This document shows, one piece after another, positions 1 through 56,204 of a DNA stretch of 56,204 nucleotides. Origin of the DNA: a virus; the IMG/VR virus record IMGVR_UViG_3300017417_000001, positions 1 to 56,204 of that record; one strand, given 5' to 3'. Positions within the stretch are counted from its first letter, which is position 1; each line of letters opens with the position of its first letter. Below the pieces are notes generated by a model that was not told where the DNA came from, ran no database searches, and saw only the letters and a list, made by a program, of their open reading frames with translations. The position numbers and the translations under genes were made by a program.

Positions 1-123
1 AGCCACCACCGCGCCTCAGCCTGATCGAATGGTCTGACACCTATCGGCGCGTGTCGGGAAAGAACTCGGCCCAGCCCGGCCAATGGCGAACCGCCGTGCA
101 GCCGGCGGCTATGGGACCCATGC
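1..123. repeat. Terminal direct repeat, left copy; circular-closure overlap
   Basis: Bases 1-123 recur base for base at 56082-56204. The terminase ORF is continuous across the implied junction. Confidence 0.95.
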
Positions 124-2069
124 TTGCGGTCACTAAGGCCGACACCTTTATCGTGACGGTGGTGGCCGCCACGCAGGTGCTCAAGTCCGAGCTCCTGATA
201 AACACGGCGTTGTATTTTATCCACCTCGACCCGTCGCCGATCCTGTTCGTGCAGCCGTCGCAGAAGGCGGCCGAGAGCTTCTCGAAGGAGCGCTTCCAGC
301 CGACGGTCGCGGAGACGCCGGTGCTGCGCGCGCTGATCAAGCCGCCAAAAGCCCGCGGCTCCGAGAACACGATCACCCACAAGGATTACCCGGGCGGCTC
401 GCTCGACTTCGTCGGCTCCGAATCGCCGACCGATCTCGCGTCCCGCCCGAAGCGCGTTGTCCTATGCGACGAGATCAACAAGTACCCGCCGAGCGCGGGC
501 AAGGAAGGCGATCCGCTCCTGCTCGCTGAGGAGCGCGCCTCGACCTACAAGGACGTGCGTCGGCACAAGTTCGTGCGGGTGTGCTCGCCGACCGTGAAGG
601 ACGCCTGCCGGATCACCGGCGAGTACGAGAAGAGCGACCGGCGCCAGTGCTTCGTCGCCTGCCCGCACTGCGAGCATGAGCAGACGCTGGCCTGGGCGCA
701 GGTCCGGTGGGTGAAGGTCTTGGCCGACGGCTCGGAGACCTTCGACCCGCCGCCGAACGCCGAAGTCGTCTACCACAAGGCCGAAACGGCCGTGATCACC
801 TGCCGCGAGTGCGGCGAGCCCTGGACCGAGACGGAACGGCGCGAGGCGTTGCGCGCGCTAGAACACCGGTCGGATTACGGCTGGCGGCAGACCGCGCGAT
901 TCACCTGCTGCGGCGAAGAGCAGACGCCCGAGACCTGGGATGATGAGGGCCGGTCGCGCTGCGGCCATTGCGGCGAGCGCTCAACCTTCGACGGGCATGC
1001 TGGCTTCCACGTCTCGAAGTTGCTGTCGGCCCGGCACCGCCTCGCCGACGTGGTGCGCGAGTTCGTAAACGCCCGGAAGGATCCCGAGGCGCTGCGCAAG
1101 TGGACGAACACCGGCCTCGCTGAGACCTGGGAGCACCAGGCCGGCGAGGGCATGGACGGCTCGCACCTCATCAACCGGGCCGAGCCCTACGGACCGGACG
1201 ACCTGCCCGACGCGGTGCGCGTCATCACCGGCTTCTGCGACGTGCAGGGCGATCGCCTCGAGGTGCAACTCGTCGGGTGGGGGCAGGACGAAGAAGCCTG
1301 GCCCTTCCTCTACGAAGTGATCAGCCTCGACCCGGCCGAGCCGCAGGCCTGGCGCGAACTCGATGCGCTCCGGGCCCGGGTGTTCACGACCTCCGAGGGC
1401 CGGAAGATCCGCATCGCCGCGTTCGGTGTCGACGTCGGCGGCCTGAATCATGCGGCCCAGGCGGTCGCCTACTGCCGCCGCCGCCGTGGGCAGCGCGTGT
1501 TCGCGACGATTGGCCGGGGCGGGAAGTATCCGATCTGGCCGATGCGTTCGTCGCGCTCGAAGGCCAACGATAAGATCTGGTTGATGGGCGTGGATGCCGC
1601 GAAGGACGCGATCTACGCGCGTCTGAAGATTGAGCCGCTCGCTCATCCCGAGGACGGCTCGGCACCGAAGCCTCACCCAGGTCTCATCCACTTCCCGATG
1701 CACGACAGCTTCGGGCCCGATTACTTCGAGCAGCTGACCGCGGAGCGGCGCGAGGTGCGCCGCCGACTCGGCCAGCAGGTCGTCGTCTGGATCACCCCTA
1801 AGGGCAAGCGCAACGAGGCGCTCGACACCTTCGTCGGCTGCCTCGCGGTCCGGAAGGCGCTGCCGCAGCGGATCGAGCGCGGCCTGGAATACGGGGTCGG
1901 CGCGCCGGCCGATGAGTCCGCGGCCCGTCCGCGCCCCGCCTACGTCCCGCCCGCGCACGTGGTCGAAGCCGCCCGCGCCGAACCCGAACCGACACGACCC
2001 GAGCAACCGCAGACCCGCCGCCAGGCCCAAGCGCCACGGCGATCCGGCTGGCTGTCACCAAGGAGATGA
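3..2069 (+). CDS. Terminase large subunit, lambda GpA family (3' part; true start is the ATG at 56009, across the circular junction)
   Basis: The frame of ORF 51..2069 stays open back to base 3 (PPPRLSLIEWSDTYRRVSGKNSAQPGQWRT, a typical GpA N-terminal motif). It has a CPHCEHEQ zinc-ribbon-like segment, is about 690 aa in total, and follows a Nu1-like small subunit. Confidence 0.92.
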   Translation, partial: PPPRLSLIEWSDTYRRVSGKNSAQPGQWRTAVQPAAMGPMLAVTKADTFIVTVVAATQVLKSELLINTALYFIHLDPSPILFVQPSQKAAESFSKERFQPTVAETPVLRALIKPPKARGSENTITHKDYPGGSLDFVGSESPTDLASRPKRVVLCDEINKYPPSAGKEGDPLLLAEERASTYKDVRRHKFVRVCSPTVKDACRITGEYEKSDRRQCFVACPHCEHEQTLAWAQVRWVKVLADGSETFDPPPNAEVVYHKAETAVITCRECGEPWTETERREALRALEHRSDYGWRQTARFTCCGEEQTPETWDDEGRSRCGHCGERSTFDGHAGFHVSKLLSARHRLADVVREFVNARKDPEALRKWTNTGLAETWEHQAGEGMDGSHLINRAEPYGPDDLPDAVRVITGFCDVQGDRLEVQLVGWGQDEEAWPFLYEVISLDPAEPQAWRELDALRARVFTTSEGRKIRIAAFGVDVGGLNHAAQAVAYCRRRRGQRVFATIGRGGKYPIWPMRSSRSKANDKIWLMGVDAAKDAIYARLKIEPLAHPEDGSAPKPHPGLIHFPMHDSFGPDYFEQLTAERREVRRRLGQQVVVWITPKGKRNEALDTFVGCLAVRKALPQRIERGLEYGVGAPADESAARPRPAYVPPAHVVEAARAEPEPTRPEQPQTRRQAQAPRRSGWLSPRR

Positions 2070-2575
2070 CCATGACCACGTCCAAGGCTGACTTCCAGGC
2101 GCTCGCCGACAAGGGCGCCGGCTCGCTGATCAAGGTGAGCGGCGTGTGGAGCTATCCCGGCGCGCAGGTGGATGTCTCCGGCACCAACTTGCGCCTGCCG
2201 CTGGAGTACGTCTCCGACGCCGACGTCCAGGAAGGTCTGCGCGACGGCACGCTGGTGGCCGCCGTGAACGATCCCTACGGCCACGTCAGCGCCGTGCGCA
2301 TCGCTCAGGAAGGCATCACTGTCGTCCCGGCCGGCCTCACCGGCACCGCCGAGATGGGCACCGAGCTGCCGCCGAACTCCCGGCCCGAGCACGATGCCGG
2401 CCGCCTTCCGATCTCGCAGGTGCAGGCCGAGCGCCAGACCGTCGCGGGGCTCACCGGTGAGGGCTCCGAGATCCAGGGCCGTCAGCCGGCCGACGATCCG
2501 GCCCGCACCGATGGCCTGACCGGCTCGTTCGGCAAGGAGAAGACCCAGGACGCCGGCGCGCGCCGCGGCCGCTGA
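2066..2575 (+). CDS. Hypothetical protein between terminase and gpW
   Basis: 169-aa ORF whose start forms an ATGA overlap with the terminase stop. No motif recognised. Confidence 0.6.
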   Translation: MTMTTSKADFQALADKGAGSLIKVSGVWSYPGAQVDVSGTNLRLPLEYVSDADVQEGLRDGTLVAAVNDPYGHVSAVRIAQEGITVVPAGLTGTAEMGTELPPNSRPEHDAGRLPISQVQAERQTVAGLTGEGSEIQGRQPADDPARTDGLTGSFGKEKTQDAGARRGR

Positions 2576-2597
2576 CGCCCGAGCCCGAGAGCACGCG

Positions 2598-2816
2598 ATG
2601 GCGCTCGACTCCGCCCAGACGCAGATCCTGACCGCGCGGCTCGCCTCGATCGAGGGAGCCATCGCGTCGGGCGTCACGCGCGCCTCGTATGAGGGCAAGT
2701 CGACCGAGTTCCGGTCGCTCGCCGAAATGCGCTCGGTGCGAGACGACCTGCGCCGGCAGCTCGGGCTGAGAAGCCCGGGACGGCGCACCGTCGCCGGCTT
2801 CCGCAGCGGGTTCTGA
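2598..2816 (+). CDS. Head-tail joining protein, lambda gpW-like
   Basis: 72 aa, sited between terminase and portal as in lambda. The pattern LASIEGAIASGVTRASYEGKSTEFRSLAEMRSVRDDL resembles gpW. Confidence 0.75.
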   Translation: MALDSAQTQILTARLASIEGAIASGVTRASYEGKSTEFRSLAEMRSVRDDLRRQLGLRSPGRRTVAGFRSGF

Positions 2817-2820
2817 CGCC

Positions 2821-4359
2821 GTGCCGTCGCCCAACTGGATCGACAAGGCACTCAGCTACGTGGCGCCCCAGCGCGCCGAGAAGCGGCTTGCCGCCCGGCA
2901 GCGCATCCAGCGGATGTCGACGGCCCGCAACCTCTACGACGCCGCCACGCTGGGCCGGCGCGCGAACGGCTGGCGCCGGATCTCGACCGACGCGAACTCC
3001 GAGAACCGCTACGCCCTGCGCCTGCTGCGCGACGCGGCGCGGGACATGGTGCGCAACAACGCCTTCGCGTTCCGGGCCAAGTCGACGATCAAGCACAACG
3101 TGGTCGGCGCCGGGATCCTACCGCAGGTCAAGGCGGCGCGCCCGGAGCGCAAGAAGCAGATCAACGACCTGCTGAAGCTCCACTTCGACACGACCGACAT
3201 CGACGCGGACGGCCGGACCAACCTCTATGGTATCCAGGCCATGGTCATGGCCACCGTGGTCGAGGCCGGCGAGTGCCTGATCCGGAAGCGGGTGCGGCGC
3301 CCAACCGACGGGTACGCCCTGCCGTTTCAGCTGCAGGTCCTGGAGCCCGACTTCCTCGACACGAATTACGACGGGCCGCTCCCGAACGGGAACACCTGCA
3401 TCCAAGGGATCGAGTTCGACCTCCGCGGCAAGCGGGTGGCGTACTACCTCTACGACCAGCACCCGGGCGCGGTGTTCGGCGGCGCGGTGAGCCTGCCGCG
3501 TGGGCGGCGCGTCTCGGCCGACTTCGTCGCCCACATCTACCGGGTCGACCGGCCCGGGCAGGTCCGAGGCGTGTCGTGGTTCGCCCCCGTCATGGTGCGG
3601 ATGCGCGACTTCGCCGACTACACCGACGCGCAGCTGATGCGCCAGAAGATCGCCGCCTGCTTCGCGGCCTTCATCACCTCGGAGGAGGACTTCGACGCGG
3701 GCGGCGCGATCGGCGAGGACGGCAGCATCAGCGCCAACGACGGCGCCAGCCCGTACCCGGTCGAGAGCTTCGAGCCGGGCATGATCGAGCGGCTGCGGCC
3801 CGGGGAGACCGTGACGGCCTTCCAGCCGCCGACGACCGCGGACTTCCAGCCGTACTACTCGACCACGCTGCACGAGATCGCGGCCGGCCTGAACATCCCA
3901 TTCGAGTCGCTGACCGTCGATCTGAGCGAGGTGAGCTTCATCAGCGGGCGCCTCGGCCGGATCGAGTTCCACACGTCGGTCGATGACTGGCGCTGGAACA
4001 TGCTCATCCCGCAGATGATGGGGCCCCTCGCAGCGTGGACGCTGGAGGCGGCTTCTGTCGCGACGGGATCAAGCGAGCCGTTCACGCTCGGGTGGACCCC
4101 GCCCCGGTGGGAGATGCTGGACCCGGCGGCCGAGGTCGCGGCCTCGAGCGCCGCCATTCGTAACGGCCTGACCTGGCGCAGCGAGGAGCTGCGCAAGAAC
4201 GGCATCGACCCCGACGACTGGCTCGCCGGAATGGTCGCCGACAACGCCCTGGCCGACGCGAACGGCATCGTCCTCGATTCGGATCCGCGGACCACCACCC
4301 TGCGCGGCGCCCAGCAGAAGTCCGACAACGCGAAGCTGCCGGATGCGCTCGCCCCCTGA
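2821..4359 (+). CDS. Portal protein, lambda gpB type
   Basis: 512 aa with a GTG start, in the lambda order A-W-B. Looks like the Phage_portal_2 family (FQLQVLEPDFLD, YRVDRPGQVRGVSWFAP). Confidence 0.9.
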   Translation: MPSPNWIDKALSYVAPQRAEKRLAARQRIQRMSTARNLYDAATLGRRANGWRRISTDANSENRYALRLLRDAARDMVRNNAFAFRAKSTIKHNVVGAGILPQVKAARPERKKQINDLLKLHFDTTDIDADGRTNLYGIQAMVMATVVEAGECLIRKRVRRPTDGYALPFQLQVLEPDFLDTNYDGPLPNGNTCIQGIEFDLRGKRVAYYLYDQHPGAVFGGAVSLPRGRRVSADFVAHIYRVDRPGQVRGVSWFAPVMVRMRDFADYTDAQLMRQKIAACFAAFITSEEDFDAGGAIGEDGSISANDGASPYPVESFEPGMIERLRPGETVTAFQPPTTADFQPYYSTTLHEIAAGLNIPFESLTVDLSEVSFISGRLGRIEFHTSVDDWRWNMLIPQMMGPLAAWTLEAASVATGSSEPFTLGWTPPRWEMLDPAAEVAASSAAIRNGLTWRSEELRKNGIDPDDWLAGMVADNALADANGIVLDSDPRTTTLRGAQQKSDNAKLPDALAP

Positions 4360-4373
4360 ACACGGACCACAGC

Positions 4374-6545
4374 ATGACCAAGCCACGCAGGCCCGCGAAG
4401 GGCGCCGGCGCGCGCGCCGACATGCAGGGCACTCGCTCGCTCGTGATGAACGGCGAGCTGATGCTCTACGGCGTCGTCGACAGCTACATCGATGCTTACG
4501 ACCCGGTCGGCGCCGTCGTGCGCTCGCTCGACGTCATGGGCTCGATCATCGAGCTCGCCGACCAGCCGCGGCTGAGCGTGCGCATCAACTCCCCGGGCGG
4601 CAACGTCATGGAGGGGCTGTCGATCTTCAACGCCCTGCGCAACGCGGGCAAGCCGATCGACATCCACATCGACGCCATGGCCGCCTCGATCGCCTCGGTG
4701 ATCGCGATGGCCGGCGACACGATCACGATCGCCGACACCGGCACGATCATGATCCACAACCCCTGGGACGTGGCGGTCGGCGATGCCGACGACATGCGCC
4801 AGCGGGCCGACGAGATCGACCGTCTGAAGGCGATCGTCGTCGACATCTACGCCAAGCGCACCGGGCTCGACCCGGCCGAGATCGACGCGCTGATGACCGC
4901 CGAGACCTTCATGTCCGCAGACGACGCGGTCGAGCGCGGCTTCGCAGATTCGGTCGAGCAGGGCTTGGCCATCGCCGCGTGCGCGCGGCTGACCCGAGAG
5001 GATCTGGGGCGTCTCAATGCTCCGGTGTCGGCCCGCGCGGCGCGCGGCTCGACCGTCACGGCTGCCGCGCCCGCGGTTCAGCCCCAACCTGCGGCCCCCG
5101 CCGCGCCCCCTGAGGAGAAGCCCGCGATGGCTGAAAACACCCCCGCCGGCGGCTCCGCTGCTCCGGCCGTTCCCGCGCACACCCCGGCTCCCGCCCCGGC
5201 GCCGGCCGTCGATCAGGGCGCGTTGCGCCGTGAGGCGACCGAGGCCGAGCGCGGCCGCGTCACCGGCATCCTGGCCGCGGCGCGCTCCGCGAAGTTCGAC
5301 CCGACCGACGCCTTCGTGACCGGGCTCATCCAGAACAGCATCGACCTGCAGGCGGCCCGCACCGCGATCCTCGACCGCTGGTCCGAGACCCAGAACGCCC
5401 GGCAGGACAACCCGCCCGGTGGTGAGCGTCCGTCCGGCATCGAAGTCCAGGCAGACGCGGTTGACCGCTGGGCCGAGGGCGCCGAGCGAGGCCTGATGAT
5501 CCGCACCGGCCTCGCCCGGGCCGAGGACAAGGATCGCGGCAACGAGTTCGTCGGCCTCACCCTGGCCGAGCTCGCCCGCTCCTCGCTGACCGTCCGCAAC
5601 ATGAAGTCCGGCGGCGAGAACCGCATGGCCATGGTCGGCCGGGCCTTCACCGTCCGCAACAGCGGTCCGGGCTTCCACTCGACCTCGGACTTCCCGAGCA
5701 TCCTCCAGAACGTCGCCTACCGCGCCGTGCTGAAGGGCTACCAGGAGGTCGACGAGACCTTCCCGCTCTGGACCGGCAAGGGCACGGCCTCGGATTTCCG
5801 CCCGATCTCCCGCGTCGACATGGGCTTGTTCCCGTCGCTCGGGAAGGTCGAGGAGGGCGCCGAGTACACCTACGCCACCATGGGCGACACCGGCACCGTG
5901 GTGCAGGTCGCGACCTACGGGCGCCTGTTCGCCATCACCCGCCAGGCCATCATCAACGACGACCTGCAGTTCTTCCAGCGGGTGCCGGAGCGGATGGGCC
6001 GCGCCGCCAAGCGCACGATCGGCAACCTCGTCTACGCGACGCTGAACGTGAACCCGGTCATGCAGGACGGCGTCGCCCTGTTCAACGCGGCGCACGGCAA
6101 CCTCGCCACCAACTCGGCGCCCCCGAGCGTCGTTACCCTCGCGGCCGCCATGGCGGCGATGCAGGTACAGACCGACACCAGTGGCATCGGCACCGGCGGC
6201 GGCGTCATGCCGAAGTTCGTGCTCACCCCGCCGGCCCTGTGGATGCCGACCAAGGTCGCGATCACCTCGGCGAACTACCCGGGCGACCCCGCCTCGGTGG
6301 CCAACCCGATCCGGGACATGTTCACCCCGATCGCCGACAGCCGCCTGACCGGCTCGGCTTGGTACATGGCCGCGGATCCGAACCAGCAGGACACGATCGA
6401 GGTCACGTACCTCGACGGCGTCGAGGAGCCCTTCCTCGACCAGAAGGATGGCTGGACCGTCGACGGGACCGAGATGAAGGTCCGGATCGATGCGGGTGTG
6501 AAGGCCCTCCACTGGCGCGGTCTCTACCGCAACATCGGCGCCTGA
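4374..6545 (+). CDS. Fusion of prohead protease (ClpP/S14-like), Ala/Pro-rich scaffold linker and HK97-fold major capsid protein
   Basis: The N-terminal part carries Clp-protease motifs (INSPGGNVMEGLSIFNAL, AASIASVIAMAGD, IMIHNPW). The middle is a PAAPAAPPEE linker. The C-terminal about 350 aa looks like a major capsid protein (ATYGRLFAITRQAIINDDL, LFNAAHGNL). Confidence 0.85.
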   Translation: MTKPRRPAKGAGARADMQGTRSLVMNGELMLYGVVDSYIDAYDPVGAVVRSLDVMGSIIELADQPRLSVRINSPGGNVMEGLSIFNALRNAGKPIDIHIDAMAASIASVIAMAGDTITIADTGTIMIHNPWDVAVGDADDMRQRADEIDRLKAIVVDIYAKRTGLDPAEIDALMTAETFMSADDAVERGFADSVEQGLAIAACARLTREDLGRLNAPVSARAARGSTVTAAAPAVQPQPAAPAAPPEEKPAMAENTPAGGSAAPAVPAHTPAPAPAPAVDQGALRREATEAERGRVTGILAAARSAKFDPTDAFVTGLIQNSIDLQAARTAILDRWSETQNARQDNPPGGERPSGIEVQADAVDRWAEGAERGLMIRTGLARAEDKDRGNEFVGLTLAELARSSLTVRNMKSGGENRMAMVGRAFTVRNSGPGFHSTSDFPSILQNVAYRAVLKGYQEVDETFPLWTGKGTASDFRPISRVDMGLFPSLGKVEEGAEYTYATMGDTGTVVQVATYGRLFAITRQAIINDDLQFFQRVPERMGRAAKRTIGNLVYATLNVNPVMQDGVALFNAAHGNLATNSAPPSVVTLAAAMAAMQVQTDTSGIGTGGGVMPKFVLTPPALWMPTKVAITSANYPGDPASVANPIRDMFTPIADSRLTGSAWYMAADPNQQDTIEVTYLDGVEEPFLDQKDGWTVDGTEMKVRIDAGVKALHWRGLYRNIGA

Positions 6546-6640
6546 TCGCCGCGCGGACGGCCGTAACAGCCGGCCGCATCCTCACCCCACCCTGAACTCT
6601 CGGTCCGCGCGGGCGCGTCCCGCCGGCGCAGGAGCGCGTC

Positions 6641-6967
6641 ATGAAGAACTTCATCATGGAGGGCGACACCCTCACCGTCCCGGCTCCGGCCGGCGGCGCC
6701 GTGAGCGGCTCTCCCGTCATCATTGGCCTCATGGTCGGCATCGCCACCACCACCCAGCCGCAGGGCGCGCCCGTCGCCGTAAAGACCCGCGGCGTGTTCG
6801 AGTTGCCGAAGGCGTCCACCGAGGCCTGGACCATCGGGCAGGCCATCTACTGGACCGGCACGGCGGCCACCTCCACGTCGGGCGGCACGCTGCTCGGCTA
6901 CGCCTCAGAACCGGCGGCCAACCCCTCGGCCGTCGGTCGCGTCCGCCTGATCCCGCGCGCCGCCTGA
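6641..6967 (+). CDS. DUF2190-family small head protein (decoration/cement-like)
   Basis: 108 aa immediately after the capsid gene. Typical DUF2190 pattern (GDTLTVPAPAGG..SG.PV..G...GIA, AVKTRGVFELPK). Confidence 0.75.
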   Translation: MKNFIMEGDTLTVPAPAGGAVSGSPVIIGLMVGIATTTQPQGAPVAVKTRGVFELPKASTEAWTIGQAIYWTGTAATSTSGGTLLGYASEPAANPSAVGRVRLIPRAA

Positions 6968-6971
6968 CGCC

Positions 6972-7346
6972 GTGATCGACTTCGCCGCCCTGACGCTCGC
7001 GCCGTGCATCGACATCTTCGCACGGCCGATCATCATCACCCCGCAGGCCTCACAGCCCGCGCGGCGTGAGGGCGGCGTCATCGTCCCGGCCGGCCAGCCC
7101 TTCGCCTCCCGGGGCGTCTGGGCGAGCCGGCCGATCGACGTGCCCACCGAGGACGGCATCATGTCGTCCCAAGCGCACACGCTCGGCATCCAGGCTAGCG
7201 ACTTCACCGTTCAGCTAGCGCCCGGCGACCTGGTTGAGATCCCGGCCGCCGGCAGCCTGCCGCGCATCGGCATCTGCGAGATTGAGGACACCGATGACGA
7301 CGGCCAGGGCGGCACGATGCTGTCCCTTAAGGTCGTCGGTCCGTGA
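6972..7346 (+). CDS. Putative head-tail connector/adaptor protein
   Basis: 124-aa ORF with a GTG start, sited between the head and tail genes. Function inferred from position only. Confidence 0.55.
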   Translation: MIDFAALTLAPCIDIFARPIIITPQASQPARREGGVIVPAGQPFASRGVWASRPIDVPTEDGIMSSQAHTLGIQASDFTVQLAPGDLVEIPAAGSLPRIGICEIEDTDDDGQGGTMLSLKVVGP

Positions 7347-7906
7347 CCACCGCGGCCTTTGAGATTCGCGAGGCCATCATCGAGCGTCTCGCCGATGTGC
7401 CGGGCTACAAGACTCTGCCCCGTCGCGTGCCGCTGCCTCAGCAGCAGCCGAGCGACCTGCCGCAGCTGTCCGTGTTCATCATGGGCGAGCGGCTGACGCC
7501 CGAGGGCGATGCCGGCGCCTCCGCGCCCAGCTTCGTCGCCGAGATCACCATCGGCATCTCGGACATGCGAGGGTTCGCGACCCCGCTGGTTCTGGACGGC
7601 CAGAACGACACCGTGGTGGACATGATCGAGGAGCGGCTGCTCTGCGATCCGTCCTTCACCACCAAGGGGCCCGAGGCGCTGTTCGAAGCCGTGACCGGCA
7701 TCACGCGCCGCCGGGTCTACCCGCAGGACGGCGAGACATACTTCGCCGAGCTCCGGCTCGAGATGACCTTCCGCGTCCGCGTCGACTTCCCGCCGTTCGT
7801 GCCGGACGCCTTCCTCGACATGGCCGTGACGCTGAAGCGCCCCGGCCATCCCGGTGCGCCCGAGCCCGATTTCATCATTCCCGTCCCTCAGGAGGAGACG
7901 CCATGA
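7343..7906 (+). CDS. Putative tail-completion/neck protein
   Basis: 187-aa ORF overlapping both neighbours by 4 nt. Assigned by position only. Confidence 0.55.
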   Translation: MTTAAFEIREAIIERLADVPGYKTLPRRVPLPQQQPSDLPQLSVFIMGERLTPEGDAGASAPSFVAEITIGISDMRGFATPLVLDGQNDTVVDMIEERLLCDPSFTTKGPEALFEAVTGITRRRVYPQDGETYFAELRLEMTFRVRVDFPPFVPDAFLDMAVTLKRPGHPGAPEPDFIIPVPQEETP

Positions 7907-8151
7907 AGTTCCACGTGGAGCCCGTCTCCAAGAAGACCCAGGTGCCCCCGCATCCGATCGAGGGGCCGATGCCCGCCGAGGGCGGGGCCGACTGGATCGC
8001 CGATCAGTACACGCTGCGGCTCATCCTCGACGGCGTGATCCGCCGGACCGACGAGGATGATGCCGACGCCGCCGCGCAGGACACCGCCGCGCGCCGCCGC
8101 GCTGCCCCCGCCACCCCCGCGCCCGCCACGGGCAAGGCCCAGGAGGCCTGA
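7903..8151 (+). CDS. Hypothetical protein upstream of sheath
   Basis: 82-aa ORF with an ATGA overlap with the upstream gene. Confidence 0.5.
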   Translation: MKFHVEPVSKKTQVPPHPIEGPMPAEGGADWIADQYTLRLILDGVIRRTDEDDADAAAQDTAARRRAAPATPAPATGKAQEA

Positions 8152-8154
8152 TCC

Positions 8155-9669
8155 ATGCCCACGAACGGCGCCCTCTCCGATATCCCGGCGAACTGGAAGC
8201 AGCCGCTGTTCTGGCTGACCGTCGATGGCAGCCAGGCCGGCCTGTCGACCCAGCGCGAGCCCGTGCTGCAGATCGGGCAGATGCTCTCCCAGGGCGTCGC
8301 TGCCAAGAACGTCCCGATCGCCGTCGGCTCGCCCGAGAACGCGGCCGCGCTGTTCGGCTACGGCTCCATGCTGCACCGCATGGCCATCGTGCACTTCCGG
8401 ATCGCTCCGTACCACGAGCTCTGGATGATGGCGCTGGCCGATCCGGCCGCGGGCGTCGCCGCCACCGGCGCGATCGCGGTTACGACGGCGCCGACCACGG
8501 CCGGCACCATCCCGTTCTACATCGCCGGGCAGAACGTCAACGTCCTGGCCAATGGCTCGGACACGGCCGGGCAGCTCGCGACCAAGATCGCGGCGGCCAT
8601 CAACGCCATCGCGATGCTGCCGGTCTCGGCGGCGGTCGACGGCACCAACCCGGCAAAGGTCAACCTGACCTGCGACTGGAAGGGGCTGACCGGCAACGAC
8701 ATCCAGCTGCTCGATTGCTTCTACGGTTCGATCGGCGGCGAAACGCTGCCGGCCGGCCTCGTGCTCGCCTACACTGCGATGTCCGGGGGCACCGGCTCGC
8801 CCGACATGACGGCCGCAATCCCGGCGCTGGGCGACGACGAGTACGACTACGTCGCGCTGCCCTACACCGATTCCGTCACGCTCGCCCTCTGGGAGATCGA
8901 GTACGGCTTCACCCCATCCGGCCGCTGGGGCTGGGCCCGGCAGCTGTATGGCGGCATCTTTTCGGCGCGGCGCGACACCTACGCGAACCTGATGACGTTC
9001 GGGCCGACCCGGAACTCGCCGAACGTCTCGATCATGCCGGTCGAGCCGACTGCCCAGGCGCCGATCTGGGAGATCACGGCGGCCTACGCCGCGGCCGCCG
9101 CCGACGCGCTGCTCAACGCCCCGGCCCGTCCGCTTCACACCCTGGAGTTCACCGGCATCCTGCCGGCGCAGCGTCAGGGCCGATTCAACGGCAACCAGCG
9201 GCAGGCCCTGGCCACCGCCGGGCTCGCCATGCAGGGCGTCGCGCCGTCTGGCGACATGATGATCCTGCGCGAGCAGACGACCTACCAGGTCAACCAGTAC
9301 GGCCAGTCCGACGACGCCTACGAGCTCGTCACCACGCTGTTCACCCTCGCCCGCCTGTTTCGGCGGATGAAGTCGTCGGTCACCTCGAAGTTCGGCCGGC
9401 ACCAGCTGGCGAACGACGACACGGCCTTCGCGGACGGCCTGGCGATCGTCACGCCCTCAATCGTCAAGTCCGAGCTGTTGTCGGAGTACAACTCGGCGGT
9501 CTTCGACGGGCTCGCCGAGGACTTCGAGAACTTCAAGAACAACCTCTCGGTGACCCGGGATCAGAATATCCCGACCCGCCTCAACGTCGTCTACCCGCCG
9601 GACATCGCCAATGGCCTGCGCACGTTAGCCGTCCTGGCTCAGTTCCGCCTGCAGTTCGGCCGCGCCTGA
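8155..9669 (+). CDS. Contractile tail sheath protein (Mu gpL / P2 FI-like)
   Basis: 504 aa, followed by tube, chaperone and tape-measure genes. The N-terminus (PLFWLTVDGSQAG) and overall size are typical of sheath proteins. Confidence 0.88.
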   Translation: MPTNGALSDIPANWKQPLFWLTVDGSQAGLSTQREPVLQIGQMLSQGVAAKNVPIAVGSPENAAALFGYGSMLHRMAIVHFRIAPYHELWMMALADPAAGVAATGAIAVTTAPTTAGTIPFYIAGQNVNVLANGSDTAGQLATKIAAAINAIAMLPVSAAVDGTNPAKVNLTCDWKGLTGNDIQLLDCFYGSIGGETLPAGLVLAYTAMSGGTGSPDMTAAIPALGDDEYDYVALPYTDSVTLALWEIEYGFTPSGRWGWARQLYGGIFSARRDTYANLMTFGPTRNSPNVSIMPVEPTAQAPIWEITAAYAAAAADALLNAPARPLHTLEFTGILPAQRQGRFNGNQRQALATAGLAMQGVAPSGDMMILREQTTYQVNQYGQSDDAYELVTTLFTLARLFRRMKSSVTSKFGRHQLANDDTAFADGLAIVTPSIVKSELLSEYNSAVFDGLAEDFENFKNNLSVTRDQNIPTRLNVVYPPDIANGLRTLAVLAQFRLQFGRA

Positions 9670-9724
9670 CGCGCGGGCTCTCACCGGGCCCTCGCGGCCG
9701 ATCTCACATTCGGAGGCCTAGATC

Positions 9725-10084
9725 ATGGGCAAGCGCATCGCCGGCACGGCGTACATCACGGCGGACGGCGTGCAGCTGGCGCTCCGCGGCAATCTGAGCG
9801 TCAGCATCTCGGCCTACGAGCGCACCGGCATCGCCGGCCTCGATCGCGTGCACGGATACGAGGAGCGGCCGCGCGTGCCGTTCATCGAGTGCGATGTCTC
9901 GCTGGGGAACGACACCACCATTGCGCAGCTGTCGGCGATCACCGATGCGACGGTGGTGGCGAAGCTGGCGAACGGCCGGACCTACACGCTCTTCGACGCA
10001 TGGACCAAGGATGCCTTCGAGCTCAATGCCGAGCAGGGCATGACCCGGGTCCGGTTCGAAGGCCTGCGCGGGACTGAATTCTGA
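9725..10084 (+). CDS. Tail tube protein (Mu gpM-like)
   Basis: 119 aa directly after the sheath gene. The pattern GTAYITADGVQLALRGNLSVS...ERPRVPFIECDVS is typical of the tube family. Confidence 0.85.
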   Translation: MGKRIAGTAYITADGVQLALRGNLSVSISAYERTGIAGLDRVHGYEERPRVPFIECDVSLGNDTTIAQLSAITDATVVAKLANGRTYTLFDAWTKDAFELNAEQGMTRVRFEGLRGTEF

Positions 10085-10491
10085 TGGACGGCTTTACCGA
10101 CGCACCGCAGCCTCAGACCGCCACGCAGCCGGCCGCCGCGCCGGCCCAGGCGCCCGCCAGCGGCAACGCCTGGACCATGAAGATCACGCTTGCTGAGCCG
10201 ATCGAGATCACGGATGCCGGTGGGCAGATCCTCCACAAGATCGAGGAACTGACCTTCCGCAAGCCCACCGCAATGGACATGATCGAGGTCGGCGGTAACC
10301 CCGTCTTTATGAACGTCTACTCCGACGATCCGTCGAGCACGATCCGATTCGATGGCAAGCAGATGAGCGCGATGATCGCGCGCTTGTCCGCGACGCCTCC
10401 ACCGTTCATCGCCAAGATGTCGCCAGCGGATTGGACCTACTGCGCCTGGCACCTGTCCGGTTTTTTTCTTCCGGCGCAGGCGAGGAGCTGA
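10084..10491 (+). CDS. Tail assembly chaperone, zero-frame product (gpG / P2 gpE-like)
   Basis: 135 aa between the tube and tape-measure genes, with a slippery T-run near its 3' end. Confidence 0.85.
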   Translation: MDGFTDAPQPQTATQPAAAPAQAPASGNAWTMKITLAEPIEITDAGGQILHKIEELTFRKPTAMDMIEVGGNPVFMNVYSDDPSSTIRFDGKQMSAMIARLSATPPPFIAKMSPADWTYCAWHLSGFFLPAQARS

Positions 10492-10637
10492 TCGTCGCCT
10501 GCCTGCGCCTCGCGATGATCTATCGGTGCGACCCTGCCAGCATGCTGTGCCGATCGCCCGAGTACATCGCGGCCCTCAACCGGCACACCCCCGACGTGCT
10601 CGAAGAGATGATCGAGGCCAAGCTCTATGGCGGATGA
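10084..10637 (+). CDS. Tail assembly chaperone, -1 frameshift fusion product (gpGT / E+E'-like)
   Basis: A -1 slip on T_TTT_TTT (10461-10467) joins ...HLSGFF to SSGAGEELIVACLRLAMIYRCDP...AKLYGG. The -1 frame ends at 10637 and overlaps the tape-measure start. Confidence 0.75.
10461..10467 (+). other. Programmed -1 ribosomal frameshift slippery heptamer T_TTT_TTT
   Basis: GGT TTT TTT CTT in the zero frame. The -1 frame is open for 56 further codons. Confidence 0.75.
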
Positions 10638-13284
10638 AGCCCTGCGCATGCAGGCGGAGGTCCAGGACAAATTCTCTGGTCCGCTCAAAGCCCTCCGCGC
10701 ACAGCTCCTCGACGTCACCCGGACCGGGGCCAATCACAGCGAGACGCTGGCGAAGGGCTTCAAGGGCGTCGAAGGCGCCATGCAGTCGACGGCGCGCACC
10801 GCATCGAGCCTGATCAACCCGGCCTTCGCCGCGCTCGGCGTGACAGGCCTCACCGCCGGCGCGGCCGTGGCCGGGATCTCGGCCGCGCTGAACAAGCTCA
10901 CCGGCAACCTGTCCGGCCTCGGGCAGCTCAGCCGCGAGACCGGCGTGGCGGCCAAGACGCTGCAGGAGTTCGGTGCGGTCGCGGGCCGGTTCGGGATCGA
11001 GCAGGATGCCGTCGCCAACGGCGCCCGGAACTTCGCCGCGCAGATGCGGCTGTTCTCGCGCAGCACCGGTGAGGCGTTCCAGTGGGTCGTCCGGCAGGGC
11101 ACGGACGCGGCCGGCCGCAAGGCCTTTCAGGATTTCGCCACCGACCTCCAGCGCACCACCGACGAGGGTGAGAAGCTCAAGAAGGCGCTCGCCTTCATGG
11201 AGACGATCCGCAACCCGGTGGAGCGGGGCATCTTCGCTCAGCAGTTCTTCGGCAACCAGGATCTCGGGCGCCTCGCGGACGGCCACCTCGGCAAGGTCGT
11301 CGACCTGTTCAAGAAGGCCCGGGAAAAAATCGGGGTGTTCAACCCCGACGACATCCTCAACGCTGACAAGTTCGACCGCTCGATCTCGGACCTGAAGGGG
11401 TCCATGTCCCGGTTCGGCCTGCTGATCGCGCGCGAATTGCTCGGACCGGCAACCCAGTTCACGACCTGGATCAACGAGCTTGTCTCCGACCAGCGCGGCG
11501 ACCTGCTGAAGGGCCTCCGCGAGGGCCTGGAGGGCGTCAAGAAAGAGCTCGGCGAGATCAACTTCAAGCAGGCCGGCGACGATGCCGTTGCCTTCCTGAA
11601 GGAGAGCACCGCGCTCGCAGGCTCCATGGCCCGGGCGTTCCACGAAGTCGCCGAGGCCATCCATGCGATCCGCGACGGCAATCCCGTCGCGGCGGCGCGC
11701 GGGCTCGACGGCGCCTCGGGACCTCTGGCCCGCAAGTTCGCGCCCCGAGTCGGCGATGACGAGATCGCGGCCCAGGAGGAAGTTGATCGGCTGCGCAAGC
11801 TGAAGGATCTGGCCAACGAAGCGCAGGGCCACTTCATCGGTCGCACGCAGCAGCGCCTGGGACTGATCGGAACGCCCGAGCAGGTCGGCAAGAACCTTGA
11901 AGACGCCGAGGCTCGCCTGAAGGCACTACAGGGCCGCACGCCGGAGCAACGGCAGAAGGACTTCGAATCGTCGGACAAGCTGCGGCGCTCTATCGACAGC
12001 CTGACCGACGAGATGAAGGCCAGCCGCGGCGGTGCCACCGTCCAGAAGCAGTCCATGGATACGCAGGGCGGCTTGTTCGGAGGCGCCACGATCCAGTCGG
12101 CGGCGTTTGGCGGCGGCGCCTTCCGGCGGCCGGGTGGGCTTGGAGGCGGGGGCTACGGCGGCGGCGCGAACCTGCCGGGCGGCGGATCTGGCCCTGGCTA
12201 TGGCGGCGAGCAGGGGCCAGCTGGCGGCGGTCTTGGTCGACGCTTCGGTGGTGGTGGGCGTTTTAATCCCCTTGGCGGCGGGTCGGTGACGCAAATACCC
12301 GGTGCTCCTCCAGGAAGTCCGGGTAGTGCTGCGACTGCGGTTCAACCGCCGCCGGGAGGATATCCGGGCATCTCTGCCCGCGACATGAAAAACGTTAACC
12401 CCGAGATGGCGGAGTATATTCGTCAATCGGCCATTGCGAACGGTATTGACCCAAACGTCGCGCTGCGTATCGCAAATAGCGAAGGACTTAGGGGCTCTAT
12501 CCCCGGCGTGAGGAACACGCCTGGTGATAAGGGGACCAGCTTCGGCCCGTTCCAACTACACTACGGATCCAACATCCCGGGGCTTACTCTTAAAGGACTT
12601 GGGGATCGGTACACCCGCGAAACGGGCCATCATGCGAGCGACCCTAAATACTGGAAAGAGCAAATCGATTTTGCTTTACGCACTGCCCGCAAAGAGGGTT
12701 GGGGCGCTTGGCACGGCCGGATTGGTGCACGCATTGGTCTGCGAGATGGCATCGGCACTGTACGACCGGTTCCAATCCCGGAACAGCGCACCCCTACCGC
12801 GACTCGCGGCGATGGCGGCGACGCTAATTTTCTCCCTAATGGCGCCCCACGTGTCCTGAAGCCTAGCAGCATGAAGGATGCCCCGGGTCTCACGATGGAC
12901 GAGGCAGACCGGCAGCGCGGGAGTCTGAAAAGCGGTTTCGTCCGACGCGCTGAGATGCTGGCCGATCCGAACGACGAGCGCCGCCAGGGTGAGAAGCCGT
13001 TCTACTCCGAGGAGGATGATCGACGGGCTGCGCGAGATCTCGGCATCGCCCTGCGAGCTACTCGGGCCAAGCAGGAGGCCCAGCGAGAGCAAATGCGCCT
13101 AGACGGCGCTCGAGTTGGCGCCGCGGCCGCGCAGGCCGGTGTGGTCGGACCGAATGTGAACGGCAGTGTGACGACGGTCATTGAGAAAGCGGGCCCCGAG
13201 GCGCGGGCGAAGACCAGCGTGAACGGTAACCTCTTCCAGGAGGTCCGGACCCAGAACGGGTCACAGATGCGGAAGGCGGATTAA
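10627..13284 (+). CDS. Tape measure protein with glycine-rich linker and embedded lytic-transglycosylase-like domain
   Basis: 885 aa and largely helical. It has a Gly-rich stretch (GGLGGGGYGGGANLPGGGSGPGYGG) followed by SLT-like motifs (IANSEGL, GPFQLHY). The position after the chaperone genes fits a tape measure. Confidence 0.88.
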   Translation: MADEALRMQAEVQDKFSGPLKALRAQLLDVTRTGANHSETLAKGFKGVEGAMQSTARTASSLINPAFAALGVTGLTAGAAVAGISAALNKLTGNLSGLGQLSRETGVAAKTLQEFGAVAGRFGIEQDAVANGARNFAAQMRLFSRSTGEAFQWVVRQGTDAAGRKAFQDFATDLQRTTDEGEKLKKALAFMETIRNPVERGIFAQQFFGNQDLGRLADGHLGKVVDLFKKAREKIGVFNPDDILNADKFDRSISDLKGSMSRFGLLIARELLGPATQFTTWINELVSDQRGDLLKGLREGLEGVKKELGEINFKQAGDDAVAFLKESTALAGSMARAFHEVAEAIHAIRDGNPVAAARGLDGASGPLARKFAPRVGDDEIAAQEEVDRLRKLKDLANEAQGHFIGRTQQRLGLIGTPEQVGKNLEDAEARLKALQGRTPEQRQKDFESSDKLRRSIDSLTDEMKASRGGATVQKQSMDTQGGLFGGATIQSAAFGGGAFRRPGGLGGGGYGGGANLPGGGSGPGYGGEQGPAGGGLGRRFGGGGRFNPLGGGSVTQIPGAPPGSPGSAATAVQPPPGGYPGISARDMKNVNPEMAEYIRQSAIANGIDPNVALRIANSEGLRGSIPGVRNTPGDKGTSFGPFQLHYGSNIPGLTLKGLGDRYTRETGHHASDPKYWKEQIDFALRTARKEGWGAWHGRIGARIGLRDGIGTVRPVPIPEQRTPTATRGDGGDANFLPNGAPRVLKPSSMKDAPGLTMDEADRQRGSLKSGFVRRAEMLADPNDERRQGEKPFYSEEDDRRAARDLGIALRATRAKQEAQREQMRLDGARVGAAAAQAGVVGPNVNGSVTTVIEKAGPEARAKTSVNGNLFQEVRTQNGSQMRKAD

Positions 13285-13629
13285 TCACGCTCCGCAATTT
13301 GGAATTTTAGGAAGCGGCGCACGGCGGCTGACCTTATCAATCAAACTGTCAACCGCCTCACCGATCGTCCGCCGTGGCTTGCCGCGGCACTCAGCTTTAA
13401 TGTAGTCGCCAATATTACAAGCGCTACCTAGCTGCTCAGTCACCGGGCCGCGCTCCATTATGTAATTGATTGCCGGGTCGATAACCTCGGCATACCGTTG
13501 GGTGCCATAGATCTTGGGCAGCACCGCGCATGTGTAGGCGGACACCTCGGCATAGGACGGTCCTGTGTCCTGAGCGGTCGCGCCGCCAGCAGCAACGACG
13601 AAGGCGAAGGTGGCGAGAATCCTGCGCAT
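13285..13629 (-). CDS. Small secreted cysteine-containing protein (moron gene 2)
   Basis: The start at MRRILATFAFVVAAGGATAQD gives a Sec-type signal peptide, and the protein has four Cys. A TAATG overlap couples it to the upstream minus-strand gene. G+C is lower than in the flanks. Confidence 0.65.
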   Translation of the reverse strand: MRRILATFAFVVAAGGATAQDTGPSYAEVSAYTCAVLPKIYGTQRYAEVIDPAINYIMERGPVTEQLGSACNIGDYIKAECRGKPRRTIGEAVDSLIDKVSRRAPLPKIPNCGA

Positions 13630-14441
13630 TAGTTTACTGCTTTCTGATGCTGGCGAGCCCACGTTTGAAAATCAGTTTCATTAGCCCATGTATGCGGCGT
13701 ATCATTGACGCGTGAGACGACAGCGCCATTTGAAAAAACATAATATAGGTAACCAGCATAAGTACCCTGATTGATTACGCTTCCGGTGCCATGGTTCCCA
13801 ACGCGGGTAGCAATTTCTAGCGCCGCGGGGGCAGTGTTCTTAAAGGGCGTCTCAGATATTTGGCCGTCAGCCCAAGTTCGGAATGCGTACATGCTCGGAA
13901 AGGCTTCTGTTCCAGACGGGGTATGCGCCGTCACGCTATGGTCGGAGCAGACCACATAGCGGACACCCTTGTAGCTCTCAGTTGGTGTAGCGGGGGCTGT
14001 GAGCTGTGGGGTCGTGGTTGAAGCGCCAATGCGGCTCGCCACGAAATCAACAGCCTCCCATTCGGCCCAGAAGCGGCGCCTCTCGCCATTAACATTGGCT
14101 TCGTAGACCATGCGGTTTGAGAACGCTGGTTTGAAACGCCGAATGTGAGAGCGGCAACGGGCGTTAAATTCGGGGTCCCCAGATGCGCCCTGCCGAGCAG
14201 AAATCGTCTGCAGTAGGGCCTTGTGCTGGCGATCCTGCTTCGCCCCATTGGCCGACCACATGCCGATGAACAGCGCGATGAACCACAGAACGACGCCCGG
14301 CAGGACCAGGAAGGGCAGAGCAAAGGCTGCGCAGACACAAAGTAGGCCAACCCCTATGGCCGCTGCGATCCGGCCCTGGGAGAGCGGTAGCAGCGCTGGC
14401 AGGAAAGCCAGCACGAACATCACAACGGCAGCACCGGTCAT
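13629..14441 (-). CDS. Membrane protein with 2-3 N-terminal TM helices and a triplicated C-terminal motif of about 35 aa (moron gene 1)
   Basis: 270-aa ORF on the strand opposite the structural operon. The hydrophobic N-terminus reads VVMFVLAFLPALLPL..IGVGLLCVCAAFALPFLVLPGVVLWFIALFIGMW. Three related segments end in ..FVASR, ..FRTWADG and ..FQTWARQ. Confidence 0.7.
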   Translation of the reverse strand: MTGAAVVMFVLAFLPALLPLSQGRIAAAIGVGLLCVCAAFALPFLVLPGVVLWFIALFIGMWSANGAKQDRQHKALLQTISARQGASGDPEFNARCRSHIRRFKPAFSNRMVYEANVNGERRRFWAEWEAVDFVASRIGASTTTPQLTAPATPTESYKGVRYVVCSDHSVTAHTPSGTEAFPSMYAFRTWADGQISETPFKNTAPAALEIATRVGNHGTGSVINQGTYAGYLYYVFSNGAVVSRVNDTPHTWANETDFQTWARQHQKAVN

Positions 14442-14497
14442 CGCGCGTCCTTATAGCGAAGCTGCAATCTACCTATGGTTAGGTGCGAGTCGAGAGC

Positions 14498-15016
14498 ATG
14501 GCTGATAGCCCCTGGCGCGACCGCCTCCGCCCGGCCTCCTTCCGTGGAGCCGTGTTCTACGTCGAGGTCGGCGCCCGGTCCGGCGGCCGGCGTATCGCGC
14601 CGCACGAGTTCCCAAAGCGCGACACGCCGTACCCGGAAGATATGGGCCGGAAGGGACGCTCGTTCGCCGTCACGGCCTACTGCGTCGGCCCGGACTACCA
14701 GGACCAGCGCGATGACCTGATCTTCGAACTGGAGACCGAGGGCGTCGGCACGCTGGTCCACCCAACCTACGGCGAGTTCGAGGTCAAGAACGGCGTCTTC
14801 AACCTCGTCGAGCGCCGCGAGCGCGGCGGCTACTGCGAGATCGAGATCCCGTTCTTCGAGGCGGGCGAGGACGCGGCCTTCACGGTCTCCGACGCGACCC
14901 AGAACCAGGTGCAGATGAGCGCTGACGGGGCTGAGCAGGCGGTTGCCGCCGGCGGCGATCAGGGACTGTACGCGCTGCGAGATCCCAATCGACCGCTGAC
15001 CGGAGGGGGCGCCTAG
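14498..15016 (+). CDS. Mu gpN-like DNA circulation protein, N-terminal part
   Basis: WRDRLRPASFRGAVFYVE..GGRRIAPHEFPKRDTPYPEDMG matches the DNA_circ_N signature. It ends at a TAG that is followed directly by an in-frame ATG. Confidence 0.8.
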   Translation: MADSPWRDRLRPASFRGAVFYVEVGARSGGRRIAPHEFPKRDTPYPEDMGRKGRSFAVTAYCVGPDYQDQRDDLIFELETEGVGTLVHPTYGEFEVKNGVFNLVERRERGGYCEIEIPFFEAGEDAAFTVSDATQNQVQMSADGAEQAVAAGGDQGLYALRDPNRPLTGGGA

Positions 15017-15691
15017 ATGAGCCTGCGGCGCGACAAGCCGACCCTCGACCTGATCGGCGCTGTCCTCGACGCCATCCTGGCGTTCAGCGGCGCCGAGAAC
15101 CTGGCGGCGGCCGGTGCCGATCTCGACGCGGCCGTCGGGGATCTGCGCGCGGATGCCCAAGGCCTACTCCGGCAGGCCGCTCTATTCACCCCGCTGGCCC
15201 GATGCTTCAGCCTCGCCCAGCAGACCGGCATGACGGTCGACACGATGGAGCGGCTGCGCGCGACGATCGCGGGGCTGTCTACCGCGGACGCCCGGGCGGC
15301 CCTGGTCCAATCCCGCAGCCAGATGTTCTGCTGCATCCAGGAAGCCCGGATCACCGCGGCGACCACCTACACCAGCCGCAACGAGGTGGACCGGGTGCTC
15401 GGTCTCGTGGCGGCGGCCTTCGATTTGTCTCAGAGCGCGGCGGCAGATGCCGGCGACGCCGCCGGCTACCGCGCCTTGGTGGGGCTCCGCGCCGCCATGG
15501 TGCGGGACCTGACGGATCGATCCCGGCCGCTGCCGAAACTCGTGACCTACACCTTCGGGCGCATACGCTCGTCGCTCACCCTGGCGCAGCGCCTCTATGG
15601 CGATGCCGGCCGGGCCGACGAGATCATCGCCGAAAACGAGATCGTGCATCCTCTGTTCGCCCCGCGCGCCGGGCGCGCGCTGTCGGCCTGA
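15017..15691 (+). CDS. Mu gpN-like protein, C-terminal part (separate ORF)
   Basis: 224-aa ORF that starts at the codon after the TAG of the previous ORF, in the same frame. The two parts together have the size of a typical gpN. Confidence 0.7.
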   Translation: MSLRRDKPTLDLIGAVLDAILAFSGAENLAAAGADLDAAVGDLRADAQGLLRQAALFTPLARCFSLAQQTGMTVDTMERLRATIAGLSTADARAALVQSRSQMFCCIQEARITAATTYTSRNEVDRVLGLVAAAFDLSQSAAADAGDAAGYRALVGLRAAMVRDLTDRSRPLPKLVTYTFGRIRSSLTLAQRLYGDAGRADEIIAENEIVHPLFAPRAGRALSA

Positions 15692-15700
15692 GGATCCGCG

Positions 15701-16801
15701 ATGCCGAAACCGACAGAGGTCGCTGAGATCGCGGTCAACGGGCAGCGGTACTCGAATTTCGAGACTGTGAGCGTGTCCCGGTCCGGCGTTGATCCCTTCC
15801 CGAAATTCGCCTTCACCGCCGCCTCGCCGATCGAGAGCGCGCCGAACTGGGCGGGCATGAAGCTCGGGATCGGCGACGAATGCGAGGTGATCCTCGGCGG
15901 CCGGCAGGCGATCTCGAAGGGGCGAATCACCGGCCGGCAGCCGGCCTACGACGCGCAGCAGCATGGCCTGCAGATCATCGGCACGACCAACTCGGCGACC
16001 GTGGTCCGGGCGACGGTCGACCACAACAAGGGCGAGTACAAGGGCTACACCCTGTCGCAGATCGCGAACGCCGCGCTGAAGCCCTACGGGACCAAGTTCT
16101 CGACCAAGGGCGACACGGCCGGCATGGACAAGCCCTTCGAGAAGGTTGCGGTCCAGTTCGGCGAGACGGTGTTCGCGTTCATCGAGCGCCTCTGCCGGAT
16201 GCGGAACGCCTACATCCTCTGCGACAAGAATGGGGACCTCGTCGGCTACCGGCTCGACAACGCGGCGAAGACGATTGCGGACCTCCAAGAGGGCCGGAAC
16301 ATCCTCGCGGCCTCGGCCAACTTCAATTACGAGGGCGCGCTCAGCGAGATCCAGACGCAGGGCCAGCGGCCCGGCAACGATCAGCGCTTCGGCGACGCGG
16401 CGCGCGACCAGTCCGCGACCGTGAAGAACTCATCGGTCAAGCAGCATGTGCCCTTGGTGTTCGCGGCCGAGATGCCGGGCGACCAGGCCGAGATGCGCAT
16501 GCGGGCGCAGCACGAGAACGGCTACAACCTCGCAGATCAGCTCACGGTGCAGATCACCGTGCAGGGCTGGTTCCGAGACGAGAACAGTCTCTGGCTCGAG
16601 CACGTCGGCGACCCAGTCTCCGTCTACTCGCCCATGCTGTTCACGAACGACCGGCTCAACCTCGCCATTCAGGCGGTGAACTCGACTCAGGGACCGGCCG
16701 GTACGCTCTCGCAGCTCACCCTAGTCCTGCCTGGCGCCTACAACGGCGGCGATCAGGTGCAGACCGGCGGCACACCACCCGGCCTCTACGGTGCTGCATG
16801 A
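15701..16801 (+). CDS. Baseplate hub / tail protein, Mu gpP / P2 gpD-like
   Basis: 366 aa in the Mu gene order N-P-45. The patterns AEIAVNGQRYSNFETVSV, GETVFAFIERLCRMRNAYI and LCDKNGDLV fit this family. Confidence 0.8.
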   Translation: MPKPTEVAEIAVNGQRYSNFETVSVSRSGVDPFPKFAFTAASPIESAPNWAGMKLGIGDECEVILGGRQAISKGRITGRQPAYDAQQHGLQIIGTTNSATVVRATVDHNKGEYKGYTLSQIANAALKPYGTKFSTKGDTAGMDKPFEKVAVQFGETVFAFIERLCRMRNAYILCDKNGDLVGYRLDNAAKTIADLQEGRNILAASANFNYEGALSEIQTQGQRPGNDQRFGDAARDQSATVKNSSVKQHVPLVFAAEMPGDQAEMRMRAQHENGYNLADQLTVQITVQGWFRDENSLWLEHVGDPVSVYSPMLFTNDRLNLAIQAVNSTQGPAGTLSQLTLVLPGAYNGGDQVQTGGTPPGLYGAA

Positions 16802-18018
16802 ACCGCACAACGACGCGCACGTCCGGCGATCGCGTGGTGGCGAGCCTCTCCCGGGGCATCATCACCACGATCAACGACAGCCCCTTTATGCAGGAGCTTG
16901 GCGTTCGGATCCGCGACCAGCAGGATCTCACCGACGTCGAGCACTGGCATTCAGCGGGCGTCACCCACTATCCGATGCCTCCGGATGCGAAAGGCGCGGC
17001 CGAGATCATCCTCGCTACGCTGACCGGCAACACCTCACACCCGATCGCGCTGCCCGGCGCCGACCGCCGGTTCCGCCCGAACGGGATGAAGCCCGGCGAC
17101 ACGGCAGTGGCCGACGCCAACAAGCAGACGATCCATCTCGGCCCGGTCAGTGTGGTCCTGGACAGCCCCAAGCGCTTCGACCTGCGGGTGACCGCAGACC
17201 AGGGCGCGGGGCAGGCCAAGAACCAGGGCGCCAACCTCACCGCCGAGAAGAAACCCTCGACCACGATCACCGGCAAGGCGGCCGGCACGCTGGCCACGAC
17301 ATCGACGGACGCGACCACCGTCACCGGCAAATCAGTCGGTGTGACCGCCGGGACAAAGCCCGAGACCGCCGGCAATCACGAGCTCAATCAGCAGCTCAAG
17401 GGTGTCGTCGCGCAGCTGACGCAACTGAAGGATTCGCACCACGCGCTGTTCGACGTAGTCTCGAAGCTGCGGATGAACGTCGAGAGCGTCGTGCCGGCGC
17501 TCGTACCGATCAACGCGACCGCGCAGGTCACGGCGGCGCTCAGCGGCTCGCCTACGGGCCTCGATGTCATGAAGGCGCTCGCGTCGGGCCAGTTGCAGGG
17601 CTACTTTCAGAACGCGATCAAGACGGCGCTGCAGGACTTCCTCAACCCGGCCCGCATGCTCGCCGCGGCCAGTGTCATGTCGGGTGGCGTAGAGGGCCTG
17701 ATCGCGCAGGCCCAAGCGCAGATCGCCGACCTGATCGCTCAGAACCCTGTGGCGGCGCAAGTAGACGGCCTGCTCTCTCGGATCGAGGCGCTCGGCGACG
17801 CTCCGCTGGCCCCGGACATCGCATGCGCCGCGGCGGCGGTCCTCCAGGCGCAGGTCGACTACCTGGCCCGGCAGAACCCGGTCGTGGCGCAGGTGCGGCA
17901 GCTGCGTGGCGCGCTTCAGGCGCTGATCAACGGGGCCGGGCCCGGTCTCGGCTTCCTCGCCCCGCAGCAGCGGCTCGTTCAGGGCCTCACCCGGTCGATG
18001 CTGTTCAGCCAGAGCTGA
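16798..18018 (+). CDS. Baseplate spike, Mu gp45 / gpV-like, with long helical C-terminal extension
   Basis: The ATG at 16798 forms an ATGA overlap with the upstream stop. The gp45 signature is ITTINDSPFMQELGVRI...HPIALPGADRRFRPNGMKPGDTAV. The 5' part of track ORF 15880..18018 is an overlapping shadow frame. Confidence 0.8.
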   Translation: MNRTTTRTSGDRVVASLSRGIITTINDSPFMQELGVRIRDQQDLTDVEHWHSAGVTHYPMPPDAKGAAEIILATLTGNTSHPIALPGADRRFRPNGMKPGDTAVADANKQTIHLGPVSVVLDSPKRFDLRVTADQGAGQAKNQGANLTAEKKPSTTITGKAAGTLATTSTDATTVTGKSVGVTAGTKPETAGNHELNQQLKGVVAQLTQLKDSHHALFDVVSKLRMNVESVVPALVPINATAQVTAALSGSPTGLDVMKALASGQLQGYFQNAIKTALQDFLNPARMLAAASVMSGGVEGLIAQAQAQIADLIAQNPVAAQVDGLLSRIEALGDAPLAPDIACAAAAVLQAQVDYLARQNPVVAQVRQLRGALQALINGAGPGLGFLAPQQRLVQGLTRSMLFSQS

Positions 18019-18026
18019 GGACGTTC

Positions 18027-18515
18027 GTGATCGACGCCGGCAACATCCATTCCCGCCGTGCGGTGACGCGCGAGTGGCTTCTGACCCCCGTGGATCAGCG
18101 CGACCCGTCCCTCGACTTGGTCGATTGCGTCGTGGTTGCTCTGGGCACGGATCGGCTGGCTCGAGCCGACGACGCTCTGCCGGTCCAGGGCGACACCGAC
18201 CGCCGGGGTTGGTGGGGCGATCTGGACGCCGCCGGTATTCGCGACGGCTGGCCGATCGGCTCACGTCTGTGGCTGCTCCAGCGGGTGACGATCACCGGCG
18301 CCGAGGCGCGCCAGGGCAGCACGGTCGCCCGGGCGGAGGACTACACCCGGGAGTGCCTCCAGCCCTTCGTGCAGAAGGGCGTGGCGTCCCGGCTCAGCGT
18401 GGTCGGCGAGCGGCTCAAGGTCGAGGGCATCGACGTGAAGGCGACCCTCTTCCGGGGAGACCTGCCGGCGATCGAGCTGCGATACGCGACCCTGTGGAAC
18501 GGGATCAGAGCATGA
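18027..18515 (+). CDS. Baseplate protein, Mu gp46-like
   Basis: GTG start. GDTDRRGWWGD..GSRLWLL...T is typical of the GP46 family, and the gene order fits. Confidence 0.75.
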   Translation: MIDAGNIHSRRAVTREWLLTPVDQRDPSLDLVDCVVVALGTDRLARADDALPVQGDTDRRGWWGDLDAAGIRDGWPIGSRLWLLQRVTITGAEARQGSTVARAEDYTRECLQPFVQKGVASRLSVVGERLKVEGIDVKATLFRGDLPAIELRYATLWNGIRA

Positions 18516-18697
18516 CGCAGAGCACGCCTCGCAACCGTACCTTCGGGTGGGTGTTGCGCGTCATCCTTTCGAGCCTAGCGCTCGAACTGACCTACCGTCT
18601 CGCGCCCTCGGACGCCGGGCAGTTCCGCGCCGCAATCCTCGAGGCCGAAGTTGCCATGCGTCGCGACTCCAATCTGCCTGAGCGTCAGGCGGCCTGA
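18512..18697 (+). CDS. Small hypothetical protein
   Basis: 61-aa ORF with an ATGA overlap, lying between the gp46-like and gp47-like genes. Confidence 0.4.
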   Translation: MTQSTPRNRTFGWVLRVILSSLALELTYRLAPSDAGQFRAAILEAEVAMRRDSNLPERQAA

Positions 18698-18700
18698 AGC

Positions 18701-19798
18701 ATGCCGCTCGCGATTCCCACGCTCGCCGAGACCCGGGTGCTCAGCCGCGACGCCGTCATCGAGGCGCTGCGCGTCGGCGCGCTGCCCGGCAACTGCCCGG
18801 CCGGCATCCTCGCTGACGACAACGGCGCGCTCGCCTTCTTGGTCCTGCAGTACATCGCGCGGCAGGCGCAGGAGTACCTGCCGGATCAGGCCGGCGAGCA
18901 GATGCTCCAGCGCTGGGCCGACATCTTCCTGCCGGGCGGGCGGAAGGCCGCAACCTACGCCGTGTTGACCGCGACCCTCTCCGGGCCGGCCGGTACGGTG
19001 GTGCCGCAGGGGACACAGTTCTCGCTCGGGAACATCCTGTTTCAGTCCACCGCCGACGCCACGCTCGGCGGCTCGGCCGTGGCTACCTCGCTCACCGTGC
19101 GTGCGCTCACCGCTGGCATCGTCGGCAACCTCGATACCGGGACCAGCCTCTCGCTCATCATCGCGATAGCGGGGGGCACCGCCGCGGCGACAGTGACCGG
19201 CATCGCGAGCTATGGCGTCGACATCGAGAGCGTCGACAGCCTCCGCGACCGGGTGCTGTTCCGGATCCGCAAGCCGCCGATGGGCGGCGACGCAGACGAC
19301 TATGTGGCCTGGGCGCGCGAGGTTCCGGGCGTGACCCGGGCTTGGGCTGCGCCCCACGAGGTGGCGCTCGGCACCGTCACTATCCGATTCATGATGGACG
19401 ATCTTCGCGCCGCGCTCGGGGGCTATCCGATCCAGTCCGACTGCGATGCCGTGGCGGCCCACATCGCCACCGTCCGGCCGGTCACCGTCTCGGACATTTA
19501 CGTGGTCGCCCCGGTCCCGCAGCCGGTGAATCTCGCAATCAGCAACCTGTCCCCGGACACGCCGTCCACTCGGGCGGCGGTCCTGTCGAGCTTGTCGGCG
19601 ACGATCAAGCAGCGAGCCGCGCCGGCTCGGGCTGTCAACGGCCGGTTGGTGCCGGCGCAGACGATCTACGCGGCCTGGCAGTCAGAGGCGATCTCAGCGG
19701 CCGAAGGTGTCGACTACTTCGACCTGTCGGCCACCGACGCCGTGATGTTGAACGGAGGCCGCATGGCGACGCTCGGTTCGGTGACATTCGGTGCCTGA
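18701..19798 (+). CDS. Baseplate wedge protein, Baseplate_J / Mu gp47-like
   Basis: 365 aa. RDRVLFRIRKPPMGGDADDYVAWAREVPGVTRAW is the classical Baseplate_J motif. Confidence 0.88.
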   Translation: MPLAIPTLAETRVLSRDAVIEALRVGALPGNCPAGILADDNGALAFLVLQYIARQAQEYLPDQAGEQMLQRWADIFLPGGRKAATYAVLTATLSGPAGTVVPQGTQFSLGNILFQSTADATLGGSAVATSLTVRALTAGIVGNLDTGTSLSLIIAIAGGTAAATVTGIASYGVDIESVDSLRDRVLFRIRKPPMGGDADDYVAWAREVPGVTRAWAAPHEVALGTVTIRFMMDDLRAALGGYPIQSDCDAVAAHIATVRPVTVSDIYVVAPVPQPVNLAISNLSPDTPSTRAAVLSSLSATIKQRAAPARAVNGRLVPAQTIYAAWQSEAISAAEGVDYFDLSATDAVMLNGGRMATLGSVTFGA

Positions 19799-20573
19799 TC
19801 AGTTCGTCCGGCGCTCGGCCGACGATTATGCAGAGGGGCTTTCCGACCTGCACCCGGTCGGACCGGCCTGGCCGCGCACCGAAGCGCCCGGGCCCGACGA
19901 CGTCACGCCCCGCGGCGACGATGAGGCTCTATCGGATTTGACCCGCGGCCTCGCGAAGGTCTGGGGCGATAAGGTCGATGCCCGCGCGGCCGACCTGCTC
20001 TTCATCGAGACGGATCCGCGGCAGACCTACGAACTGCTGCTGGACTGGGAACATGCGTTCGGCCTACCGGATCCGTGCAGCACCGAGGCGCCGAACCTCG
20101 CCCTCCGGCGCGAGGCACTGATCCGCAAGCTGACGATGGTCGGCCGCCAGGACCGGCAGTTCTTCGTCGATCTGGCGACGAGCCTTGGGTACCAAATCCG
20201 CCTCTACGAGTACCGGCCGGTCGTTTGCGGTGAAACCCGCTGTGGCGACACGCGGCCGACAGGGCACCTCGCTTACACCTACGCGCGATGCGGTGTCGCT
20301 CGATGCGGCGTCGACCCCATCCTGAAAATCGACCTCAGCGGCGGCGATGACTGGGTCTGGCGCCTCGGCGCCCCGAACATCCGGTTCATCTGGCGCATCT
20401 CGATCCTCAACACCGCTCTGCGTTGGCAGCGCGGCGGCGTCGCCGAGTGCGGCGTCGATCATCACTGCGAGTTCGGCCTCGCTACCGACCTTGAGTGCGT
20501 GATCCGGCGACTGGCGCCCGCGCACACCCAGGTCCTTTTCGATTACTCACAGGTGGCGATCGGCAATGGATAG
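19791..20573 (+). CDS. Baseplate/tail protein, Mu gp48 / DUF2313 (P2 gpI-like)
   Basis: GTG start. The patterns YAEGLSDLHPVGPAWPR and LLDWEHAFGLPDPC are typical of DUF2313. Confidence 0.8.
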   Translation: MPDQFVRRSADDYAEGLSDLHPVGPAWPRTEAPGPDDVTPRGDDEALSDLTRGLAKVWGDKVDARAADLLFIETDPRQTYELLLDWEHAFGLPDPCSTEAPNLALRREALIRKLTMVGRQDRQFFVDLATSLGYQIRLYEYRPVVCGETRCGDTRPTGHLAYTYARCGVARCGVDPILKIDLSGGDDWVWRLGAPNIRFIWRISILNTALRWQRGGVAECGVDHHCEFGLATDLECVIRRLAPAHTQVLFDYSQVAIGNG

Positions 20574-21702
20574 GCTCCCTCCGTTCGACAAGATTGGCGC
20601 ACAGCCGGTCCCGGATTTTCAGAACGCCGACCCGGCGAGCTCCAATCCAGGCTCGATCGTCAACGCTCTAATTTTCAACCAACTGCAGCGCGAGGGCGTC
20701 AACCTCGAACTGCTGGCGGGCCTGACACCAGATAGCGCTAACCTCTTCCAGTGGACGCAGGCCGTCTCGCGCGGGGGTATCTGGGTCGATGAACTGACTG
20801 GGACCGGTGATCTCGCGGTGGCCTCCTTGGATGCCGTCCTACCGGCGCTCCTGCGAGGCATGCGCATCGGCGCCGTCGCCACGGCCGCCAACACGGTCAC
20901 GAACCCGAAGCTGCGGGTGATGAACCTCGGTTCGACCGGCGCCTCTACAGATTTCCCGATCCTTAATGAGGACGGATCGGCGCTGTCGGTTGGGTACATC
21001 AAGGCAGGCCGCCGCTACCGGTTCGAGGCCGATGGCGCGGGCAACGTGATGATCACCGGGGGGCTCGGTGCGAGTGACGTGAAGGCGATCGCCGTTGCCG
21101 CCCAGCCTCGCAATGAGATCGCTTTCGCTTCGACGCAGAACTGGACGGTGCCAGCCGGTATCACCCAGGTCTTCGTCGAAGAGTGGGCCGGCGGCGGCGG
21201 CGGCGGCGGCTCCTCGGGCGCACAGGGCATCGGTACCGGGGGGGGCGGCGGCGAGTACCGTCGTGGTCGGTTCGACGTGACCCCGGGTCAAGTCATCGGC
21301 GTCACGGTTGGTCCGGGCGGCGCGGGCGGCAATGGGGGCGTCGGCGGGAACGGCGGCACGACCTCGTTTGGGGCCTTGATGTCGGCCATGGGCGGCGCAG
21401 GCGGCGGGTTCGGTAATAATGTGGCTTCCGGACAGGTAACCCCTGGCGGTTCCGGCGGGGCTGGAGGCTCAATCAGCTTCCCAGGCGTCGGCGGTGGCTT
21501 CGGTCAGAACGGCACTGCCAACGGCATCGCGACCTACGCCTCGGGCATTGGCGGATCTTCCCCGCTCGGCGGGGCCTCGCCCGCGATCAACGTCAACTCT
21601 GCCGGCGGCCCCGGGCTTTCGCCGGGGGGCGGCGGCAACGGCGGCTGTATCGGCAACGTCGGCGGCAACGGTGCCAACGGCCTCATCATCGTGCGTTTCT
21701 GA
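20566..21702 (+). CDS. Tail fibre protein with glycine-rich C-terminal domain
   Basis: 378 aa directly after the baseplate genes. The C-terminal half is rich in GGxGG motifs (WAGGGGGGGSSGAQGIGTGGGGGEY..GPGGAGGNGGVGGNGGTTSFG). Confidence 0.7.
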   Translation: MDRLPPFDKIGAQPVPDFQNADPASSNPGSIVNALIFNQLQREGVNLELLAGLTPDSANLFQWTQAVSRGGIWVDELTGTGDLAVASLDAVLPALLRGMRIGAVATAANTVTNPKLRVMNLGSTGASTDFPILNEDGSALSVGYIKAGRRYRFEADGAGNVMITGGLGASDVKAIAVAAQPRNEIAFASTQNWTVPAGITQVFVEEWAGGGGGGGSSGAQGIGTGGGGGEYRRGRFDVTPGQVIGVTVGPGGAGGNGGVGGNGGTTSFGALMSAMGGAGGGFGNNVASGQVTPGGSGGAGGSISFPGVGGGFGQNGTANGIATYASGIGGSSPLGGASPAINVNSAGGPGLSPGGGGNGGCIGNVGGNGANGLIIVRF

Positions 21703-21710
21703 GGACTGCC

Positions 21711-22172
21711 ATGACCCGCTACTGCTTGATCCGCGATGGCAAGGTCTTCGAGGTCTTCGAGGCCGAGCCGGCATTGCACCCGTCCCTGGCCCTGGTCCCC
21801 ACCGACGACGAAGGCGTCACCGCGGGCTGGTCCTACGACGGAGAGACGTTCGCTCCGCCATCGCCGAAGCCTCTGCCTGCTCCGCCGGTGCCCGAGGCCA
21901 TCTCGGATCGGCAATTCTTTCAGCAGCTCGCAGTCGATGGCGACATCAGCCAGGACGATGCACTGGCCGCTGTGCAGACCGGGACGCTTCCGAAGAAGCT
22001 GTCCAACGCTATCGGCGAACTGCCCGCCTCGCAGCAGTTCTCCGCCAAGATGCTGGTGTGCGGCGCGACTGAGTTCCATCGCTCGAACCCGATGGTGCCA
22101 GTCCTTGGCCAGGCACTGGGCAAAGACGCGGTGGCGCTCGATGCGCTGTGGTCGGCGGCTTCGGCTCTCTGA
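21711..22172 (+). CDS. Putative tail fibre assembly/chaperone-like protein
   Basis: 153 aa following a fibre gene. The N-terminus (IRDGKVFEVFE...GWSYDGETFAPP) resembles Tfa-type proteins. Confidence 0.45.
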   Translation: MTRYCLIRDGKVFEVFEAEPALHPSLALVPTDDEGVTAGWSYDGETFAPPSPKPLPAPPVPEAISDRQFFQQLAVDGDISQDDALAAVQTGTLPKKLSNAIGELPASQQFSAKMLVCGATEFHRSNPMVPVLGQALGKDAVALDALWSAASAL

Positions 22173-22179
22173 GGGTTTC

Positions 22180-22575
22180 GTGACCCAGATCCTCAACCTG
22201 CCGCTCCTGTCGTTCGCGGTCACCATCGCGAACAACGAGGACTGGACCGATTCCTGGGCGTATCTCGACGCCTCCGGCAATCCGATCTCGCTGGCCGGTC
22301 TGACGCTCACGATGATGCTGCGCACACGCGCCATCGATCCGACGGCGCAGATCATCGCATCAAGCATCTCCGGCGCCGTCAACGGCATGCCGCAGAACGG
22401 GTCGGTCTCGTCGGGAGGCGTCGGTCTGAACGTGGTGGCGCTCGCGATCCCGAAGGCGACCGTCGCGCGGCTCGCCCCCGGGGACTACGTGTTCGAGGTG
22501 CAGGCGTCTGGTGACAGCCTGACCCGAACCATCGCCGCCGGCCCCGTCACGATCCAGCCGGGAGTCGTGCGATGA
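22180..22575 (+). CDS. Hypothetical fibre-locus protein
   Basis: GTG start, 131 aa, with a beta-rich composition. Its end overlaps the next gene by 4 nt. Confidence 0.55.
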   Translation: MTQILNLPLLSFAVTIANNEDWTDSWAYLDASGNPISLAGLTLTMMLRTRAIDPTAQIIASSISGAVNGMPQNGSVSSGGVGLNVVALAIPKATVARLAPGDYVFEVQASGDSLTRTIAAGPVTIQPGVVR

Positions 22576-24251
22576 TCACCAGCGATATCATCGTCGTCCG
22601 CCCGGCCGCGCAAAACGTTGCGCCCGGCGTCGCGCTGCCCGCCGGACCGCAGGGAGTCCCGGGCAAGGACGGCGCTCCCGGCTCTCCCGGAGCCTCTGGG
22701 CTCCCCGGCACACCAGGTGCCCCGGGGCCGACCACTATCGCGGGGCTCACCGACGCCTCGGACCAGTTCAAGGCCCTCAACGTCCCCGGAGCTGCAGATC
22801 AGCGAAAGGCAATGGGGGCGGCTGCGGCGAACGACGCGTTCCTCACCGGTCAGACACAGACGAAGGATCATGCGGTCGACGCGAAGCAATCGTTCAGCCT
22901 GACACCGACCGCTCAGCCCGCGCCTTTCGCTGCGTCGCGAACCCTTACCGGCTCGATTGGTGGCGGCGGTCTGAGCGCGGCGGAAGTCATCGACATCGTC
23001 ATGAACTCCGGGGGGACGGAGACCGGGTACAATCGCGCGAAGCTGTCCTCCTACCGAGGCGCTTCAGCGACCGCGGGAGCGGGCGACATCGGCGTCGACA
23101 ACCAGTGCCTGACCGAGCAGTCCGGGCACAATGGCCACTGCCTGGTTGACGAGTTCAATCTGAACACGGTCGACACCTACCCGGCCCCCGACGCAGCCGG
23201 CGCCGGACCGATCAAGGCCTTCAATTATTACGCGGGCATCGGCGGGAAGGTTCAGGCCATCTGGCTCGTGAACCTCAATGGCGGCACGCTCAACCCGTAT
23301 CGCGGCATGGGGATCTACGGGGGAGCACTCCGGGGGCCCGTAATCGAGGCTCAGGGCGCGTCCCACTTTGCTTATCTCGGCGGGACCTATACCTGCGGGA
23401 TCGATACCCGGACGGCGACGATCACGACCCCCACCTACTTTCTGCGCCAAGGGCAGGTGATCGCATGGGCGACCGCTGCCAATGTGCAGGGGCCGTCGAT
23501 CCTCACCAACGCGGGTGACACGCTGATCCTGACGGCCGCCAGCGGCATCGCCGTCGCGAACACGATCTCCGGCACCGATGGGACGCAGAACCTCGGGCTG
23601 TCGAACATCCCGTTCAACAACCTGTACATCAAGAACAACCCGATCGTCGGCTCGGACGCCAAGCTCAAGACTGCGCCGCAACCCCTGCCGGCCGCGCTCC
23701 TGGCCGCCCTGCGCGAGATCGATGTCGTCTGGTTTCAGTACCTCACGGCCGTCGCCGAGAAGGGCGAGGATGCGGCTCGCCAGCACGTCGGCGTCATCGC
23801 TCAGCAGGTTGTGGCCGCGTGCGAGAAGCACGACGTTGATGCGTTCCGGTGGGGCTTTATCGGCAAGGATGCCGACATGGCGCCGGTCACGAAGGTCCGG
23901 AAGGTTGAGCGCGGCATCACCGACACCATCACGGAGACGGTGGTCGAGGAGACCGAAGTCGACGGGCGGTTCGTTCAGCAGCGCGTCGAACGGACTCGCG
24001 AAGACCCCCGCATGGTCCCCGTTCCGGTGGTCGATGCGGACGGCAAGCCGGTGATGGTCCGATCCCTGAAGGACCCGCTCCACCCAGAGGTGGGCAAGGG
24101 CGACGAATTGGTCCCAGATGTGCGCTGGCGCCAAGCCACCGAGACGGTGGACGAAAGCTACGTCGTCGATGAGCCGACCGGAACCTTCACGCTCAGCGTC
24201 CGCTACGAGCAGTTGGCGATGGCGATGATCGCCGCCCTGCGCGCGGCCTGA
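22572..24251 (+). CDS. Tail fibre with collagen-like repeats and C-terminal S74 intramolecular-chaperone domain
   Basis: The G-X-Y run GPQGVPGKDGAPGSPGASGLPGTPGAPGP spans about 22644-22730. The S74 signature is VGSDAKLK..L..IDVVWFQY...HVGVIAQQV, with the cleavage Ser near 23652. Confidence 0.85.
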   Translation: MITSDIIVVRPAAQNVAPGVALPAGPQGVPGKDGAPGSPGASGLPGTPGAPGPTTIAGLTDASDQFKALNVPGAADQRKAMGAAAANDAFLTGQTQTKDHAVDAKQSFSLTPTAQPAPFAASRTLTGSIGGGGLSAAEVIDIVMNSGGTETGYNRAKLSSYRGASATAGAGDIGVDNQCLTEQSGHNGHCLVDEFNLNTVDTYPAPDAAGAGPIKAFNYYAGIGGKVQAIWLVNLNGGTLNPYRGMGIYGGALRGPVIEAQGASHFAYLGGTYTCGIDTRTATITTPTYFLRQGQVIAWATAANVQGPSILTNAGDTLILTAASGIAVANTISGTDGTQNLGLSNIPFNNLYIKNNPIVGSDAKLKTAPQPLPAALLAALREIDVVWFQYLTAVAEKGEDAARQHVGVIAQQVVAACEKHDVDAFRWGFIGKDADMAPVTKVRKVERGITDTITETVVEETEVDGRFVQQRVERTREDPRMVPVPVVDADGKPVMVRSLKDPLHPEVGKGDELVPDVRWRQATETVDESYVVDEPTGTFTLSVRYEQLAMAMIAALRAA

Positions 24252-24300
24252 CGCTTCTCCACCCTCCACTCTCTCAACCTGCTCGCCGGGAGCCTTCCGC

Positions 24301-25005
24301 ATGCCTGCTGGCTCCGGCCAAACCGCCGTGATCGACACCGCCGACTGGCGCCTCATCGCGCCGATGAAGTGCCCGCTGAACCTGTCGGGCTCGCGGCTGA
24401 CGGCGACGATGACCTGCGCGTTCGGCGGGCCGGCCGCAGCCGAGATCGACAGCCGGGACGGTTCGATCTCCTGGGTTGCCGATCCGATCACCGGGCTCAG
24501 CACCGCGGTGATCATCATCGTGCCGAAGGCGGCCCGGGGCGACTGGCGGGCGATCGGGGCGAGCGGGCAGGCCGCGGCGGTCACGGTGGCGTTCGACATC
24601 CATCGTACCCTCGCCGGATCGCCCGCGGATGAATGGCTGGGCCGCTCGTCGGTCCTAGTGCTGCCAGCGTCCGATTCCGAGCTCGTCTTAGCCAGTTTCA
24701 GCACGCAGCCGATCCTAATCAACAAGCAGCCAGCAGGCAGCATCCTGCTGCCAGCGCTTCAGACCGGGCCGCAGGGGCCGATCGGACCGCCCGGGCCCGC
24801 AGCAGGTGGCGCTGGCAGCGCCCAGGTCTTCGCCCAGGCCACGCCCGCCGCGACCTGGGTCATTCCGCACGGCTTCGCCCGGCGACCGCTAGTTACCGTC
24901 TACGACGCATCCGGGGCCGAACTACTCGCCGATGTCGTGGCCGACGCGATCGCCGCCACCGTCACCTTTGCCCAACCCACCGCCGGCTCGGCTGTGCTCG
25001 CCTGA
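24301..25005 (+). CDS. Fibre-locus protein with short collagen-like stretch
   Basis: 234-aa ORF containing GPQGPIGPPGP and a beta-rich C-terminus. Confidence 0.6.
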   Translation: MPAGSGQTAVIDTADWRLIAPMKCPLNLSGSRLTATMTCAFGGPAAAEIDSRDGSISWVADPITGLSTAVIIIVPKAARGDWRAIGASGQAAAVTVAFDIHRTLAGSPADEWLGRSSVLVLPASDSELVLASFSTQPILINKQPAGSILLPALQTGPQGPIGPPGPAAGGAGSAQVFAQATPAATWVIPHGFARRPLVTVYDASGAELLADVVADAIAATVTFAQPTAGSAVLA

Positions 25006-25015
25006 GGACTGAACC

Positions 25016-25813
25016 ATGACGAAGAAGGTCACGAACGGCCTCGACCTCCAGGGCCAGCGGATCCAGACCGTTGGCTCACCATCAGCGGGCACCGACGCGG
25101 CGAACCGCGACTACGTCGACAACGTCGCCCGGGGGCTTTCCTGGAAGCAACCAGTCCGGGTTGCCTCAACCGGCAACATCTCGCTCTCGTCCCCGGGCAC
25201 CACGCTCGACGGCGTGACGCTGGCGATCAACGACCGGATTCTGCTGAAGAATCAGACCGCGGGCGCCGAGAACGGCCTCTACGTCTGGTCCGGCGGAACC
25301 AGCGCGCTCGTGCGCGCCACCGACGCCGACACCGGCACCGAGCTGCAGGCCGGCACCTCCGTCACCGTCACTGAGGGCACGACCAACGGCGACAAGGTCT
25401 TCATGATCGTGTCGGATGGCGCGGTCACGATCGGAACCACCGCCACGACGTGGTCGCAACTCGGCGGTGGCGGTCAGACCTACACCGGCGGCAATGGCAT
25501 CAGCGTTTCCGGTGCGGTCATCTCCGGCGTCGTTAAGCCCTCGGGCGGTGTCTTGCTCGACAGCACCGGCTTCTCGCTCGACACCTCGATCGTCGCCCGG
25601 AAGATCTCCGGCAACGTCGGCAACGGCACGCTCACCTCGATCGACGTCGCCCACAACCTCGGCGTCGGCAACGACCTAGTCGTCTCGCTCAAGATCGCCA
25701 GCACCGGTGAGGAGGTGATCCCCGACTACGTCGTGAAGGACGCCAACACGATCACGCTGCTGTTCCCGACCGCTCCAGCGGCGGGCTTCTACCGCGCGAC
25801 CGTGATCGGCTGA
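25016..25813 (+). CDS. Tail fibre protein (conserved fibre N-terminus)
   Basis: VTNGLDLQGQRIQTVGSPSAGTDAANRDYVDN is the widespread N-terminal motif of phage fibres. 265 aa. Confidence 0.75.
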   Translation: MTKKVTNGLDLQGQRIQTVGSPSAGTDAANRDYVDNVARGLSWKQPVRVASTGNISLSSPGTTLDGVTLAINDRILLKNQTAGAENGLYVWSGGTSALVRATDADTGTELQAGTSVTVTEGTTNGDKVFMIVSDGAVTIGTTATTWSQLGGGGQTYTGGNGISVSGAVISGVVKPSGGVLLDSTGFSLDTSIVARKISGNVGNGTLTSIDVAHNLGVGNDLVVSLKIASTGEEVIPDYVVKDANTITLLFPTAPAAGFYRATVIG

Positions 25814-25817
25814 GCCC

Positions 25818-26270
25818 ATGTCGCGGAAAGCTGTGGGCGGTATCGACAACCAAGGGCAGCGCCTGCGCGGCGTGGCGACGCCTACCGCGACCGACGATGG
25901 CGTCCCGCGATCGTTCATCCGCTACGACATCGGGTTCGCCTGCACCGGCAAGCCGGCGGCGGGTGAAGTGATCGGCGTCTTCCTCGCGCCGGTGGCCTTC
26001 ACTCTGCCTGCCAACCTCGCTGGCAGCATCGCCCGCGCCCTGACTCCCGCAGCCGCCAGCGCCGCCTGGACACTGACCCAGATTCCGACCGGCTCGACCA
26101 CAGAGACGACGATCGCCACGCTGACCTTTGCAGCGAATGGAACGCTGGCGACTTTCTCGAGCCAGGCGGCGATCAGCGTCGGGGCGGGTGACATCCTCCG
26201 CCTCAAGGCACCCGCGAGCCAGGACGGCACGCTCGTCGACATCACCTTCACCTTCGTGGGCGTGCGCTAG
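25818..26270 (+). CDS. Fibre-locus protein (shares the N-terminal motif with the previous gene)
   Basis: GGIDNQGQRLRGVATPTATDDGVPRSF parallels LDLQGQRIQTVGSPSAGTDAANRDY in the previous gene. Confidence 0.6.
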   Translation: MSRKAVGGIDNQGQRLRGVATPTATDDGVPRSFIRYDIGFACTGKPAAGEVIGVFLAPVAFTLPANLAGSIARALTPAAASAAWTLTQIPTGSTTETTIATLTFAANGTLATFSSQAAISVGAGDILRLKAPASQDGTLVDITFTFVGVR

Positions 26271-26271
26271 C

Positions 26272-27138
26272 GTGGCCCGAATCTTCAACGCCGCAACGGG
26301 GCTGCGTCCAACCGGCTGGGCGATCAGCCGCGCCTCGGTCGGCACATACATCGACAGCACGGGCGTGCTCCGCACCGCGGCGGTGAACACCGAGCGGGTC
26401 GATTACACCTATAACGGCACCCTGCTCGGGCTTGCCGTCGAGGCGGCCCGGACCACCATTATCCCGTCGCGTTACAGCAACCCGCTGTATGGAACGGTTG
26501 CGGCCTCCCTGACGCAGGGCCAGGCGGATCCGGCCGGCGGCACGCTCGCCGCCCTATTCACGCCTCAGAACAACACGGGCGCCCGCGCCGGCATCACCAA
26601 CGGCGTGAACGCCACTGGTGGCCTGGTCTATCGCCTGTTCATGCGGGTGAAGGCGAAGGACGCGGCCGACATCGGCAAGCGCTTCAGCCTCTACTTCTAT
26701 AACAGCGCCTTTGCCGGGACGATCAGCTTCACACTGACCGCGAACTGGCAGACCGTCTCAACGACGCTGAATTACAGCAGCGGCACGATCTACCCCAACA
26801 TGCCGGGGTCCGAGGTCGGGACCAACGATCTCGCCAACATGTACGTGTTCGGCGGCGAGCTTAAGGCCGGTGCCGACGCACTCGACAGCTACATTGACAC
26901 AGGCACCAACGCGACCGGCAGCCGTGCCGCTGACGCTTACTCGTTCACGCTGGCAAGCGGCGCTTCAGCGCTCACCTATACCTTCGACGACGGCTCCACC
27001 CAAGCCATCTCGGGGCTGACCGGCGGCTCGACCTACACCATCCCGACGAGCCTCAACCGCTCGCGGGTGATGTACATCGACGACAACGCGGGCGCGATCA
27101 TTGCCCGCCGCCGCCCGCTGATCCTGATGGCGTCCTGA
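26272..27138 (+). CDS. Putative receptor-binding / lectin-fold fibre-locus protein
   Basis: GTG start, 288 aa. The pattern RASVGTYIDSTGVLRTAAVNTERVDYTYNG..LGLAVEAARTT is seen in phage host-specificity proteins. Confidence 0.6.
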   Translation: MARIFNAATGLRPTGWAISRASVGTYIDSTGVLRTAAVNTERVDYTYNGTLLGLAVEAARTTIIPSRYSNPLYGTVAASLTQGQADPAGGTLAALFTPQNNTGARAGITNGVNATGGLVYRLFMRVKAKDAADIGKRFSLYFYNSAFAGTISFTLTANWQTVSTTLNYSSGTIYPNMPGSEVGTNDLANMYVFGGELKAGADALDSYIDTGTNATGSRAADAYSFTLASGASALTYTFDDGSTQAISGLTGGSTYTIPTSLNRSRVMYIDDNAGAIIARRRPLILMAS

Positions 27139-27151
27139 GAGCGAGGCCCGG

Positions 27152-27754
27152 ATGATCTGTCCGCGATGCGCCGGGCTCGGGCCGGCGATGCTCGCGCCGT
27201 TCCAGGGGCCGCCGGGCCCGCGGGGGCTTCAGGGTGAGCCCGCAATCGCCCGCGGCTTCGGGGCCGTCGATTACAGCGACCTTGACGCGGTGACACTCGA
27301 CGCGAACGGCGACGTCATCAGCGGCACCTCGATCACGATGGCGGCCAACGCCTGGACGCGGGTGGTGCGCCGGGCCGCGGCCTCGCCGAGCAACGCCAAC
27401 TTGCCGAGTGGGCCCTGGGCTGGGTTCGAGTTTTGGGACGGTGCCCTATTGCGCGCCCGGGCCGCCGGCGACGGCTACCTCTTCAAATTTGCTTTCAGGG
27501 TTCGCCCCTACCAGCGCGATGGCGCGATCCGGTTCGCCGTGCGCCCGGCCGGGGACCCGGCCTTCGACTTCGGGCCGGACGCCACGACGCTGACTGTCGA
27601 TGCCAGCGATGTGGAGTTCGGCAGCCGGACCTTCTTCGAGCAGGTCCGACCGCGGTTCGCGACGGCGGGCGCCGAGATCCACGTCTTCAGCACCACGGGC
27701 GGCGAGCTGCTGGAGTTCAGCCCGGAGGTCGCGCCGTTCTTCAGCAAGTCGTGA
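27152..27754 (+). CDS. Fibre-locus protein with short collagen-like segment
   Basis: 200-aa ORF with GPPGPRGLQGEP near the N-terminus. Confidence 0.55.
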   Translation: MICPRCAGLGPAMLAPFQGPPGPRGLQGEPAIARGFGAVDYSDLDAVTLDANGDVISGTSITMAANAWTRVVRRAAASPSNANLPSGPWAGFEFWDGALLRARAAGDGYLFKFAFRVRPYQRDGAIRFAVRPAGDPAFDFGPDATTLTVDASDVEFGSRTFFEQVRPRFATAGAEIHVFSTTGGELLEFSPEVAPFFSKS

Positions 27755-27762
27755 GGCCCACG

Positions 27763-28131
27763 ATGAAGCGTGTCGGCTTCGATCCGCGCTGCGGCGCCCT
27801 GACGATCATGGGGGGCGAGTCGTACTTCCCCGGGGCGCTGATGGCCGAGGCCGACGGCGATGGCATGATCCGTCTGCAATCGTGCGCAGGTCGGGTCGAG
27901 CTATACGTGCCGTGGCCTGAGATCGCGAACCTCGCGGGCGAGACCTTCGCGAGCGAGAACGATGCGCTCGCCTATCTGGCTGTCGAGTGCGCGAAGCAGC
28001 CAGCCCGCGCCCCGGGCCCGCGCGGCCCTGGGATTTTCTCCGGCACCGGCGATCCGGATGCCGCCTTCGGTCTAACCGGTGATCTCTACCTCGACGCGCT
28101 CACCGGCGACATCTTCATCAAGGAGAGCTGA
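27763..28131 (+). CDS. Fibre-locus protein ending in a GDLYLD..TGD cassette
   Basis: ATG at 27763, 122 aa. The C-terminus reads GPRGPGIFSGTGDPDAAFGLTGDLYLDALTGDIFIKES. Confidence 0.55.
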   Translation: MKRVGFDPRCGALTIMGGESYFPGALMAEADGDGMIRLQSCAGRVELYVPWPEIANLAGETFASENDALAYLAVECAKQPARAPGPRGPGIFSGTGDPDAAFGLTGDLYLDALTGDIFIKES

Positions 28132-28132
28132 C

Positions 28133-28297
28133 ATGGCGTGGTCGAAGCTGAGCAACCTCAAGGGCCCAAAAGGCGATCAGGGGCCGCGCGGTGTGTCGTG
28201 GTTCACCGGCACGGGGGCCCCGGGCACGGTCGCCAACTCGCAGGCCGGCGACCTCTACCTCGATCTGTCGACCGGTGACGTCTACGTCCTCTCCTAA
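28133..28297 (+). CDS. Small fibre-locus protein (MAWSK..NLKGP N-terminus, GDLYLD..TGD C-terminus)
   Basis: 54 aa: MAWSKLSNLKGPKGDQGPRG...AGDLYLDLSTGDVYVLS. It shares one cassette with each neighbour. Confidence 0.5.
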   Translation: MAWSKLSNLKGPKGDQGPRGVSWFTGTGAPGTVANSQAGDLYLDLSTGDVYVLS

Positions 28298-28306
28298 GGT
28301 TCGACG

Positions 28307-28612
28307 ATGGCCTGGTCTAAGATCGGCAACCTGAAGGGGCCGGGCGCGCTCGTCGTTCTCGGCACGGTCACGATCAGCCAGACCGCGACCCTGGCCATCG
28401 CTGCCGGTATTCGGACGATCAGCGTCAACGTGCCGGGCCTGGCCGCCGGCGAGAACGTGATCCTGCAGCCGACCTCAGCGCTGCCGGCGGGCTACCTTCT
28501 CGGCCTGCCCGTGGCCCGCGCCGGCATTCTAGACGTGCCGGTGTTCGCCCCGGCCATGGTCATCAACGCCTCGTACTCGATCCCGGCGCGCGTGCTCGCC
28601 GTTCGGCCGTGA
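28307..28612 (+). CDS. Small fibre-locus protein (MAWSK..NLKGP N-terminus)
   Basis: 101 aa. The N-terminus MAWSKIGNLKGP matches that of the preceding ORF. Confidence 0.55.
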   Translation: MAWSKIGNLKGPGALVVLGTVTISQTATLAIAAGIRTISVNVPGLAAGENVILQPTSALPAGYLLGLPVARAGILDVPVFAPAMVINASYSIPARVLAVRP

Positions 28613-28649
28613 CGCCGGCCGCCTGACCCGTCCACCACCGGAGCCGACC

Positions 28650-29414
28650 ATGACGCGCTTCCTCGCGGCGCTGGCGCTTGCCTGCGCGCTCTCCAGCCAT
28701 GCCTGGGCTGATCCCACCTGCGACGACCAATTCCTCGGCGGCCAGAGGCCTGCACTCGCGGCGCCGGCCTCGGCCGATGTCGAGCTGTGCTCGGCCGATT
28801 TCGCCACCCTGTGGAGGCCGGCGACTCGGGACCCGGTCTACTCGGCCGAGCACCTGACGCCCGAGAACCTGACCAAGGCGGACCGCACGGCGCGTCTCGA
28901 CGCTTTCCACGCCGACGCGCGGCTGCCACACGGCATCCGAGCCGAGATGTCGGACTATGCCGGGAGCGCCTTCGACCGCGGCCACCTCGCGCCGGCGCAC
29001 GACATGCCGACGCCCGCGTCCATGCGCGAGAGCTTCGTGCTGTCGAACATGGCTCCCCAGGCGCCGGAGGCCAACCGGGGCGAGTGGGCCAAGGTGGAGG
29101 AATTCACCCGCCGCCTGGTGATCCTCGGCAAGGGCGCGTTCGTCGTCACCGCCCTGCAGTTCGACGCCCGGCCGAAGCTCTTGAGCGAGCGTGTGGCGAT
29201 CCCGGCCGCGTACCTGAAGGCAGTCTACGTCGAGCCCAACCCGTTCGCGCCCGCCGGCCAGGTCGGTGCCTATGCGCTCGCCAACACGGCCGGTGCCCGG
29301 CCCGAGGTCATCACCCTCGACGAGATGCAGCGCCGGACCGGGCTCGACCCGTTCCCGAGTCTGTCGCTGGCCGATCACGCCCGGGCCGACCTGCCGCCCG
29401 TGGCAGCGAAGTGA
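28650..29414 (+). CDS. Secreted DNA/RNA non-specific endonuclease (Serratia NucA / Endonuclease_NS family)
   Basis: Signal peptide MTRFLAALALACALSSHAWA. Catalytic DRGHLAP motif and SNMAPQ metal-binding motif. 254 aa. Confidence 0.85.
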   Translation: MTRFLAALALACALSSHAWADPTCDDQFLGGQRPALAAPASADVELCSADFATLWRPATRDPVYSAEHLTPENLTKADRTARLDAFHADARLPHGIRAEMSDYAGSAFDRGHLAPAHDMPTPASMRESFVLSNMAPQAPEANRGEWAKVEEFTRRLVILGKGAFVVTALQFDARPKLLSERVAIPAAYLKAVYVEPNPFAPAGQVGAYALANTAGARPEVITLDEMQRRTGLDPFPSLSLADHARADLPPVAAK

Positions 29415-29425
29415 GGGACTGACCC

Positions 29426-30163
29426 ATGGCCGCCACTCTCGACCGCGCGGCGTTCTTCGCGCACGTCCGCAAGCCGCTCTTCGGCGATCGCCTCTCGGCC
29501 GACCAGGTCGCGGGCATGGATGCAATCCTCGACGCCTGCCCAGCCGCGCTGCCGACCGACCCGCTGGCCTACGGATTCGCCACAACGTTCCGAGAGGCGG
29601 GCCCCACCATGCAGCCGATCCGGGAGATCGGCCGCGGCAAGGGGCGGTCCTACGGGCGCCCAGTGGGGCCACACAAGCAGGTCTACTACGGGCGCGGCCT
29701 CGTGCAGCTGACCTGGCTCGCGAACTACGTGAAGGTCACCGAAAAGCTGCGAAAGCTCGGGCTGTTGAAACCAGGCGAAGATCTAGCAGCCAATCCAGAC
29801 CTGGCGATGCGCCCGGACCTGGCTGCCGCGATCCTGTTCCACGGCATGATCGAAGGCTGGTTCACCGGGAAGAAGCTCTCGGACTACTTCGGGCACGGCA
29901 AGAGCAACCCGCGCGGGGCCCGGGCCATCATCAACGGCACCGACCACGCCGCGCTGATCGCTGGCTACTTCACGCACTTCAGAGCCGCGCTGATCGTCGC
30001 CAAGCACGGCGCGGCGGTCGAGCCAACGGCAGCGCCCGTACAGCCAGCAGCGGCCGACCCGAGCCCCCAGAAGGCGGCCCCGCCCCCCGCTGCTCACAAG
30101 CCCGTTGCCGTGAAGAAGCGCGCGGCGCCTGTCCACCACATCATCCACCGCGGGAGGCACTGA
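29426..30163 (+). CDS. Endolysin, glycoside hydrolase family 19 (chitinase-like lysozyme)
   Basis: The signature is FATTFREAG...YYGRGLVQLTWLANY...INGTDH. The C-terminus is a Pro/Ala-rich tail. Confidence 0.85.
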   Translation: MAATLDRAAFFAHVRKPLFGDRLSADQVAGMDAILDACPAALPTDPLAYGFATTFREAGPTMQPIREIGRGKGRSYGRPVGPHKQVYYGRGLVQLTWLANYVKVTEKLRKLGLLKPGEDLAANPDLAMRPDLAAAILFHGMIEGWFTGKKLSDYFGHGKSNPRGARAIINGTDHAALIAGYFTHFRAALIVAKHGAAVEPTAAPVQPAAADPSPQKAAPPPAAHKPVAVKKRAAPVHHIIHRGRH

Positions 30164-30318
30164 TGACCAAGGACCGGCGCACGCCGATCAAGCCGCCCGC
30201 TGTTCGCCCCGGCATGGAGCATCACGGCGAGATGAAGCCGGTCCGGTACCAGCCGCGACCGTCGCTCACTTTCCGGTTCGGTGCTTGGCTCTACGAGAAG
30301 CTGAAGGGCCGGGGCTGA
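30163..30318 (+). CDS. Small basic hypothetical protein
   Basis: 51-aa ORF whose ATG overlaps the endolysin stop (TGATG). Confidence 0.35.
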   Translation: MTKDRRTPIKPPAVRPGMEHHGEMKPVRYQPRPSLTFRFGAWLYEKLKGRG

Positions 30319-30320
30319 CC

Positions 30321-30506
30321 ATGAAGTGGTTCCTCGCCGCCCTGTTCGTCCTCGGCGTCAGCCTGATCGCCTGGGGCTCTGCCATCACCAACGGGCCCGG
30401 CTCGGCCGACGAGCGCGTAGCTGGTGCTTTCCCGGTCCTGATCGGGGTGGGCTTCCTCGTGACCGATTTCATCATCGCCCTCGCCTGGCTGCTGATCCGC
30501 GTCTGA
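30321..30506 (+). CDS. Putative holin (two TM helices)
   Basis: Start at MKWFLAALFVLGVSLIAWG, with a second TM helix FPVLIGVGFLVTDFIIALAWLLI. 61 aa, next to the endolysin. Confidence 0.45.
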   Translation: MKWFLAALFVLGVSLIAWGSAITNGPGSADERVAGAFPVLIGVGFLVTDFIIALAWLLIRV

Positions 30507-30594
30507 CCGAATGACCCTCGCGCGCCCAGGCAGGTCGCCGCGCGCTCCGTCAAATCTACCGCGCCGGCGGCTCCCGGCATCCAGAGGCTCCCCC

Positions 30595-30849
30595 ATGTCC
30601 TTCCTGTCCTCCATGCTCTCCTTCCTCGTGAAGGAGGCGCCGCACGCGGCCGAAGATCTGCAGACCCTGAACACCATGACGAAGAGCATCCGCGACGTGC
30701 TCACCAAGCTGCCGAGCAACGCCCGCGAGGTCCAGGCCGCGCTGACCGCGCTCGAGACCGTCGCCCAGCAGGGTTTTCAGGCCATCGCCGCACACAGCTC
30801 CACGGTCGCCGCGCCGGGCAAGTCGGCGACCACAACGGCCAAGAAGTAG
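30595..30849 (+). CDS. Small hypothetical protein
   Basis: ATG preceded by AGAGG. 84 aa, helical and Lys-rich at the C-terminus. Confidence 0.45.
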   Translation: MSFLSSMLSFLVKEAPHAAEDLQTLNTMTKSIRDVLTKLPSNAREVQAALTALETVAQQGFQAIAAHSSTVAAPGKSATTTAKK

Positions 30850-30912
30850 CGCCCACCCGCGCCCTGAGCGCCGGCAGGTAGTCCGGCGCGCCACTCATCC
30901 CCGGAGATACCC

Positions 30913-31563
30913 GTGAACCGCATCATCCTGGTGGCGCTCGCGCTCGCCCTCTTCGCTGCTCCGGCCCTCGCCGCGGAGGCCGTCGGCACGGTCGGGCCCG
31001 GCACCGCCGTCGTCTTTTGGTGGGGGCCCTGGCTCCTCGCCCTGTCCAACGCCTTCGCCGAGGCCATCGTCCCGGTGATCACGGCGGCTGTCATCGGCTA
31101 CCTCGCCAAGAACTACCCGGTGCTGAAGGCCTTCGTGACGGACAGGTTCGTCAACGAGCAGGTCCAGAAGGCGGTCGACTACGCCTTGAACGCCGAGGCC
31201 GACGCGATCCGGGGCGGCTTCGTCAAGGTGGAGGTCGGACCGGGCGTCCTCGGAACCGCGGTCGCCCGCATGGCTGAGAACGCCGACTTCAACCTGCTCG
31301 GCAAGAAGGCGATGCAGTGGGCCGGCGGCCCGGAGGCGGTGGCCAAGAAGGCGTTCCGGATGATGCATTTCGAGCAGGGCGTCTCTGCCGAGAACGTGCT
31401 GATCCCGGTGCTCCAGAAGATCGCGGACGGGACTCTTCTGCCGGAGAAGGCCGCGAGCCTGAAGGTCGTCCCGACCCCGGCCACCAAGGTCGTGCCGAAG
31501 GTGCCGGCGGCGCCGCTGCACAAGGCGCCAGCCGCGCCCGCAAAGCATCCGACAGCCCGCTGA
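30913..31563 (+). CDS. Membrane/secreted protein of the lysis region
   Basis: GTG start. Signal-like MNRIILVALALALFAAPALAAEA followed by hydrophobic helices. 216 aa. Confidence 0.6.
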   Translation: MNRIILVALALALFAAPALAAEAVGTVGPGTAVVFWWGPWLLALSNAFAEAIVPVITAAVIGYLAKNYPVLKAFVTDRFVNEQVQKAVDYALNAEADAIRGGFVKVEVGPGVLGTAVARMAENADFNLLGKKAMQWAGGPEAVAKKAFRMMHFEQGVSAENVLIPVLQKIADGTLLPEKAASLKVVPTPATKVVPKVPAAPLHKAPAAPAKHPTAR

Positions 31564-31568
31564 TCCGG

Positions 31569-32015
31569 ATGCCATCCCGCGCACTCGCCCGGTGGTTGCT
31601 CGTCCTCACCCTGACAGCGGCGGGCTGCCTCGCGGCGTTCGGAGCCTGGGCGCAGGCGGCCGAGGCGACGCAGGCGGCCGTTAAGGCCGGCGACTGGTAC
31701 CTGACGCAGGGCGTTCTCGGTGTCACGTGCTTGGTGCTCCTACTCACGGTCGGCTTCTTGTTTTGGAAACTCGACCGCCTCAGCACCTCGATCATGCGTG
31801 AGGTGATCACCGCCCTCCAGGCGAACACGGCTGCGACGGCGGCCGGCAACGTCACGATCACCGCGCTCAAGACGACCCTCGAGGCCACCGACGACGGCGT
31901 CGAGAAGCTGTCGCATCAGACGGAACTCGCAGCCCAGGCGGCCGCCTCTAGGGGCGTCGAGATCCTGGAAAATCAGAAAGAGATCAAGCGACGCCTGGAG
32001 GGCCGGCCCTCATGA
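31569..32015 (+). CDS. Membrane protein with lipobox-like N-terminus and coiled-coil C-terminus (spanin-like candidate)
   Basis: LTLTAAGC is a possible lipobox. A TM helix (GVLGVTCLVLLLTVGFLFW) is followed by a helical C-terminus. 148 aa. Confidence 0.5.
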   Translation: MPSRALARWLLVLTLTAAGCLAAFGAWAQAAEATQAAVKAGDWYLTQGVLGVTCLVLLLTVGFLFWKLDRLSTSIMREVITALQANTAATAAGNVTITALKTTLEATDDGVEKLSHQTELAAQAAASRGVEILENQKEIKRRLEGRPS

Positions 32016-32299
32016 CGTGGAAGTCCCTGATGGCCCTGATCATTCCGGCGGCCCTCCGGAAGGACGCCCACGCCGAATTTACACGGGCCATCGCTGCCAG
32101 CGTGCACGCGAGCAAGAGCCGGCGAAAGGCGCTCGTTCAGGTCACGATGGCCGCCGACACCCGCGCATCCTCGATGGAAGCCACGATCCATCGCATCGAA
32201 GGCCGATCGGGAGATCGCCTGACAGACCGTCCGCAGGTTGGCGAAGCCGCCTACAGGGTCGCCGAGGCGACGCGCGAGTTCCTGAGAAAGCAGCGATGA
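32012..32299 (+). CDS. Hypothetical protein
   Basis: 95-aa ORF with 4-nt overlaps on both sides. Confidence 0.5.
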   Translation: MTWKSLMALIIPAALRKDAHAEFTRAIAASVHASKSRRKALVQVTMAADTRASSMEATIHRIEGRSGDRLTDRPQVGEAAYRVAEATREFLRKQR

Positions 32300-32844
32300 A
32301 GGTCGTCATGGAGATTGCCCGCAGCCGCACGCTGTGGGTCGGGCTTTTGCTGATGGTCGGGTATTGGGTCATCGTTCCCTGGGTACCGATCAAGCCGCAG
32401 AACGAGTTCCTTCGCATTGGACGGACGGTCGCGGCGATCGCGGTCTCGATCGCGTTCCTGCCGGGGATCGTAAAGGCCCTGCGCACGCCTTGGCCGACTT
32501 ACAGTGGCCAGCTGATCCTCGGAATCGTGCTGTCGTGGATCGGCGTCTCGGGCTCGGCTGGTTGGGTACTCATCTGGTCCATGGCAGGTCAGCCGCAGTG
32601 GATGCTGGACTCAAACGTCAACGGCTTTTTTCTATGGATGCAGATCTTGGGAGCTGCGCTGCACCTCACAGCAAAGCACAGCGTCGAGGACGACATCCCG
32701 CGGCCAAACTGGATCCGTCTCGGCATCGCAGTAGCCTTCCTGGTGCTGATCGGAATCGGATTCATGGCGAGCGCGCCCGACATGCACAGCTTGGCGGCTG
32801 CGCTGAAGCCTTGGTTCGCCGAAAATCCAGATCTGCCCGACTGA
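32296..32844 (+). CDS. Polytopic membrane protein
   Basis: ATG at 32296, 182 aa, with about five hydrophobic helices. Confidence 0.6.
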   Translation: MKVVMEIARSRTLWVGLLLMVGYWVIVPWVPIKPQNEFLRIGRTVAAIAVSIAFLPGIVKALRTPWPTYSGQLILGIVLSWIGVSGSAGWVLIWSMAGQPQWMLDSNVNGFFLWMQILGAALHLTAKHSVEDDIPRPNWIRLGIAVAFLVLIGIGFMASAPDMHSLAAALKPWFAENPDLPD

Positions 32845-33013
32845 TGCAGCACATGTGCTCGTTCGACCACGGGATGGCCACGCTATGGTTCTCGCTGGGG
32901 GCCGGGTGCGGGCTTCTAGCAGCATACTTCGCGCTGCGTCCGCCATCGGACTGACCGGGAACGAAAGCCCTGTCTGCGGGTCTATCTCCCGTCCCTCAAT
33001 GAACCACCTTCAG

Positions 33014-33049
33014 CCCCGCCGGCACCGCCGCGCGGGGTTTTCCTGTTTT
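33014..33049 (+). terminator. Rho-independent terminator closing the plus-strand late operon
   Basis: CCCCGCCGGCACCGCCGCGCGGGG forms a stem of about 10 bp with one bulge. It is followed by TTTTCCTGTTTT. Confidence 0.6.
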
Positions 33050-33404
33050 AATCCTCCAAGTCTCTGAGCTTCCACCATGCGTAACTTTGCAAAAGCCCAA
33101 CAAGAAATCCGGTAAACATAAGAGCGTAGCCGTCTCTAATGGTGTAATTAAAATAAGTATGGGGGTAAAATACCCCCGTCGTTGCTGGTCCGATAGCAGA
33201 AACAGCTAATATTCCCAACGAAAGAGCATTAATAAATGCCGCCTTTAATTTCTTAACCTCATTCCTAGCTGATTTAGTCTTAGGCTTAAATCTTCTGAGA
33301 TCAAATATAGACGTTATAGCAAAAAAAATCACTGAAACACAAACGAAAAGAATTTCCATAATATTTGGATTATTGAATTGACCAACTAAATAACTAGTTA
33401 TCAT
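33048..33404 (-). CDS. AT-rich three-TM membrane protein (accessory cassette)
   Basis: 118-aa ORF that is strikingly AT-rich in a GC-rich genome. Its ATG follows directly on the TAG of the upstream gene (GGGAGGGA TAG ATG). Confidence 0.7.
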   Translation of the reverse strand: MITSYLVGQFNNPNIMEILFVCVSVIFFAITSIFDLRRFKPKTKSARNEVKKLKAAFINALSLGILAVSAIGPATTGVFYPHTYFNYTIRDGYALMFTGFLVGLLQSYAWWKLRDLED

Positions 33405-33650
33405 CTATCCCTCCCGCACCTCACTCGGCCCGAGCTCCACGATCACTGCCCGCCCGGCCGAGGTCAGAAACCAAGCCAGCTGCCTTCGTCCGGGCCCGTG
33501 AGCCCGCCGGGCCTCGACCAGGCCCATCTGCGTCAGCATCGGCATGTAGCTCGGATAGGCTCGGTACCGCAGCCCCTGCGGGTTGGCGGCGCAGGCCCGG
33601 AGCGCCAGGAGCGCGCGTCCGCGGATTGGAGCGTGAGGTTCGGTCGGCAT
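33405..33650 (-). CDS. Small winged-helix-like DNA-binding protein
   Basis: 81 aa. LLALRACAANPQGLRYRAYPSYMPMLTQMGLVEAR...WFLTSAGR resembles a MarR/wHTH fold. Confidence 0.55.
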   Translation of the reverse strand: MPTEPHAPIRGRALLALRACAANPQGLRYRAYPSYMPMLTQMGLVEARRAHGPGRRQLAWFLTSAGRAVIVELGPSEVREG

Positions 33651-33654
33651 CCGG

Positions 33655-33855
33655 TCAGCGGCCCTCGACGAGCCAGAGCAGCAGGCCGGCGACCGCCATC
33701 AGAGCGACGAAGGCCGCGGCGCCGCTGGCATCACGCAGGCTGATCACACCCCCGTCCCGGACCGTCGTGGCGACCCTCGCGACCAGATAGCCGCCGGCAG
33801 CGCCCGACAGGATGACGGCCGCGATGAGGATCCAGCCGGTGAGGGTTTGGGGCAT
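33655..33855 (-). CDS. Small two-TM membrane protein
   Basis: 66 aa with two hydrophobic helices. No obvious Shine-Dalgarno sequence. Confidence 0.45.
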   Translation of the reverse strand: MPQTLTGWILIAAVILSGAAGGYLVARVATTVRDGGVISLRDASGAAAFVALMAVAGLLLWLVEGR

Positions 33856-33917
33856 CGAGCAGAGTAGTTTCTGTCGGGATAACTGTCGGGTCAGCTATTC
33901 CAAACTCTGCTAAGTCT

Positions 33918-33967
33918 TGGTCGGAGTGGCAGGATTTGAACCTGCGACCCCCACGTCCCGAACGTCG
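33918..33967 (-). other. attP core: 3' about 50 nt of a tRNA-Pro(CGG) gene (anticodon arm, T arm, acceptor 3' strand, CCA)
   Basis: The reverse complement reads CGACG-TTCGGGA-CGTGG-GGGTC-GCAGG-TTCAAAT-CCTGC-CACTCCG-A-CCA. There is no matching 5' acceptor strand or D arm upstream. The integrase gene is adjacent. Confidence 0.8.
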
Positions 33968-33977
33968 GGGTGTTGCT

Positions 33978-35183
33978 TCAGCGCGTAGTGCGGCGGGCGA
34001 TTTCCAGAACGTTTGTCCGCGTTTGTTCACGCTCGTTTCTGTCGTTCCTGTCTGGTTTCAGTCGGTCTTGCCGGGACCGCCCGCCGGCCTTGGCCGCAGC
34101 CTCGCGCTGGTAGTCCGGGTGATGGTGCCAGTAGTGCCGCTCGATCGTCTCGACCGTGGTGGCATAGAAGCCGGCCGCGTCCTCCTTCGTCATGCCGTTG
34201 TGCATGCCCCAGGTGATCGCGGTGTGCTTCAGGATATGGGGCGTCACGTCGCTGCCGAGGCCCGCATCTCCGACGGCTCGCCGGAACGCCTTGTCGACGT
34301 CCATGACCGGTGCGCCGTTCCACTCGACAACGTGATTCCGGCATAGGCCCTGACGGCGCCAGCGGCGCAGGTGAGCCAGCAGGCGATCGGGAAGACGGAC
34401 CGGCAGCTTGCGCTTGTTCGTCTCGCGCTCGCCGGCGGGTCGCCGGTAGAAGACGCCGGTGTCGAGGTTGATCCAGCCCCTCCCCTCGGTCGGCTCGAAC
34501 GAGGCCGCGCAGATAGCGCCGGCCCGGGTGCCGGTATAAAGCGCGACCAAGATGAAGCGCGCGACGTGGCGGCGCGATCGGCGGCCCGTGGCGTGCCCCT
34601 TCTGCACCTCGCGGTATCGGTAGGCGGCGTGAATCAGTCGGGCGGCCTCAGCGCGGGTCAGCCAGCGCTCGCGGGCGACGCCCTTCTCCGGCAACACGAC
34701 GCGCACGATCTCGCGGTGCAGACCCTCGCGCAGGTGGTGCTCGATCGCGGATCGGAGATCTTCGAGCTGTCGCCGGGTCCCACCCTTGGCGACGTAGGCA
34801 CGGCAGGATTCGCCTGTGACCTGGGCCAGCGTCTTCGATCCCCAGAACCGCTGCAGCGCCGCGGCACGCTGCGCGACCTCCTTCGGCCTCGCCTGCCGGG
34901 CGGCGCAGTCGGTCAGGTAGATGTTGATGACGTCGGCGACCGAGATGGCAGCGAGTGGACGGTGGCCCTCGCGCGGCGGCTCATGCTTCTCGGCGAGGTA
35001 GCGGGCGAGGGCTTGCTCGGCTTCCGGAGGAGCTCGTCGATCGTCCTCGACAAGGACGCCTGTGCTGCGCTTGGTGCGACCGTCTCGGACGACCCAGACG
35101 GATCGCTCGATGAGTTCTCCTGTGTTCGGATCGCGCCGCTCGGCCTGAGCATAGAGACGGGCGCCCTTCGAAGGCCGCGACAT
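33978..35183 (-). CDS. int: Tyrosine recombinase / phage integrase
   Basis: 401 aa. Box II reads TPHILKHTAITW and the putative nucleophile Tyr lies in ETIERHYWH. The gene sits next to the tRNA-derived attP. Confidence 0.92.
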   Translation of the reverse strand: MSRPSKGARLYAQAERRDPNTGELIERSVWVVRDGRTKRSTGVLVEDDRRAPPEAEQALARYLAEKHEPPREGHRPLAAISVADVINIYLTDCAARQARPKEVAQRAAALQRFWGSKTLAQVTGESCRAYVAKGGTRRQLEDLRSAIEHHLREGLHREIVRVVLPEKGVARERWLTRAEAARLIHAAYRYREVQKGHATGRRSRRHVARFILVALYTGTRAGAICAASFEPTEGRGWINLDTGVFYRRPAGERETNKRKLPVRLPDRLLAHLRRWRRQGLCRNHVVEWNGAPVMDVDKAFRRAVGDAGLGSDVTPHILKHTAITWGMHNGMTKEDAAGFYATTVETIERHYWHHHPDYQREAAAKAGGRSRQDRLKPDRNDRNEREQTRTNVLEIARRTTR

Positions 35184-35392
35184 GCTTCTCTCATCCGTTC
35201 GATCTGCCGAAGGGTGGTGTACTCCTTACCCGCCGTGAACTCGGTTACCAGGCGCCCGGCATCGCGCTCCTTCCGGAGACCGCTCGCCGTCATGCCGCCG
35301 CCGGGATAGGCCAGCTCTGCGGCTACGTCGAGCCGGAGCGGCGTGTCGTTGGTGACCTGATCCCGCTCAGGCAAGCGGACGGACCTACCCAT
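34913..35392 (-). CDS. Excisionase-like / DNA-binding protein (3' end uncertain; the frame runs 270 nt into int)
   Basis: ATG at 35392. The N-terminal 70 aa look HTH-like (LRLDVAAELAYPGGGMTASGLRKERDAGRL...TTLRQIERMREACR). The remainder is S/P/R-rich, like off-frame sequence. Confidence 0.5.
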   Translation of the reverse strand: MGRSVRLPERDQVTNDTPLRLDVAAELAYPGGGMTASGLRKERDAGRLVTEFTAGKEYTTLRQIERMREACRGLRRAPVSMLRPSGAIRTQENSSSDPSGSSETVAPSAAQASLSRTIDELLRKPSKPSPATSPRSMSRRARATVHSLPSRSPTSSTST

Positions 35393-35870
35393 TGTCGCCC
35401 GCCCCCTTGATCTTCGTGGAGCGGGGCTGAAGGGCGGGCGGAACAGGCAAGGCGTCAAGAGGAAGCCAAAAGAGGGGCGCCCACTCATTGTCGTCTTCTT
35501 CGACCTCGTAGAACCCTTCCTGCCAATCCTCGGGGCTCCCGCCCTCTTCCGCAATGATAGCCTCAACAGACAGCCATTTGACCTGTCGTATGCCGCTGTC
35601 AAACAAATAGGCCCATATCGGCGTGCCGTCTCTGGGTGCCGTCTCGATCGGCCTCCACCCCATCGCCTCGCCCCCGTCGCCGGTAGCCGAGCGCAGAGAG
35701 GCGACTAGAGCGGCTCTGGCGCGTTTTTGATCTTCGTTCGCTTCGTGCTCGTCGCCGGTAGATCCGAGCAAGTAAGCCGTCGCGGCGCTCTCGCTCGTCC
35801 TGATCAGTTCATCAATCAGTGCCTCAATCTCCGCCAGTTCCCCTGGCGCGCGGGGAGGGTTAGCTGGCAT
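35385..35870 (-). CDS. DUF551-like protein (WRPIETAPRDGTPIW motif)
   Basis: ATG at 35870, 161 aa. The motif is common in phage early proteins. Confidence 0.65.
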   Translation of the reverse strand: MPANPPRAPGELAEIEALIDELIRTSESAATAYLLGSTGDEHEANEDQKRARAALVASLRSATGDGGEAMGWRPIETAPRDGTPIWAYLFDSGIRQVKWLSVEAIIAEEGGSPEDWQEGFYEVEEDDNEWAPLFWLPLDALPVPPALQPRSTKIKGAGDNG

Positions 35871-36225
35871 TGGATCCTCGCTTGGTCGGGAAGGCGCCAT
35901 CGACGATGTTGCTGTGGCGCAGGGGCCGGGCGACGTAGTCCCCGCGCTGGCGGCGATTGCGTCCCAGCGTTGGGTAGCCGCAATCCCGGGCCACGTAGTC
36001 AGCGACCCGCGAAGCCTCGGTGTAGCCCCACTCGTCATCGCCGTAGCCGCAGCATACGACTTCATGCGTGCTGACGCCGGTGAGGACGATCACCGCGGCG
36101 ACCGGCTCAATCTCGATCTCGTCGCGATCAACGAAGTCGGCCAGTTCGCGCAGATAGGCGGCAAGCTGGGCTCGCTTGGTGTACGAGCGTGCAGCGGCGG
36201 TCGGAAACGAGACGGCCTCAGCCAT
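35860..36225 (-). CDS. Hypothetical early protein
   Basis: ATG at 36225 preceded by GGGAGA. 121 aa. Confidence 0.6.
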   Translation of the reverse strand: MAEAVSFPTAAARSYTKRAQLAAYLRELADFVDRDEIEIEPVAAVIVLTGVSTHEVVCCGYGDDEWGYTEASRVADYVARDCGYPTLGRNRRQRGDYVARPLRHSNIVDGAFPTKRGSNAS

Positions 36226-36742
36226 GGTGGTCGTCTCCCTTTGCGGGCGATGGTCGTGGATCGGAGAGGGCGGAAGCCTTCGCATGGCCCTCAGCGTAGC
36301 CATCGTCCCAGCCGGTTTTGTAGGCCTCGTCGCGATGCTGCTGGACGTCGATTGCCAGGGCGGGATGCAGGGCGCCTCGCTCTAGCTCGACCCCCCGTTG
36401 CTCGGCTGCATCGGCACGCGCCCGTTGCTCGTTCATCTGGCGCAAAGCGGACTGGCGAGCTTCGTGCAGGCGCGTGACCCGCTCCTCTGCCTCGCGCAGT
36501 TCGGAGGCGAGCTGGTCTCGCTCGGCGCGGAGGGTGGCGAGCGGGCCGGCGATGAGGGCGTCGGCTTGCGTCCAGATCTCGTGCCGGGCGTCGGCAGCCC
36601 TTCCATCTGGGATGTCCGCCGCGATCTTGCCGGCCTGCTCCCAAGTCGCATCCGGCAACGATCCATAGCGTGCGGTCCACAGGAAGCGCGCGATCTCCTC
36701 CCGCAGGGCCTCTTCCTGATCGGCAGGAACGGGGGCGGTCAT
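36218..36742 (-). CDS. Hypothetical coiled-coil early protein
   Basis: 174-aa ORF with an ATGA-type overlap with the upstream gene. Confidence 0.6.
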   Translation of the reverse strand: MTAPVPADQEEALREEIARFLWTARYGSLPDATWEQAGKIAADIPDGRAADARHEIWTQADALIAGPLATLRAERDQLASELREAEERVTRLHEARQSALRQMNEQRARADAAEQRGVELERGALHPALAIDVQQHRDEAYKTGWDDGYAEGHAKASALSDPRPSPAKGDDHHG

Positions 36743-37671
36743 GCGGCTTCTCCGGACATGCAGGCGCAGCGCGTGACCTCGGCTGCTTCCTCTGCCGTCA
36801 GGACGCGGTCGCGCAGTTGGGTCAGGGTGAGCGGGCGCTTAATGGTTTTGGTGTCACCGGGTTGTTTGCGCCGATCTGTCATCATCGACACGTCGCCTAA
36901 TACGGCACGCAACTCCTGCTCCCGGCGCTCGGCATAGGCATAGCGCTCAGGAAAGGTCCCCAGCATCAGCTTCCAGTGGACTTGGCCGCCCTTGCAGCAG
37001 TGGCCGCCGCAGTTCGAATGCGAGAAGGCCCAGACGCTGAGCCGCTGTTGCCAAAGCCCGGCGCCGTCGACGATTGGCCGGATCAGCCACGGCATCACTG
37101 GGTGGTCGATCAGTGGCGCTTCGAACCGCCAGCCAGCGTCGGCCATCTGCGCGCGGAGGCCGCGAGTACTCAGGCGTTCCGAGCCCTCGAACCGCGCCCG
37201 CTCAGTGTCGTCAATCCCAACGATAACGATCGTCTCGGCCGGATCGCAGTTCTCGCGCAACCACCGGTCGCCGAGGTTTCGCTTCAGGATCTTGCTGCAA
37301 GGGTCGGCACGGCTGTTTCCTAGAAACCGCTCATGCTCGTAGACATCGAACGGATCGCGCCCATCAGCGATCCAGTGGAAGTCCGGCATCAGATCGCGCA
37401 CACGAGCGGCCAGCGTCAGGACATAAGCCTTGTAGAGCGGGCGATCTTCCCAAGCTGGGAAGTCGGCGATCTTAGGTAGAAAGCCCGGCGGCAGCGTGAT
37501 GCCGAAGAGGTGAGCCGCCCCAGCGATCAGGAAGCGGTAGGTATCCTGGTCCTCGATCAGCGTGTCAGTGAACAGGACCTCAAACCGCTCGGGCGCGTGC
37601 CGATCGATGTAGGTGCGGGCCGCGAGCCATGAGCCCTCACCGCCGGATAGCTTTGCGATGATACGGGTCAC
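36739..37671 (-). CDS. PAPS-reductase-family PP-loop ATP pyrophosphatase-like protein
   Basis: N-terminal PP-loop variant AKLSGGEGSWLAA and a C-terminal Cys cluster SHSNCGGHCCKGG. 310 aa. Confidence 0.7.
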   Translation of the reverse strand: MTRIIAKLSGGEGSWLAARTYIDRHAPERFEVLFTDTLIEDQDTYRFLIAGAAHLFGITLPPGFLPKIADFPAWEDRPLYKAYVLTLAARVRDLMPDFHWIADGRDPFDVYEHERFLGNSRADPCSKILKRNLGDRWLRENCDPAETIVIVGIDDTERARFEGSERLSTRGLRAQMADAGWRFEAPLIDHPVMPWLIRPIVDGAGLWQQRLSVWAFSHSNCGGHCCKGGQVHWKLMLGTFPERYAYAERREQELRAVLGDVSMMTDRRKQPGDTKTIKRPLTLTQLRDRVLTAEEAAEVTRCACMSGEAA

Positions 37672-39191
37672 GACCGCACCTCCCCGGCCTGATCCTGGCT
37701 CGCATGGATGGTGGCTAGAGCGTCGGACAGCTTCACGGCCGACATGTGCCAGGGCTCGACTGCCGCTTCCGCTTCGGCATCCTCGCGGGTGTAGTGGCCG
37801 GCCTCATTTGGGCTCACCGTGTAGCCGCATCGGTTCGGTCGGTAGAAGTAGCCGCCCTTCCGGATCAGATACGGATCCTCCAGCAGCGCCTTTGCCTCCC
37901 CTGCAGGATCGGGTTGGCTTCGCGGAGTGCATCCACGATGACCAGCGCCGGCAGCTTCCAGAGCATCGTCGAGATCCGCCGGCGCTGGCAGACGCCGCCA
38001 AGCAATCGGCTGATCCTCAATCTGGCCGTCCGCATATTCGCCATCGCTTTCGCCGGCCCACCACCAGGATCCGTCATGGGCCTCAGAATTGAAATAAGCC
38101 TCGCCGACGATGGCTATCTTGTCTGGGCCGCTTAAGATGACCGTCAGCAGAACTGGGGTGCGGTCCTTCGGTGCCGCCTCCATGTCAAAGCACCAATTGT
38201 CGACGGCGCCCGTCCCCTCATCGGCCGATCCCGTTCCTGCTGGGAGAGATGCGGGGACGGAACTCTGGCGAACTAGCCTGCCATACTCACCGTCGAGAGT
38301 CTCAAACTGCTGGCGATGGTAATGCGCGATCTCTTGCGCATCCCTAAGTTGGTCGCGCAGAGCTTCAATCTCGGTCTCGCGCGCGGAAGCTTCGACGAGC
38401 TTATTTTCACGGAAATCATTGACCAAACGGCAGACGAACTCGGCAACCCGCCTTGTACAAGAGGCTATGCTACCGGCGTCATCGCCATCGTCATGCGTGA
38501 CAATGCCGTCGCATGCGATTTCGCTCGGGCCGCCATCTTCGTCATGCGCCTCATGTTCGTCTGGATACCAAGTTCCTTTCGGGGCAGCCGCACTAAGCCG
38601 TTCCAGTTCCCGCAGATCCACCCGCTCTGCGGTGAGTGGAGGGGACGAGGATCCTTGCTGGGCGGCGAGAGGCCCGAGCCCACGCAGGTAGCCTTCTAGT
38701 TCGTCGTTAAACACCTCGGCTGCGCCCACAGAAATCAGCCGTTCCTCGCGGGTTCCGCCTTTGCTGAGCACGATCCGAACGTAGGAGCCGGATGGGTCAG
38801 GCTCGTTCTTCCCGTTGACCGGGCCGGAAACACTGATGTCGCGGAGCGACGATGATCCTTGCTGGGCGGGAGGGGGCGGAGCGGCGGCGATCATCGCTTC
38901 GTAGACCGAGCCGAGACCGCCCCATCCGCCCGTCTCAGCAGCTTCATAGGCATCGTGGGCGGCGTAGGCTGCGTCGAGCATCGCCTTGGTAGCCTGCTTA
39001 GGCAGCAGCACGAAGCCATCCGCTCCCCCGGCGGCACCTGCGCGGGCCATGTCCCGGGCCTCGGCGAAGGCGTTGGCCTGCCCCTCCCAAAAACACACCC
39101 TATTAATGGGCTTGGCAGTTCTAGCCTGCTTCACAGCCTCCTCGCGCTTGGCCTCGAAGCGTGCGGCCAGGTCCGTGGTGGGGTTCGTCAT
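37668..39191 (-). CDS. Composite early protein (Ead/Ea22-like segment, DUF551-like segment, further modules)
   Basis: 507 aa. It contains LRELERLSAAAPKGTWY (Ea22-like), EAAPKDRTPVLL..WWWAGE (DUF551-like) and a duplicated AQQGSSS linker. Confidence 0.65.
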   Translation of the reverse strand: MTNPTTDLAARFEAKREEAVKQARTAKPINRVCFWEGQANAFAEARDMARAGAAGGADGFVLLPKQATKAMLDAAYAAHDAYEAAETGGWGGLGSVYEAMIAAAPPPPAQQGSSSLRDISVSGPVNGKNEPDPSGSYVRIVLSKGGTREERLISVGAAEVFNDELEGYLRGLGPLAAQQGSSSPPLTAERVDLRELERLSAAAPKGTWYPDEHEAHDEDGGPSEIACDGIVTHDDGDDAGSIASCTRRVAEFVCRLVNDFRENKLVEASARETEIEALRDQLRDAQEIAHYHRQQFETLDGEYGRLVRQSSVPASLPAGTGSADEGTGAVDNWCFDMEAAPKDRTPVLLTVILSGPDKIAIVGEAYFNSEAHDGSWWWAGESDGEYADGQIEDQPIAWRRLPAPADLDDALEAAGAGHRGCTPRSQPDPAGEAKALLEDPYLIRKGGYFYRPNRCGYTVSPNEAGHYTREDAEAEAAVEPWHMSAVKLSDALATIHASQDQAGEVRS

Positions 39192-39529
39192 CGGGCGGCT
39201 CCTGGCTTATCGGCGAAGAGGTCGGTGGTCCGGCCGCAGCGGGCGATACGGGCGCGCGCAGCGGCATCGCGGAAGCCGGTGCATGCAGGCTGGCCGTCCG
39301 CGCCGTACTGCCACTCGACCGGGTAGCCAGGCTCGCCGATCCCGTGCGCCATGGAGGCGACGAAGATCGTGCAGCCTTGGCCCGCGAAGCCATGGCGGCG
39401 GGAGCACGCCGAGCACCAAGCCTCAGCGAAGATCTCGCCTTCCGTACCGTTACTTGGGCGGTAGGGATGGCCGGCGCTGGACTTCAGACGCTCGGCCATG
39501 TCGTCCGGATAGATGCGCCGTTCCATCAT
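39188..39529 (-). CDS. Hypothetical Cys-containing protein (PSNGTEG..F...WC..C motif)
   Basis: 113-aa ORF with 4-nt overlaps on both sides. Confidence 0.6.
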   Translation of the reverse strand: MMERRIYPDDMAERLKSSAGHPYRPSNGTEGEIFAEAWCSACSRRHGFAGQGCTIFVASMAHGIGEPGYPVEWQYGADGQPACTGFRDAAARARIARCGRTTDLFADKPGAAR

Positions 39530-39750
39530 CGGGCGGCTCCCGTGGTGAGGGCTAGGATCTCCGCTTCAGCGATCTCGACCGCCTCTTCCCGGTCAGCGTC
39601 GCAGTGAAAGAGCAGGCCCGGCGTTGCGTTTTCCCAGCGCTGAACGATCCGCTCAGCGGCGGCCTTGATCCGATCACGGGCGCTGAGAGCCTTCTCCCCC
39701 TCGCCAGCCCCGGACGCTGCGTGTGTCGTGGTGGTGCTGGACTCGGCCAT
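39526..39750 (-). CDS. Small hypothetical protein
   Basis: ATG at 39750, 74 aa, just downstream of the methyltransferase stop. Confidence 0.5.
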   Translation of the reverse strand: MAESSTTTTHAASGAGEGEKALSARDRIKAAAERIVQRWENATPGLLFHCDADREEAVEIAEAEILALTTGAAR

Positions 39751-39754
39751 GGGG

Positions 39755-41917
39755 CTACTCTGCTGCAAAGAGGGGCATCGGGACGGCCTTGGCCGCCGGG
39801 CGCACGCGGGCATCGGCCTCGCGGTAGTTCGCGGCGACGAGCGCCTGCGCCATGTCGGGGCACACGGAATTCCCGCACATGCGCCCCTGCTGCTCGAGGG
39901 TGAGCGGGACGATCGAGCCGTCCTCGAGCATGCCGCGATCGATCACGTAGTCCGACCGGAATCCCTGCGCGTTGAAGCGCTCGCGCGGCGTCAGCATCCG
40001 CATGCCGATGTCGACGATCACGTGGGGCTCGCCGTCGACCATCACCGTGACGACGCCGAATCCGTCCTTGGCCCGGACGGTGTGCAGCGGCTCGGTGGCC
40101 GACTGGGCGAAGGCCCCGGTCCCGTACCACTTCGTCAGGAAGGCATAGACGGCGCCCGCGTGGTTGCCGCCGGCGGTGAACGTCGGCGCCGGGCTATCCG
40201 CGGCCGCGCTCCGGCCGTCGGCCCCGTGCATGTTGATGAGGTGCGCCGCGACGACGTTCTGGTGCCCGCCGGCGGCCGTGATGGTCGAGATCGGCTCCCG
40301 GGCATCGGCCCCGGCCTTAACCGCCCCGCCGCGCTCGGTGTTGTGCTGCGCCAGGAATGCGGCGACGACCTTCGTCTTGCCCTGGCCGTGCGGCATGACG
40401 GTTGGCGCTGGCTCATCCACGGCAGCCCCAACCGACATGCCGAAGTCGCGGGCGAGATGCGCCGCCACCACGCTGACCTTGTCGCGACCGGACAGGGTGT
40501 GCGTCGGTTGCTCCGCCTGCTGCCCTACCGATTTGCCGTAGTGCTTCTGCAGGTGGACCGCTGCGAGGCTCCCCTCGTTGCCGGTCGGCACAATGACGGG
40601 CGCCGGCTCCTCGACGGACCGGGCGCGCGGATCCTGGCCGGGCCGCTCGCCGTAGCGTGGTACGAGGCAGGCGCCGACCAGACTGAGGCCGGCCCCCTGT
40701 GCCGTGATGGTGTGCGCGGGCTCGTCGACCGCAGTGTGCGGTTTGTCGGCGCTTCGCATCGTCATCAGGTGCGGGCACACGACCCCGAGCGGCGCCGCGC
40801 CGCCGCCGTGCGTCTCGCTGGCATGCGAGGTCACGGTGGCAAGCGGGCGATCGATCTCGTGGCCGGTGGCGCCGCGGTTGAACTTGGTCACGAAGGGCGC
40901 GACGATCGCGTTCTGGTCCTTCGGGCTGGCCGTGATCGTGTGCAGCGGGCCGCCCGCATCCCGATTGCCGCCGCCCTGCTGACCATAGGTGACGAAGGGC
41001 TGCACCAGTGCGTCGCCGCTGTAGTGCGTCGCCGTCGGCATCGGCTCGTCGAGGCCGCGATCGCGCCGGCCACGGCTGTCGCCATGGTTCACCCGCACCA
41101 GGAACGGCTTCGCGGCCTTCACCACGTAGCGCATCGTTCCCTTGGCGATCCGAGCCATCGTCGCCTCGGCGAGCGGGCGGTTCGCGCGGATACCGTGCTT
41201 CGCCTTGATCTCGGCTGAGGTCTCGAAGATCGACGGGCACGGCAGCGACCAGTCGATGATCTCGGCTGCCGTTCGCCAGGGCTTGAGCCGGCCGGACCGC
41301 ACGCCCTCGCTGTCCGGCGCGCCATGCGTCGGCTCCGGCCAGACGATCAGCTTCCCGTCCCGGCGCGCGACCAGGAACAGCCGCTTCCGGATTGTAGGCG
41401 CGCCATAGTCGCAAGCCCGCAGCTCGCGCCATTCGACGACGTAGCCCATGGCCTCCAGGGCGGCGACGAACTGCTTGAACGTGGCGCCACGCTGGACCGG
41501 GCACGGCCGGCCGTCATCGAGCAGCGGGCCCCAATCGGCGAACTCCTCGACATTCTCCAGGAACACGACCCGCGGCCGCTGGCGCTTCGGCAGGCTCTTG
41601 ATCCAGCGCACGCCGACCCAGGCCAGGCCGCGGATCGCCTTCTCACGCGGCTTACCGCCCTTCGCCTTGCTGAAGTGCTTGCAGTCCGGGCTCATCCATA
41701 GAAGCCCGACATCACGGCCGGCACACAGACCGACCGCATCGACGTTCCAGACGTCCTCCTCGATGTGGTGCGTGCCCGGATGGTTGATCCGGTGCATCGC
41801 GAGCGCCAGGCCGTCGTGGTTCAGCGCATAGTCCGGGTCCCGGCCGAGCGCGGCGCGGATGCCCTCGGACGCGCCGCCGCCGCCCGCGAAGCTGTCGATG
41901 ATCAGAGGCGCGCTCAT
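39755..41917 (-). CDS. DNA (cytosine-5) methyltransferase with expanded variable region
   Basis: Motif I DSFAGGGGAS, motif IV SPDCKHFS, motif VI FLENV, motif VIII APTIRKRLFLVA, motif IX RMLTPRERFNAQGF and motif X GNSVCP. About 350 aa lie between motifs VIII and IX. Confidence 0.92.
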   Translation of the reverse strand: MSAPLIIDSFAGGGGASEGIRAALGRDPDYALNHDGLALAMHRINHPGTHHIEEDVWNVDAVGLCAGRDVGLLWMSPDCKHFSKAKGGKPREKAIRGLAWVGVRWIKSLPKRQRPRVVFLENVEEFADWGPLLDDGRPCPVQRGATFKQFVAALEAMGYVVEWRELRACDYGAPTIRKRLFLVARRDGKLIVWPEPTHGAPDSEGVRSGRLKPWRTAAEIIDWSLPCPSIFETSAEIKAKHGIRANRPLAEATMARIAKGTMRYVVKAAKPFLVRVNHGDSRGRRDRGLDEPMPTATHYSGDALVQPFVTYGQQGGGNRDAGGPLHTITASPKDQNAIVAPFVTKFNRGATGHEIDRPLATVTSHASETHGGGAAPLGVVCPHLMTMRSADKPHTAVDEPAHTITAQGAGLSLVGACLVPRYGERPGQDPRARSVEEPAPVIVPTGNEGSLAAVHLQKHYGKSVGQQAEQPTHTLSGRDKVSVVAAHLARDFGMSVGAAVDEPAPTVMPHGQGKTKVVAAFLAQHNTERGGAVKAGADAREPISTITAAGGHQNVVAAHLINMHGADGRSAAADSPAPTFTAGGNHAGAVYAFLTKWYGTGAFAQSATEPLHTVRAKDGFGVVTVMVDGEPHVIVDIGMRMLTPRERFNAQGFRSDYVIDRGMLEDGSIVPLTLEQQGRMCGNSVCPDMAQALVAANYREADARVRPAAKAVPMPLFAAE
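40043..41104 (-). repeat. Ten tandem coding repeats of 33-41 aa inside the C5 methyltransferase (TRD-like units)
   Basis: Every unit has a hydrophobic start (FL/HL/FV), a Gly-containing segment, then (D/E)EP-x-x-T-(I/V)-T-like, then hydrophobic VVAA/IVAP. Example cores are DEPMPTAT, GGPLHTITA, DRPLATVTS, DEPAHTITA, EEPAPVIVP, EQPTHTLSG, DEPAPTVMP, REPISTITA, DSPAPTFTA and TEPLHTVRA. Confidence 0.85.
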
Positions 41918-42069
41918 GCCGCCACCTCGTCACCGCTCGCCGGCGCACTGCACGCATCCGCCAGCGCATCCTCCGCCCGCACGTCGCCGTGCAGCACCAC
42001 CGCCAGGCCGATCAGGCAGACGAGGGACACGGCGCCGATTCCGGTCATGAACCCGAGCCAGAACATCAT
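41914..42069 (-). CDS. Small single-TM protein
   Basis: MMFWLGFMTGIGAVSLVCLIGLAVVLHG..., 51 aa, with ATGA overlaps on both sides. Confidence 0.45.
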   Translation of the reverse strand: MMFWLGFMTGIGAVSLVCLIGLAVVLHGDVRAEDALADACSAPASGDEVAA

Positions 42070-42386
42070 CGCGCCACCTCTTCGCTGACGCGGCCGCCGA
42101 CGGCCCGGATCGCCTTGTCGAGCGTGTCGAAGGCGATCTCGGTGGGTATGGCGACCATGCCGCCGTGACGGGTCATGTCGCTGTGCAGGTCGCGCGCGGC
42201 GGCCCGGGCGGCGATAAGCAGTTGCTCGTCGGCAGGCTTGTGACCCGCCTCTGCGATCTCGATCTCGCGCTGCGCCGTCCGAAGCGCCTCCAAGGTCTCG
42301 TCGACGACGAGCCCGCCGGCGGCCATGTCGACCTTGAAGAACCGGTTGAGGCGGTGTGCCGCCGTGAGCAGGGTCTCGGCGCTCAT
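42066..42386 (-). CDS. Hypothetical early protein
   Basis: 106-aa helical ORF. Confidence 0.6.
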   Translation of the reverse strand: MSAETLLTAAHRLNRFFKVDMAAGGLVVDETLEALRTAQREIEIAEAGHKPADEQLLIAARAAARDLHSDMTRHGGMVAIPTEIAFDTLDKAIRAVGGRVSEEVAR

Positions 42387-42553
42387 CGCTGATCTCCTCG
42401 ATCATCTTCAGCTGCCAGCCCGCGCACAGCCGGCAGGGTGACCGGTCCGCGCCGGTTCTTGGCGACGCCGAGCAGCTGCCGCGTGTGGCCGGCATACGGG
42501 TCGCGCTTCGGCGGCGGCGCGGTGGGGCGTGCCTTCGAACGGAGGACCATCAT
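42383..42553 (-). CDS. Small basic hypothetical protein
   Basis: 56 aa. Its start overlaps the stop of the wHTH gene and its end overlaps the next start. Confidence 0.35.
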   Translation of the reverse strand: MMVLRSKARPTAPPPKRDPYAGHTRQLLGVAKNRRGPVTLPAVRGLAAEDDRGDQR

Positions 42554-42984
42554 CACGCGGCCGCTCGCTCGGAATCCCACTGCGCCCGGTCGGCCGCCAC
42601 GATGGCGTCGAACCGCGCGCAGCTCTCCGGCGACATGCGCCAGCCGCGGCCCCAGATCGTCTCGATGGTGATCTGCGCTTGGGCGTGCTGGAGCTTTCGC
42701 CGAAGCTTGCAGATCCAGACGTCGATGATTTTCTGGCAGGGCACTTCGTCCCACATGCCGTAGAGCGTCAGCATTGCGCGCTCATGGTGCAGGACGTTCG
42801 GCCCGACCGCGCGGATGGCTCGGATCAGGCACTCTTCCGTCCTGCTGAGCCGCCACGCGCGCGGCAGGATCACCGTCGGGGCGAGCGCCTCCTCAAGCTG
42901 GCGCACGTGCTCGCGCAGGGTGTCCCGCTCCTCCAGAAGGGCGATGACCTGCTCGCGGGTGAGGTAGTGATCGCGGTCGGCCAT
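42553..42984 (-). CDS. OmpR/PhoB-type winged-helix DNA-binding protein (Trans_reg_C-like)
   Basis: The C-terminal half (LSRTEECLIRAI...IIDVWICKLRRKL...ITIETIWGRGWRMS) matches the Trans_reg_C pattern. The N-terminus is a coiled coil. Confidence 0.7.
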   Translation of the reverse strand: MADRDHYLTREQVIALLEERDTLREHVRQLEEALAPTVILPRAWRLSRTEECLIRAIRAVGPNVLHHERAMLTLYGMWDEVPCQKIIDVWICKLRRKLQHAQAQITIETIWGRGWRMSPESCARFDAIVAADRAQWDSERAAA

Positions 42985-43916
42985 TAGGCAGCCTCCTCGT
43001 TGGCCGGGGTGAAGCCGGGGAAGTCGTCGGTGCCGGCCTGGGCGTCGGCAGCCTCAGCCGCCGCGACGAGCTCATCGAAGATCTCATCGAGCGCGGTCCG
43101 GGCACGGTCCGGCAGCGCGGCCCGCCACTGGTCGAGCGCGAAGGACCCCTCGGCCGCGCGGGCCCGGGCATCGGCGAACAGATCGGCCTTCGTCCGCTTC
43201 GGAGCCTTGGCGCCGCCGCGGGCCCAGGCCGCGAGCTGCTGACCGCAGGCCTCGTCGATCGCCTGGCGCTCCGGGAAGAACGGCCGGTGCTGCTCCTGGA
43301 GCTTGTGCGGCAGGTCGAAGCGCGGGATCCCGGGCGAGTCCGGCGAGAGTGTGAAGCTCGCCGTCATCTCGTACATGAACCGCTTCTCGCAGATCGGCAT
43401 CCAGCCGAGCGGGCGGACCTGGGTGCGGCCGCCCTCGCGGACGATCTCGATCTTCTCGTCGGCGCGCAGGCAGAAGATCAGCGTGGCGCGGCACTGGAGC
43501 AGCGCGTTCATCATCCGCTTGTGCGCGAGCTTCGGCTCCTTCCAGTTGCCCGGGGCCTTCGTGCCGGCCTCTGCCAGCGCGTCGGCCCAGTCGATGATCC
43601 CGCCCTCGCCGTCATATTCGTGGCTGAAGCTGTCGAGGATCACGACCTCGGCACCAGTGTCCTCCGCGGCGGCGATCGCCTCGACGAACCGGGCCGGCTT
43701 GAACGGCGGCCGCATGTCGGCGTGCAGGAACCGGTGCTGCTCGGCGTAGTGCAGGCCGCGCCGGGCCTCGGTATCGACGAACGCGATCTTGCCCGATGGC
43801 GAGATGCCCTCGGCGAGCCGCAGCGCGGACTTGGTCTTGCCTGAACCGGAAGCGCCGGCCAGGGCGATCAAGAGCGAGACCTGCTCGCGGACGGCGGGTG
43901 CGAAGGTGAAGCTCAC
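42984..43916 (-). CDS. RecA-like NTPase, Sak4 / AAA_24-type recombination ATPase
   Basis: GTG start with a GTGA overlap. Walker A is LIALAGASGSGKT and Walker B-like is VVILDSFSHE. 310 aa, next to the exonuclease gene. Confidence 0.75.
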   Translation of the reverse strand: MSFTFAPAVREQVSLLIALAGASGSGKTKSALRLAEGISPSGKIAFVDTEARRGLHYAEQHRFLHADMRPPFKPARFVEAIAAAEDTGAEVVILDSFSHEYDGEGGIIDWADALAEAGTKAPGNWKEPKLAHKRMMNALLQCRATLIFCLRADEKIEIVREGGRTQVRPLGWMPICEKRFMYEMTASFTLSPDSPGIPRFDLPHKLQEQHRPFFPERQAIDEACGQQLAAWARGGAKAPKRTKADLFADARARAAEGSFALDQWRAALPDRARTALDEIFDELVAAAEAADAQAGTDDFPGFTPANEEAA

Positions 43917-44890
43917 GCGGCGCTCTCCATGTCGAGGGGGCGGAACGGGCTCTGAGCGACGTCGTAGGACACGCCCTCGAGCCGCGGGTCGGTCTGCTCG
44001 CGCTCGGCCCAGCGGCTGGCAGCCCATTCTGGGAAGCCGAAGCGGACGATCTGCGCCGGGTAGCCCGGCCACTCGCCGGTGGCCCGACAGCGGTTCCAGA
44101 GGTGGATCGCGGCCGTGACCTTCCGAGCGCCGATCTCCATGCCGGTGCCGTCCGTCTCAGCGACGCACACGCCGTTCGGCTCGTCGGCTTCGGCGAAGAT
44201 CCAGCGGAAGCGGATGCGCCCGGCCAGATGCGGCAGCAGGATCGACAGCACGCGCACGTAGAGCGCTGCCTGAACCTCCATGCCCATCTGCTCGACGCGC
44301 CGGCCGAGGCCCTGCGGTGCCGCCGGCAGGCTGGACGTCTTCACGTCCCAGATGATCGCGTGCGTCGGGTGGATCTCGACGCGATCCATCATGATCCGCA
44401 GCCAGGCCCCGGATCGGTCCTGAGCGACGGCGACCACCTCGGCCGGTGCCGTCGCGAAGCCCTCGCACCCGGGAATCAGCGGCAGCCGCGCCAACACGCG
44501 GTCAGCGATCCTCTCAGCCGTCACCAGGTCGGGCATCAGGATCGGGCAGCGGCCGTCCCGATAGGCGTCAGCGCGCGCGGTCTTGGCGTCGACCTTCTTG
44601 TAGTCATCGAAGTCGATCGGCACGACCTCGGCGCCCTGCCCGAGGATCAGCTTGTGCGCGACGGTGCCGATCTCCATCGGCCGCGTCGGATCTCTCTCGT
44701 CGGCCCGCTCGGCTCGCAGGCGCGGGTGAGCGAGTGCCGCGTGCTCCGGGCTTTGCTCGAGCAGGATCTTCGCGACCGACGAGGACAGCGACGGCTCGGG
44801 CGCGCAGTCGGCGTGGTAGACGTCTGCGCTCATCCGGTAGAGCCCGGGGCCGCGGACGAAGCCGGCGAGGTGCGGGGCGATCTTCATCAT
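43913..44890 (-). CDS. PD-(D/E)XK exonuclease (RecE-like, DUF3799-type)
   Basis: Start at MMKIAPH after GGAGG. It contains SADVYHADC..PSLSSS, GTVAHKLILG and IWDVKTS (D..D/E-x-K). 325 aa. Confidence 0.75.
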   Translation of the reverse strand: MMKIAPHLAGFVRGPGLYRMSADVYHADCAPEPSLSSSVAKILLEQSPEHAALAHPRLRAERADERDPTRPMEIGTVAHKLILGQGAEVVPIDFDDYKKVDAKTARADAYRDGRCPILMPDLVTAERIADRVLARLPLIPGCEGFATAPAEVVAVAQDRSGAWLRIMMDRVEIHPTHAIIWDVKTSSLPAAPQGLGRRVEQMGMEVQAALYVRVLSILLPHLAGRIRFRWIFAEADEPNGVCVAETDGTGMEIGARKVTAAIHLWNRCRATGEWPGYPAQIVRFGFPEWAASRWAEREQTDPRLEGVSYDVAQSPFRPLDMESAA

Positions 44891-45273
44891 CGCCTCCGAA
44901 TCGGGGCCATGAACGCCGGCCGATACCGCTCGCATTCGAGCGAGCGCCCGAGCCGCTCCGCTTCCCGCGTGACCATCTCCAGGTGTTGGCGGATGGCCGC
45001 GAAGTCGGCCTTGCGCGCCGGCAGATCGCCGAAGCGAATCCCAGTGCCCTCGAAGGCCTTCAGGATCGCCATCGCCAGATCCTCGGACCGACGCGGCGTC
45101 GTGGCGGGCACGTAGCCCTGATCGTAGAGGCGCAGCGCGACGTCGCGCGGCGTGATCACGTCGGCGGCTTCGGCCGGCCGCGGGCTGGGGCTGGCCATGG
45201 CGGCCTCCGTGGTAAGAGGGAAGACGGCGCGGGTCATCACGACCTCGGCCTCGGTGAAGGGCGGGAAGGTCAC
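44887..45273 (-). CDS. Hypothetical early protein
   Basis: GTG start overlapping the upstream stop (GTGA). 128 aa. Confidence 0.5.
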   Translation of the reverse strand: MTFPPFTEAEVVMTRAVFPLTTEAAMASPSPRPAEAADVITPRDVALRLYDQGYVPATTPRRSEDLAMAILKAFEGTGIRFGDLPARKADFAAIRQHLEMVTREAERLGRSLECERYRPAFMAPIRRR

Positions 45274-45650
45274 CGACGCTTCTCCGGCTGAAGGTCGGCG
45301 AGGACGGCCGCGCGCTCGACAGCGTCGGTGGCCAGCCGGTGCACGTGAAATTCGGTGACGGTCTTCGGCTGGCCATCGACGAAGGCACGCGCCGCGGTCA
45401 GGTCGGCGCAGCACTCGACGCGGACGCGCTTGGCGATGCCGTCATCGTTCCCGACCCCGTCGCGGCGGACGGCGATGACCACCGCCTCGACGAGCTCTTC
45501 CGCGTCGACAGCGGAGGCTTGATGAATGCCGACGACGTAGCGGCGGCCGGACGTGCCCCGCCAAGCCGAGAGAGCCAGAGCGGGCGTGCCGCGCAGGCCG
45601 GCCATGGTGCGGAGCCGCTCCTCGCGCGGCAGGGTCTGAGCGGCCGACAT
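45270..45650 (-). CDS. Hypothetical early protein
   Basis: ATG at 45650 with an ATGA overlap. 126 aa. Confidence 0.55.
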   Translation of the reverse strand: MSAAQTLPREERLRTMAGLRGTPALALSAWRGTSGRRYVVGIHQASAVDAEELVEAVVIAVRRDGVGNDDGIAKRVRVECCADLTAARAFVDGQPKTVTEFHVHRLATDAVERAAVLADLQPEKRR

Positions 45651-45931
45651 CACGCGGCCTCCGTCTTGGCGCCGCACGGCTCGGTGAAGTCGGCGTCCTC
45701 GCCGCCGAGCACCTCGGCACCGCAGGTGAATCGCCAGGCGCCCCAACCGGTGTTGAAGCCCGGCGAGCGGCAGGCGGGGCATTCCACCTGGCGCAGGTCG
45801 AGATAGTCGCCGAAGCCCGCGCCCTGCTGTGACGCGACGCAGACGGCCAGCAGCGCGATGCGCCGATCGCCTGCGAGGTTGGTGCAGCTGTCGCCATCGA
45901 CAGCGAAGCGGAAGATGCGCTCGGCGGCCAT
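45650..45931 (-). CDS. Hypothetical Cys-rich (zinc-ribbon-like) protein
   Basis: 93 aa containing CPACRSPG...FTCG. Confidence 0.55.
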   Translation of the reverse strand: MAAERIFRFAVDGDSCTNLAGDRRIALLAVCVASQQGAGFGDYLDLRQVECPACRSPGFNTGWGAWRFTCGAEVLGGEDADFTEPCGAKTEAA

Positions 45932-45933
45932 GG

Positions 45934-46140
45934 CTATGCGGCCTCCCGCAGTTGCTCGGCCTCAAACTCGGCCTGGCCAGCAGCCTCAGCGGCGTCCGCG
46001 TCGAGCCGGTCGTGGGCGAACCCGTAGGCGTCGGCCTCGCTCGCGAAGCCGCTCTCGATCAGGGCGCCGTCGAGCCAGACCGCGTAGCCGCGGCGGAGCT
46101 CGGTGACGGCATAGGGGGCGATGTCGAAAAGGGGGCGCAT
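45934..46140 (-). CDS. Small acidic hypothetical protein
   Basis: 68-aa ORF. Confidence 0.5.
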   Translation of the reverse strand: MRPLFDIAPYAVTELRRGYAVWLDGALIESGFASEADAYGFAHDRLDADAAEAAGQAEFEAEQLREAA

Positions 46141-46643
46141 CAGCGATCCCCCTCGTCAAAAGCCTCAGGCGAAATCGCTTGGGCTCGCGCCCAAACATCA
46201 GCGCATCGCTCGTGGCCCAAAAGTTCGTAGGCGGCCTTGACGAAGGCCCCGCGCTTGGCGTCGACCTTTAGGCTGTTCGCCGCCATGTGATTGGCGTGCG
46301 ACCGGTTCTTCTCCACCACCCGGAGCTGCCCGATGCGCTCCTGAACCCGAGGCCGCTGCAGCTTGCGGACCTTCAGCGCGCGGGCGGCGCGCTTCCGCCA
46401 TTCTGGGTCGCCCTGGAAATCCGCGAGCTGCGCTTCGATCGACAAAATGGAGGAGTCGATCTCGTCCAAGACGCTGCGGCCCTCTTCAGCCGTCGCGATC
46501 TCTGAAATCTCAACCGCGTCTCCGGACTGAAGGATCACGGTCGTAAGGCCTGGCGCACGAGCCGGGGTCTCAGCCTGCCCGAGATCAATCAGGCGACGAG
46601 GAAACGTCCGCACGGTCAGCGAGGGGCGGATCAGGGCGGCCAT
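46140..46643 (-). CDS. Hypothetical early protein
   Basis: ATG at 46643 with an ATGA overlap. 167 aa. Confidence 0.55.
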   Translation of the reverse strand: MAALIRPSLTVRTFPRRLIDLGQAETPARAPGLTTVILQSGDAVEISEIATAEEGRSVLDEIDSSILSIEAQLADFQGDPEWRKRAARALKVRKLQRPRVQERIGQLRVVEKNRSHANHMAANSLKVDAKRGAFVKAAYELLGHERCADVWARAQAISPEAFDEGDR

Positions 46644-46867
46644 CAGCGCACCACCCGAACGATGGCGCCGAGCCGGCAGCCGGCTTCGTGGCCGATCCGC
46701 TTGGGGCCGCCGCAGCGTGGGCAGCCCGGCTCGGCGGCGCCGGCCTCGCAGCGGATCTGCGCCGACCACTCCAGGGCGACGACCTCAGCGCGGCCGCGGG
46801 CGACCTCGTGGTTGAGCACGGCCTGGAAGAACTTGCGCTCGACGGCGCGGGCTGCGGCGCCGGCCAT
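46643..46867 (-). CDS. Small Cys-containing hypothetical protein
   Basis: 74 aa containing CPRCGGPK..GC. Confidence 0.5.
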   Translation of the reverse strand: MAGAAARAVERKFFQAVLNHEVARGRAEVVALEWSAQIRCEAGAAEPGCPRCGGPKRIGHEAGCRLGAIVRVVR

Positions 46868-47046
46868 CAGCGTGCGCCCTGCGAGACGCGGCGGGCGACC
46901 AGGATGTGATCGACGAGGCTACCACCGCCCCAGATGAAAGCGCCGACGCAGGCGATGCCGGCGGTCGCGTAGCCGACCATCTGCGTGGCCGAGGCGGTCG
47001 AGGTGGCGAGGTAGAGATCCAGGGCGTTGAGCATCGGGGGCTCCAT
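46867..47046 (-). CDS. Small hydrophobic protein, first ORF of the leftward early operon
   Basis: Not in the ORF track because it is under 60 aa. Hand translation gives MEPPMLNALDLYLATSTASATQMVGYATAGIACVGAFIWGGGSLVDHILVARRVSQGAR. Its stop overlaps the next start. Confidence 0.35.
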   Translation of the reverse strand: MEPPMLNALDLYLATSTASATQMVGYATAGIACVGAFIWGGGSLVDHILVARRVSQGAR

Positions 47047-47075
47047 CGGCTCGGTGAGCGGCGATGTCCGTCAGT

Positions 47076-47089
47076 ACCAATATATTGGT
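47076..47089. promoter_or_regulatory. Operator-like perfect palindrome ACCAATATATTGGT
   Basis: 14-bp perfect palindrome between the repressor gene and the first early gene. It contains a TATATT hexamer resembling a -10 element. Confidence 0.6.
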
Positions 47090-47099
47090 GTTCGCGTCA

Positions 47100-47113
47100 A
47101 CCAACAGATTGGT
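47100..47113. promoter_or_regulatory. Operator-like palindrome ACCAACAGATTGGT
   Basis: Same ACCAA-N4-TTGGT half-sites, centred 24 bp from the first site. A TTGACG hexamer on the minus strand overlaps it. Confidence 0.6.
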
Positions 47114-47121
47114 TCTCGCCT

Positions 47122-47150
47122 CCAAAAAAAAGCCCAGCGACGCTGAAGCG
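47122..47150 (-). terminator. Weak candidate terminator downstream of the repressor gene
   Basis: On the minus strand, a short CAGC-GTC-GCTG hairpin is followed by T8 (the A-run at 47124-47131 on the plus strand). The stem is very short. Confidence 0.25.
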
Positions 47151-47193
47151 TACTAGGCGGAAAAGGTGCAGCGCTGTGGACGAGTGTGGAGAA

Positions 47194-47964
47194 CTATCGC
47201 CTTGAGATCACTCCAGCCACCCGCCCTATGATGCGCACTGAACCATCCAGAATCAGCTCGATCGGCCGATAACTTGTGTTTCTAGAGCTGCATACGATGC
47301 GAGGCGGCTCATGCCCCCTTAGCAGTTCGACCTGTTTAATGATGACGCCATCACCATCGTTCACAGCGAAGATGCCACCTTGGCGCGGATCGGTGTCACG
47401 ACGATCTATAATCACGCGATCGCCCGACGAGAGTCCTTTGGCCGTTCCATCATCCATAGAGTCGCCGCGTACCTGCAGGATCTCCGAAGCTTCAAAACTC
47501 AGCCCCAATTCGCGCTCGACATACGCAGCAGGTAAACGCCACTGCTCTTTCTGCTTGTCGCTCGGTATTCCCTCATGGTTCCATTCCTCATCGGATCGAC
47601 CGCCGCCGTACGATGCACCGGCACGCAGATCGAGCTCCGGTATCGACGGCCAATCATAAAGCGTTGGATCAATGTGCCTAGTTGATGATTGTTCTCTTTG
47701 AGTTTTTGATACACGCTCTTTATGTGCATCCGGCCTTTGGTGGAATTTCTTCGGACCGCCCTCTGGTGTTTCGCCCTTTAACCATTCAACGGTTACGCCG
47801 CAAACTTTGGCAATTTCATAGATCTTTGTCGGCTTCTTAGAATTGCCGGCTTCTATAGCTTGAATGCTCGACTGTCCGGCCATGCTGACTCGCTCCGCAA
47901 GTTCGCCTTGCGTCAGTCCAGCCGCCTCGCGTGCAAATTGCAATCGGGAGCCAAGGGTATCCAT
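47194..47964 (-). CDS. CI/LexA-type repressor (XRE HTH plus S24 autopeptidase domain)
   Basis: Start chosen at MDTLGSRLQFAREAAGLTQGELAERV (HTH). The S24 motifs are LRAGASYGG (Ala-Gly), VRGDSM (Ser) and VIIKQV (Lys). G+C is lower than the genome background. Confidence 0.88.
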   Translation of the reverse strand: MDTLGSRLQFAREAAGLTQGELAERVSMAGQSSIQAIEAGNSKKPTKIYEIAKVCGVTVEWLKGETPEGGPKKFHQRPDAHKERVSKTQREQSSTRHIDPTLYDWPSIPELDLRAGASYGGGRSDEEWNHEGIPSDKQKEQWRLPAAYVERELGLSFEASEILQVRGDSMDDGTAKGLSSGDRVIIDRRDTDPRQGGIFAVNDGDGVIIKQVELLRGHEPPRIVCSSRNTSYRPIELILDGSVRIIGRVAGVISRR

Positions 47965-48030
47965 GCACCGCCGGTAGCGTCCATCTGACCAACTGTCCCC
48001 ACTGATTTTTTGGTTTTCTGGCTTGTGGAA

Positions 48031-48044
48031 ACCAAGGTATTGGT
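48031..48044. promoter_or_regulatory. Operator-like palindrome ACCAAGGTATTGGT in the divergent repressor/cro region
   Basis: Third copy of ACCAA-N4-TTGGT. A degenerate copy ACTGATTTTTTGGT lies at 48001-48014 and an extra TTGGT half-site at 48049-48053. Confidence 0.6.
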
Positions 48045-48058
48045 CTACTTGGTCAGGC

Positions 48059-48292
48059 ATGACGACGCCGAACCATGCCGCGTTGGCGCGGGCCATTGAG
48101 ATCTCTGGAACTCAAGCTGCCCTTGCTCAGGCAATCGGCAAGCGGCAGTCGCATGTTGAGTATTGGCTTAATAAGAGCAAGCACGGTGTGCCTGCCGAAT
48201 TGGTAGCCGCAGTGGAAGCCGCTACTGGTGTTCCGCGCCATGAACTGCGTCCTGATCTATTCTTCGCGCCTCATTCCGAAAAGGCCGCTTAA
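48059..48292 (+). CDS. Cro-like HTH protein (YdaS/Cro family)
   Basis: MTTPNHAALARAIEISGTQAALAQAIGKRQSHVEYWL, 77 aa, divergent from the repressor gene. Confidence 0.8.
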   Translation: MTTPNHAALARAIEISGTQAALAQAIGKRQSHVEYWLNKSKHGVPAELVAAVEAATGVPRHELRPDLFFAPHSEKAA

Positions 48293-48444
48293 TGCCGGCC
48301 TGGCTCGCCCTCCTCATCCAGATCTGGGCGCTCTGCTCCGCGGCCGTCCTCGTCAGCTGCGTCCTGCGCCTGCGCCCGGTCACCGTCGCGATCATGATGC
48401 CGCCTGTCGCCGGGCTCTTCCTGTTCGTGCGGGCGCTGGTCTGA
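48292..48444 (+). CDS. Small two-TM hydrophobic protein
   Basis: Hand translation gives MPAWLALLIQIWALCSAAVLVSCVLRLRPVTVAIMMPPVAGLFLFVRALV. A TAATG overlap joins it to cro. Confidence 0.4.
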   Translation: MPAWLALLIQIWALCSAAVLVSCVLRLRPVTVAIMMPPVAGLFLFVRALV

Positions 48445-48745
48445 TGGCGCCCGCCACATCATCGCGCTTCGGCGCGTCCGACCTCGACCGGGACGTCCGC
48501 AGGACCGTCTCGGGCGGAACCCGTTCGCCGGGCATGGGCCGAGAAAGCCCCGGCATCCTTTCGCGCGCTCTGCGTGCTCCGTCGCCCCGTCAGGGGCAGC
48601 CCCTCTTGGGCGTTTCCTCCCTGACTTGCCGGAGCCTTCGGGCCCCGGCCCTTTCTGCCGCACCTCTGCCGTCTGCCCGCCAAGACGTCGGCCGGGGTGC
48701 TCGTCGTGTGCCTGCGTATCGCCTGCTCCGTCGAGGAGCCTGCTG

Positions 48746-49177
48746 ATGTCGGCTGCAACCTCCATGTCCCTGGGCGCCACGGCCGCTCCTCCGATGCACA
48801 CAGCATCGGGGAAGAGCATGCGAACGTCTGAGTCGGCCGTGCGAAAGATTGGGGTGCTCGAACCCCAGGTGTTCGGAGCTCGCATCGCCGGGTTCCTGCG
48901 GTCCATCCACCCCATGAAGACCGCGGCCAACGTCGAGGCCGAAACCCGGATCTCGTCGCGCACGGTGTCGAAGTGGCTGGAGGGCGCCTCGTCGCCGGCC
49001 GGCAACGCCTACCACCGCCTGATCGAGGTCTACGGGCCCGAGCTGTTCGTGTTCGTGAACCCGGACGCCTCGCCTGCTTCGCTCCGCGAGGCCGCCCTCA
49101 TGTGCCGGCAGGCGCGCCTTGAGCGTCAGGTCGAAGAGAAGCAGCGCGAGATCGCCGCGCTGAGGGCCGGCCGATGA
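48746..49177 (+). CDS. Putative HTH regulator (cII-position)
   Basis: ATG preceded by GAGGAG at 7 nt. The HTH-like segment is TAANVEAETRISSRTVSKWLEG. 143 aa. Confidence 0.6.
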   Translation: MSAATSMSLGATAAPPMHTASGKSMRTSESAVRKIGVLEPQVFGARIAGFLRSIHPMKTAANVEAETRISSRTVSKWLEGASSPAGNAYHRLIEVYGPELFVFVNPDASPASLREAALMCRQARLERQVEEKQREIAALRAGR

Positions 49178-49386
49178 AGATCGAAGCCGCCATCCTTCGC
49201 GCCATCGCGCACCTGCTGCAGCACCTCGCAGACGGCATGTTCTGGTTCGGCAGCACCGTGGTCGATGGCGCGGCCGCCGTGCTCCGCGTCTCGCGCTCGT
49301 GCCTCGACCGGGCCCGCGAATGGGATCCGCGCCTCTGGGACCGCGATCACGATCCGCGCAGCGACACCCGGGAGCGCCGTCCGTGA
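49174..49386 (+). CDS. Hypothetical protein
   Basis: 70-aa ORF with an ATGA overlap. Confidence 0.45.
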   Translation: MKIEAAILRAIAHLLQHLADGMFWFGSTVVDGAAAVLRVSRSCLDRAREWDPRLWDRDHDPRSDTRERRP

Positions 49387-49461
49387 CGCTCCTCGCCCTC
49401 CGCTTCCCCGGCTGAAAGGCCCGCCCACGCGGGGCGCTCCCGCGCGACCTGGAGGCCCGCG

Positions 49462-49881
49462 ATGGCCGAGAAGCTAGCATCCAAGACCGACAAGCAAACC
49501 GGCGTGAACGCGACGGTGCTGCGCAGCCTCGTGAACGTCTGCAACGGCCACAAGCACGAGATGGACGAGTCCCGGGGCGAACTCGGCGCCGCGGTGAAGA
49601 AGGCCGAGGAGGTCCACGGCGTGCACCGCCGCGCCTTTAAGCTCTGCCTGTCCCTGGATCGGATGGAGGAAGCGGCCCGCGGCGATTTCCTACGGGCCTT
49701 CGACGACTACCGGACGAAGCTCGATCTGAACCCGCCGGCCGATTTGTTCGCCGAGGGTGAGGGCGACGAGGAGCAGCGCCGGGCGGCACAGGCTGGCAAG
49801 GCCGCGGCCGATGACAGCGTGGCGGAGAAGAACGCCAAGGCGCTGAAGGCCGGCATCAAGCAGCTCGACGCGGTGCACTGA
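49462..49881 (+). CDS. Hypothetical helical early protein
   Basis: 139-aa ORF with plausible composition. No motif recognised. Confidence 0.6.
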   Translation: MAEKLASKTDKQTGVNATVLRSLVNVCNGHKHEMDESRGELGAAVKKAEEVHGVHRRAFKLCLSLDRMEEAARGDFLRAFDDYRTKLDLNPPADLFAEGEGDEEQRRAAQAGKAAADDSVAEKNAKALKAGIKQLDAVH

Positions 49882-49884
49882 GCC

Positions 49885-50400
49885 ATGGCGCTGCCGAAGA
49901 TCCTCGCCCTCGACCTGGCAACGAAGTGCGGCTGGGCCGTCGGCTCGCCCGACGGTGAGCCGCGCTACGGCACGAAGGTCCTGCCTTCGACCGGCGAGGA
50001 CATCGGCCGCTTCGCCGCCGCCTACAACGAATGGCTCCTCGACATGATCACGCTGGAGAGCCCGGCGCTGATCGTGTTCGAGGCGCCGATCCTCGCCGGC
50101 CAGACCACCCTCACCACGGCGCGCAAGCTCGGTGGTCTGGCCTGGCACACCGAGTTCGTGTGCAACCTGCGCCAGGTGCGCTGCGCCGAGCACCACCTGC
50201 AGAGCGTCAAGAAGTTCTTCGCTGGCAGCGGCCGCGCCGACAAGGCCGCGATGATCGAGGCCGCCCGCCGCCATGGCTGGGCACCGAAGGACGACAACGC
50301 GGCCGACGCCCTCGGGCTCTGGTGCTGCGCTGTGCACGAGAAGGCGCCGCAGCATGGCAAGCGGTTCGCCCTCGGTGCCCTCGGGAGCCGGGCGGCATGA
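49885..50400 (+). CDS. RuvC-like Holliday junction resolvase
   Basis: ILALDLATKCGWAV carries the first catalytic Asp. FEAP and DDNAADALGLW are typical of phage RuvC-like resolvases. Confidence 0.78.
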   Translation: MALPKILALDLATKCGWAVGSPDGEPRYGTKVLPSTGEDIGRFAAAYNEWLLDMITLESPALIVFEAPILAGQTTLTTARKLGGLAWHTEFVCNLRQVRCAEHHLQSVKKFFAGSGRADKAAMIEAARRHGWAPKDDNAADALGLWCCAVHEKAPQHGKRFALGALGSRAA

Positions 50401-50975
50401 CCTGGCCCTTCGGCACGCTGCAGCCCTTCGGCTTCGACATGCTCATGGTCGATCCGCCGTGGGCCTTCGCGCTCCGCTCCGAGAAGGGCGAGGCGAAGAG
50501 CCCGCAGGCGCAGTACGCCTGCATGCCGCTCGACGCGATCAAGGCCTTGCCGGTCGCGCAGCTGGCACGCGGCGACGCCTTCCTCTGGCTCTGGGCCACC
50601 AACCCGATGCTGCCCCAGGCGCTCGAGGTGATGGCTGCCTGGGGCTTTACGTTCTCGACCTCCGGCGCGTGGGTGAAGACGACTTCCGGCGGCAAGCTCG
50701 CGTTCGGCACCGGCTACGTGCTGCGCAGCGCCTCCGAGCCCTTCCTGATCGGCAAGTTCGGCCGGCCGCGCGCCGGGCGCGCCGTGCGCAGCGTGATCAT
50801 GGCGCCGGTGCGCGAGCACAGCCGCAAGCCCGACGAGGCCTACGCCGCGGCCGAGGCCCTGCTGCCGGGCGCGCTGCGCCGCGCCGATCTGTTCTCGCGC
50901 GAGGCTCGGGCTGGCTGGACCGCCTGGGGGCATGAGGCGGGCAAGTTCGACGCCCCCGCCATGGCGGCGGAGTAG
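50397..50975 (+). CDS. MT-A70-family N6-adenine DNA methyltransferase
   Basis: ATG at 50397 (ATGA overlap). Catalytic DPPW in MLMVDPPWAF, plus LWLWATN and EHSRKPDE. 192 aa. Confidence 0.85.
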   Translation: MTWPFGTLQPFGFDMLMVDPPWAFALRSEKGEAKSPQAQYACMPLDAIKALPVAQLARGDAFLWLWATNPMLPQALEVMAAWGFTFSTSGAWVKTTSGGKLAFGTGYVLRSASEPFLIGKFGRPRAGRAVRSVIMAPVREHSRKPDEAYAAAEALLPGALRRADLFSREARAGWTAWGHEAGKFDAPAMAAE

Positions 50976-50979
50976 CACC

Positions 50980-52434
50980 ATGGCCCGCGATCCAGCCGCC
51001 GTCCTCCCGTTCCGCCAGCCCGAGGGCCAGGCCGTCCCGCCGCATAACATCGAGGCCGAGCGCGCGCTGCTCGGCATCCTGATGATGAAGCCGGACCAGA
51101 TCCCGGCCGTCACGCAGATCCTGCGCCCGGAGCACTTCTACTTCGCGGACCACCAGGAGGTGTTCGGGATCATCGAGGCGCTCGCCGCCGCCGGCAGCAC
51201 GTCGACTCCGATCACCGTGAAGGGCTACCTGCCGCGGCCGATGATCGGCGACCGCCCGGCGATCGCTTACCTGACCGGCTGCACCGACGAGTACTTCACC
51301 TCCGATGCGCCCGGGTACGCCCAGGTGGTGCGCGATCTCGCATCACGCCGCTCGCTTCTTGAGATCGCCGACGAGCTCGCGGAGAAGGCCCGGACCTCGA
51401 TTCCCGGCACGCTGGCGCAGGGCATCATCGACGAGACCGAGCAGGCGCTGCTCGACGTCCGCGCCGTGGTCCCGCAGGCGCACCTCGCCGGCCAGACCAC
51501 CGAGCAGGGCACGGCCTGGATGTTGGAGCGCATCTCCGGGCTGCGGTCCGGCTTGCTGCAGGTGACCTCGATCAGCACAGGCATCCCCGATCTGGACCGA
51601 GCCACCAACGGCGGCTTCCAGCGGGGGCAGCTCTACCTGCTGTCGGCTCGCCCCGGCATGGGCAAGACGGTCGCCCTGACCTCGCTCTCGCGCCTCGCGG
51701 CCCGGGACGCCGGCGTGCTCGTCTACCAGTGCGAGGTGACCCGCGATCAGCAGTGGGCCCGCTACCTCGCCGACCTCTCCTACGTCCACAACCGGCCGCT
51801 GACGTTCGGCAAGATCATGGCCGGCGTCGACCTCGACGACGAGGACGTCTGGCGCCTGGAGGATGCCGCCAAGCGCCTCGACCAGCTGCACCTCAAGCTC
51901 GAATGTGAGCCTTCGGTTAGCGTCGCGCAGATCACCTTCGGGGTGAAGCAGGAGAAGCGCCGGCTCGCGAAGCTGGGCGTGCGCCTCGGCGTCGTGTTCA
52001 TCGACTACCTGAAATACATCAAGGCGTCGGACCGCTACCAGGGCAACCGCGTCCTGGAGATCGGCGAGATCTCCGGCTCGCTGAAGCAGCTCGCGAAGGC
52101 CGAGGACGTCTGCATCGTCCTGCTGACCCAGCTGAACCGTCAGGTCGAGGCCGAGGGCCGCGCTGATCGCCGCCCGGGCCTCGCCGACCTCCGGGACTCG
52201 GGTGAGCTGGAGCAGGACGCCGATACGGTGATCTTTCTCTACCGCGAGGCCTACTACCTCGAGAAGAAGTTCAAGGCGACCGGCGACGCCGAGATCGGCG
52301 CCCGCCTGTTCGAGCGCCAGAACAGCCTCGAGATGATCCTCGGCAAGAACCGCTCCGGCCCGGCGACGACCCTCAATCTCTGGGTCGACGTGGCCTCCTC
52401 CAAGATCGCACCAACCACACAGGGGCTTGCCTGA
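50980..52434 (+). CDS. dnaB: Replicative DNA helicase DnaB
   Basis: N-terminus PPHNIEAERALLGILM, Walker A ARPGMGKT, plus LLTQLNR and DLRDSGELEQDAD. 484 aa. Confidence 0.92.
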   Translation: MARDPAAVLPFRQPEGQAVPPHNIEAERALLGILMMKPDQIPAVTQILRPEHFYFADHQEVFGIIEALAAAGSTSTPITVKGYLPRPMIGDRPAIAYLTGCTDEYFTSDAPGYAQVVRDLASRRSLLEIADELAEKARTSIPGTLAQGIIDETEQALLDVRAVVPQAHLAGQTTEQGTAWMLERISGLRSGLLQVTSISTGIPDLDRATNGGFQRGQLYLLSARPGMGKTVALTSLSRLAARDAGVLVYQCEVTRDQQWARYLADLSYVHNRPLTFGKIMAGVDLDDEDVWRLEDAAKRLDQLHLKLECEPSVSVAQITFGVKQEKRRLAKLGVRLGVVFIDYLKYIKASDRYQGNRVLEIGEISGSLKQLAKAEDVCIVLLTQLNRQVEAEGRADRRPGLADLRDSGELEQDADTVIFLYREAYYLEKKFKATGDAEIGARLFERQNSLEMILGKNRSGPATTLNLWVDVASSKIAPTTQGLA

Positions 52435-53393
52435 TGGCCCGTATTCGCTCGATCAAACCCGAATTCTGGACCTCGGAACAGGTCATGGAGTGTTCGACGA
52501 ACGCTCGACTGCTGTTCATCGGACTCTGGAATTTCTGCGACGACGCCGGCCGCATGGTCGCCTCCGACAAGCGGATCAAGGCGAGCGTCTTCCCGTCCGA
52601 CGACTTCACGGCCGAAACCGTTCGGCGAATGCTCGTCGAATTGTCGTCGAATGATCTGATACGGCTCTATGTCGTTGATGACAAAGAGTTCTTGCAGGTC
52701 ACGGGCTGGCACCACCAGAAGATTGACCGGCCCCAGAAGTCGAAAATCCCCGATCCGCCTGATCCCAATTCGCCGAACGGTCGTCGAACGATCGCCGTAG
52801 GAAGGGAAGGGAATGGAGTGGAGAGGAAAGGAGATAATCCCGGCGGCGGCGGCTCACCCCCGCGCGAGCCCGTGCGCGAGGCCCCGACCCGCCACCAGTC
52901 CGCGGCAGACCCGGCGGAAGCGGGCGCTGCGCCGCCCACTGATCGAGAAATCTACGACCGGATCGAGCGACGGTGCCGGGCGCTGCTGCCCCACGACTGG
53001 GTGAACGACGCCTACGCCGGGCCGATCGTGAAGCTCGTGGCCGATGGCGCCGACTTGGAGCGGGAGGTCGCCCCCGCCGTGCTCGACATCGTCGTCGGCA
53101 GGCGATCCCCGATTCGGACATGGGCGCTGCTGGCCAACGCGGTGGCCGAACGGGTCGCAGCACAGCGCAAGATTCGGGTCGCCGACGGCCTGTCGGCGAT
53201 GCCAGCAGCGCCAGTGGCCGAGGAGGACAAGATCGATCTCGGATCGCCCTACGGCGCCTACCCTGAGGCGACGCTGCGGGCCCTGGTCGAGAAGCACCGC
53301 GAGATGGGCGGATGGGTCGAGCACCTGTTCGGGCCGCCACCGGGCCGGCCTGGCTGCAAGATCCCGCCCCGCCTGCTGCTCGAGGCCGCGTGA
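52434..53393 (+). CDS. Putative replication initiator / replisome organiser
   Basis: The N-terminus IRSIKPEFWTSEQV...ARLLFIGLWNFCDDAGR is common in phage replication modules. The function is inferred from that motif and from its position after dnaB. Confidence 0.55.
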   Translation: MARIRSIKPEFWTSEQVMECSTNARLLFIGLWNFCDDAGRMVASDKRIKASVFPSDDFTAETVRRMLVELSSNDLIRLYVVDDKEFLQVTGWHHQKIDRPQKSKIPDPPDPNSPNGRRTIAVGREGNGVERKGDNPGGGGSPPREPVREAPTRHQSAADPAEAGAAPPTDREIYDRIERRCRALLPHDWVNDAYAGPIVKLVADGADLEREVAPAVLDIVVGRRSPIRTWALLANAVAERVAAQRKIRVADGLSAMPAAPVAEEDKIDLGSPYGAYPEATLRALVEKHREMGGWVEHLFGPPPGRPGCKIPPRLLLEAA

Positions 53394-53773
53394 TGGGCCG
53401 CCTCGCAACCCGCCCCGCCCCGAAGTCCGGCGCCGCGCTCCGTTACGAGCAGCAGCGCCGGGAAGCGACCGAAGCGCTGCGGGCTCAGGCCGCGCAGCAC
53501 GTCCAGGTGACCGCCCCGCCGCGGCCGGCTCATCCTGTCGGCGCCTGGCCGATCGCCGACCTGCGCGAGGGCCAGTGCCGATTCGCCTGCACCGGCTTCC
53601 ACGCCCGGCCCGAGCAGCACCGGTTCTGCGGCGAGCCCGTGGCCTGGAAGGGGGGCAAGCCGACCAGCTGGTGCCGGGAGCACCTGCCGGTGATCAGCGG
53701 CGCGCCGGGGCGGCATGCCGGTGGGGCGAGCGTGGCGGACGTCGAGGCTCAGCAAGCGGCGAAGGGAGCGTAG
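53393..53773 (+). CDS. Protein resembling the GcrA C-terminal domain
   Basis: WPIADLREGQCRF....HRFCGEPVAWKGGKPTSWCREH parallels the GcrA C-terminal signature (C.WP.G....F.FCG.....G.PYC..H). No GcrA-like N-terminal DNA-binding domain is evident. Confidence 0.6.
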   Translation: MGRLATRPAPKSGAALRYEQQRREATEALRAQAAQHVQVTAPPRPAHPVGAWPIADLREGQCRFACTGFHARPEQHRFCGEPVAWKGGKPTSWCREHLPVISGAPGRHAGGASVADVEAQQAAKGA

Positions 53774-53789
53774 CGTGGTCGGACGCCGG

Positions 53790-54605
53790 ATGACCCAGAG
53801 GCAGCGCCTCAAGCAGAAGCTGGAGCGGGAACGGGCCCACAAGGCGTTCATGCGTCGCGGTGAGATCCTGCACGACGAGCGGACCGAGCGCGACGCCGCG
53901 GACGCCGACAAGGCAGCGGGCGACGGGCCGACTGAGAGCCCGCGGGAGCGGCACCAGCGGGAGCAGCGGGAGCGTGAGGCCGAGCGCATCGCCGCCCGCC
54001 GCGCCGAGCACGCGCTGCCCGAGGGCAAGCAGTGGGCGATGGTCGAGGCCTGCGCCGGGCATGCCGCCGAGTTGTGCGAGCGGTTGCGGAAGGCCGGCAT
54101 CCCGTTCTTCCGGCCGCGGGACGACATCGAGCAGCGGCTCGCCACGGGGCAGGTGCGGAAGATCCGGGTTGCCCTGTTCGATCGGACCGTGTTCGTCGGG
54201 GTCGATCACCGGGACGATCTGGAGCGCCTCGCTGCCTGCTACCCGTGGCTGATGGAGCGGCGGGTCTACGGCGCGATGCCGTTCCTGCGGACCGACCGAG
54301 AGTGGGCCTGGACCGTCGAGCGCATCGAGCGGCGCGAGTCTGGCGCTGACATCGTTCCGGTCACGGTGCCGGATGCTGAGATGCGCAAGTTCGCCGAGGA
54401 GCTGATCGGCGCCGCGCCCATTCTCGACGACCTTGACCGGATCGAGATCGGCGAGACCGTGAAGGTCGTCGATGGCGCCTTCGCTGACTTCGACGGCGTG
54501 GTGGAAGAAACCGATACGGCCCGAAACCGCTACAAGGTCGCGGTCAGCATCTTCGGCCGGGCCACGCCAATCGAGTTGGAGCGACAGCAGTTCGAGCGAG
54601 CGTGA
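53790..54605 (+). CDS. NusG/RfaH-like transcription elongation/antitermination factor
   Basis: NGN-like segment KQWAMVEACAGHAAELCERLRKAGIPFFRP...ALFDRTVFV. KOW motif GETVKVVDGAFADFDGVVEE...YKVAVSIFGRATPIEL. A charged N-terminal extension precedes these, and the start is uncertain (GTG at 53776 is an alternative). Confidence 0.75.
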   Translation: MTQRQRLKQKLERERAHKAFMRRGEILHDERTERDAADADKAAGDGPTESPRERHQREQREREAERIAARRAEHALPEGKQWAMVEACAGHAAELCERLRKAGIPFFRPRDDIEQRLATGQVRKIRVALFDRTVFVGVDHRDDLERLAACYPWLMERRVYGAMPFLRTDREWAWTVERIERRESGADIVPVTVPDAEMRKFAEELIGAAPILDDLDRIEIGETVKVVDGAFADFDGVVEETDTARNRYKVAVSIFGRATPIELERQQFERA

Positions 54606-54618
54606 TCCACAGCGTGCG

Positions 54619-54647
54619 GTTGACTCACCGAATTCGTTCTGAATCTA
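54619..54647 (+). promoter_or_regulatory. Candidate late promoter with two GANTC sites
   Basis: TTGACT (54619-54624), a 17-nt spacer, then ATCTAT. GACTC at 54621-54625 and GAATC at 54640-54644 overlap the two hexamers. The -10 match is weak. Confidence 0.3.
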
Positions 54648-54754
54648 TGCGCTCTGCATCGCACGCGGTGCCGGTCTCTGCTCGTACTCCCCGCCGCGGT
54701 GGGTTGAGAACAGATGAGACGAGGGGGCTTCGAGCCACCCTCAGTGCCACTGCT

Positions 54755-55384
54755 ATGGCTTCAGCTCCGAGCCTGCCCATGCCCGTCCAGTTCGACATGA
54801 GCGGGTTCGAGCGGGCAGCGTCCAGCATCGGAGCGCTTCAGGATCAGATCCCGTTCGCCCTGAGCCAGTCGCTGAACGATGGCCTGTTCGCCGCCCGCGA
54901 CCACCTCATCGCCCACACGTGGCCGGCCCACGTCACGGTCCGAGACAGCAACTTCATCCGCAACGCCCTGAGGGTCGAGCGCGCCAGCAAGGGCAAGCTC
55001 GCGGGCGCCGTGACCAACGAGGGCACGCGCGCCGGCAACCGGGCGCACCTGAAGCTGCACGAGACCGGCGGCACCAAGCGGCCGAGCAAGTCGAAGATCG
55101 CCATCCCCGACCGCAAGGTGCTGGCTCGCCGCTCCGGCCATGGCGTCCCGAAGAGCTTGCGTCCGGGCACCGCGCCCAACACCTTCCGCAAGGGCGACGT
55201 GATCTACCAGGTCACGGGCGGGAAGAAGAACCGGAAGCTGAAGCTCCTCTACACGCTGAAGGCCAGCCCGCCGATCAAGGGCGTTGTGCCGTTCCACGCA
55301 GACTTCGACATGGTGATGCGGCGCGAGGTGGCGCGGGCGTTTCCGGGTCGGATCAGGGCCGCGATGGCTTCGAGGAAGCGATAG
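54755..55384 (+). CDS. Hypothetical late protein (possibly virion-associated)
   Basis: Start chosen at MASAPSLPMPVQFDMSGFERA, 209 aa. It lies between the NusG-like gene and the small terminase. The upstream part of the track ORF looks non-coding. Confidence 0.6.
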   Translation: MASAPSLPMPVQFDMSGFERAASSIGALQDQIPFALSQSLNDGLFAARDHLIAHTWPAHVTVRDSNFIRNALRVERASKGKLAGAVTNEGTRAGNRAHLKLHETGGTKRPSKSKIAIPDRKVLARRSGHGVPKSLRPGTAPNTFRKGDVIYQVTGGKKNRKLKLLYTLKASPPIKGVVPFHADFDMVMRREVARAFPGRIRAAMASRKR

Positions 55385-55587
55385 GTCTCTGGGAAGCCCC
55401 AGGACCGGCGCCGCCTTTCGGTCGCAGGGTACGAGGCAGGCAGGCTCCACGGCCCTCCTGGGGCCCCTCCGCCCACCCCAGGCCCCAGAAAATCCCTGGG
55501 TCCTTCTGAGGGGGGTAGGCCCCGGAGGTAACGCGCGAGGCTGGGGCCTTCCGCAGCGATGAAAATGCCATAGGGGCTTCCGCCGCC

Positions 55588-56040
55588 ATGTCGACGATCG
55601 CGCAGACGGCGCTGCATCTGGATCTGAGCGAGCGCCGCTTCCGCGAACTGGTCGACGAAGGCGTGATTCCGCGAGCCGCGCGCGGCGAATACGACCTCGA
55701 CGCGACGCGGACGATCTACATACGCCACCTTCGCGAGCAGGCGGCTGGGCGCAACAAGCCCGGCACCCTCGACCCCGGCCAGGAGCGAGCGCTGAAAGAT
55801 CGAGCTCAGCGCGAGTTGGCCGAGTTCAGCCTCGCCGTAGAGCGCGGCGAGATGGTCCGCATCGAGGAAATCGGCGGGCAGATGGAGCAGGCCTTCGGCG
55901 TCGTGCGCACGCGGCTCCTTGCGCTGCCCGGCAAGTTCGGTGGCGACCTCTCCCCGGAGCAGGTCGCACGGATCGAGGCAGAGGTCCGCGACGCCCTGGA
56001 AGAGTTGCATGCCCGAGGTGCCGAGCCTGAGCGGAGCTGA
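55588..56040 (+). CDS. Terminase small subunit, lambda Nu1-like
   Basis: The N-terminal wHTH (LHLDLSERRFRELVDEGVIPRAARGEYDLDATRTIYIRHLRE) and helical C-terminus parallel Nu1. Its end overlaps the GpA start. Confidence 0.8.
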   Translation: MSTIAQTALHLDLSERRFRELVDEGVIPRAARGEYDLDATRTIYIRHLREQAAGRNKPGTLDPGQERALKDRAQRELAEFSLAVERGEMVRIEEIGGQMEQAFGVVRTRLLALPGKFGGDLSPEQVARIEAEVRDALEELHARGAEPERS

Positions 56041-56204
56041 TCGCCTACAAGCGCGGATTGCCCGCGCGTTTCTGGTCTTCAAGCCACCACCGCGCCTCAG
56101 CCTGATCGAATGGTCTGACACCTATCGGCGCGTGTCGGGAAAGAACTCGGCCCAGCCCGGCCAATGGCGAACCGCCGTGCAGCCGGCGGCTATGGGACCC
56201 ATGC
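56009..56204 (+). CDS. Terminase large subunit, 5' part (continues at base 3 after removal of the 123-bp overlap)
   Basis: The ATG at 56009 gives MPEVPSLSGADRLQARIARAFLVFKPPPRLSLIEWSD..., in frame with ORF 51..2069 through the repeat. Confidence 0.85.
   Translation, partial: MPEVPSLSGADRLQARIARAFLVFKPPPRLSLIEWSDTYRRVSGKNSAQPGQWRTAVQPAAMGPM
56082..56204. repeat. Terminal direct repeat, right copy
   Basis: Identical to bases 1-123. Confidence 0.95.

Follow-up and report, generated by a model that had tools for sequence, protein, structure and literature searches.

An antisense gene pair between the tape-measure and gpN genes

The window (the whole stretch of DNA that we analyzed, 56,204 nucleotides, which is record IMGVR_UViG_3300017417_000001 in IMG/VR) contains two minus-strand genes within its tail operon. 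g1 (13629..14441, minus strand) is an open reading frame from ATG that encodes 270 amino acids. g2 (13285..13629, minus strand) also starts from ATG and encodes 114 amino acids; the ORF lister runs its start back to a GTG at 13662. g2 is convergent with the gene for the tape-measure protein (TMP; 10627..13284, plus strand), which lies 3' of the sheath, tube, and TAC genes and has homologous TMPs in related phages. On the other side of the pair is gpN, the DNA circulation protein (14498..15691, plus strand), which is present as two ORFs (14498-15016, with DNA_circ_N, and 15017-15691; Pfam PF07157, E = 3e-29). g1-g2 exactly fills the interval from the TMP stop codon to the gpN start codon, with a divergent intergenic region of 56 bp (14442..14497) between g1 and gpN.

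A preliminary description of this DNA had singled out g1 and g2 as the only minus-strand genes in a plus-strand operon of about 31 kb, and between about 51 and 32844, every other called gene is indeed on the plus strand. It was also right that the 3' side has no spacer, as the stop codon of g2 (13285-13287) abuts the stop codon of TMP (13282-13284), and that the two genes are translationally coupled, as TAATG contains both the stop of g1 and the start of g2, which overlap. The lower GC content that it described amounts to 0.571 for g1 and 0.586 for g2, compared to 0.676 for the whole window. GC3 is 0.60 in g1 and 0.64 in g2, compared to about 0.88 in the structural genes. The pair is unlike its neighbors in composition, as a moron would be, and is foreign by this measure. 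Rfam and tRNA scans gave no match within the cassette.

We looked for signals that could drive transcription of the pair. By eye, we identified a candidate promoter for g1, TCGACT (14493-14488) and TAGATT (14471-14466) separated by 16 nucleotides, on the minus strand, which is below the threshold of the scanner. A weak element of this form, TCGACT-N16-TAGA(T/G)T, is common to the window and to another prophage with a g1 homolog (L001, see below), again by eye. A candidate Shine-Dalgarno sequence, AAGGA, lies at 14452-14448 on the minus strand. In a consensus scan 5' of g1, no sequence reached 9 of the 12 matches to a sigma-70 site. Nor did the scan find a terminator between the genes for g2 and TMP; its only candidate was a weak hairpin at 13109-13095.

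The phage is temperate, as its genome encodes a weak match to the integrase family (below the Pfam threshold) and a CI-like repressor with HTH and S24 domains. It is a phage of Methylobacterium, and its tail is Mu-like.

g1 joins a membrane module to an unfamiliar soluble region

The two or three N-terminal transmembrane (TM) helices that had been noticed in g1 are three by our analysis (residues 4-17, 23-39, and 43-82), with hydropathy and AF2 in agreement. The AF2 model of g1 was of too low quality to be useful otherwise (pLDDT 45). We predict that g1 is an inner-membrane protein, with a 3-TM N-terminal module followed by a soluble C-terminal part. Given the positive-inside rule, its topology is probably N-out/C-in, with the tail in the cytoplasm.

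The TM module (aa 1-85; 14187..14441, minus strand) has the consensus AFLPxLI..GR...V..L(N/C)......PG..LWF.AL..A....N.AKRD.QHR.LL. It also occurs alone, in proteins of 80-160 amino acids, and in antisense cassettes that follow the TMP gene in L010/L038 and in L046. The module has this post-TMP position in three lineages. A profile search with the TM module found just 10 proteins, none of which has a Pfam domain.

The soluble part of g1 had been described as three copies of a motif of about 35 amino acids. This holds for two of the three. R2 (aa ~155-196; 13854..13979, minus strand; YKGxRYV..D.sxtA....G...F.S...FR.WAD) and R3 (aa ~224-267; 13641..13772, minus strand) are homologous to each other (hhalign probability of 93.7%, E = 2e-7; HMM cross-hits of 1e-7 to 4e-4), and R3 also matches P0022 and P0023. 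The remaining putative copy, R1 (aa ~104-138; 14028..14132, minus strand; KPAFSNRxVY..xNGExRRF..xEAxxFVASR), shows no significant relationship to R2 or R3 (E = 0.014-0.19) and is a separate conserved motif. R1 is kept in 11 proteins, with differing TM anchors in front of it.

Another prophage, L001, encodes a homolog of g1 with 55% identity (P0002) at this junction; the homolog lacks R3. The dN/dS of g1 is 0.35 relative to P0002 and 0.054 relative to a third copy, which indicates purifying selection. Given the relative at the same junction and these low ratios, g1 is a real gene. Other homologs, P0004, P0005, and P0012, are on contigs that are too short for their context to be informative.

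g1 had not been recognized in the preliminary description, and we did not find a match for it in Pfam, PHROGs, PADLOC, NCBIfam, or PDB. In Pfam, no family matched at E <= 1 except for two chance-level matches to DUFs. Among 5.8 billion proteins, we found only g1 itself and one relative. A profile search with the soluble module had no match in PDB, and tblastn searches with g1 and P0011 against about 50,000 cultured phage records gave no useful match. (A2 was too mixed to serve as a profile.) The TM module, the R1 motif, and the R2/R3 repeats are uncharacterized families, with a few dozen members among 1.8 billion representative proteins.

g2 encodes an ORFan with a Sec signal peptide

The Sec signal peptide and the four cysteines that had been reported for g2 are evident in its sequence: the signal peptide has an n-region of MRR, a hydrophobic core, and a cleavage motif of A-T-A|Q. 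Together with the TM helices of g1, these features agree with the proposal that both products are located in the envelope. Mature g2 would be about 95 amino acids, and a single-sequence AF2 model predicts that it is all-helical, with six helices (pLDDT 73). We predict that g2 is a small periplasmic helical protein with disulfide bonds.

Like g1, g2 had not been recognized, and it has no match in Pfam, PHROGs, PADLOC, NCBIfam, or PDB. Among 5.8 billion proteins, it hits only itself, which makes it an ORFan. A profile search against PDB had no match, and a fold search (Foldseek against PDB and BFVD) found nothing with E < 1. The best hint from the fold search was a phage protein with a Rap1a domain, which is far from significant (E = 4.7). 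Thus the remote-homology and structure searches that the preliminary description had proposed assign neither g1 nor g2 to a known family. Its suggestion of a defense or abortive-infection module is not supported for any known kind of module, as no family in PADLOC-DB matches g1 or g2 at E <= 1.

The junction is a recurrent slot for exported antisense proteins

The preliminary description had also proposed a survey of this junction in related phages. An initial genome scan with the N-terminal part of gpN as the sole query gave no match, and a gap-based survey of 80 loci was noisy, so the counts that follow are of manually checked cases only. We found nine further distinct loci with small exported antisense proteins directly after the TMP stop codon (L001, L010/L038, L013, L014, L015, L028, L046, L083, and L099). 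These proteins have Sec or lipoprotein signals, and their mature parts are mutually unrelated across the occupied loci. L083, for instance, has a lipoprotein in this place, whose lipobox is LTGC. Other junctions are empty: in L019, L027, L045, and L049, the gap between TMP and gpN is just 9-95 bp.

In sibling prophages, the flanks are 79-90% identical and the cargo is different. The homology of L014 and L015 with the window stops at the TMP stop codon and restarts exactly at the ATG of gpN (14498). Within the slot, the segment of g2 that encodes the signal peptide (13573..13629, minus strand) is conserved in sibling cargo genes, as a sort of leader handle: it aligns for about 60 nucleotides with the starts of the cargo genes from L013, L014, and L015, and beyond this leader the sequences are unrelated. 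The occupant of L015 belongs to the Ivy family of lysozyme inhibitors (PF08816, E = 1.6e-16), with a CKVHDC loop, and the adjoining TMP contains a tail-lysozyme domain (PF18013). A tblastn search did not find the Ivy protein of L015 among about 50,000 cultured phage records.

The adjacency of TMP and gpN in some relatives, the swapped cargo of siblings, the foreign composition, and the temperate lifestyle support the earlier view of g1-g2 as an accessory moron unit. We conclude from these comparisons that the slot is a recurrent, hypervariable antisense moron locus and not a one-off insertion. It stays at the 3' end of TMP even where lineages differ in the order of their tail genes. We found it, between TMP and whichever tail gene comes next, in temperate phages that infect Alphaproteobacteria and have Mu-like tails.

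Slot content co-varies with the central domain of TMP

The homology of L014 and L015 with the window is also interrupted within TMP, at exactly 12286..12831 (plus strand). This segment of the window encodes a swapped central domain with low GC content (GC of 0.586 and GC3 of 0.55) and an NSEG...GPFQLHY motif. In relatives, the equivalent position of TMP is occupied by PF18013, M15_4, or a domain of the endolysin type, and in TMPs that are more distant by CHAP. The central domain of the window's TMP has no match in Pfam, PHROGs, or PDB and is not recognized as a hydrolase; we presume that it is wall-degrading.

In two independent lineages (the window compared to L014 and L015, and L038 compared to L046), the breaks in homology in the tail region are limited to the slot and the TMP enzymatic domain. 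The short C-terminus of TMP that lies between the two breaks is conserved. This co-variation could also be no more than the effect of two independent hot spots for recombination. For strict pairing of an enzyme with its inhibitor, there is no pair of loci that have near-identical TMP domains and for which both cargos are known. L096 and L097 have the same type of TMP domain as the window and no g2-like neighbor; their tail architecture is different. L095 ends before the slot. TMP hydrolase domains also occur without cargo (L027, L033, L049, and L051), and L083 has cargo without a recognized hydrolase domain. The GC content of the TMP domain matches that of the cargo in the window and in L014, but not in L015.

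Similarities to known exclusion systems

Among the nearest analogs that we know of are Imm and Spackle (gp61.3) of phage T4, which are a small multi-TM protein of the inner membrane and a small Sec-exported helical protein with a disulfide, as we predict for g1 and g2. Spackle is a 75-amino-acid periplasmic helical bundle that selectively inhibits the tail lysozyme and has the membrane protein Imm as its partner (PMC7677548). From its signal peptide, four cysteines, and six predicted helices (pLDDT 73), g2 is likewise expected to be a small, helical, disulfide-bonded protein of the periplasm. Also, Spackle's target is a tail-borne hydrolase, and g1-g2 adjoin the gene for a tail protein with a hydrolase-type domain. 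On the other hand, the T4 genes are unlinked and are expressed early by a virulent phage, while g1 and g2 are coupled and lie antisense in the late operon of a temperate phage, and g1 has an additional soluble region of about 185 amino acids. The TM module of g1 does not match the Imm family (PF14373) at E <= 10, compared to 7.4e-16 for T4 Imm; among the relatives of the module, P0007 alone matches PF14373, at E = 1.1. An hhalign comparison of alignment A3 with T4 Imm gave a probability of 6%, and BLASTP found no alignment between g2 and Spackle.

The location of the pair recalls gp15 of HK97, an inner-membrane moron that is expressed from the prophage, is encoded beside the TMP gene, and blocks genome entry; swapping the tail region allows escape (PMC3594210), which has been narrowed down to the tail tube and TMP genes (PMC10883804). 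Both gp15 (which is YebO-like) and g1-g2 are morons within a tail operon that adjoin the TMP gene. But gp15 is encoded by one small gene that runs in the direction of the operon, between the chaperone and TMP, while g1-g2 are two antisense genes on the 3' side of TMP, and the Pfam search with g1 showed no sequence similarity to gp15. Another prophage-expressed protein, SieA of P22, has three TM helices in the inner membrane and a conserved motif on the cytoplasmic side, and it blocks DNA injection through interference with the trans-envelope conduit (PMC10883804). g1 is similar in its predicted location and number of helices. However, SieA acts alone and is encoded in the immI region of a podovirus, and g1 is larger, contains the R2/R3 repeats, and has no detectable homology to SieA.

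The predicted features of g2 (small, Sec-exported, cysteine-containing, and periplasmic) are also those of the lysozyme inhibitors Ivy (PF08816), MliC, and PliG. g2 matches none of these, including the Ivy profile, and its predicted all-helical structure differs from the mixed alpha/beta fold of Ivy. Finally, entry can be blocked by exported proteins such as Cor, Llp, and Ltp, which come from temperate or T5-like phages. The exclusion of phages by Ltp from TP-J34 is overcome through changes in TMP (PMC10883804). g2 is not a lipoprotein of the Cor/Llp type, as its signal peptide ends in GGATA|QD without a lipobox cysteine, and it is not homologous to them. By sequence, we place g1-g2 in none of the Imm, Spackle, SieA, or gp15 families.

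A proposed role in superinfection exclusion

We propose that g1-g2 is the content of a moron slot, with its own transcription in the lysogen and with products in the envelope, and that it excludes related phages at the step of DNA entry. We estimate the probability of this as about 50%. While the anatomy of the pair, its accessory status, its recurrence, its targeting signals, and its co-variation with the TMP domain were described above from the data, its role in exclusion is something that we infer. The indirect support for this role is that the slot stays with the TMP gene, that a sibling slot encodes Ivy, and that the content of the slot co-varies with the wall-degrading domain of TMP. Against it, we detected neither a relative nor a fold match for g2, and hence no direct tie to any family of inhibitors. 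Further points against it are that the consensus scan gave no promoter or terminator, that the TMP domain of the window is not recognized as a hydrolase, that this domain type occurs in L096 and L097 with no g2-like neighbor, that cargo and recognized hydrolase domains also occur one without the other, and that recombination hot spots could account for the co-variation.

In this proposal, g1 and g2 would be transcribed independently in the lysogen, from the short divergent region 5' of g1. The g1 product would reside in the inner membrane via its three TM helices, with its tail in the cytoplasm, and the g2 product would be disulfide-bonded in the periplasm. There, g2 would bind and neutralize the part of the incoming tail that is exposed to the periplasm. 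We favor the wall-degrading domain embedded in TMP as the target, by analogy to T4 Spackle and the tail lysozyme gp5. At the inner membrane, g1 would disturb the conduit in the manner of T4 Imm, P22 SieA, and HK97 gp15.

A narrower version of this idea, which we regard as doubtful, is that slot proteins are cognate, fast-evolving inhibitors of the TMP enzyme domain, with g1-type proteins as a second barrier like Imm or SieA. If so, the TMP enzyme domain and the inhibitor would co-diversify as toxin-immunity pairs do, and a lysogen would be immune, at the step of wall penetration, to phages with the same type of TMP enzyme. The slot would then be a modular and polymorphic counterpart, in temperate phages, of T4 Spackle and Imm, and g1 and g2 would found new families.

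Instead of acting on phages, the slot proteins might benefit the host, as a form of lysogenic conversion. They would guard the wall or envelope of the lysogen against external wall-degrading agents, such as lysozymes from plants, protists, or animals, or the amidases and muramidases that competitors deliver as effectors by type VI secretion. The cargo would be orphan immunity or inhibitor genes, and g1 would be an unrelated membrane passenger. Ivy is mainly known for inhibiting host-derived lysozymes, so its presence in the L015 slot fits this idea. Methylobacterium is a phyllosphere genus, which also fits, and cargo that is small, periplasmic, cysteine-containing, and very diverse is the pattern of periplasmic immunity proteins. 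The loci with a TMP hydrolase domain and no cargo, or with cargo and no recognized hydrolase domain, fit this idea as well. But a benefit to the host does not explain why the slot remains linked to the 3' end of TMP across differing tail gene orders, or why the cargo and the TMP enzymatic domain change jointly, and there was no match to an immunity family, with the non-significant Rap1a domain (E = 4.7) as the sole hint from the fold search. We consider this explanation unlikely. We think it improbable that g2, with or without g1, masks a receptor, by binding or altering a component of the outer membrane or periplasm on which related phages depend. This would resemble the inactivation of FhuA by Cor or Llp, and would block adsorption or early entry while leaving the incoming tail untouched. 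In its classic form, Cor/Llp-type exclusion involves small exported proteins that temperate phages encode within or close to their tail regions (PMC3594210, PMC9586334), and the lipoprotein in L083 would suit this role. g2 lacks a lipobox, however, and the Ivy occupant suggests that the target is an enzyme. Also, near-identical phages presumably share receptors, so the diversity of their cargo is a better fit to a fast-changing target on the phage side.

The pair might act during the lytic cycle of the phage itself, with expression early or late in infection and not from the prophage, for example by setting the timing of lysis or by shielding the infected cell from premature damage to its wall by free tails or virions ("lysis from without"). 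In T4, both Spackle and Imm are expressed in the course of lytic infection (PMC7677548), and we found no independent terminator at the point where the stop codons of g2 and TMP abut. Yet an antisense location within a late operon of about 31 kb is unfavorable for expression during late transcription, siblings can exchange the cassette or do without it, and the phage is temperate; this makes a lytic role quite improbable. Least of all do we expect that the cassette is recombination debris, without function, at a site that tolerates insertions. g2 is an ORFan without a homolog, and by our own estimate, an open reading frame of 114 codons would arise by chance about 2% of the time, per frame, at the composition of g2. 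But g1 is under purifying selection (dN/dS of 0.054-0.35), g2 is translationally coupled to it and has an intact and conserved signal peptide, the helical fold of g2 is predicted with confidence from its single sequence (pLDDT 73), and wherever the slot is occupied, its contents are intact ORFs for exported proteins.

Implications

To our knowledge, superinfection exclusion has hardly been characterized in the myovirus-type temperate phages of Alphaproteobacteria. If g1-g2 does have this role, then the slot is an undescribed and recurrent exclusion locus in these phages. If it does not, the junction is still a clean, swappable moron slot with a conserved signal-peptide leader. A simple rule for finding similar loci is to look for exported proteins whose small antisense genes abut the stop codon of TMP. 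The apparent co-variation of the slot with the wall-degrading domain of TMP also suggests a reason why the wall-degrading domains of tape-measure proteins are mosaic: they may be escaping from inhibitors that are encoded by prophages.

[quoted passage not shown] We think that this cassette is probably (roughly 0.75) a prophage accessory unit that encodes envelope proteins. As the preliminary description had it, the two genes are translationally coupled (the stop codon of g1 overlaps the start codon of g2, as TAATG), and there is no spacer on the 3' side, where the stop codon of g2 directly abuts that of the TMP gene. On the other side, 56 bp separate the ATG of g1 from the divergent ATG of gpN at 14498. 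From about 51 to 32844, all other genes lie on the plus strand, both in the public calls for this contig and in our own GC3-based calls. The composition of the cassette is atypical, and the reported drop in GC is real: GC is 0.571 for g1 (GC3 0.60) and 0.586 for g2 (GC3 0.64), versus a GC of 0.676 for the whole window and a GC3 of about 0.88 for structural genes. Our scanner detected no promoter or terminator for the cassette. The element TCGACT-N16-TAGATT, which we spotted by eye, is also kept in the related prophage L001; since it overlaps the translation signals of gpN, finding it in both cannot count as independent evidence.

The window is a complete temperate phage, most closely related to prophages of Methylobacterium brachiatum and M. 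guangdongense. It encodes head proteins (portal, a ClpP-capsid fusion, and a cement protein) and a Mu-like contractile tail (sheath, tube, TAC, TMP, gpN, gpP, gp45-48, and fibres). The fusion is a 723-aa ClpP protease and major capsid protein at 4374-6545 (+) (PF00574 and PF25209). There is a weak match to the integrase family (E = 3e-4, under Pfam's threshold), and the other lysogeny or replication genes encode a CI-like repressor with HTH and S24 domains, a DnaB helicase, and a C5 cytosine methylase, which is the N-terminal domain of a 720-aa protein (39755-41917, -). The repressor gene (47194-48096, -; HTH_3 and Peptidase_S24) has a GC of 0.542 and a GC3 of 0.54, and this markedly low GC suggests that the immunity region is another recently exchanged module. 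Near the repressor gene, within the early region, 48592-48664 (+) matches Rfam RF00519, the suhB/mmgR family of alphaproteobacterial sRNAs (43.5 bits; the gathering score is 41). It would be unusual for a phage to carry a copy of a host regulatory sRNA family.

In the window and in all of its relatives, gpN, the DNA circulation protein (14498-15691, +; DNA_circ_N match, E = 3e-29), is divided between two ORFs. Its N-terminal half has less than 60% identity to cultured phages, with SfV, ST64B, and Ralstonia phages among the matches. In the lineage of loci L010 and L046, the TMP gene and the cassette stand between the two halves of gpN (12982-13410 and 9264-9935 in L010), so the order of tail genes is rearranged there.

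The proteins of the cassette

g1 has three hydrophobic helices at its N-terminus, in line with the two or three that had been proposed, and the positive-inside rule predicts a cytoplasmic C-terminus. g1 was also described as having three copies of one motif of about 35 aa. Two of these, R2 and R3, do prove homologous (hhalign probability 93.7%, E = 2e-7), while R1 is a conserved motif of a different kind. g2 does have a typical Sec signal peptide (MRR, a hydrophobic core, and A-T-A|Q) and four cysteines. That neither protein was recognised still stands: neither g1 nor g2 has a match in Pfam, PHROGs, PADLOC, or NCBIfam.

For g1, we found one relative, P0002 (55% identity), and searching 1.84 billion representatives exhaustively with HMMER gave 26 proteins. 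This search showed that g1 is modular. The TM module (aa 1-85) also stands alone in proteins of 80-160 aa (alignment A3), and the R1 motif and R2/R3-type repeats are found behind other TM anchors. g1 is under purifying selection (dN/dS of 0.35 versus the copy in L001 and 0.054 versus the copy in L007). We considered whether the TM module is related to T4 Imm and rejected this: T4 Imm matches PF14373 (7e-16), g1's module does not, and the hhalign probability is 6%.

The copy in L007 (5687-5980; 87% amino acid identity over the TM module) is truncated by an insertion sequence (DDE_Tnp_1). It adjoins a homolog of the window's gene at 32017-32844, with chromosomal leuA and isocitrate/isopropylmalate dehydrogenase genes nearby. 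Since this copy lies outside of the tail genes, g1 also travels outside of the tail slot. L008, an uncultured phage contig, is a different genomic niche for the TM module: P0010 (4388-4861; 157 aa), which has this module, is encoded beside a Cro-like gene, within a long run of small ORFs and in the same orientation as these.

Among 5.8 billion proteins, the only relative of g2 was itself. A single-sequence AF2 model of g2 has six helices (pLDDT 73) and no significant match in PDB or BFVD.

A recurrent slot with unrelated cargo

In L001, the gene for P0002 occupies the same junction and diverges from gpN; after it comes the gene for an unrelated signal-peptide protein of 101 aa. P0019, a distant relative of the TM module (30% identity), is present in L010, L011, and L038, with an orthologue in L046. 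The tail order of these four loci differs (...gpP, gp45, gpN-N, TMP, cassette, gpN-C), and the TM gene is antisense and immediately 3' of the TMP gene. A small signal-peptide protein follows (108 aa in L010, 144 aa in L046).

Using the C-terminal gpN protein, we then retrieved 80 loci from viruses, together with 2 genomes and 1 metagenome contig. At the junctions that we checked, the slot holds a single Sec protein (100 aa with 4 Cys in L014; 77 aa with 6 Cys in L013; 104 aa with 4 Cys in L099; 136 aa in L028), a 160-aa lipoprotein (L083), or, in L015, a 170-aa Sec protein and a 133-aa lysozyme inhibitor of the Ivy family (PF08816, E = 1.6e-16, loop CKVHDC). It is empty in L019, L027, L045, and L049, with only 9-95 bp between TMP and gpN. 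The ivy gene of L015, a Methylobacterium prophage (5527-5928, -), abuts a TMP gene with a PF18013 tail lysozyme domain; we found no Ivy homolog in about 50,000 cultured phage records. In the more distant relative L089, a low-GC (0.49) island of 2.7 kb (3316-5972) comes after a 706-aa ORF, possibly TMP. It has several antisense ORFs; by eye alone, we read the product of one of these as a zinc-ribbon protein whose motif resembles TM2. Possibly, this island is an equivalent of the slot with more cargo.

The mature cargo sequences are all unrelated to each other. The signal peptide is encoded by the first ~60 nt, and these are conserved between g2 and the cargo of L013, L014, and L015, with complete divergence afterwards. 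This implies that the leader and the 3' boundary of the slot are fixed, whereas the cargo can be swapped. g1 terminates exactly at the ATG of the conserved leader and is an optional addition upstream.

The slot and the tape-measure domain

The TMPs of these loci contain embedded domains of various wall-degrading types: PF18013 tail lysozyme (L014, L015, L099, L027, and L033), Peptidase_M15_4 (L028), CHAP (L049 and L051), or endolysin-type PHROGs (L038 and L046). Between the window and L014 or L015, there are just two breaks in homology across 8.5 kb: TMP codons 553-735 or so (12286-12831), and the slot (13284-14497). The 450-bp 3' end of TMP, between the breaks, retains 74-80% identity. L038 and L046 show the same double break.

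In the window, the swapped TMP segment (12286-12831, +) has a GC as low as the cassette's (0.586), and its GC3 is 0.55, versus 0.86 in the rest of TMP. This central domain is a horizontally swapped module, and TMP domains in L095, L096, and L097 share 61-86% identity with it. It contains a lysozyme-like motif (NSEG...GPFQLHY). Neither Pfam, PHROGs, nor PDB recognised it, even with a profile, so it is its position that suggests an enzyme; it may represent an undescribed family of tail-borne wall hydrolases.

Likely role of the cassette

Across lineages, the slot stays with the TMP gene; all of its occupants are exported, one of them being a genuine lysozyme inhibitor; and its content changes together with the enzymatic domain of TMP. 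For the cassette, probably an accessory moron, these three facts point to a role where the incoming tail crosses the wall and the inner membrane. There are close functional precedents, by analogy. T4 Spackle, a 75-aa periplasmic helical bundle with one disulfide, is a selective inhibitor of the gp5 tail lysozyme, with the membrane protein Imm as its partner (PMC7677548). The HK97 moron that adjoins the TMP gene encodes gp15, an inner-membrane protein that keeps DNA from entering; phages escape by swapping the tail region (PMC3594210), of which the tail tube and TMP genes are the part that matters (PMC10883804). P22 SieA, an inner-membrane protein with three TM helices, blocks injection, and changes in TMP overcome Ltp exclusion (PMC10883804). 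Given the slot and these precedents, we propose that g2 would neutralise the incoming tail in the periplasm, with the TMP enzyme domain as the likeliest target, and that g1 would be an inner-membrane co-factor or a second barrier.

We give superinfection exclusion about even odds. That g2 is the cognate inhibitor of a TMP domain is a good deal less likely, and we consider it speculative. Some TMP hydrolase domains have no cargo beside them, some cargo lies beside a TMP with no recognised hydrolase domain, and L096 and L097 have the window's type of TMP domain but no g2-like gene. Among the loci compared, no pair allows a clean test of whether the same domain comes with the same cargo, and the co-variation could reflect two independent hot spots. 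Less likely alternatives are that the cassette protects against T6SS effectors or lysozymes from outside, that it masks a receptor, or that it has a role in the lytic cycle.

In the papers that we searched, we found no description of prophage-encoded inhibitors of TMP hydrolase domains, or of a phage-borne Ivy beside tail genes. Superinfection-exclusion morons in tail operons are already known as a kind of element. What appears to be new is a slot that is antisense, hypervariable, and anchored by its leader, the way it is tied to the enzymatic domain of TMP, and the g1 and g2 protein families.

Follow-up and report, generated by a model that had tools for sequence, protein, structure and literature searches.

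An AT-rich membrane-protein gene in a cargo slot next to the attachment site of a temperate Methylobacterium phage

The accessory region beside the attachment site (attP) of a temperate Methylobacterium phage can, with moderate confidence, be described as three separable layers, the attP itself, a module of two small genes, orf66 and orf81, and a variable cargo slot, which here contains an AT-rich gene, orf118. The locus belongs to a known kind, the prophage 'moron' hotspot, of which it is a clearly delimited example, and is not a new system. The analyzed DNA (the window; 56,204 nt, IMG/VR record IMGVR_UViG_3300017417_000001) is the complete, circularly closed genome of a contractile-tailed phage in its attP, i.e. 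non-integrated, form. It is closed by a 123-bp terminal repeat, and genes for TerL, portal, protease/MCP, tail sheath, tape measure, tail fibre and DnaB were identified. A megablast search with positions 30000-38000 against GenBank phages yielded no match. On the minus strand the order is integrase, 3' fragment of a tRNA-Pro(CGG), a 62-nt spacer, orf66, orf81 and orf118 (Table 1). A preliminary description had proposed a three-gene accessory operon at this place; its minus-strand ORFs of 66, 81 and 118 aa were confirmed.

Table 1. Features of the att-proximal region, in the direction of the minus strand.
Feature	Position	Strand	Remarks
Tyrosine integrase, 401 aa	33978..35183	-	phrog_1 integrase, E 8.8e-28; upstream of attP, on the operon's strand
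Candidate arm-type integrase-binding repeat CGAC(A/T)GAAAC, two copies	34035..34064	-	P arm, inside the int 3' end
attP core, 43-nt copy of the tRNA-Pro(CGG) 3' part (T-arm, acceptor strand, CCA)	33918..33960	-	
P'-arm direct repeats CCCGACAG-TTAT-CCCGACAG-AAAC	33867..33890	-	within the 62-nt spacer (33856-33917)
orf66, 66 aa, two hydrophobic segments	33655..33855	-	by hydropathy; opens the conserved 455-bp module
orf81, 81-aa basic winged-helix protein (MarR/PadR-like fold)	33405..33650	-	completes the module; anchors the cargo slot at its 5' side
orf118, 118-aa helical membrane protein (predicted)	33048..33404	-	cargo gene; 36.1% G+C
38-nt GC-rich hairpin GAAAACCCCGCGCGGCGGTGCCGGCGGGGCTGAAGGT	33005..33042		3' boundary of the slot; followed on the + strand by TTTTCCTGTTTT
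Convergent backbone gene, 275-aa membrane protein	32017..32844	+	phrog_36610, E 2e-5; its transcript would end at the hairpin

The data support a genuine attP beside the operon. Using cmscan and the Rfam tRNA model, T-arm and acceptor were aligned at 33921-33960, and the CCA corresponds to 33918-33920. M. komagatae (L064) has the tRNA-Pro(CGG) gene in full, and the 3' part of this gene matches the 43 nt without a difference; its assignment to tRNA-Pro (CGG) was made by visual reading of the sequence. At least 120 genome stretches from Hyphomicrobiales contain the exact 43-mer, nearly always inside a full tRNA. The integrase matched Pfam Phage_integrase weakly, with an E of 2.9e-4 that is below the gathering cutoff. 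Its homologues in L003 and L005 have 90% aa identity; sequence homology to these two relatives ends at the CCA end, and L003-L006 carry the identical 43-mer. The attP is intergenic: int stops at 33978, ahead of the tRNA fragment, which begins at 33960. The arm-type repeat (family D3) is exact at 34035-34044 and has one mismatch at 34055-34064; a third copy is located on the P' arm. The P'-arm motif was also found behind the intact tRNA-Pro in lysogen junctions, exactly in L064, with one change each in L097 and L049, and as a GGGACAG variant in L040; a related repeat is present in L004. The operon had been said to start 62 nt past the CCA end. This was confirmed: the orf66 ATG is located exactly 62 nt after the CCA on the same strand.

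Orf66 and orf81 constitute a 455-bp mosaic module which moves by itself among Methylobacterium (pro)phages. Its closest relative is in L032, with 85% aa identity of orf81 and 84% nt identity over the module, and no cassette is present there. Homology to L031 and L032 is limited to 33860-33406 of the window (84% nt); nothing matches beyond. In L031 a large serine integrase is directly upstream of the module (the attP of L031 is inside the 3' end of this ORF). L032 is an integrated form with the module behind a tRNA-Thr. The module thus adjoins two unrelated integrases, a tyrosine integrase at tRNA-Pro and a serine integrase at tRNA-Thr. The notion of a three-gene unit had to be abandoned, because L031 and L032 have orf66-orf81 without orf118 and their homology to the window goes no further than the orf81 stop codon. 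Apart from L031 and L032, orf66 homologues exist in L019, L021 and L027 (86%, 52% and 44% identity), each directly upstream of an orf81 homologue. The two membrane segments ascribed to orf66 were recovered as two clear hydrophobic segments. Matches above noise in Pfam, PHROGs, PADLOC and NCBIfam were absent, and no recognisable Shine-Dalgarno sequence precedes orf66. The distance from its stop to the orf81 start is 4 nt.

For orf81, 19 homologues were retrieved, and all that bear a name are from Methylobacterium. The protein is basic (11 K+R versus 5 D+E). The AlphaFold2 model (pLDDT 80.8) has a winged-helix fold, and the best Foldseek matches in the PDB were HucR, Rv3488, PcaV and MexR (TM 0.55-0.66, E 8e-3 or weaker); nearly all of the top 50 were wHTH proteins of the MarR/PadR/ArsR type. 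Thus, the earlier assignment as wHTH-like was borne out. As in MarR/PadR regulators, a helix, a recognition helix, a beta-wing and a C-terminal helix are predicted. In contrast to them, orf81 lacks the MarR dimerisation helices and, with 81 aa, has about half the length of MarR. The likeness is at the level of the fold only and below every Pfam and NCBIfam threshold; matches in Pfam, PHROGs, PADLOC and NCBIfam were at noise level. A role as the main immunity repressor was ruled out by a CI-like repressor gene (HTH_3 plus S24) at 47194-48096, away from the att-proximal region.

The composition changes abruptly with orf118, which supports the view that this AT-rich gene was acquired separately, as a cassette with its boundary at the stop/start junction. 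The AT-richness previously noted by eye was confirmed by computation: a G+C of 36.1% compares with 67.6% for the window. Segments of 357 nt have a mean of 0.676 (sd 0.046), which places orf118 about 6.9 sd below the mean; nowhere else in the window does a segment of this length have so low a G+C. GC3 is 33%, against 88% in orf66 and 82% in orf81 (total G+C 71.6% and 71.1%). The switch is precisely at the proposed TAG-ATG junction, GGGAGGGA TAG ATG, where 0 nt separate the stop of orf81 from the start of orf118. The suggestion of a recent capture gains support by half only: the composition is unameliorated, but synonymous sites are saturated relative to the only homologue, P0001. Comparison with P0001 gave a codon-position identity of 56/72/28%. 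Such a pattern marks orf118 as a genuine gene under purifying selection. An assembly chimera or a chance ORF was rejected in view of the closed genome, the exact in-frame junction and the same codon pattern.

The orf118 protein has two clear hydrophobic segments, 12-39 and 53-79. A third at about 90-110 is weaker (Kyte-Doolittle about 1.1 by hand estimate) and was modelled within helix 81-117 of a four-helix AlphaFold2 structure (pLDDT 74). Of the three transmembrane spans initially claimed, two are therefore strong and the third is a weaker hydrophobic helix. The layout is an N-terminal TM, a basic loop with a K-x-A-R-N-E-x-x-K-L motif, two further helices and an LED end. In searches of 5.8e9 and 1.84e9 sequences P0001 was the sole full-length homologue (50% identity). 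The P0001 gene has a low G+C as well, 45% versus 65% for the rest of its contig, L001. It terminates a tRNA-Val-proximal gene set, which differs upstream and is without orf81, and is followed by a copy of the slot hairpin. The exact orf118 protein has no database record. An exhaustive profile search added just two short, weak relatives; a search of viral contigs with the family profile found nothing. P0002 and P0003 were discarded as spurious repeat-protein artefacts, which matched in 7-9 repetitive stretches. Orf118 thus represents a nearly orphan family of membrane proteins that is marked by a conserved, cytoplasmic K-A-A-R-N-E-x-x-K-L motif. The distant relatives have 66-90 aa and two TMs. 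Since these short proteins are in ordinary chromosomal contexts, a housekeeping-like membrane role of orf118 is possible. A superinfection-exclusion or defence content of the locus, as initially suggested, did not gain backing from homology: PADLOC, PHROGs, Pfam and NCBIfam gave nothing above noise and no link to exclusion, defence, holins or toxins, and a PDB fold search with the model gave no match (all E above 3). Judged from its context, the orf118 product, a predicted small, helical protein of the inner membrane, would act at the cell envelope and would most likely be a moron of the lysogenic-conversion or superinfection-exclusion type.

The slot extends from the orf81 stop to the conserved 38-nt GC hairpin; its content is variable and its length ranges from 0.36 to 4.6 kb. 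Sequences diverge immediately past the orf81 stop in every relative, and the hairpin closes the slot in every relative whose slot end was recovered. Copies with 95-100% identity terminate the variable region in L019, L021, L022, L028, L029 and L001; L019 and L021 aside, seven more IMG/VR contigs contain the hairpin. The RNA fold has -22 kcal/mol on the plus strand. A U-tract exists on the plus strand only, opposite to orf118. Because TTTTCCTGTTTT follows on this strand, the hairpin is read as the predicted intrinsic terminator of the convergent operon. In L161 a 74%-identical homologue of the 275-aa protein is located just past the hairpin, likewise convergent. The preliminary description had recommended a survey of the att-proximal slot in related prophages, and this uncovered other cargo in other phages and none in L032. 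Mostly the cargo is low-GC and of the envelope type. Low-GC islands are right behind orf81 in L020, L021, L022 and L024 and deeper within the slot in L028. In L019, L155, L160 and L161 the gene nearest to the hairpin is low in GC and codes for a protein with a TM or a signal peptide. The L020 slot gene is of this type also; no hairpin was recovered there. PADLOC found nothing among the cargo genes from equivalent slots of relatives. In the literature we did not find the landmarks of the slot, a small winged-helix gene and the 38-nt hairpin, described for Methylobacterium phages. As a precise, recurrent site in these under-studied phages the slot can be searched for new genes of lysogenic conversion or exclusion.

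How might the operon be transcribed? Real lysogen junctions in relatives consist of an intact tRNA followed by co-oriented genes. This integrated layout was seen in L064 (M. komagatae), L097 (M. persicinum), L032 (tRNA-Thr) and L001 (tRNA-Val), in agreement with the predicted placement behind a rebuilt, co-oriented tRNA gene. In L064 the intact tRNA-Pro is followed after 19 nt by an orfC-like ORF and an orf81 homologue, and no terminator is present. No intrinsic terminator was predicted in the 62-nt spacer. A scan of 32700-34200 revealed no sigma-70-like promoter; it used the sigma-70 consensus and may miss Methylobacterium promoters in the spacer or int. A terminator-like hairpin at 33177-33161, inside orf118, was dismissed as chance level (1 found versus 1.4 expected) and is not conserved in L001. 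Because no terminator is predicted, tRNA read-through into orf66-orf118 is plausible. It is no general rule for such loci, because L001 has a strong canonical terminator right after the tRNA-Val and L032 a weak terminator-like site. In the free phage the int transcript would extend to orf118 at its tail; after integration, given a spacer without terminator or recognisable promoter, read-through from the host tRNA-Pro gene would take over. An SD-like GGGAGGGA in the 3' end of orf81 ends 3 nt before the orf118 ATG, with the TAG between. Because of this element and the abutting TAG and ATG, orf118 translation may be coupled to that of orf81. That expression depends on integration, as the preliminary description had it, is doubtful, because the integrase gene precedes the operon on its strand and no terminator separates the two, and the L001 terminator behind the tRNA speaks against it as well. 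A more far-reaching idea, which we entertain tentatively and regard as rather unlikely, is a dedicated, lysogen-specific expression platform in temperate Methylobacterium phages, i.e. a promoter-less operon of small genes directly behind a rebuilt host tRNA gene (Pro, Thr or Val) of high transcription, with a hairpin-delimited exchange slot at the operon's end. If so, the cargo would be expressed as a function of integration and of tRNA transcription, with silencing of AT-rich DNA as a possible brake, and AT-rich envelope-protein genes, among them the almost unique orf118 family, would be swapped in and out whatever the integrase and tRNA. Unless the read-through or cassette-exchange ideas hold, current concepts are unchanged.

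Other readings of the locus were weighed against the three-layer organization. Orf81 and orf118, with or without orf66, might be a regulator-effector defence module in which a repressed, membrane-disrupting effector is freed upon superinfection, similar to abortive infection by a SLATT-like pore. A regulator gene directly upstream of, and presumably translationally coupled to, a gene for a small multi-helix membrane protein would suit this, as would a weak match of orf118 to PADLOC RTasSLATT (E 0.0084 over aa 10-55, 46 residues), a match of the distant relative P0009 to NCBIfam SLATT_2 (E 0.21) and a CHAT protease gene adjoining P0005. However, these SLATT scores are at noise level, Pfam SLATT did not match at E up to 1, and the locus has no gene for a partner enzyme (RT, SMODS, SLOG or nuclease). 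Further, orf81 is not dedicated to orf118: elsewhere its downstream cargo is wholly different or, as in L032, missing, and P0001 is behind another upstream gene set without orf81. We consider such a module unlikely. Still less probable is a single, co-inherited accessory operon whose expression would be turned on specifically when the phage integrates, by way of tRNA read-through. The tight gene spacing (4 and 0 nt), the co-orientation with the tRNA across a terminator-free spacer and the intact-tRNA junctions of relatives agree with it, yet module and cassette differ in their distributions, the presence of orf66-orf81 without orf118 in L032 being a case in point. The free phage can transcribe the operon from int too, and L001 terminates strongly behind its tRNA.

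The hairpin itself might be a recombination site for cassette capture and exchange, and the slot would then loosely resemble an integron attC system. An integron comprises an IntI-type integrase, attI and a promoter Pc beside the cassette array, and each attC has GTTRRRY core sites. The near-identity of the hairpin copies (95-100%), although the flanking genes of those phages are only 44-86% identical, points in this direction. So does the same hairpin behind the L001 orf118 homologue in an otherwise different context, and L022, the sole relative with a second copy, has a degenerate one (80%) between two low-GC segments. Yet the sole integrase, which has a tRNA attP, is the phage's tyrosine enzyme and not of the integron type, no GTTRRRY core sites were discerned by eye in the 38 nt, and the upstream boundary of the cargo varies, from the orf81 stop in some relatives to past a convergent 122-aa gene in others. 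A strongly constrained, bidirectionally placed terminator serving as a short patch for homologous recombination would explain the same data, and an exchange site proper is improbable. Least probable appears a reading of orf66 and orf81 as accessory factors of integration and excision, orf81 being an excisionase-like directionality factor and orf118 a passenger. In its favour, orf81 is a small, basic winged-helix protein encoded beside attP and int. Recombination directionality factors, however, are normally integrase-specific, whereas the same module (84% nt) adjoins a tyrosine integrase in this phage and, in L031, a large serine integrase; orf81 as an excisionase was rejected on these grounds, and neither Pfam nor PHROGs contained a matching Xis/excisionase family.

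The reading as a cargo slot of the moron type can be compared with known systems. As expected of morons (PMC7380047), orf118 has an atypical composition, is absent from the module's closest relatives (L032 and L031) and resides between conserved backbone landmarks by the attachment site, in a slot whose cargo varies in relatives. Morons also have a promoter and a terminator of their own, which make expression independent of the phage programme, and they are expressed in the lysogen with an effect on host fitness. A possible difference is that the sigma-70 consensus scan recognised no promoter for orf118 and that no U-tract terminator follows on its strand; the gene seems to rely on a transcript from upstream and on coupled translation. 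Examples of morons or cargo at att ends are bor and lom of lambdoid phages, old/tin/fun near att in P2 and att-proximal, lysogen-expressed genes in mycobacteriophages. Membrane proteins for superinfection exclusion, which block adsorption or DNA entry of other phages, are encoded by several prophages, e.g. P22 SieA/SieB, lactococcal Sie2009, Ltp of S. thermophilus and HK97 gp15. Like these, orf118 is small, prophage-encoded and a predicted envelope protein at an integrase/att-adjacent locus, and the other cargo genes in the slot are likewise of the envelope type. The PHROGs, PADLOC and PDB fold searches showed no likeness to any of them in sequence or fold.

Integration-dependent immunity is operating in mycobacteriophage BPs and its relatives (PMC3694055). 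There as here, recombination at attP changes the connections of a gene; in our case the upstream unit would change from int to the host tRNA-Pro. In BPs, the attP is inside the repressor ORF and integration alters the protein, whereas here the attP is intergenic and integration would change the transcriptional context only. The E. coli thrU-tyrU-glyT-thrT-tufB operon is a unit of tRNA-mRNA co-transcription. Similarly, a protein gene would be directly behind a tRNA with no terminator between, and expression from the tRNA promoter would follow; in contrast to the E. coli operon, the arrangement would arise by prophage integration. The locus is a clean natural test case for the expression of prophage accessory genes from host tRNA promoters, and the co-oriented layout is common to three different tRNA/integrase combinations.

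The att-side genes follow each other closely (see table): 4 nt separate orf66 and orf81, and the ATG of orf118 directly abuts the TAG stop of orf81. The G+C content is 71.6% in orf66, 71.1% in orf81 and 36.1% in orf118 (GC3: 88, 82 and 33%), compared with 67.6% in the window, and orf118 constitutes the 357-nt G+C minimum of the 56 kb, about 6.9 sd under the mean. Recomputed coordinates, spacing and composition agreed with the preliminary description of this locus in all checkable details, including an AT-rich terminal gene.

Features of the att-side locus and the repressor gene (window positions)
Feature	Position	Strand
Tyrosine integrase (int)	35183-33978	minus
tRNA 3' fragment (T-arm, acceptor strand, CCA)	33960-33918	minus
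Spacer, 62 nt	33917-33856	minus
orf66	33855-33655	minus
orf81	33650-33405	minus
orf118	33404-33048	minus
CI-like repressor, HTH_3 + S24 (Peptidase_S24)	47194-48096	minus

The window encodes a large terminase, portal, protease/capsid fusion, tail sheath, tape measure, tail fibre, DNA methyltransferase and DnaB helicase. A terminal repeat (1-123 identical to 56082-56204) closes the sequence into a circle, and a complete tRNA gene is absent from the window. Structural genes, repressor, the 123-bp repeat and the absence of a whole tRNA therefore identify the window as the complete genome of a temperate, myovirus-like phage in the attP configuration. The named orf81 homologues, all from Methylobacterium species, point to this genus as the probable host. 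The attP is genuine: its 43 nt match, without a difference, the 3' part of tRNA-Pro(CGG), read as a whole gene in M. komagatae, and at least 120 Hyphomicrobiales genome stretches contain this 43-mer, nearly always within a full tRNA. At the DNA level, homology to L003 and L005, the nearest relatives by integrase (90% aa identity), ends exactly at the CCA. The repeat CGACAGAAAC, a candidate arm-type site, is present in three copies, two of them within the 3' end of int and the third in the spacer, which also contains two copies of CCCGACAG. Downstream of tRNA-Pro(CGG), the Hyphomicrobiales stretches (L033-L152) are extremely diverse and often show short direct repeats of the kind found at integrase arm sites; many different integrative elements seem to use this locus as a hotspot.

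The lysogen layout that had been predicted, i.e. genes behind an intact, co-oriented tRNA, does occur in nature. Behind an intact tRNA-Pro(CGG) in M. komagatae (L064) come the P'-arm repeats seen in the window, an ORF starting 19 nt past the CCA and an orf81 homologue, all co-oriented; no terminator was predicted at the tRNA/ORF junction. The same P' arm lies behind intact tRNA-Pro in M. persicinum (L097), Methylobacterium sp. W2 (L049) and a MAG (L040). A second phage type is represented by L031 and its integrated form L032, which reads tRNA-Thr(CGT), 74 nt, orf66, orf81. Its attP core is the tRNA-Thr 3' end CCTCCGGCACCA (L031:1840-1906; L032:109-180), which here forms part of the large serine integrase ORF, in its 3' end about 55-70 nt ahead of the stop. 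Because of this position integration would swap the C-terminus of the serine integrase, and an integration-dependent change of Int in this related phage is possible.

The three genes, which had been proposed to form one operon, are not a single unit. Homology between the window and L031/L032 (84% nt) is limited to 33860-33406; its ends are 5 nt ahead of the orf66 ATG and at the stop codon of orf81. These 455 bp form a module that in L031 lies behind the serine integrase; L032 is without the AT-rich gene, and convergent backbone genes follow directly after orf81. Pairs of orf66 and orf81 were also found in L019, L021 and L027, orf81 without orf66 in L020, L022, L023, L024, L029 and L064, and other small genes (orfA to orfD) accompany or substitute them in L001, L003, L021, L022 and L028. 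These varying combinations argue that the genes next to the tRNA are a mosaic put together from small modules. For orf81, structure prediction gives, with good confidence, a winged-helix protein similar to the DNA-binding domains of MarR/PadR. A role as main repressor was ruled out by the CI-like gene, and a role as excisionase is unlikely because the module accompanies tyrosine and serine integrases alike. For orf66, a two-TM protein, no relatives of known function were found; its sole match, to a holin family, was weak (E 0.06).

In every relative, divergence begins immediately past the orf81 stop. Low-GC islands follow orf81 in L020 (192-aa TM protein), L021 (P-loop kinase-like protein, by motif, and a 477-aa protein), L022 (several ORFs) and L024; in L028 the island is deeper within the slot. 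This cargo slot spans about 4.3 kb in L028 (M. brachiatum; with a trypsin-like protease and a methyltransferase among its genes) and in L029 (M. sp. ARG-1; with an HTH_3-M78 protein among them). In the window orf118 is the sole occupant. A 38-nt hairpin, GAAAACCCCGCGCGGCGG(C)TGCCGGCGGGGCTGAAGGT, 95-100% identical among copies, ends the variable region in the window, L001, L019, L021, L022, L028, L029 and another seven IMG/VR contigs. The fold on the opposite strand (-22 kcal/mol) is followed by UUUUCCUGUUUU; therefore, the hairpin is the terminator of the convergent operon. As in the window, an orf275 homologue (74%; orf275 is the convergent membrane-protein gene) lies just past the hairpin in L161. 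The hairpin-nearest gene is usually low-GC and encodes a TM or signal-peptide product (L019, L155, L160, L161). A second, degenerate copy (80%) lies between two low-GC segments within the slot of L022 (1882-1925), a hint that new cargo could come in together with the hairpin or at it.

orf118 represents a family of predicted membrane proteins that is almost an orphan. Neither 5.8 billion clustered proteins nor 1.84 billion representatives, the latter searched exhaustively by HMM, contained a full-length relative other than P0001 (50% identity), encoded on L001. Its gene is also low-GC (45% vs 65% for the remaining contig), comes last among the small genes downstream of an intact tRNA-Val and is followed by the same 38-nt hairpin. 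This public 2.1-kb contig carries untrimmed Nextera adaptor CTGTCTCTTATACACATCT at both ends (1-45 and 2048-2102). The codon-position identities (56/72/28%), with saturated synonymous sites, show that the gene is real and under purifying selection and that the two copies separated long ago. A profile search recovered about a dozen two-TM relatives of 66-90 aa with an N-terminal M-G-K-A-A-R-N-E-x-[RK]-K-L motif and a C-terminal LED in common. On contigs of sufficient length (Tardiphaga; a PGK-aldolase locus), their contexts are ordinary and chromosomal, with GC near that of the surroundings. orf118 consists of this two-TM core plus an extra N-terminal TM helix; by the positive-inside rule its motif-bearing basic loop should be cytoplasmic. 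No family match was obtained in Pfam, NCBIfam, PHROG or PADLOC, and no fold match in the PDB. A role in exclusion or conversion is suggested by context only. One distant short relative (P0005, 69 aa) is encoded near a CHAT-domain protease gene on a metagenomic contig (L012:15-1093), with one minus-strand ORF in between, the only defence-like hint for the family. A terminator-like hairpin, GGGGGTATTTTACCCCC with a T-rich tail, within the orf118 coding sequence (33161-33177, minus strand) was rejected as a real terminator; it is within chance expectation and is not conserved in the homologue.

How might these genes be expressed? Neither a terminator nor a sigma-70-like promoter was predicted from int through the tRNA fragment to orf66. 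The simplest reading is that in the free phage the operon would be transcribed together with int and in the lysogen from the tRNA-Pro promoter, with orf118 translated by coupling via GGGAGGGA at the orf81 end. Strict dependence of expression on integration, as originally suggested, would thus give way to a promoter swap, since nothing predicted would stop the int transcript ahead of orf66. The distance of only 19 nt between tRNA and ORF in L064 strengthens the case for a promoter swap; it is weakened by L001, where a canonical terminator follows tRNA-Val, and by L032, which has a weak terminator-like site. In Methylorubrum another tRNA gene is located about 45 nt past tRNA-Pro, hence transcription beyond tRNA-Pro may be natural there.

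The locus fits the concept of phage morons (defined in PMC7380047) and att-proximal cargo hotspots, of which it is a new, well-delimited case of an already known type; its likeness to integration-dependent circuits (PMC3694055) is only loose. It would gain in significance with proof that the tRNA drives expression specifically in lysogens, or that cassettes are exchanged site-specifically at the hairpin.

Two further low-GC islands are present in the window. One (13552-13929, minimum 46.5%) overlaps a 270-aa minus-strand ORF (13629-14441) amid plus-strand tail genes; it had no match in Pfam or PADLOC and is a candidate for a further moron. The other (47521-47920, minimum 44.5%) lies within the CI-like repressor gene, i.e. 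the immunity gene is compositionally atypical in its own right. A DNA/RNA non-specific endonuclease gene (28650-29414, plus strand; Endonuclease_NS, E 1e-35) is located 3' of the tail-fibre gene, ahead of the convergence point at the hairpin.

Follow-up and report, generated by a model that had tools for sequence, protein, structure and literature searches.

The window, a stretch of 56,204 nucleotides of viral DNA, carries at positions 39755..41917 of its minus strand (the strand of all features described below) an open reading frame of 720 amino acids, whose product is a 100% match to P0001 and is a real C5 DNA methyltransferase with every motif in place. The gene sits in the early recombination/replication module of a prophage, where its neighbours encode an exonuclease VIII-like protein, an AAA_24 protein, a winged-helix regulator and an integrase. 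When these and the other genes nearby were scanned with Pfam and PHROGs, no restriction-enzyme domain turned up; the methylase is an orphan, and is phage-borne. A second methylase of the same phage, MT-A70, lies beside DnaB.

The initial annotation had described catalytic motifs I, IV, VI, VIII, IX and X as all present and in the normal order, and this is borne out by the sequence (FAGGGG at residues 10-15, SPDC at 76-79, ENV at 121-123, TIRKR at 175-179, RMLTPRE at 640-646 and GNSV at 682-685), with key residues invariant in 107 homologues. The N-terminal catalytic half (residues 1-198; 41324..41917), as delineated by Pfam (residues 6-189), AF2 and Foldseek, holds motifs I, IV, VI and VIII. 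Motif I, for AdoMet binding, reads DSFAGGGGAS (residues 8-17; 41867..41896) and is invariant across the 107 homologues. The remaining motifs were identified from the sequence and the homologue alignment: in motif IV (SPDCKHFS, residues 76-83; 41669..41692), which provides the catalytic Cys79, residues S76, P77, D78 and C79 are invariant; in motif VI (FLENVEEF, residues 119-126; 41540..41563), E121, N122, E124, E125 and F126 never vary and V123 almost never does; and in motif VIII (GAPTIRKRLFLVA, residues 172-184; 41366..41404) T175, I176, R177 and R179 are invariant. Motif IV reads P-D-C here, as against the commoner P-C-Q.

Beyond this half lies a conserved, partly helical connector between motif VIII and the repeat array (residues 199-270; 41108..41323), recognised by its invariant columns in the homologue alignment (W214, D222 and PCPSIF at 226-231) and by two AF2-modelled helices (234-241, 251-266). 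On the far side of the array, a bridging β-hairpin with motif IX (residues 626-653; 39959..40042; MVDGEPHVIVDIGMRMLTPRERFNAQGF) is seen from sequence and from AF2 strands at 623-627 and 630-634; motif IX itself reads MRMLTPRERFNAQGF (residues 639-653). In this stretch D636, M639, R640, M641, L642 and E646 are invariant in the 107 homologues, and I637 and G638, just before motif IX, are nearly so. Motif X (CGNSVCP, residues 681-687; 39857..39877), also read from sequence and homologue alignment, has G682, N683, S684, V685 and P687 as invariant residues. The catalytic core is modelled by AF2 with a pLDDT of 80-97, and Foldseek against the PDB matches it to DNMT1, M.HaeIII (1dct), M.HhaI and 3g7u (E-values of 1e-9 to 1e-12). 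In the Pfam scan, PF00145 scores 80.9 bits (cut-off 22), with its best stretch at residues 6-189; TIGR00675 (dcm superfamily) scores 74.5 bits, under its equivalog-style cut-off of 100.65, as expected because the array splits the methyltransferase domain.

Between motifs VIII and IX, in exactly the position of the C5-methyltransferase target-recognition domain (TRD), lies an array of ten TRD-like units (residues 271-625; 40043..41107), defined by autocorrelation, a unit HMM and type clustering. The range given for it initially, 40043-41104, corresponds exactly to residues 272-625. BLOSUM autocorrelation of the array region peaks at a lag of 34 (z = 7.4 against 200 shuffles), and an HMM trained on the units picks up all 10 of them in the window protein; after iteration, this HMM yields 1,061 unit hits across 124 homologues, as against 3 in shuffled copies. 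The proposed count of ten is confirmed, with lengths of 32-41 aa rather than the 33-41 aa first given. Likewise, of the (D/E)EP-x-x-T-(I/V)-T core originally described, the P and T are near-invariant and the other positions less so. Unit 5 has V in place of the core T. Tandem Repeats Finder and a direct-repeat search found no DNA-level tandem repeat in the gene, only short imperfect two-copy matches, because of which we regard the repeats of the array as old and diverged; an origin of the array by recent duplication or slippage was rejected on the same grounds.

The types of the units, in order from 1 to 10, are T6, T7, T8, T9, T4, T3, T3, T2, T5 and T1. Unit 1 (residues 271-306; 41000..41107; PFLVRVNHGDSRGRRDRGLDEPMPTATHYSGDALVQ; HMM 31.8 bits) is of a type, T6, present in 95 of 124 proteins, and its dN/dS against P0002 is about 0. 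The other nine were assigned by HMM and type clustering. Unit 2 (residues 307-340; 40898..40999; PFVTYGQQGGGNRDAGGPLHTITASPKDQNAIVA) belongs to T7, a type also found in Pyei1 and RR1-A, and unit 3 (residues 341-381; 40775..40897; PFVTKFNRGATGHEIDRPLATVTSHASETHGGGAAPLGVVC) to T8, with a long second loop. Unit 4 (residues 382-417; 40667..40774; PHLMTMRSADKPHTAVDEPAHTITAQGAGLSLVGAC), of type T9, marks a variable cassette position: P0002, P0004 and P0006 have T10, T14 or T11 there instead, between flanks that are 88-100% identical, and dS for this unit against P0002 is 1.5. Unit 5 (residues 418-454; 40556..40666; LVPRYGERPGQDPRARSVEEPAPVIVPTGNEGSLAAV) represents the most conserved type, T4 (mean similarity 0.81), with a dN/dS of 0.035. 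Units 6 (a T3 variant; residues 455-486; 40460..40555; HLQKHYGKSVGQQAEQPTHTLSGRDKVSVVAA) and 7 (T3; residues 487-520; 40358..40459; HLARDFGMSVGAAVDEPAPTVMPHGQGKTKVVAA) share a type; the former is cleanly missing from P0004, P0006 and P0011, and the latter has a dN/dS of 0.021. Two T3 units in one protein would be redundant if type equals specificity. Unit 8 (T2; residues 521-558; 40244..40357; FLAQHNTERGGAVKAGADAREPISTITAAGGHQNVVAA) contains FLAQHN, nearly invariant in the homologue alignment, and at the position of unit 9 (T5; residues 559-592; 40142..40243; HLINMHGADGRSAAADSPAPTFTAGGNHAGAVYA) other proteins have T13. The terminal unit 10 (residues 593-625; 40043..40141; FLTKWYGTGAFAQSATEPLHTVRAKDGFGVVTV) is of type T1; 119 of the 124 proteins contain this type, once each, and all 30 listed architectures end with it.

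Across the 124 proteins sampled, units clustered from pairwise global alignments fall into about 16 recurrent types (~31 in total), such that similarity within a type across proteins is 0.67 as against 0.145 between the units of one protein. These 124 proteins display 92 architectures, with unit order largely fixed and content variable, and protein length in the family fits 348 + 39.7 aa per unit. Close relatives differ by the replacement or loss of whole units as cassettes; compared with P0002, whose core is 96% identical, the window protein differs in type at unit 4 only. The array is under purifying selection as strong as that acting on the catalytic core: with P0055, dN/dS is 0.236 for the array and 0.226 for the core, the array as a whole lies at 0.22-0.24 (about 0.23 in array and core alike), and against P0002 several units do not exceed 0.08.

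Each unit is laid out as a type-specific loop, an invariant P-x-x-T-(I/V) and a second type-specific loop; the scaffold columns P19, T22 and T24 are common to all types, and the loop columns 4-14 and 25-31 are highly variable from type to type (2.5-3.7 bits) and conserved inside each type (0.6-1.0 bits). C5 methyltransferases read the bases beside the flipped cytosine through the TRD, which in HhaI and HaeIII is organised as Loop 1, a TL dipeptide and Loop 2 (PMC2790894). The unit layout mirrors this arrangement, and M.HhaI and M.HaeIII share the catalytic fold of the core, but each has a single TRD where the window protein has ten units. The best placement of the unit HMM on M.HhaI (~222-263) does include TL250, at about 0 bits, which is not significant.

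For the array itself no confident fold was obtained, with a pLDDT of 20-45 in two AF2 runs that drew on alignments of 107 sequences and then of 17 collinear sequences. Short strands do appear in the first of these models, at low confidence, at unit boundaries (272-275, 302-305, 342-345, 377-380, 417-421 and 450-454). The Pfam search of residues 190-640 returned no family, and a 35-position unit profile run against PDB sequences gave chance hits only (IGFBP4, E about 0.6). The last unit together with motifs IX and X had no PDB hits at E <= 1, and Foldseek matches in the PDB were confined to the catalytic core, with none reaching into the array.

The initial annotation had likened the array to the multispecific enzymes of Bacillus phages. 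Tandem TRDs are the defining architecture of this SPR/phi3T class, whose members, orphans carried by phages, guard against several restriction systems of the host (PMC8936443, PMC12707154). M.SPRI, M.Phi3TI, M.Rho11sI and M.H2I, together with M.phiBssHII, have one core with tandem recognition domains between motifs VIII and IX, like the window protein, and the ten putative TRDs described here match that tandem layout. The TRD regions of the Bacillus enzymes also share a short core with our units (LSPTITT, VSHTLSA, EPAFTVNT), and a segment just upstream of motif IX, common to four of them, aligns with the core of unit 10. For SPR, the alignment pairs this core with EPAFTVNTIDRHGV, in register with motifs IX and X, and is limited to unit 10 and these two motifs (pairwise E = 0.005). 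The Bacillus enzymes are shorter (437-503 aa against 720 aa), and papers from the Trautner laboratory reportedly assign two to three specificities to each of them. Unit HMMs run on M.SPRI, M.Phi3TI, M.Rho11sI and M.H2I scored below 0 bits, not significant. A probe from the N-terminus of the window protein gave under 60% identity outside Bacillus phages, and we therefore place the window protein in a lineage separate from, or very distant to, that of the Bacillus enzymes. The proposed likeness to SPR/phi3T multispecificity is supported in part, by the position of the array, its loop layout, its cassettes and the protection seen with homologues, and does not extend to a unit-HMM match with the TRDs of that class.

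Closer relatives are abundant. With clustering at 50% identity, the unit profile picks out at least 1,770 representative protein clusters, which contain between 4 and 13 units apiece (mode 8); the initial annotation had called for such a comparison of repeat number. A ten-unit array is not unusual, and arrays are the norm in this family. Because a large phage family shares the array architecture, we regard the window gene as a normal member of it. Several relatives are described in the literature, all of them relaxed-specificity prophage m5C methyltransferases from Alpha- and Gammaproteobacteria: JCM7686_0772 and JCM7686_2655 of Paracoccus aminophilus, which typify a group of ~700-aa enzymes (PMC3925955), Pyei1_p05 (Paracoccus), ARM81mr_p29 and ARM81ld_p31 (Aeromonas) and RR1-A (Rhizobium) (PMC5537653, PMC6536676). 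The first two correspond to P0343 and P0342, respectively, by N- and C-termini that match the published cloning primers. These enzymes are homologous to the window protein over their full length. Identity of the window protein to the phage enzymes of this group is 39-46%, and to JCM7686_0772 it is 44% over 594 aa (E = 4e-153). P0342 and P0343 have 8 units each, sharing T9, T5, T2 and T1 with the window protein; the ARM81 enzymes have 5 each, and Pyei1 and RR1-A also carry arrays. Core, connector and kind of unit array are the same throughout the group, and all members are orphans in a prophage early/replication module, as is the window gene. The window protein differs in having 10 units as against 5-9, in its set of types (T6, T7, T8, T4 and T3), and in having no counterpart of the ~45-aa helical insert that separates the last unit from motif IX in the Paracoccus and RR1-A enzymes.

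What these relatives do bears directly on the function of the array. In experiments, JCM7686_0772 and JCM7686_2655 gave partial protection against 16 of 28 restriction enzymes, with AGCT, GGCC, CCWGG, CCSGG, CCGG, GCGC, ACGT and CTCGAG among the protected sites, and with CGCG, GATC, CCATGG, CTAG, GGNNCC, CCGCTC and others cut completely (PMC3925955 Table S6). This amounts to seven or more non-nested specificities, and the discrimination is clear. The ARM81 phage enzymes are likewise reported to be relaxed in specificity, and a further homologue, Phi2LM21_p23, had no activity in E. coli (PMC5537653). Dziewit 2014 and Decewicz 2017 and 2019 speak of 'relaxed specificity', with no mention of repeats or TRD arrays, and 'TRD' has zero occurrences in PMC5537653 (Dziewit & Radlinska 2016, on ARM81, lay outside the scope of this comparison). 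Broad protective methylation is already known in a few relatives; the family's combinatorial module architecture appears to be undescribed.

Drawing these findings together, we propose, with a probability that we would put at roughly 0.6, that the enzyme is an orphan multispecific anti-restriction C5 methylase, with one docking module per specificity and a spectrum of protection retuned by exchange of cassettes. This multispecific reading is favoured over a solenoid of single specificity because array-bearing homologues protect against many unrelated enzymes; that protection is documented in the literature for homologues, and would apply to the window protein by analogy. What we infer is that each specificity belongs to one module, that modules dock as described below and that the enzyme serves anti-restriction in this phage; the first of these has indirect backing from the conserved loops of each type and from the natural exchange of cassettes. 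A single catalytic core (motifs I-VIII and IX-X) is interrupted by ten putative recognition modules of ~35 residues, each with a scaffold made up of a boundary β-strand, P-x-x-T-(I/V)-T and a second boundary strand, together with two type-specific loops. At any one DNA site, a single module might dock beside the catalytic cleft, such that its two loops could read the bases around the flipped cytosine, much like Loop 1 and Loop 2 of M.HhaI and M.HaeIII, with the remaining modules looped out on a flexible chain; with one module docked at a time, the sites methylated by the enzyme would be the sum of those read by its modules. Expression would come from the prophage early recombination/replication module, and the likely role of the enzyme is to pre-methylate phage DNA, such that progeny survive many host Type II restriction systems. 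Modules are gained, lost and exchanged as cassettes, and exchange at the conserved boundary strands would retune the protection spectrum.

An alternative, which we consider unlikely, is that the terminal T1 unit serves as one loosely specific TRD for a very short or degenerate site, and that the remaining nine make up a non-specific arm for DNA binding or scanning, or a scaffold, raising affinity or processivity. The near-ubiquity of T1 (119/124), the only unit to align with the motif IX-adjacent segment of other C5 methyltransferases, would suit such an arrangement, as would the partial character of the protection at every protected site of the tested homologues, which a loosely specific single TRD could also produce. 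However, a non-specific arm has no need of ~16 distinct types with conserved loops of their own, nor would cassette replacement between near-identical enzymes be expected of it; moreover, AGCT, ACGT, CTCGAG, GCGC, GGCC and CCWGG have no common short motif, and the related CGCG, CCATGG, GGNNCC and CCGCTC are fully cut. The idea of a solenoid serving a single specificity, already raised in the initial annotation, or of a β-sheet domain, in which ten units pack rigidly and one site is read, draws on the regular period, the hydrophobic strand at each unit boundary and the short boundary strands of the first AF2 model; we nonetheless hold it to be very improbable, given that the array shows no confident regular repeat fold with either alignment (pLDDT 20-45 in both AF2 runs), that neither a Pfam repeat family (190-640) nor a PDB sequence or fold match reaches into it, that units are freely inserted, deleted and replaced between close relatives, and that homologues protect many unrelated sites.

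Barely credible, to our minds, is a composite reading of the TALE kind, with units side by side on the DNA, one long target and a target length set by repeat number. Tandem units with type-specific loops do resemble modular DNA readers in form, but a long composite site would occur too seldom to shield the 4-bp restriction sites that homologues shield in number; C5 methyltransferases read next to the flipped cytosine via the TRD (PMC2790894), and it is the content of the arrays that varies, their unit order being largely fixed. The same enzymology, with many sites methylated, might instead mainly serve another purpose, namely control of phage replication, packaging or gene expression, or the marking of phage DNA. 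The location of the gene in a recombination/replication module and the presence of the second, MT-A70 methylase beside DnaB are compatible with this, and Decewicz et al. suggest a replication-stage role for homologues placed alike (PMC5537653). We judge it improbable all the same: regulatory methylases usually hold to one conserved motif, whereas here module content turns over fast, and such quick turnover between close relatives is in keeping with an arms race against varied host restriction systems; in Bacillus, too, the precedent is one of anti-restriction (PMC12707154).

If the multispecific reading is correct, with one site read by each module, the spectrum of protection that a phage enjoys would be predictable from its module list, with a bearing on host range and phage therapy; it would also be explained how a single gene counters many Type II restriction systems, and enzyme engineers would have a large natural set of minimal TRDs at hand. 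The gene adds one member to a widespread phage family; what is new here is a structural explanation of 'relaxed specificity', through small, individually conserved and exchangeable recognition-type modules, in numbers per enzyme that far exceed those of the classical Bacillus-phage multispecific methylases. More tentatively, and at somewhat less than even odds, we suggest that in the family as a whole nature may have put together a combinatorial library of minimal TRDs (~35 residues), with at least 16 recurrent types spread over the 1,770 or more clusters. Each type would have one short specificity, set by two loops on a common scaffold, and phages would combine 4-13 of these modules in an enzyme and swap them at the boundary strands in the course of an arms race with host restriction systems. 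Were this so, near-isogenic pairs such as P0001 and P0002 (T9 versus T10) would allow modules to be matched to motifs, and the outcome would be a readable recognition code for C5 methyltransferases, along with parts for methylases of chosen specificity. Since PacBio methylomes cover m5C specificities poorly, methylases of this kind are probably under-recognised.

The C5 DNA methyltransferase gene (39755-41917, minus strand; 720 aa) was called as an open reading frame matching Pfam PF00145 at 80.9 bits (threshold 22), with the best stretch of that match covering residues 6-189 only; the sequence matches found in the PDB (3g7u, DNMT1 and HhaI) also lie in the N-terminal half alone. The catalytic motifs are complete and in their usual order, as the initial annotation had stated: motif I (FAGGGG, residues 10-15), motif IV (SPDC, 76-79), motif VI (ENV, 121-123), motif VIII (TIRKR, 175-179), motif IX (RMLTPRE, 640-646) and motif X (GNSV, 682-685) can all be read directly from the protein, and none of the six varies across 107 homologues. 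As listed, the next ORF downstream (39526-39813, minus strand) shares 59 nt with the end of the methylase gene, reflecting either a true start that lies further downstream or translational coupling.

Between motifs VIII and IX sits an array of ten units, each of 32-41 aa, spanning residues 271-625 (40043-41107, minus strand). Autocorrelation of similarity along this region peaks at a lag of 34 (z = 7.4 against shuffles) and a unit HMM finds all ten modules, so the consecutive units originally proposed do not arise by chance; the iterated HMM picked up 1,061 units across 124 homologues, while shuffled copies yielded 3. A search of the methylase gene for tandem repeats at the DNA level found none, indicating that the units are old and diverged. 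When aligned, they share a scaffold and nothing else: a hydrophobic start strand, a central (D/E)-x-P-x-x-T-(I/V)-T and a hydrophobic end strand, which is close to the build that had been described from the sequence alone (hydrophobic start, Gly-containing loop, (D/E)EP-x-x-T-(I/V)-T-like core, hydrophobic end). Per-column analysis places P19, T22 and T24 in all unit types, with columns 4-14 (before the core) and 25-31 (after it) differing widely from type to type (2.5-3.7 bits) but well conserved inside each type (0.6-1.0 bits). Type-specific loops on a shared scaffold are the pattern expected of a recognition module, and the layout mirrors that of C5-methyltransferase TRDs, where Loop 1 and Loop 2 lie on either side of a conserved TL dipeptide and recognise the 5' and 3' portions of the target (PMC2790894).

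Clustering sorted 1,072 units into about 31 types, of which 16 are each found in 13 proteins or more; mean normalised similarity is 0.67 for the same type across proteins, versus 0.145 for different units within one protein. These types are combined into 92 distinct architectures in 124 proteins, that of the window protein being T6 T7 T8 T9 T4 T3 T3 T2 T5 T1, with nine distinct types. T1 is present in 119 of the 124, and is the last unit in every architecture listed; variation is found mid-array, where T9, T10, T11, T12, T14 and T15 come and go. Compared with one close homologue (P0002), the core is 96% identical and units 1-3 and 5-8 are 91-100% identical, yet unit 4 is of another type; in three others (P0004, P0006 and P0011) unit 6 is cleanly absent. 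At the codon level, dS against P0002 is 1.5 for the swapped unit 4 and 0.27 for the core, which marks unit 4 as coming from a distant donor, and the retained units 1, 3, 5, 6, 7 and 8 have dN/dS values of at most 0.08. Against a collinear homologue (P0055), array and core have closely similar dN/dS values (0.236 and 0.226, respectively), so purifying selection acts alike on the units and on the catalytic domain. The units are neither decaying copies nor loose linker, but distinct, conserved and exchangeable modules.

The array is the norm in a large family. Searching with the window protein (tblastn) returned 499 phage records, 154 of them covering at least 80% of the protein, and a search with just the array region gave matches in 101 phage records (19-90% of the array covered), mainly from phages with proteobacterial hosts, with Nostoc, Myxococcus, gut and Firmicute phages also represented. 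When a profile of the ten units was run against 1.84 billion representative proteins, 1,770 clusters passed E <= 0.001, of which 736 also passed E <= 1e-10. Repeat number among homologues, a comparison suggested by the initial annotation, runs from 4 to 13 with a mode of 8 in the best 148 of the 1,770 clusters, and 27 of those 148 have at least ten units; protein length in close homologues fits 348 + 39.7 aa per unit, equivalent to a C5 core of ordinary size extended by n units. An array of ten therefore falls in the upper range without being exceptional. The closest relatives of the methylase come from Methylobacterium and other Hyphomicrobiales (78-89% identity). Three longer homologues (P0076, P0082 and P0093; 932-1,048 aa) carry a PF13403 (Hint-type) domain besides PF00145, with arrays starting only at about residue 550-630, which suggests an insertion, intein-like or otherwise, or a fusion at the N-terminus.

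Members of this family have already been assayed. Two m5C methylases from Paracoccus aminophilus prophages, expressed in E. coli, were described as having 'relaxed substrate specificity' (Dziewit et al., PMC3925955). Of 28 endonucleases, 16 were partially blocked; the sites protected include AGCT, GGCC, CCWGG, CCSGG, CCGG, GCGC, ACGT, CTCGAG, CAGCTG, GCN7GC, RGGNCCY and others, while CGCG, GATC, GGNNCC, CCWWGG, CTAG, CATG, CCGCTC, ACGCGT and CCATGG were fully cut (PMC3925955 Table S6). The tested enzymes are P0343 (JCM7686_0772) and P0342 (JCM7686_2655), whose N- and C-termini fit the published primers (PMC3925955). P0343 shares 44% identity with the window protein over 594 aa (E = 4e-153), and both enzymes have eight units (T16 T5 T21 T19 T9 T30 T2 T1), four types of which also occur in the window protein. 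As no short motif is common to all the protected sites, and similar sites are left unprotected, at least seven separate specificities would, by our own count, be needed to account for these data, in enzymes of eight units. The enzymes of the Aeromonas ARM81 phages, with five units each, are likewise described by this group as relaxed in specificity (PMC5537653); Paracoccus phage Pyei1_p05 has at least eight and Rhizobium phage RR1-A at least nine. A further homologue, Phi2LM21_p23, was inactive in E. coli (PMC5537653). The window protein displays every feature examined of this Paracoccus/Aeromonas 'relaxed' family, and is a member of it; by analogy with the assayed homologues, it may likewise protect broadly. 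P0342, P0343, Pyei1_p05 (L001:2980-5001), RR1-A (L004:3055-5148) and homologue P0117 have about 45 extra amino acids between the last unit and motif IX (…PPFGPEHxARARxVAEFLRAHGxWxxxEFVT…), unlike the window protein and its Methylobacterium relatives.

Multiple TRDs arrayed within one polypeptide are known from the Bacillus-phage multispecific methylases (PMC12707154; PMC8936443), and the likeness to this SPR/phi3T class that had been drawn at the outset holds in part. The variable regions of M.SPRI, M.Rho11sI, M.H2I and M.Phi3TI contain the same short core (LSPTITT, VSHTLSA, EPAFTVNT), and unit 10 has a counterpart in the segment adjoining motif IX, in an alignment that keeps motifs IX and X in register (E = 0.005); however, the unit HMM detects neither the TRDs of these four enzymes nor that of HhaI, and we accordingly claim a shared working principle rather than homology. 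The tandem-TRD idea is itself decades old. A review from 2025 names no phages other than those of Bacillus as examples of TRD arrays (PMC12707154), and the open-access papers on the Paracoccus/Aeromonas family mention neither TRDs nor repeats. Within the open-access literature, we found no description for this family of its division into 4-13 units, each some 35 aa long, or of the 16 or so recurrent unit types, the type-specific loops or cassette exchange; we provisionally regard these as new.

Synthesising these observations, we favour (at a probability of roughly 60%) a model in which a single catalytic core serves many alternative mini-TRDs, forming an anti-restriction prophage enzyme that methylates the union of the sites read by its units. 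At any one DNA site, a single unit would dock beside the cleft and read bases through its two loops, with the remainder of the chain looped out; both this docking step and the assignment of one specificity per unit are inferred. Phage DNA would thereby gain advance protection from many Type II systems, with a spectrum that is retuned as cassettes are exchanged at the conserved boundary strands. The main competitor, a single loose TRD (T1) backed by an accessory DNA-binding arm, is distinctly less probable: it fits the partial protection in the tested homologues and the near-universal presence of T1, but leaves the many type-specific conserved loops, the cassette turnover and the discrimination among similar sites unexplained.

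Other readings fare worse. The same enzymology put to a replicative or regulatory purpose is suggested by the position of the gene, but is a poor fit with fast module turnover, and we consider it improbable. A rigid solenoid of single specificity is more doubtful still, as AF2 pLDDT is 20-45 over the array (with a 107-sequence and a clean 17-sequence alignment alike), no repeat family or solved structure matches it, and homologues protect many sites. A TALE-like array reading one long composite target conflicts with the many protected 4-bp sites, and is very unlikely indeed.

The genomic setting is that of a temperate tailed phage or prophage, which may be complete or nearly so: structural genes (large terminase, portal, protease-capsid fusion, tail sheath, tape measure) are accompanied by an integrase (33978-35183, minus strand) and an early module encoding an exonuclease VIII-like protein, an AAA_24 protein, a DnaB-type helicase and a replication initiator. 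No restriction-enzyme domain occurs among the genes neighbouring the methylase, which is therefore an orphan. The phage also encodes a 314-aa MT-A70 family DNA methyltransferase (50031-50975, plus strand; PF05063, 100.5 bits; phrog_359), whose gene directly precedes the DnaB-like helicase gene (50932-52434) and overlaps it, and so pairs its m5C methylase with a probable m6A methylase, a combination already described in Paracoccus and Sinorhizobium prophages. A large 507-aa protein encoded just beyond the downstream end of the methylase operon (37668-39191, minus strand) matches neither Pfam nor PHROGs and contains an internal repeated 'AAQQGSSS' segment. The window holds no tRNA gene, and its GC content has three troughs of 0.60-0.62, near 12-14, 32-34 and 46-48 kb. 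The protease-capsid fusion is a single 723-aa ORF (4374-6545, plus strand), matching both a head maturation protease (phrog_133) and a 'major head and protease protein' (phrog_4523), an arrangement shared with some HK97-like phages.
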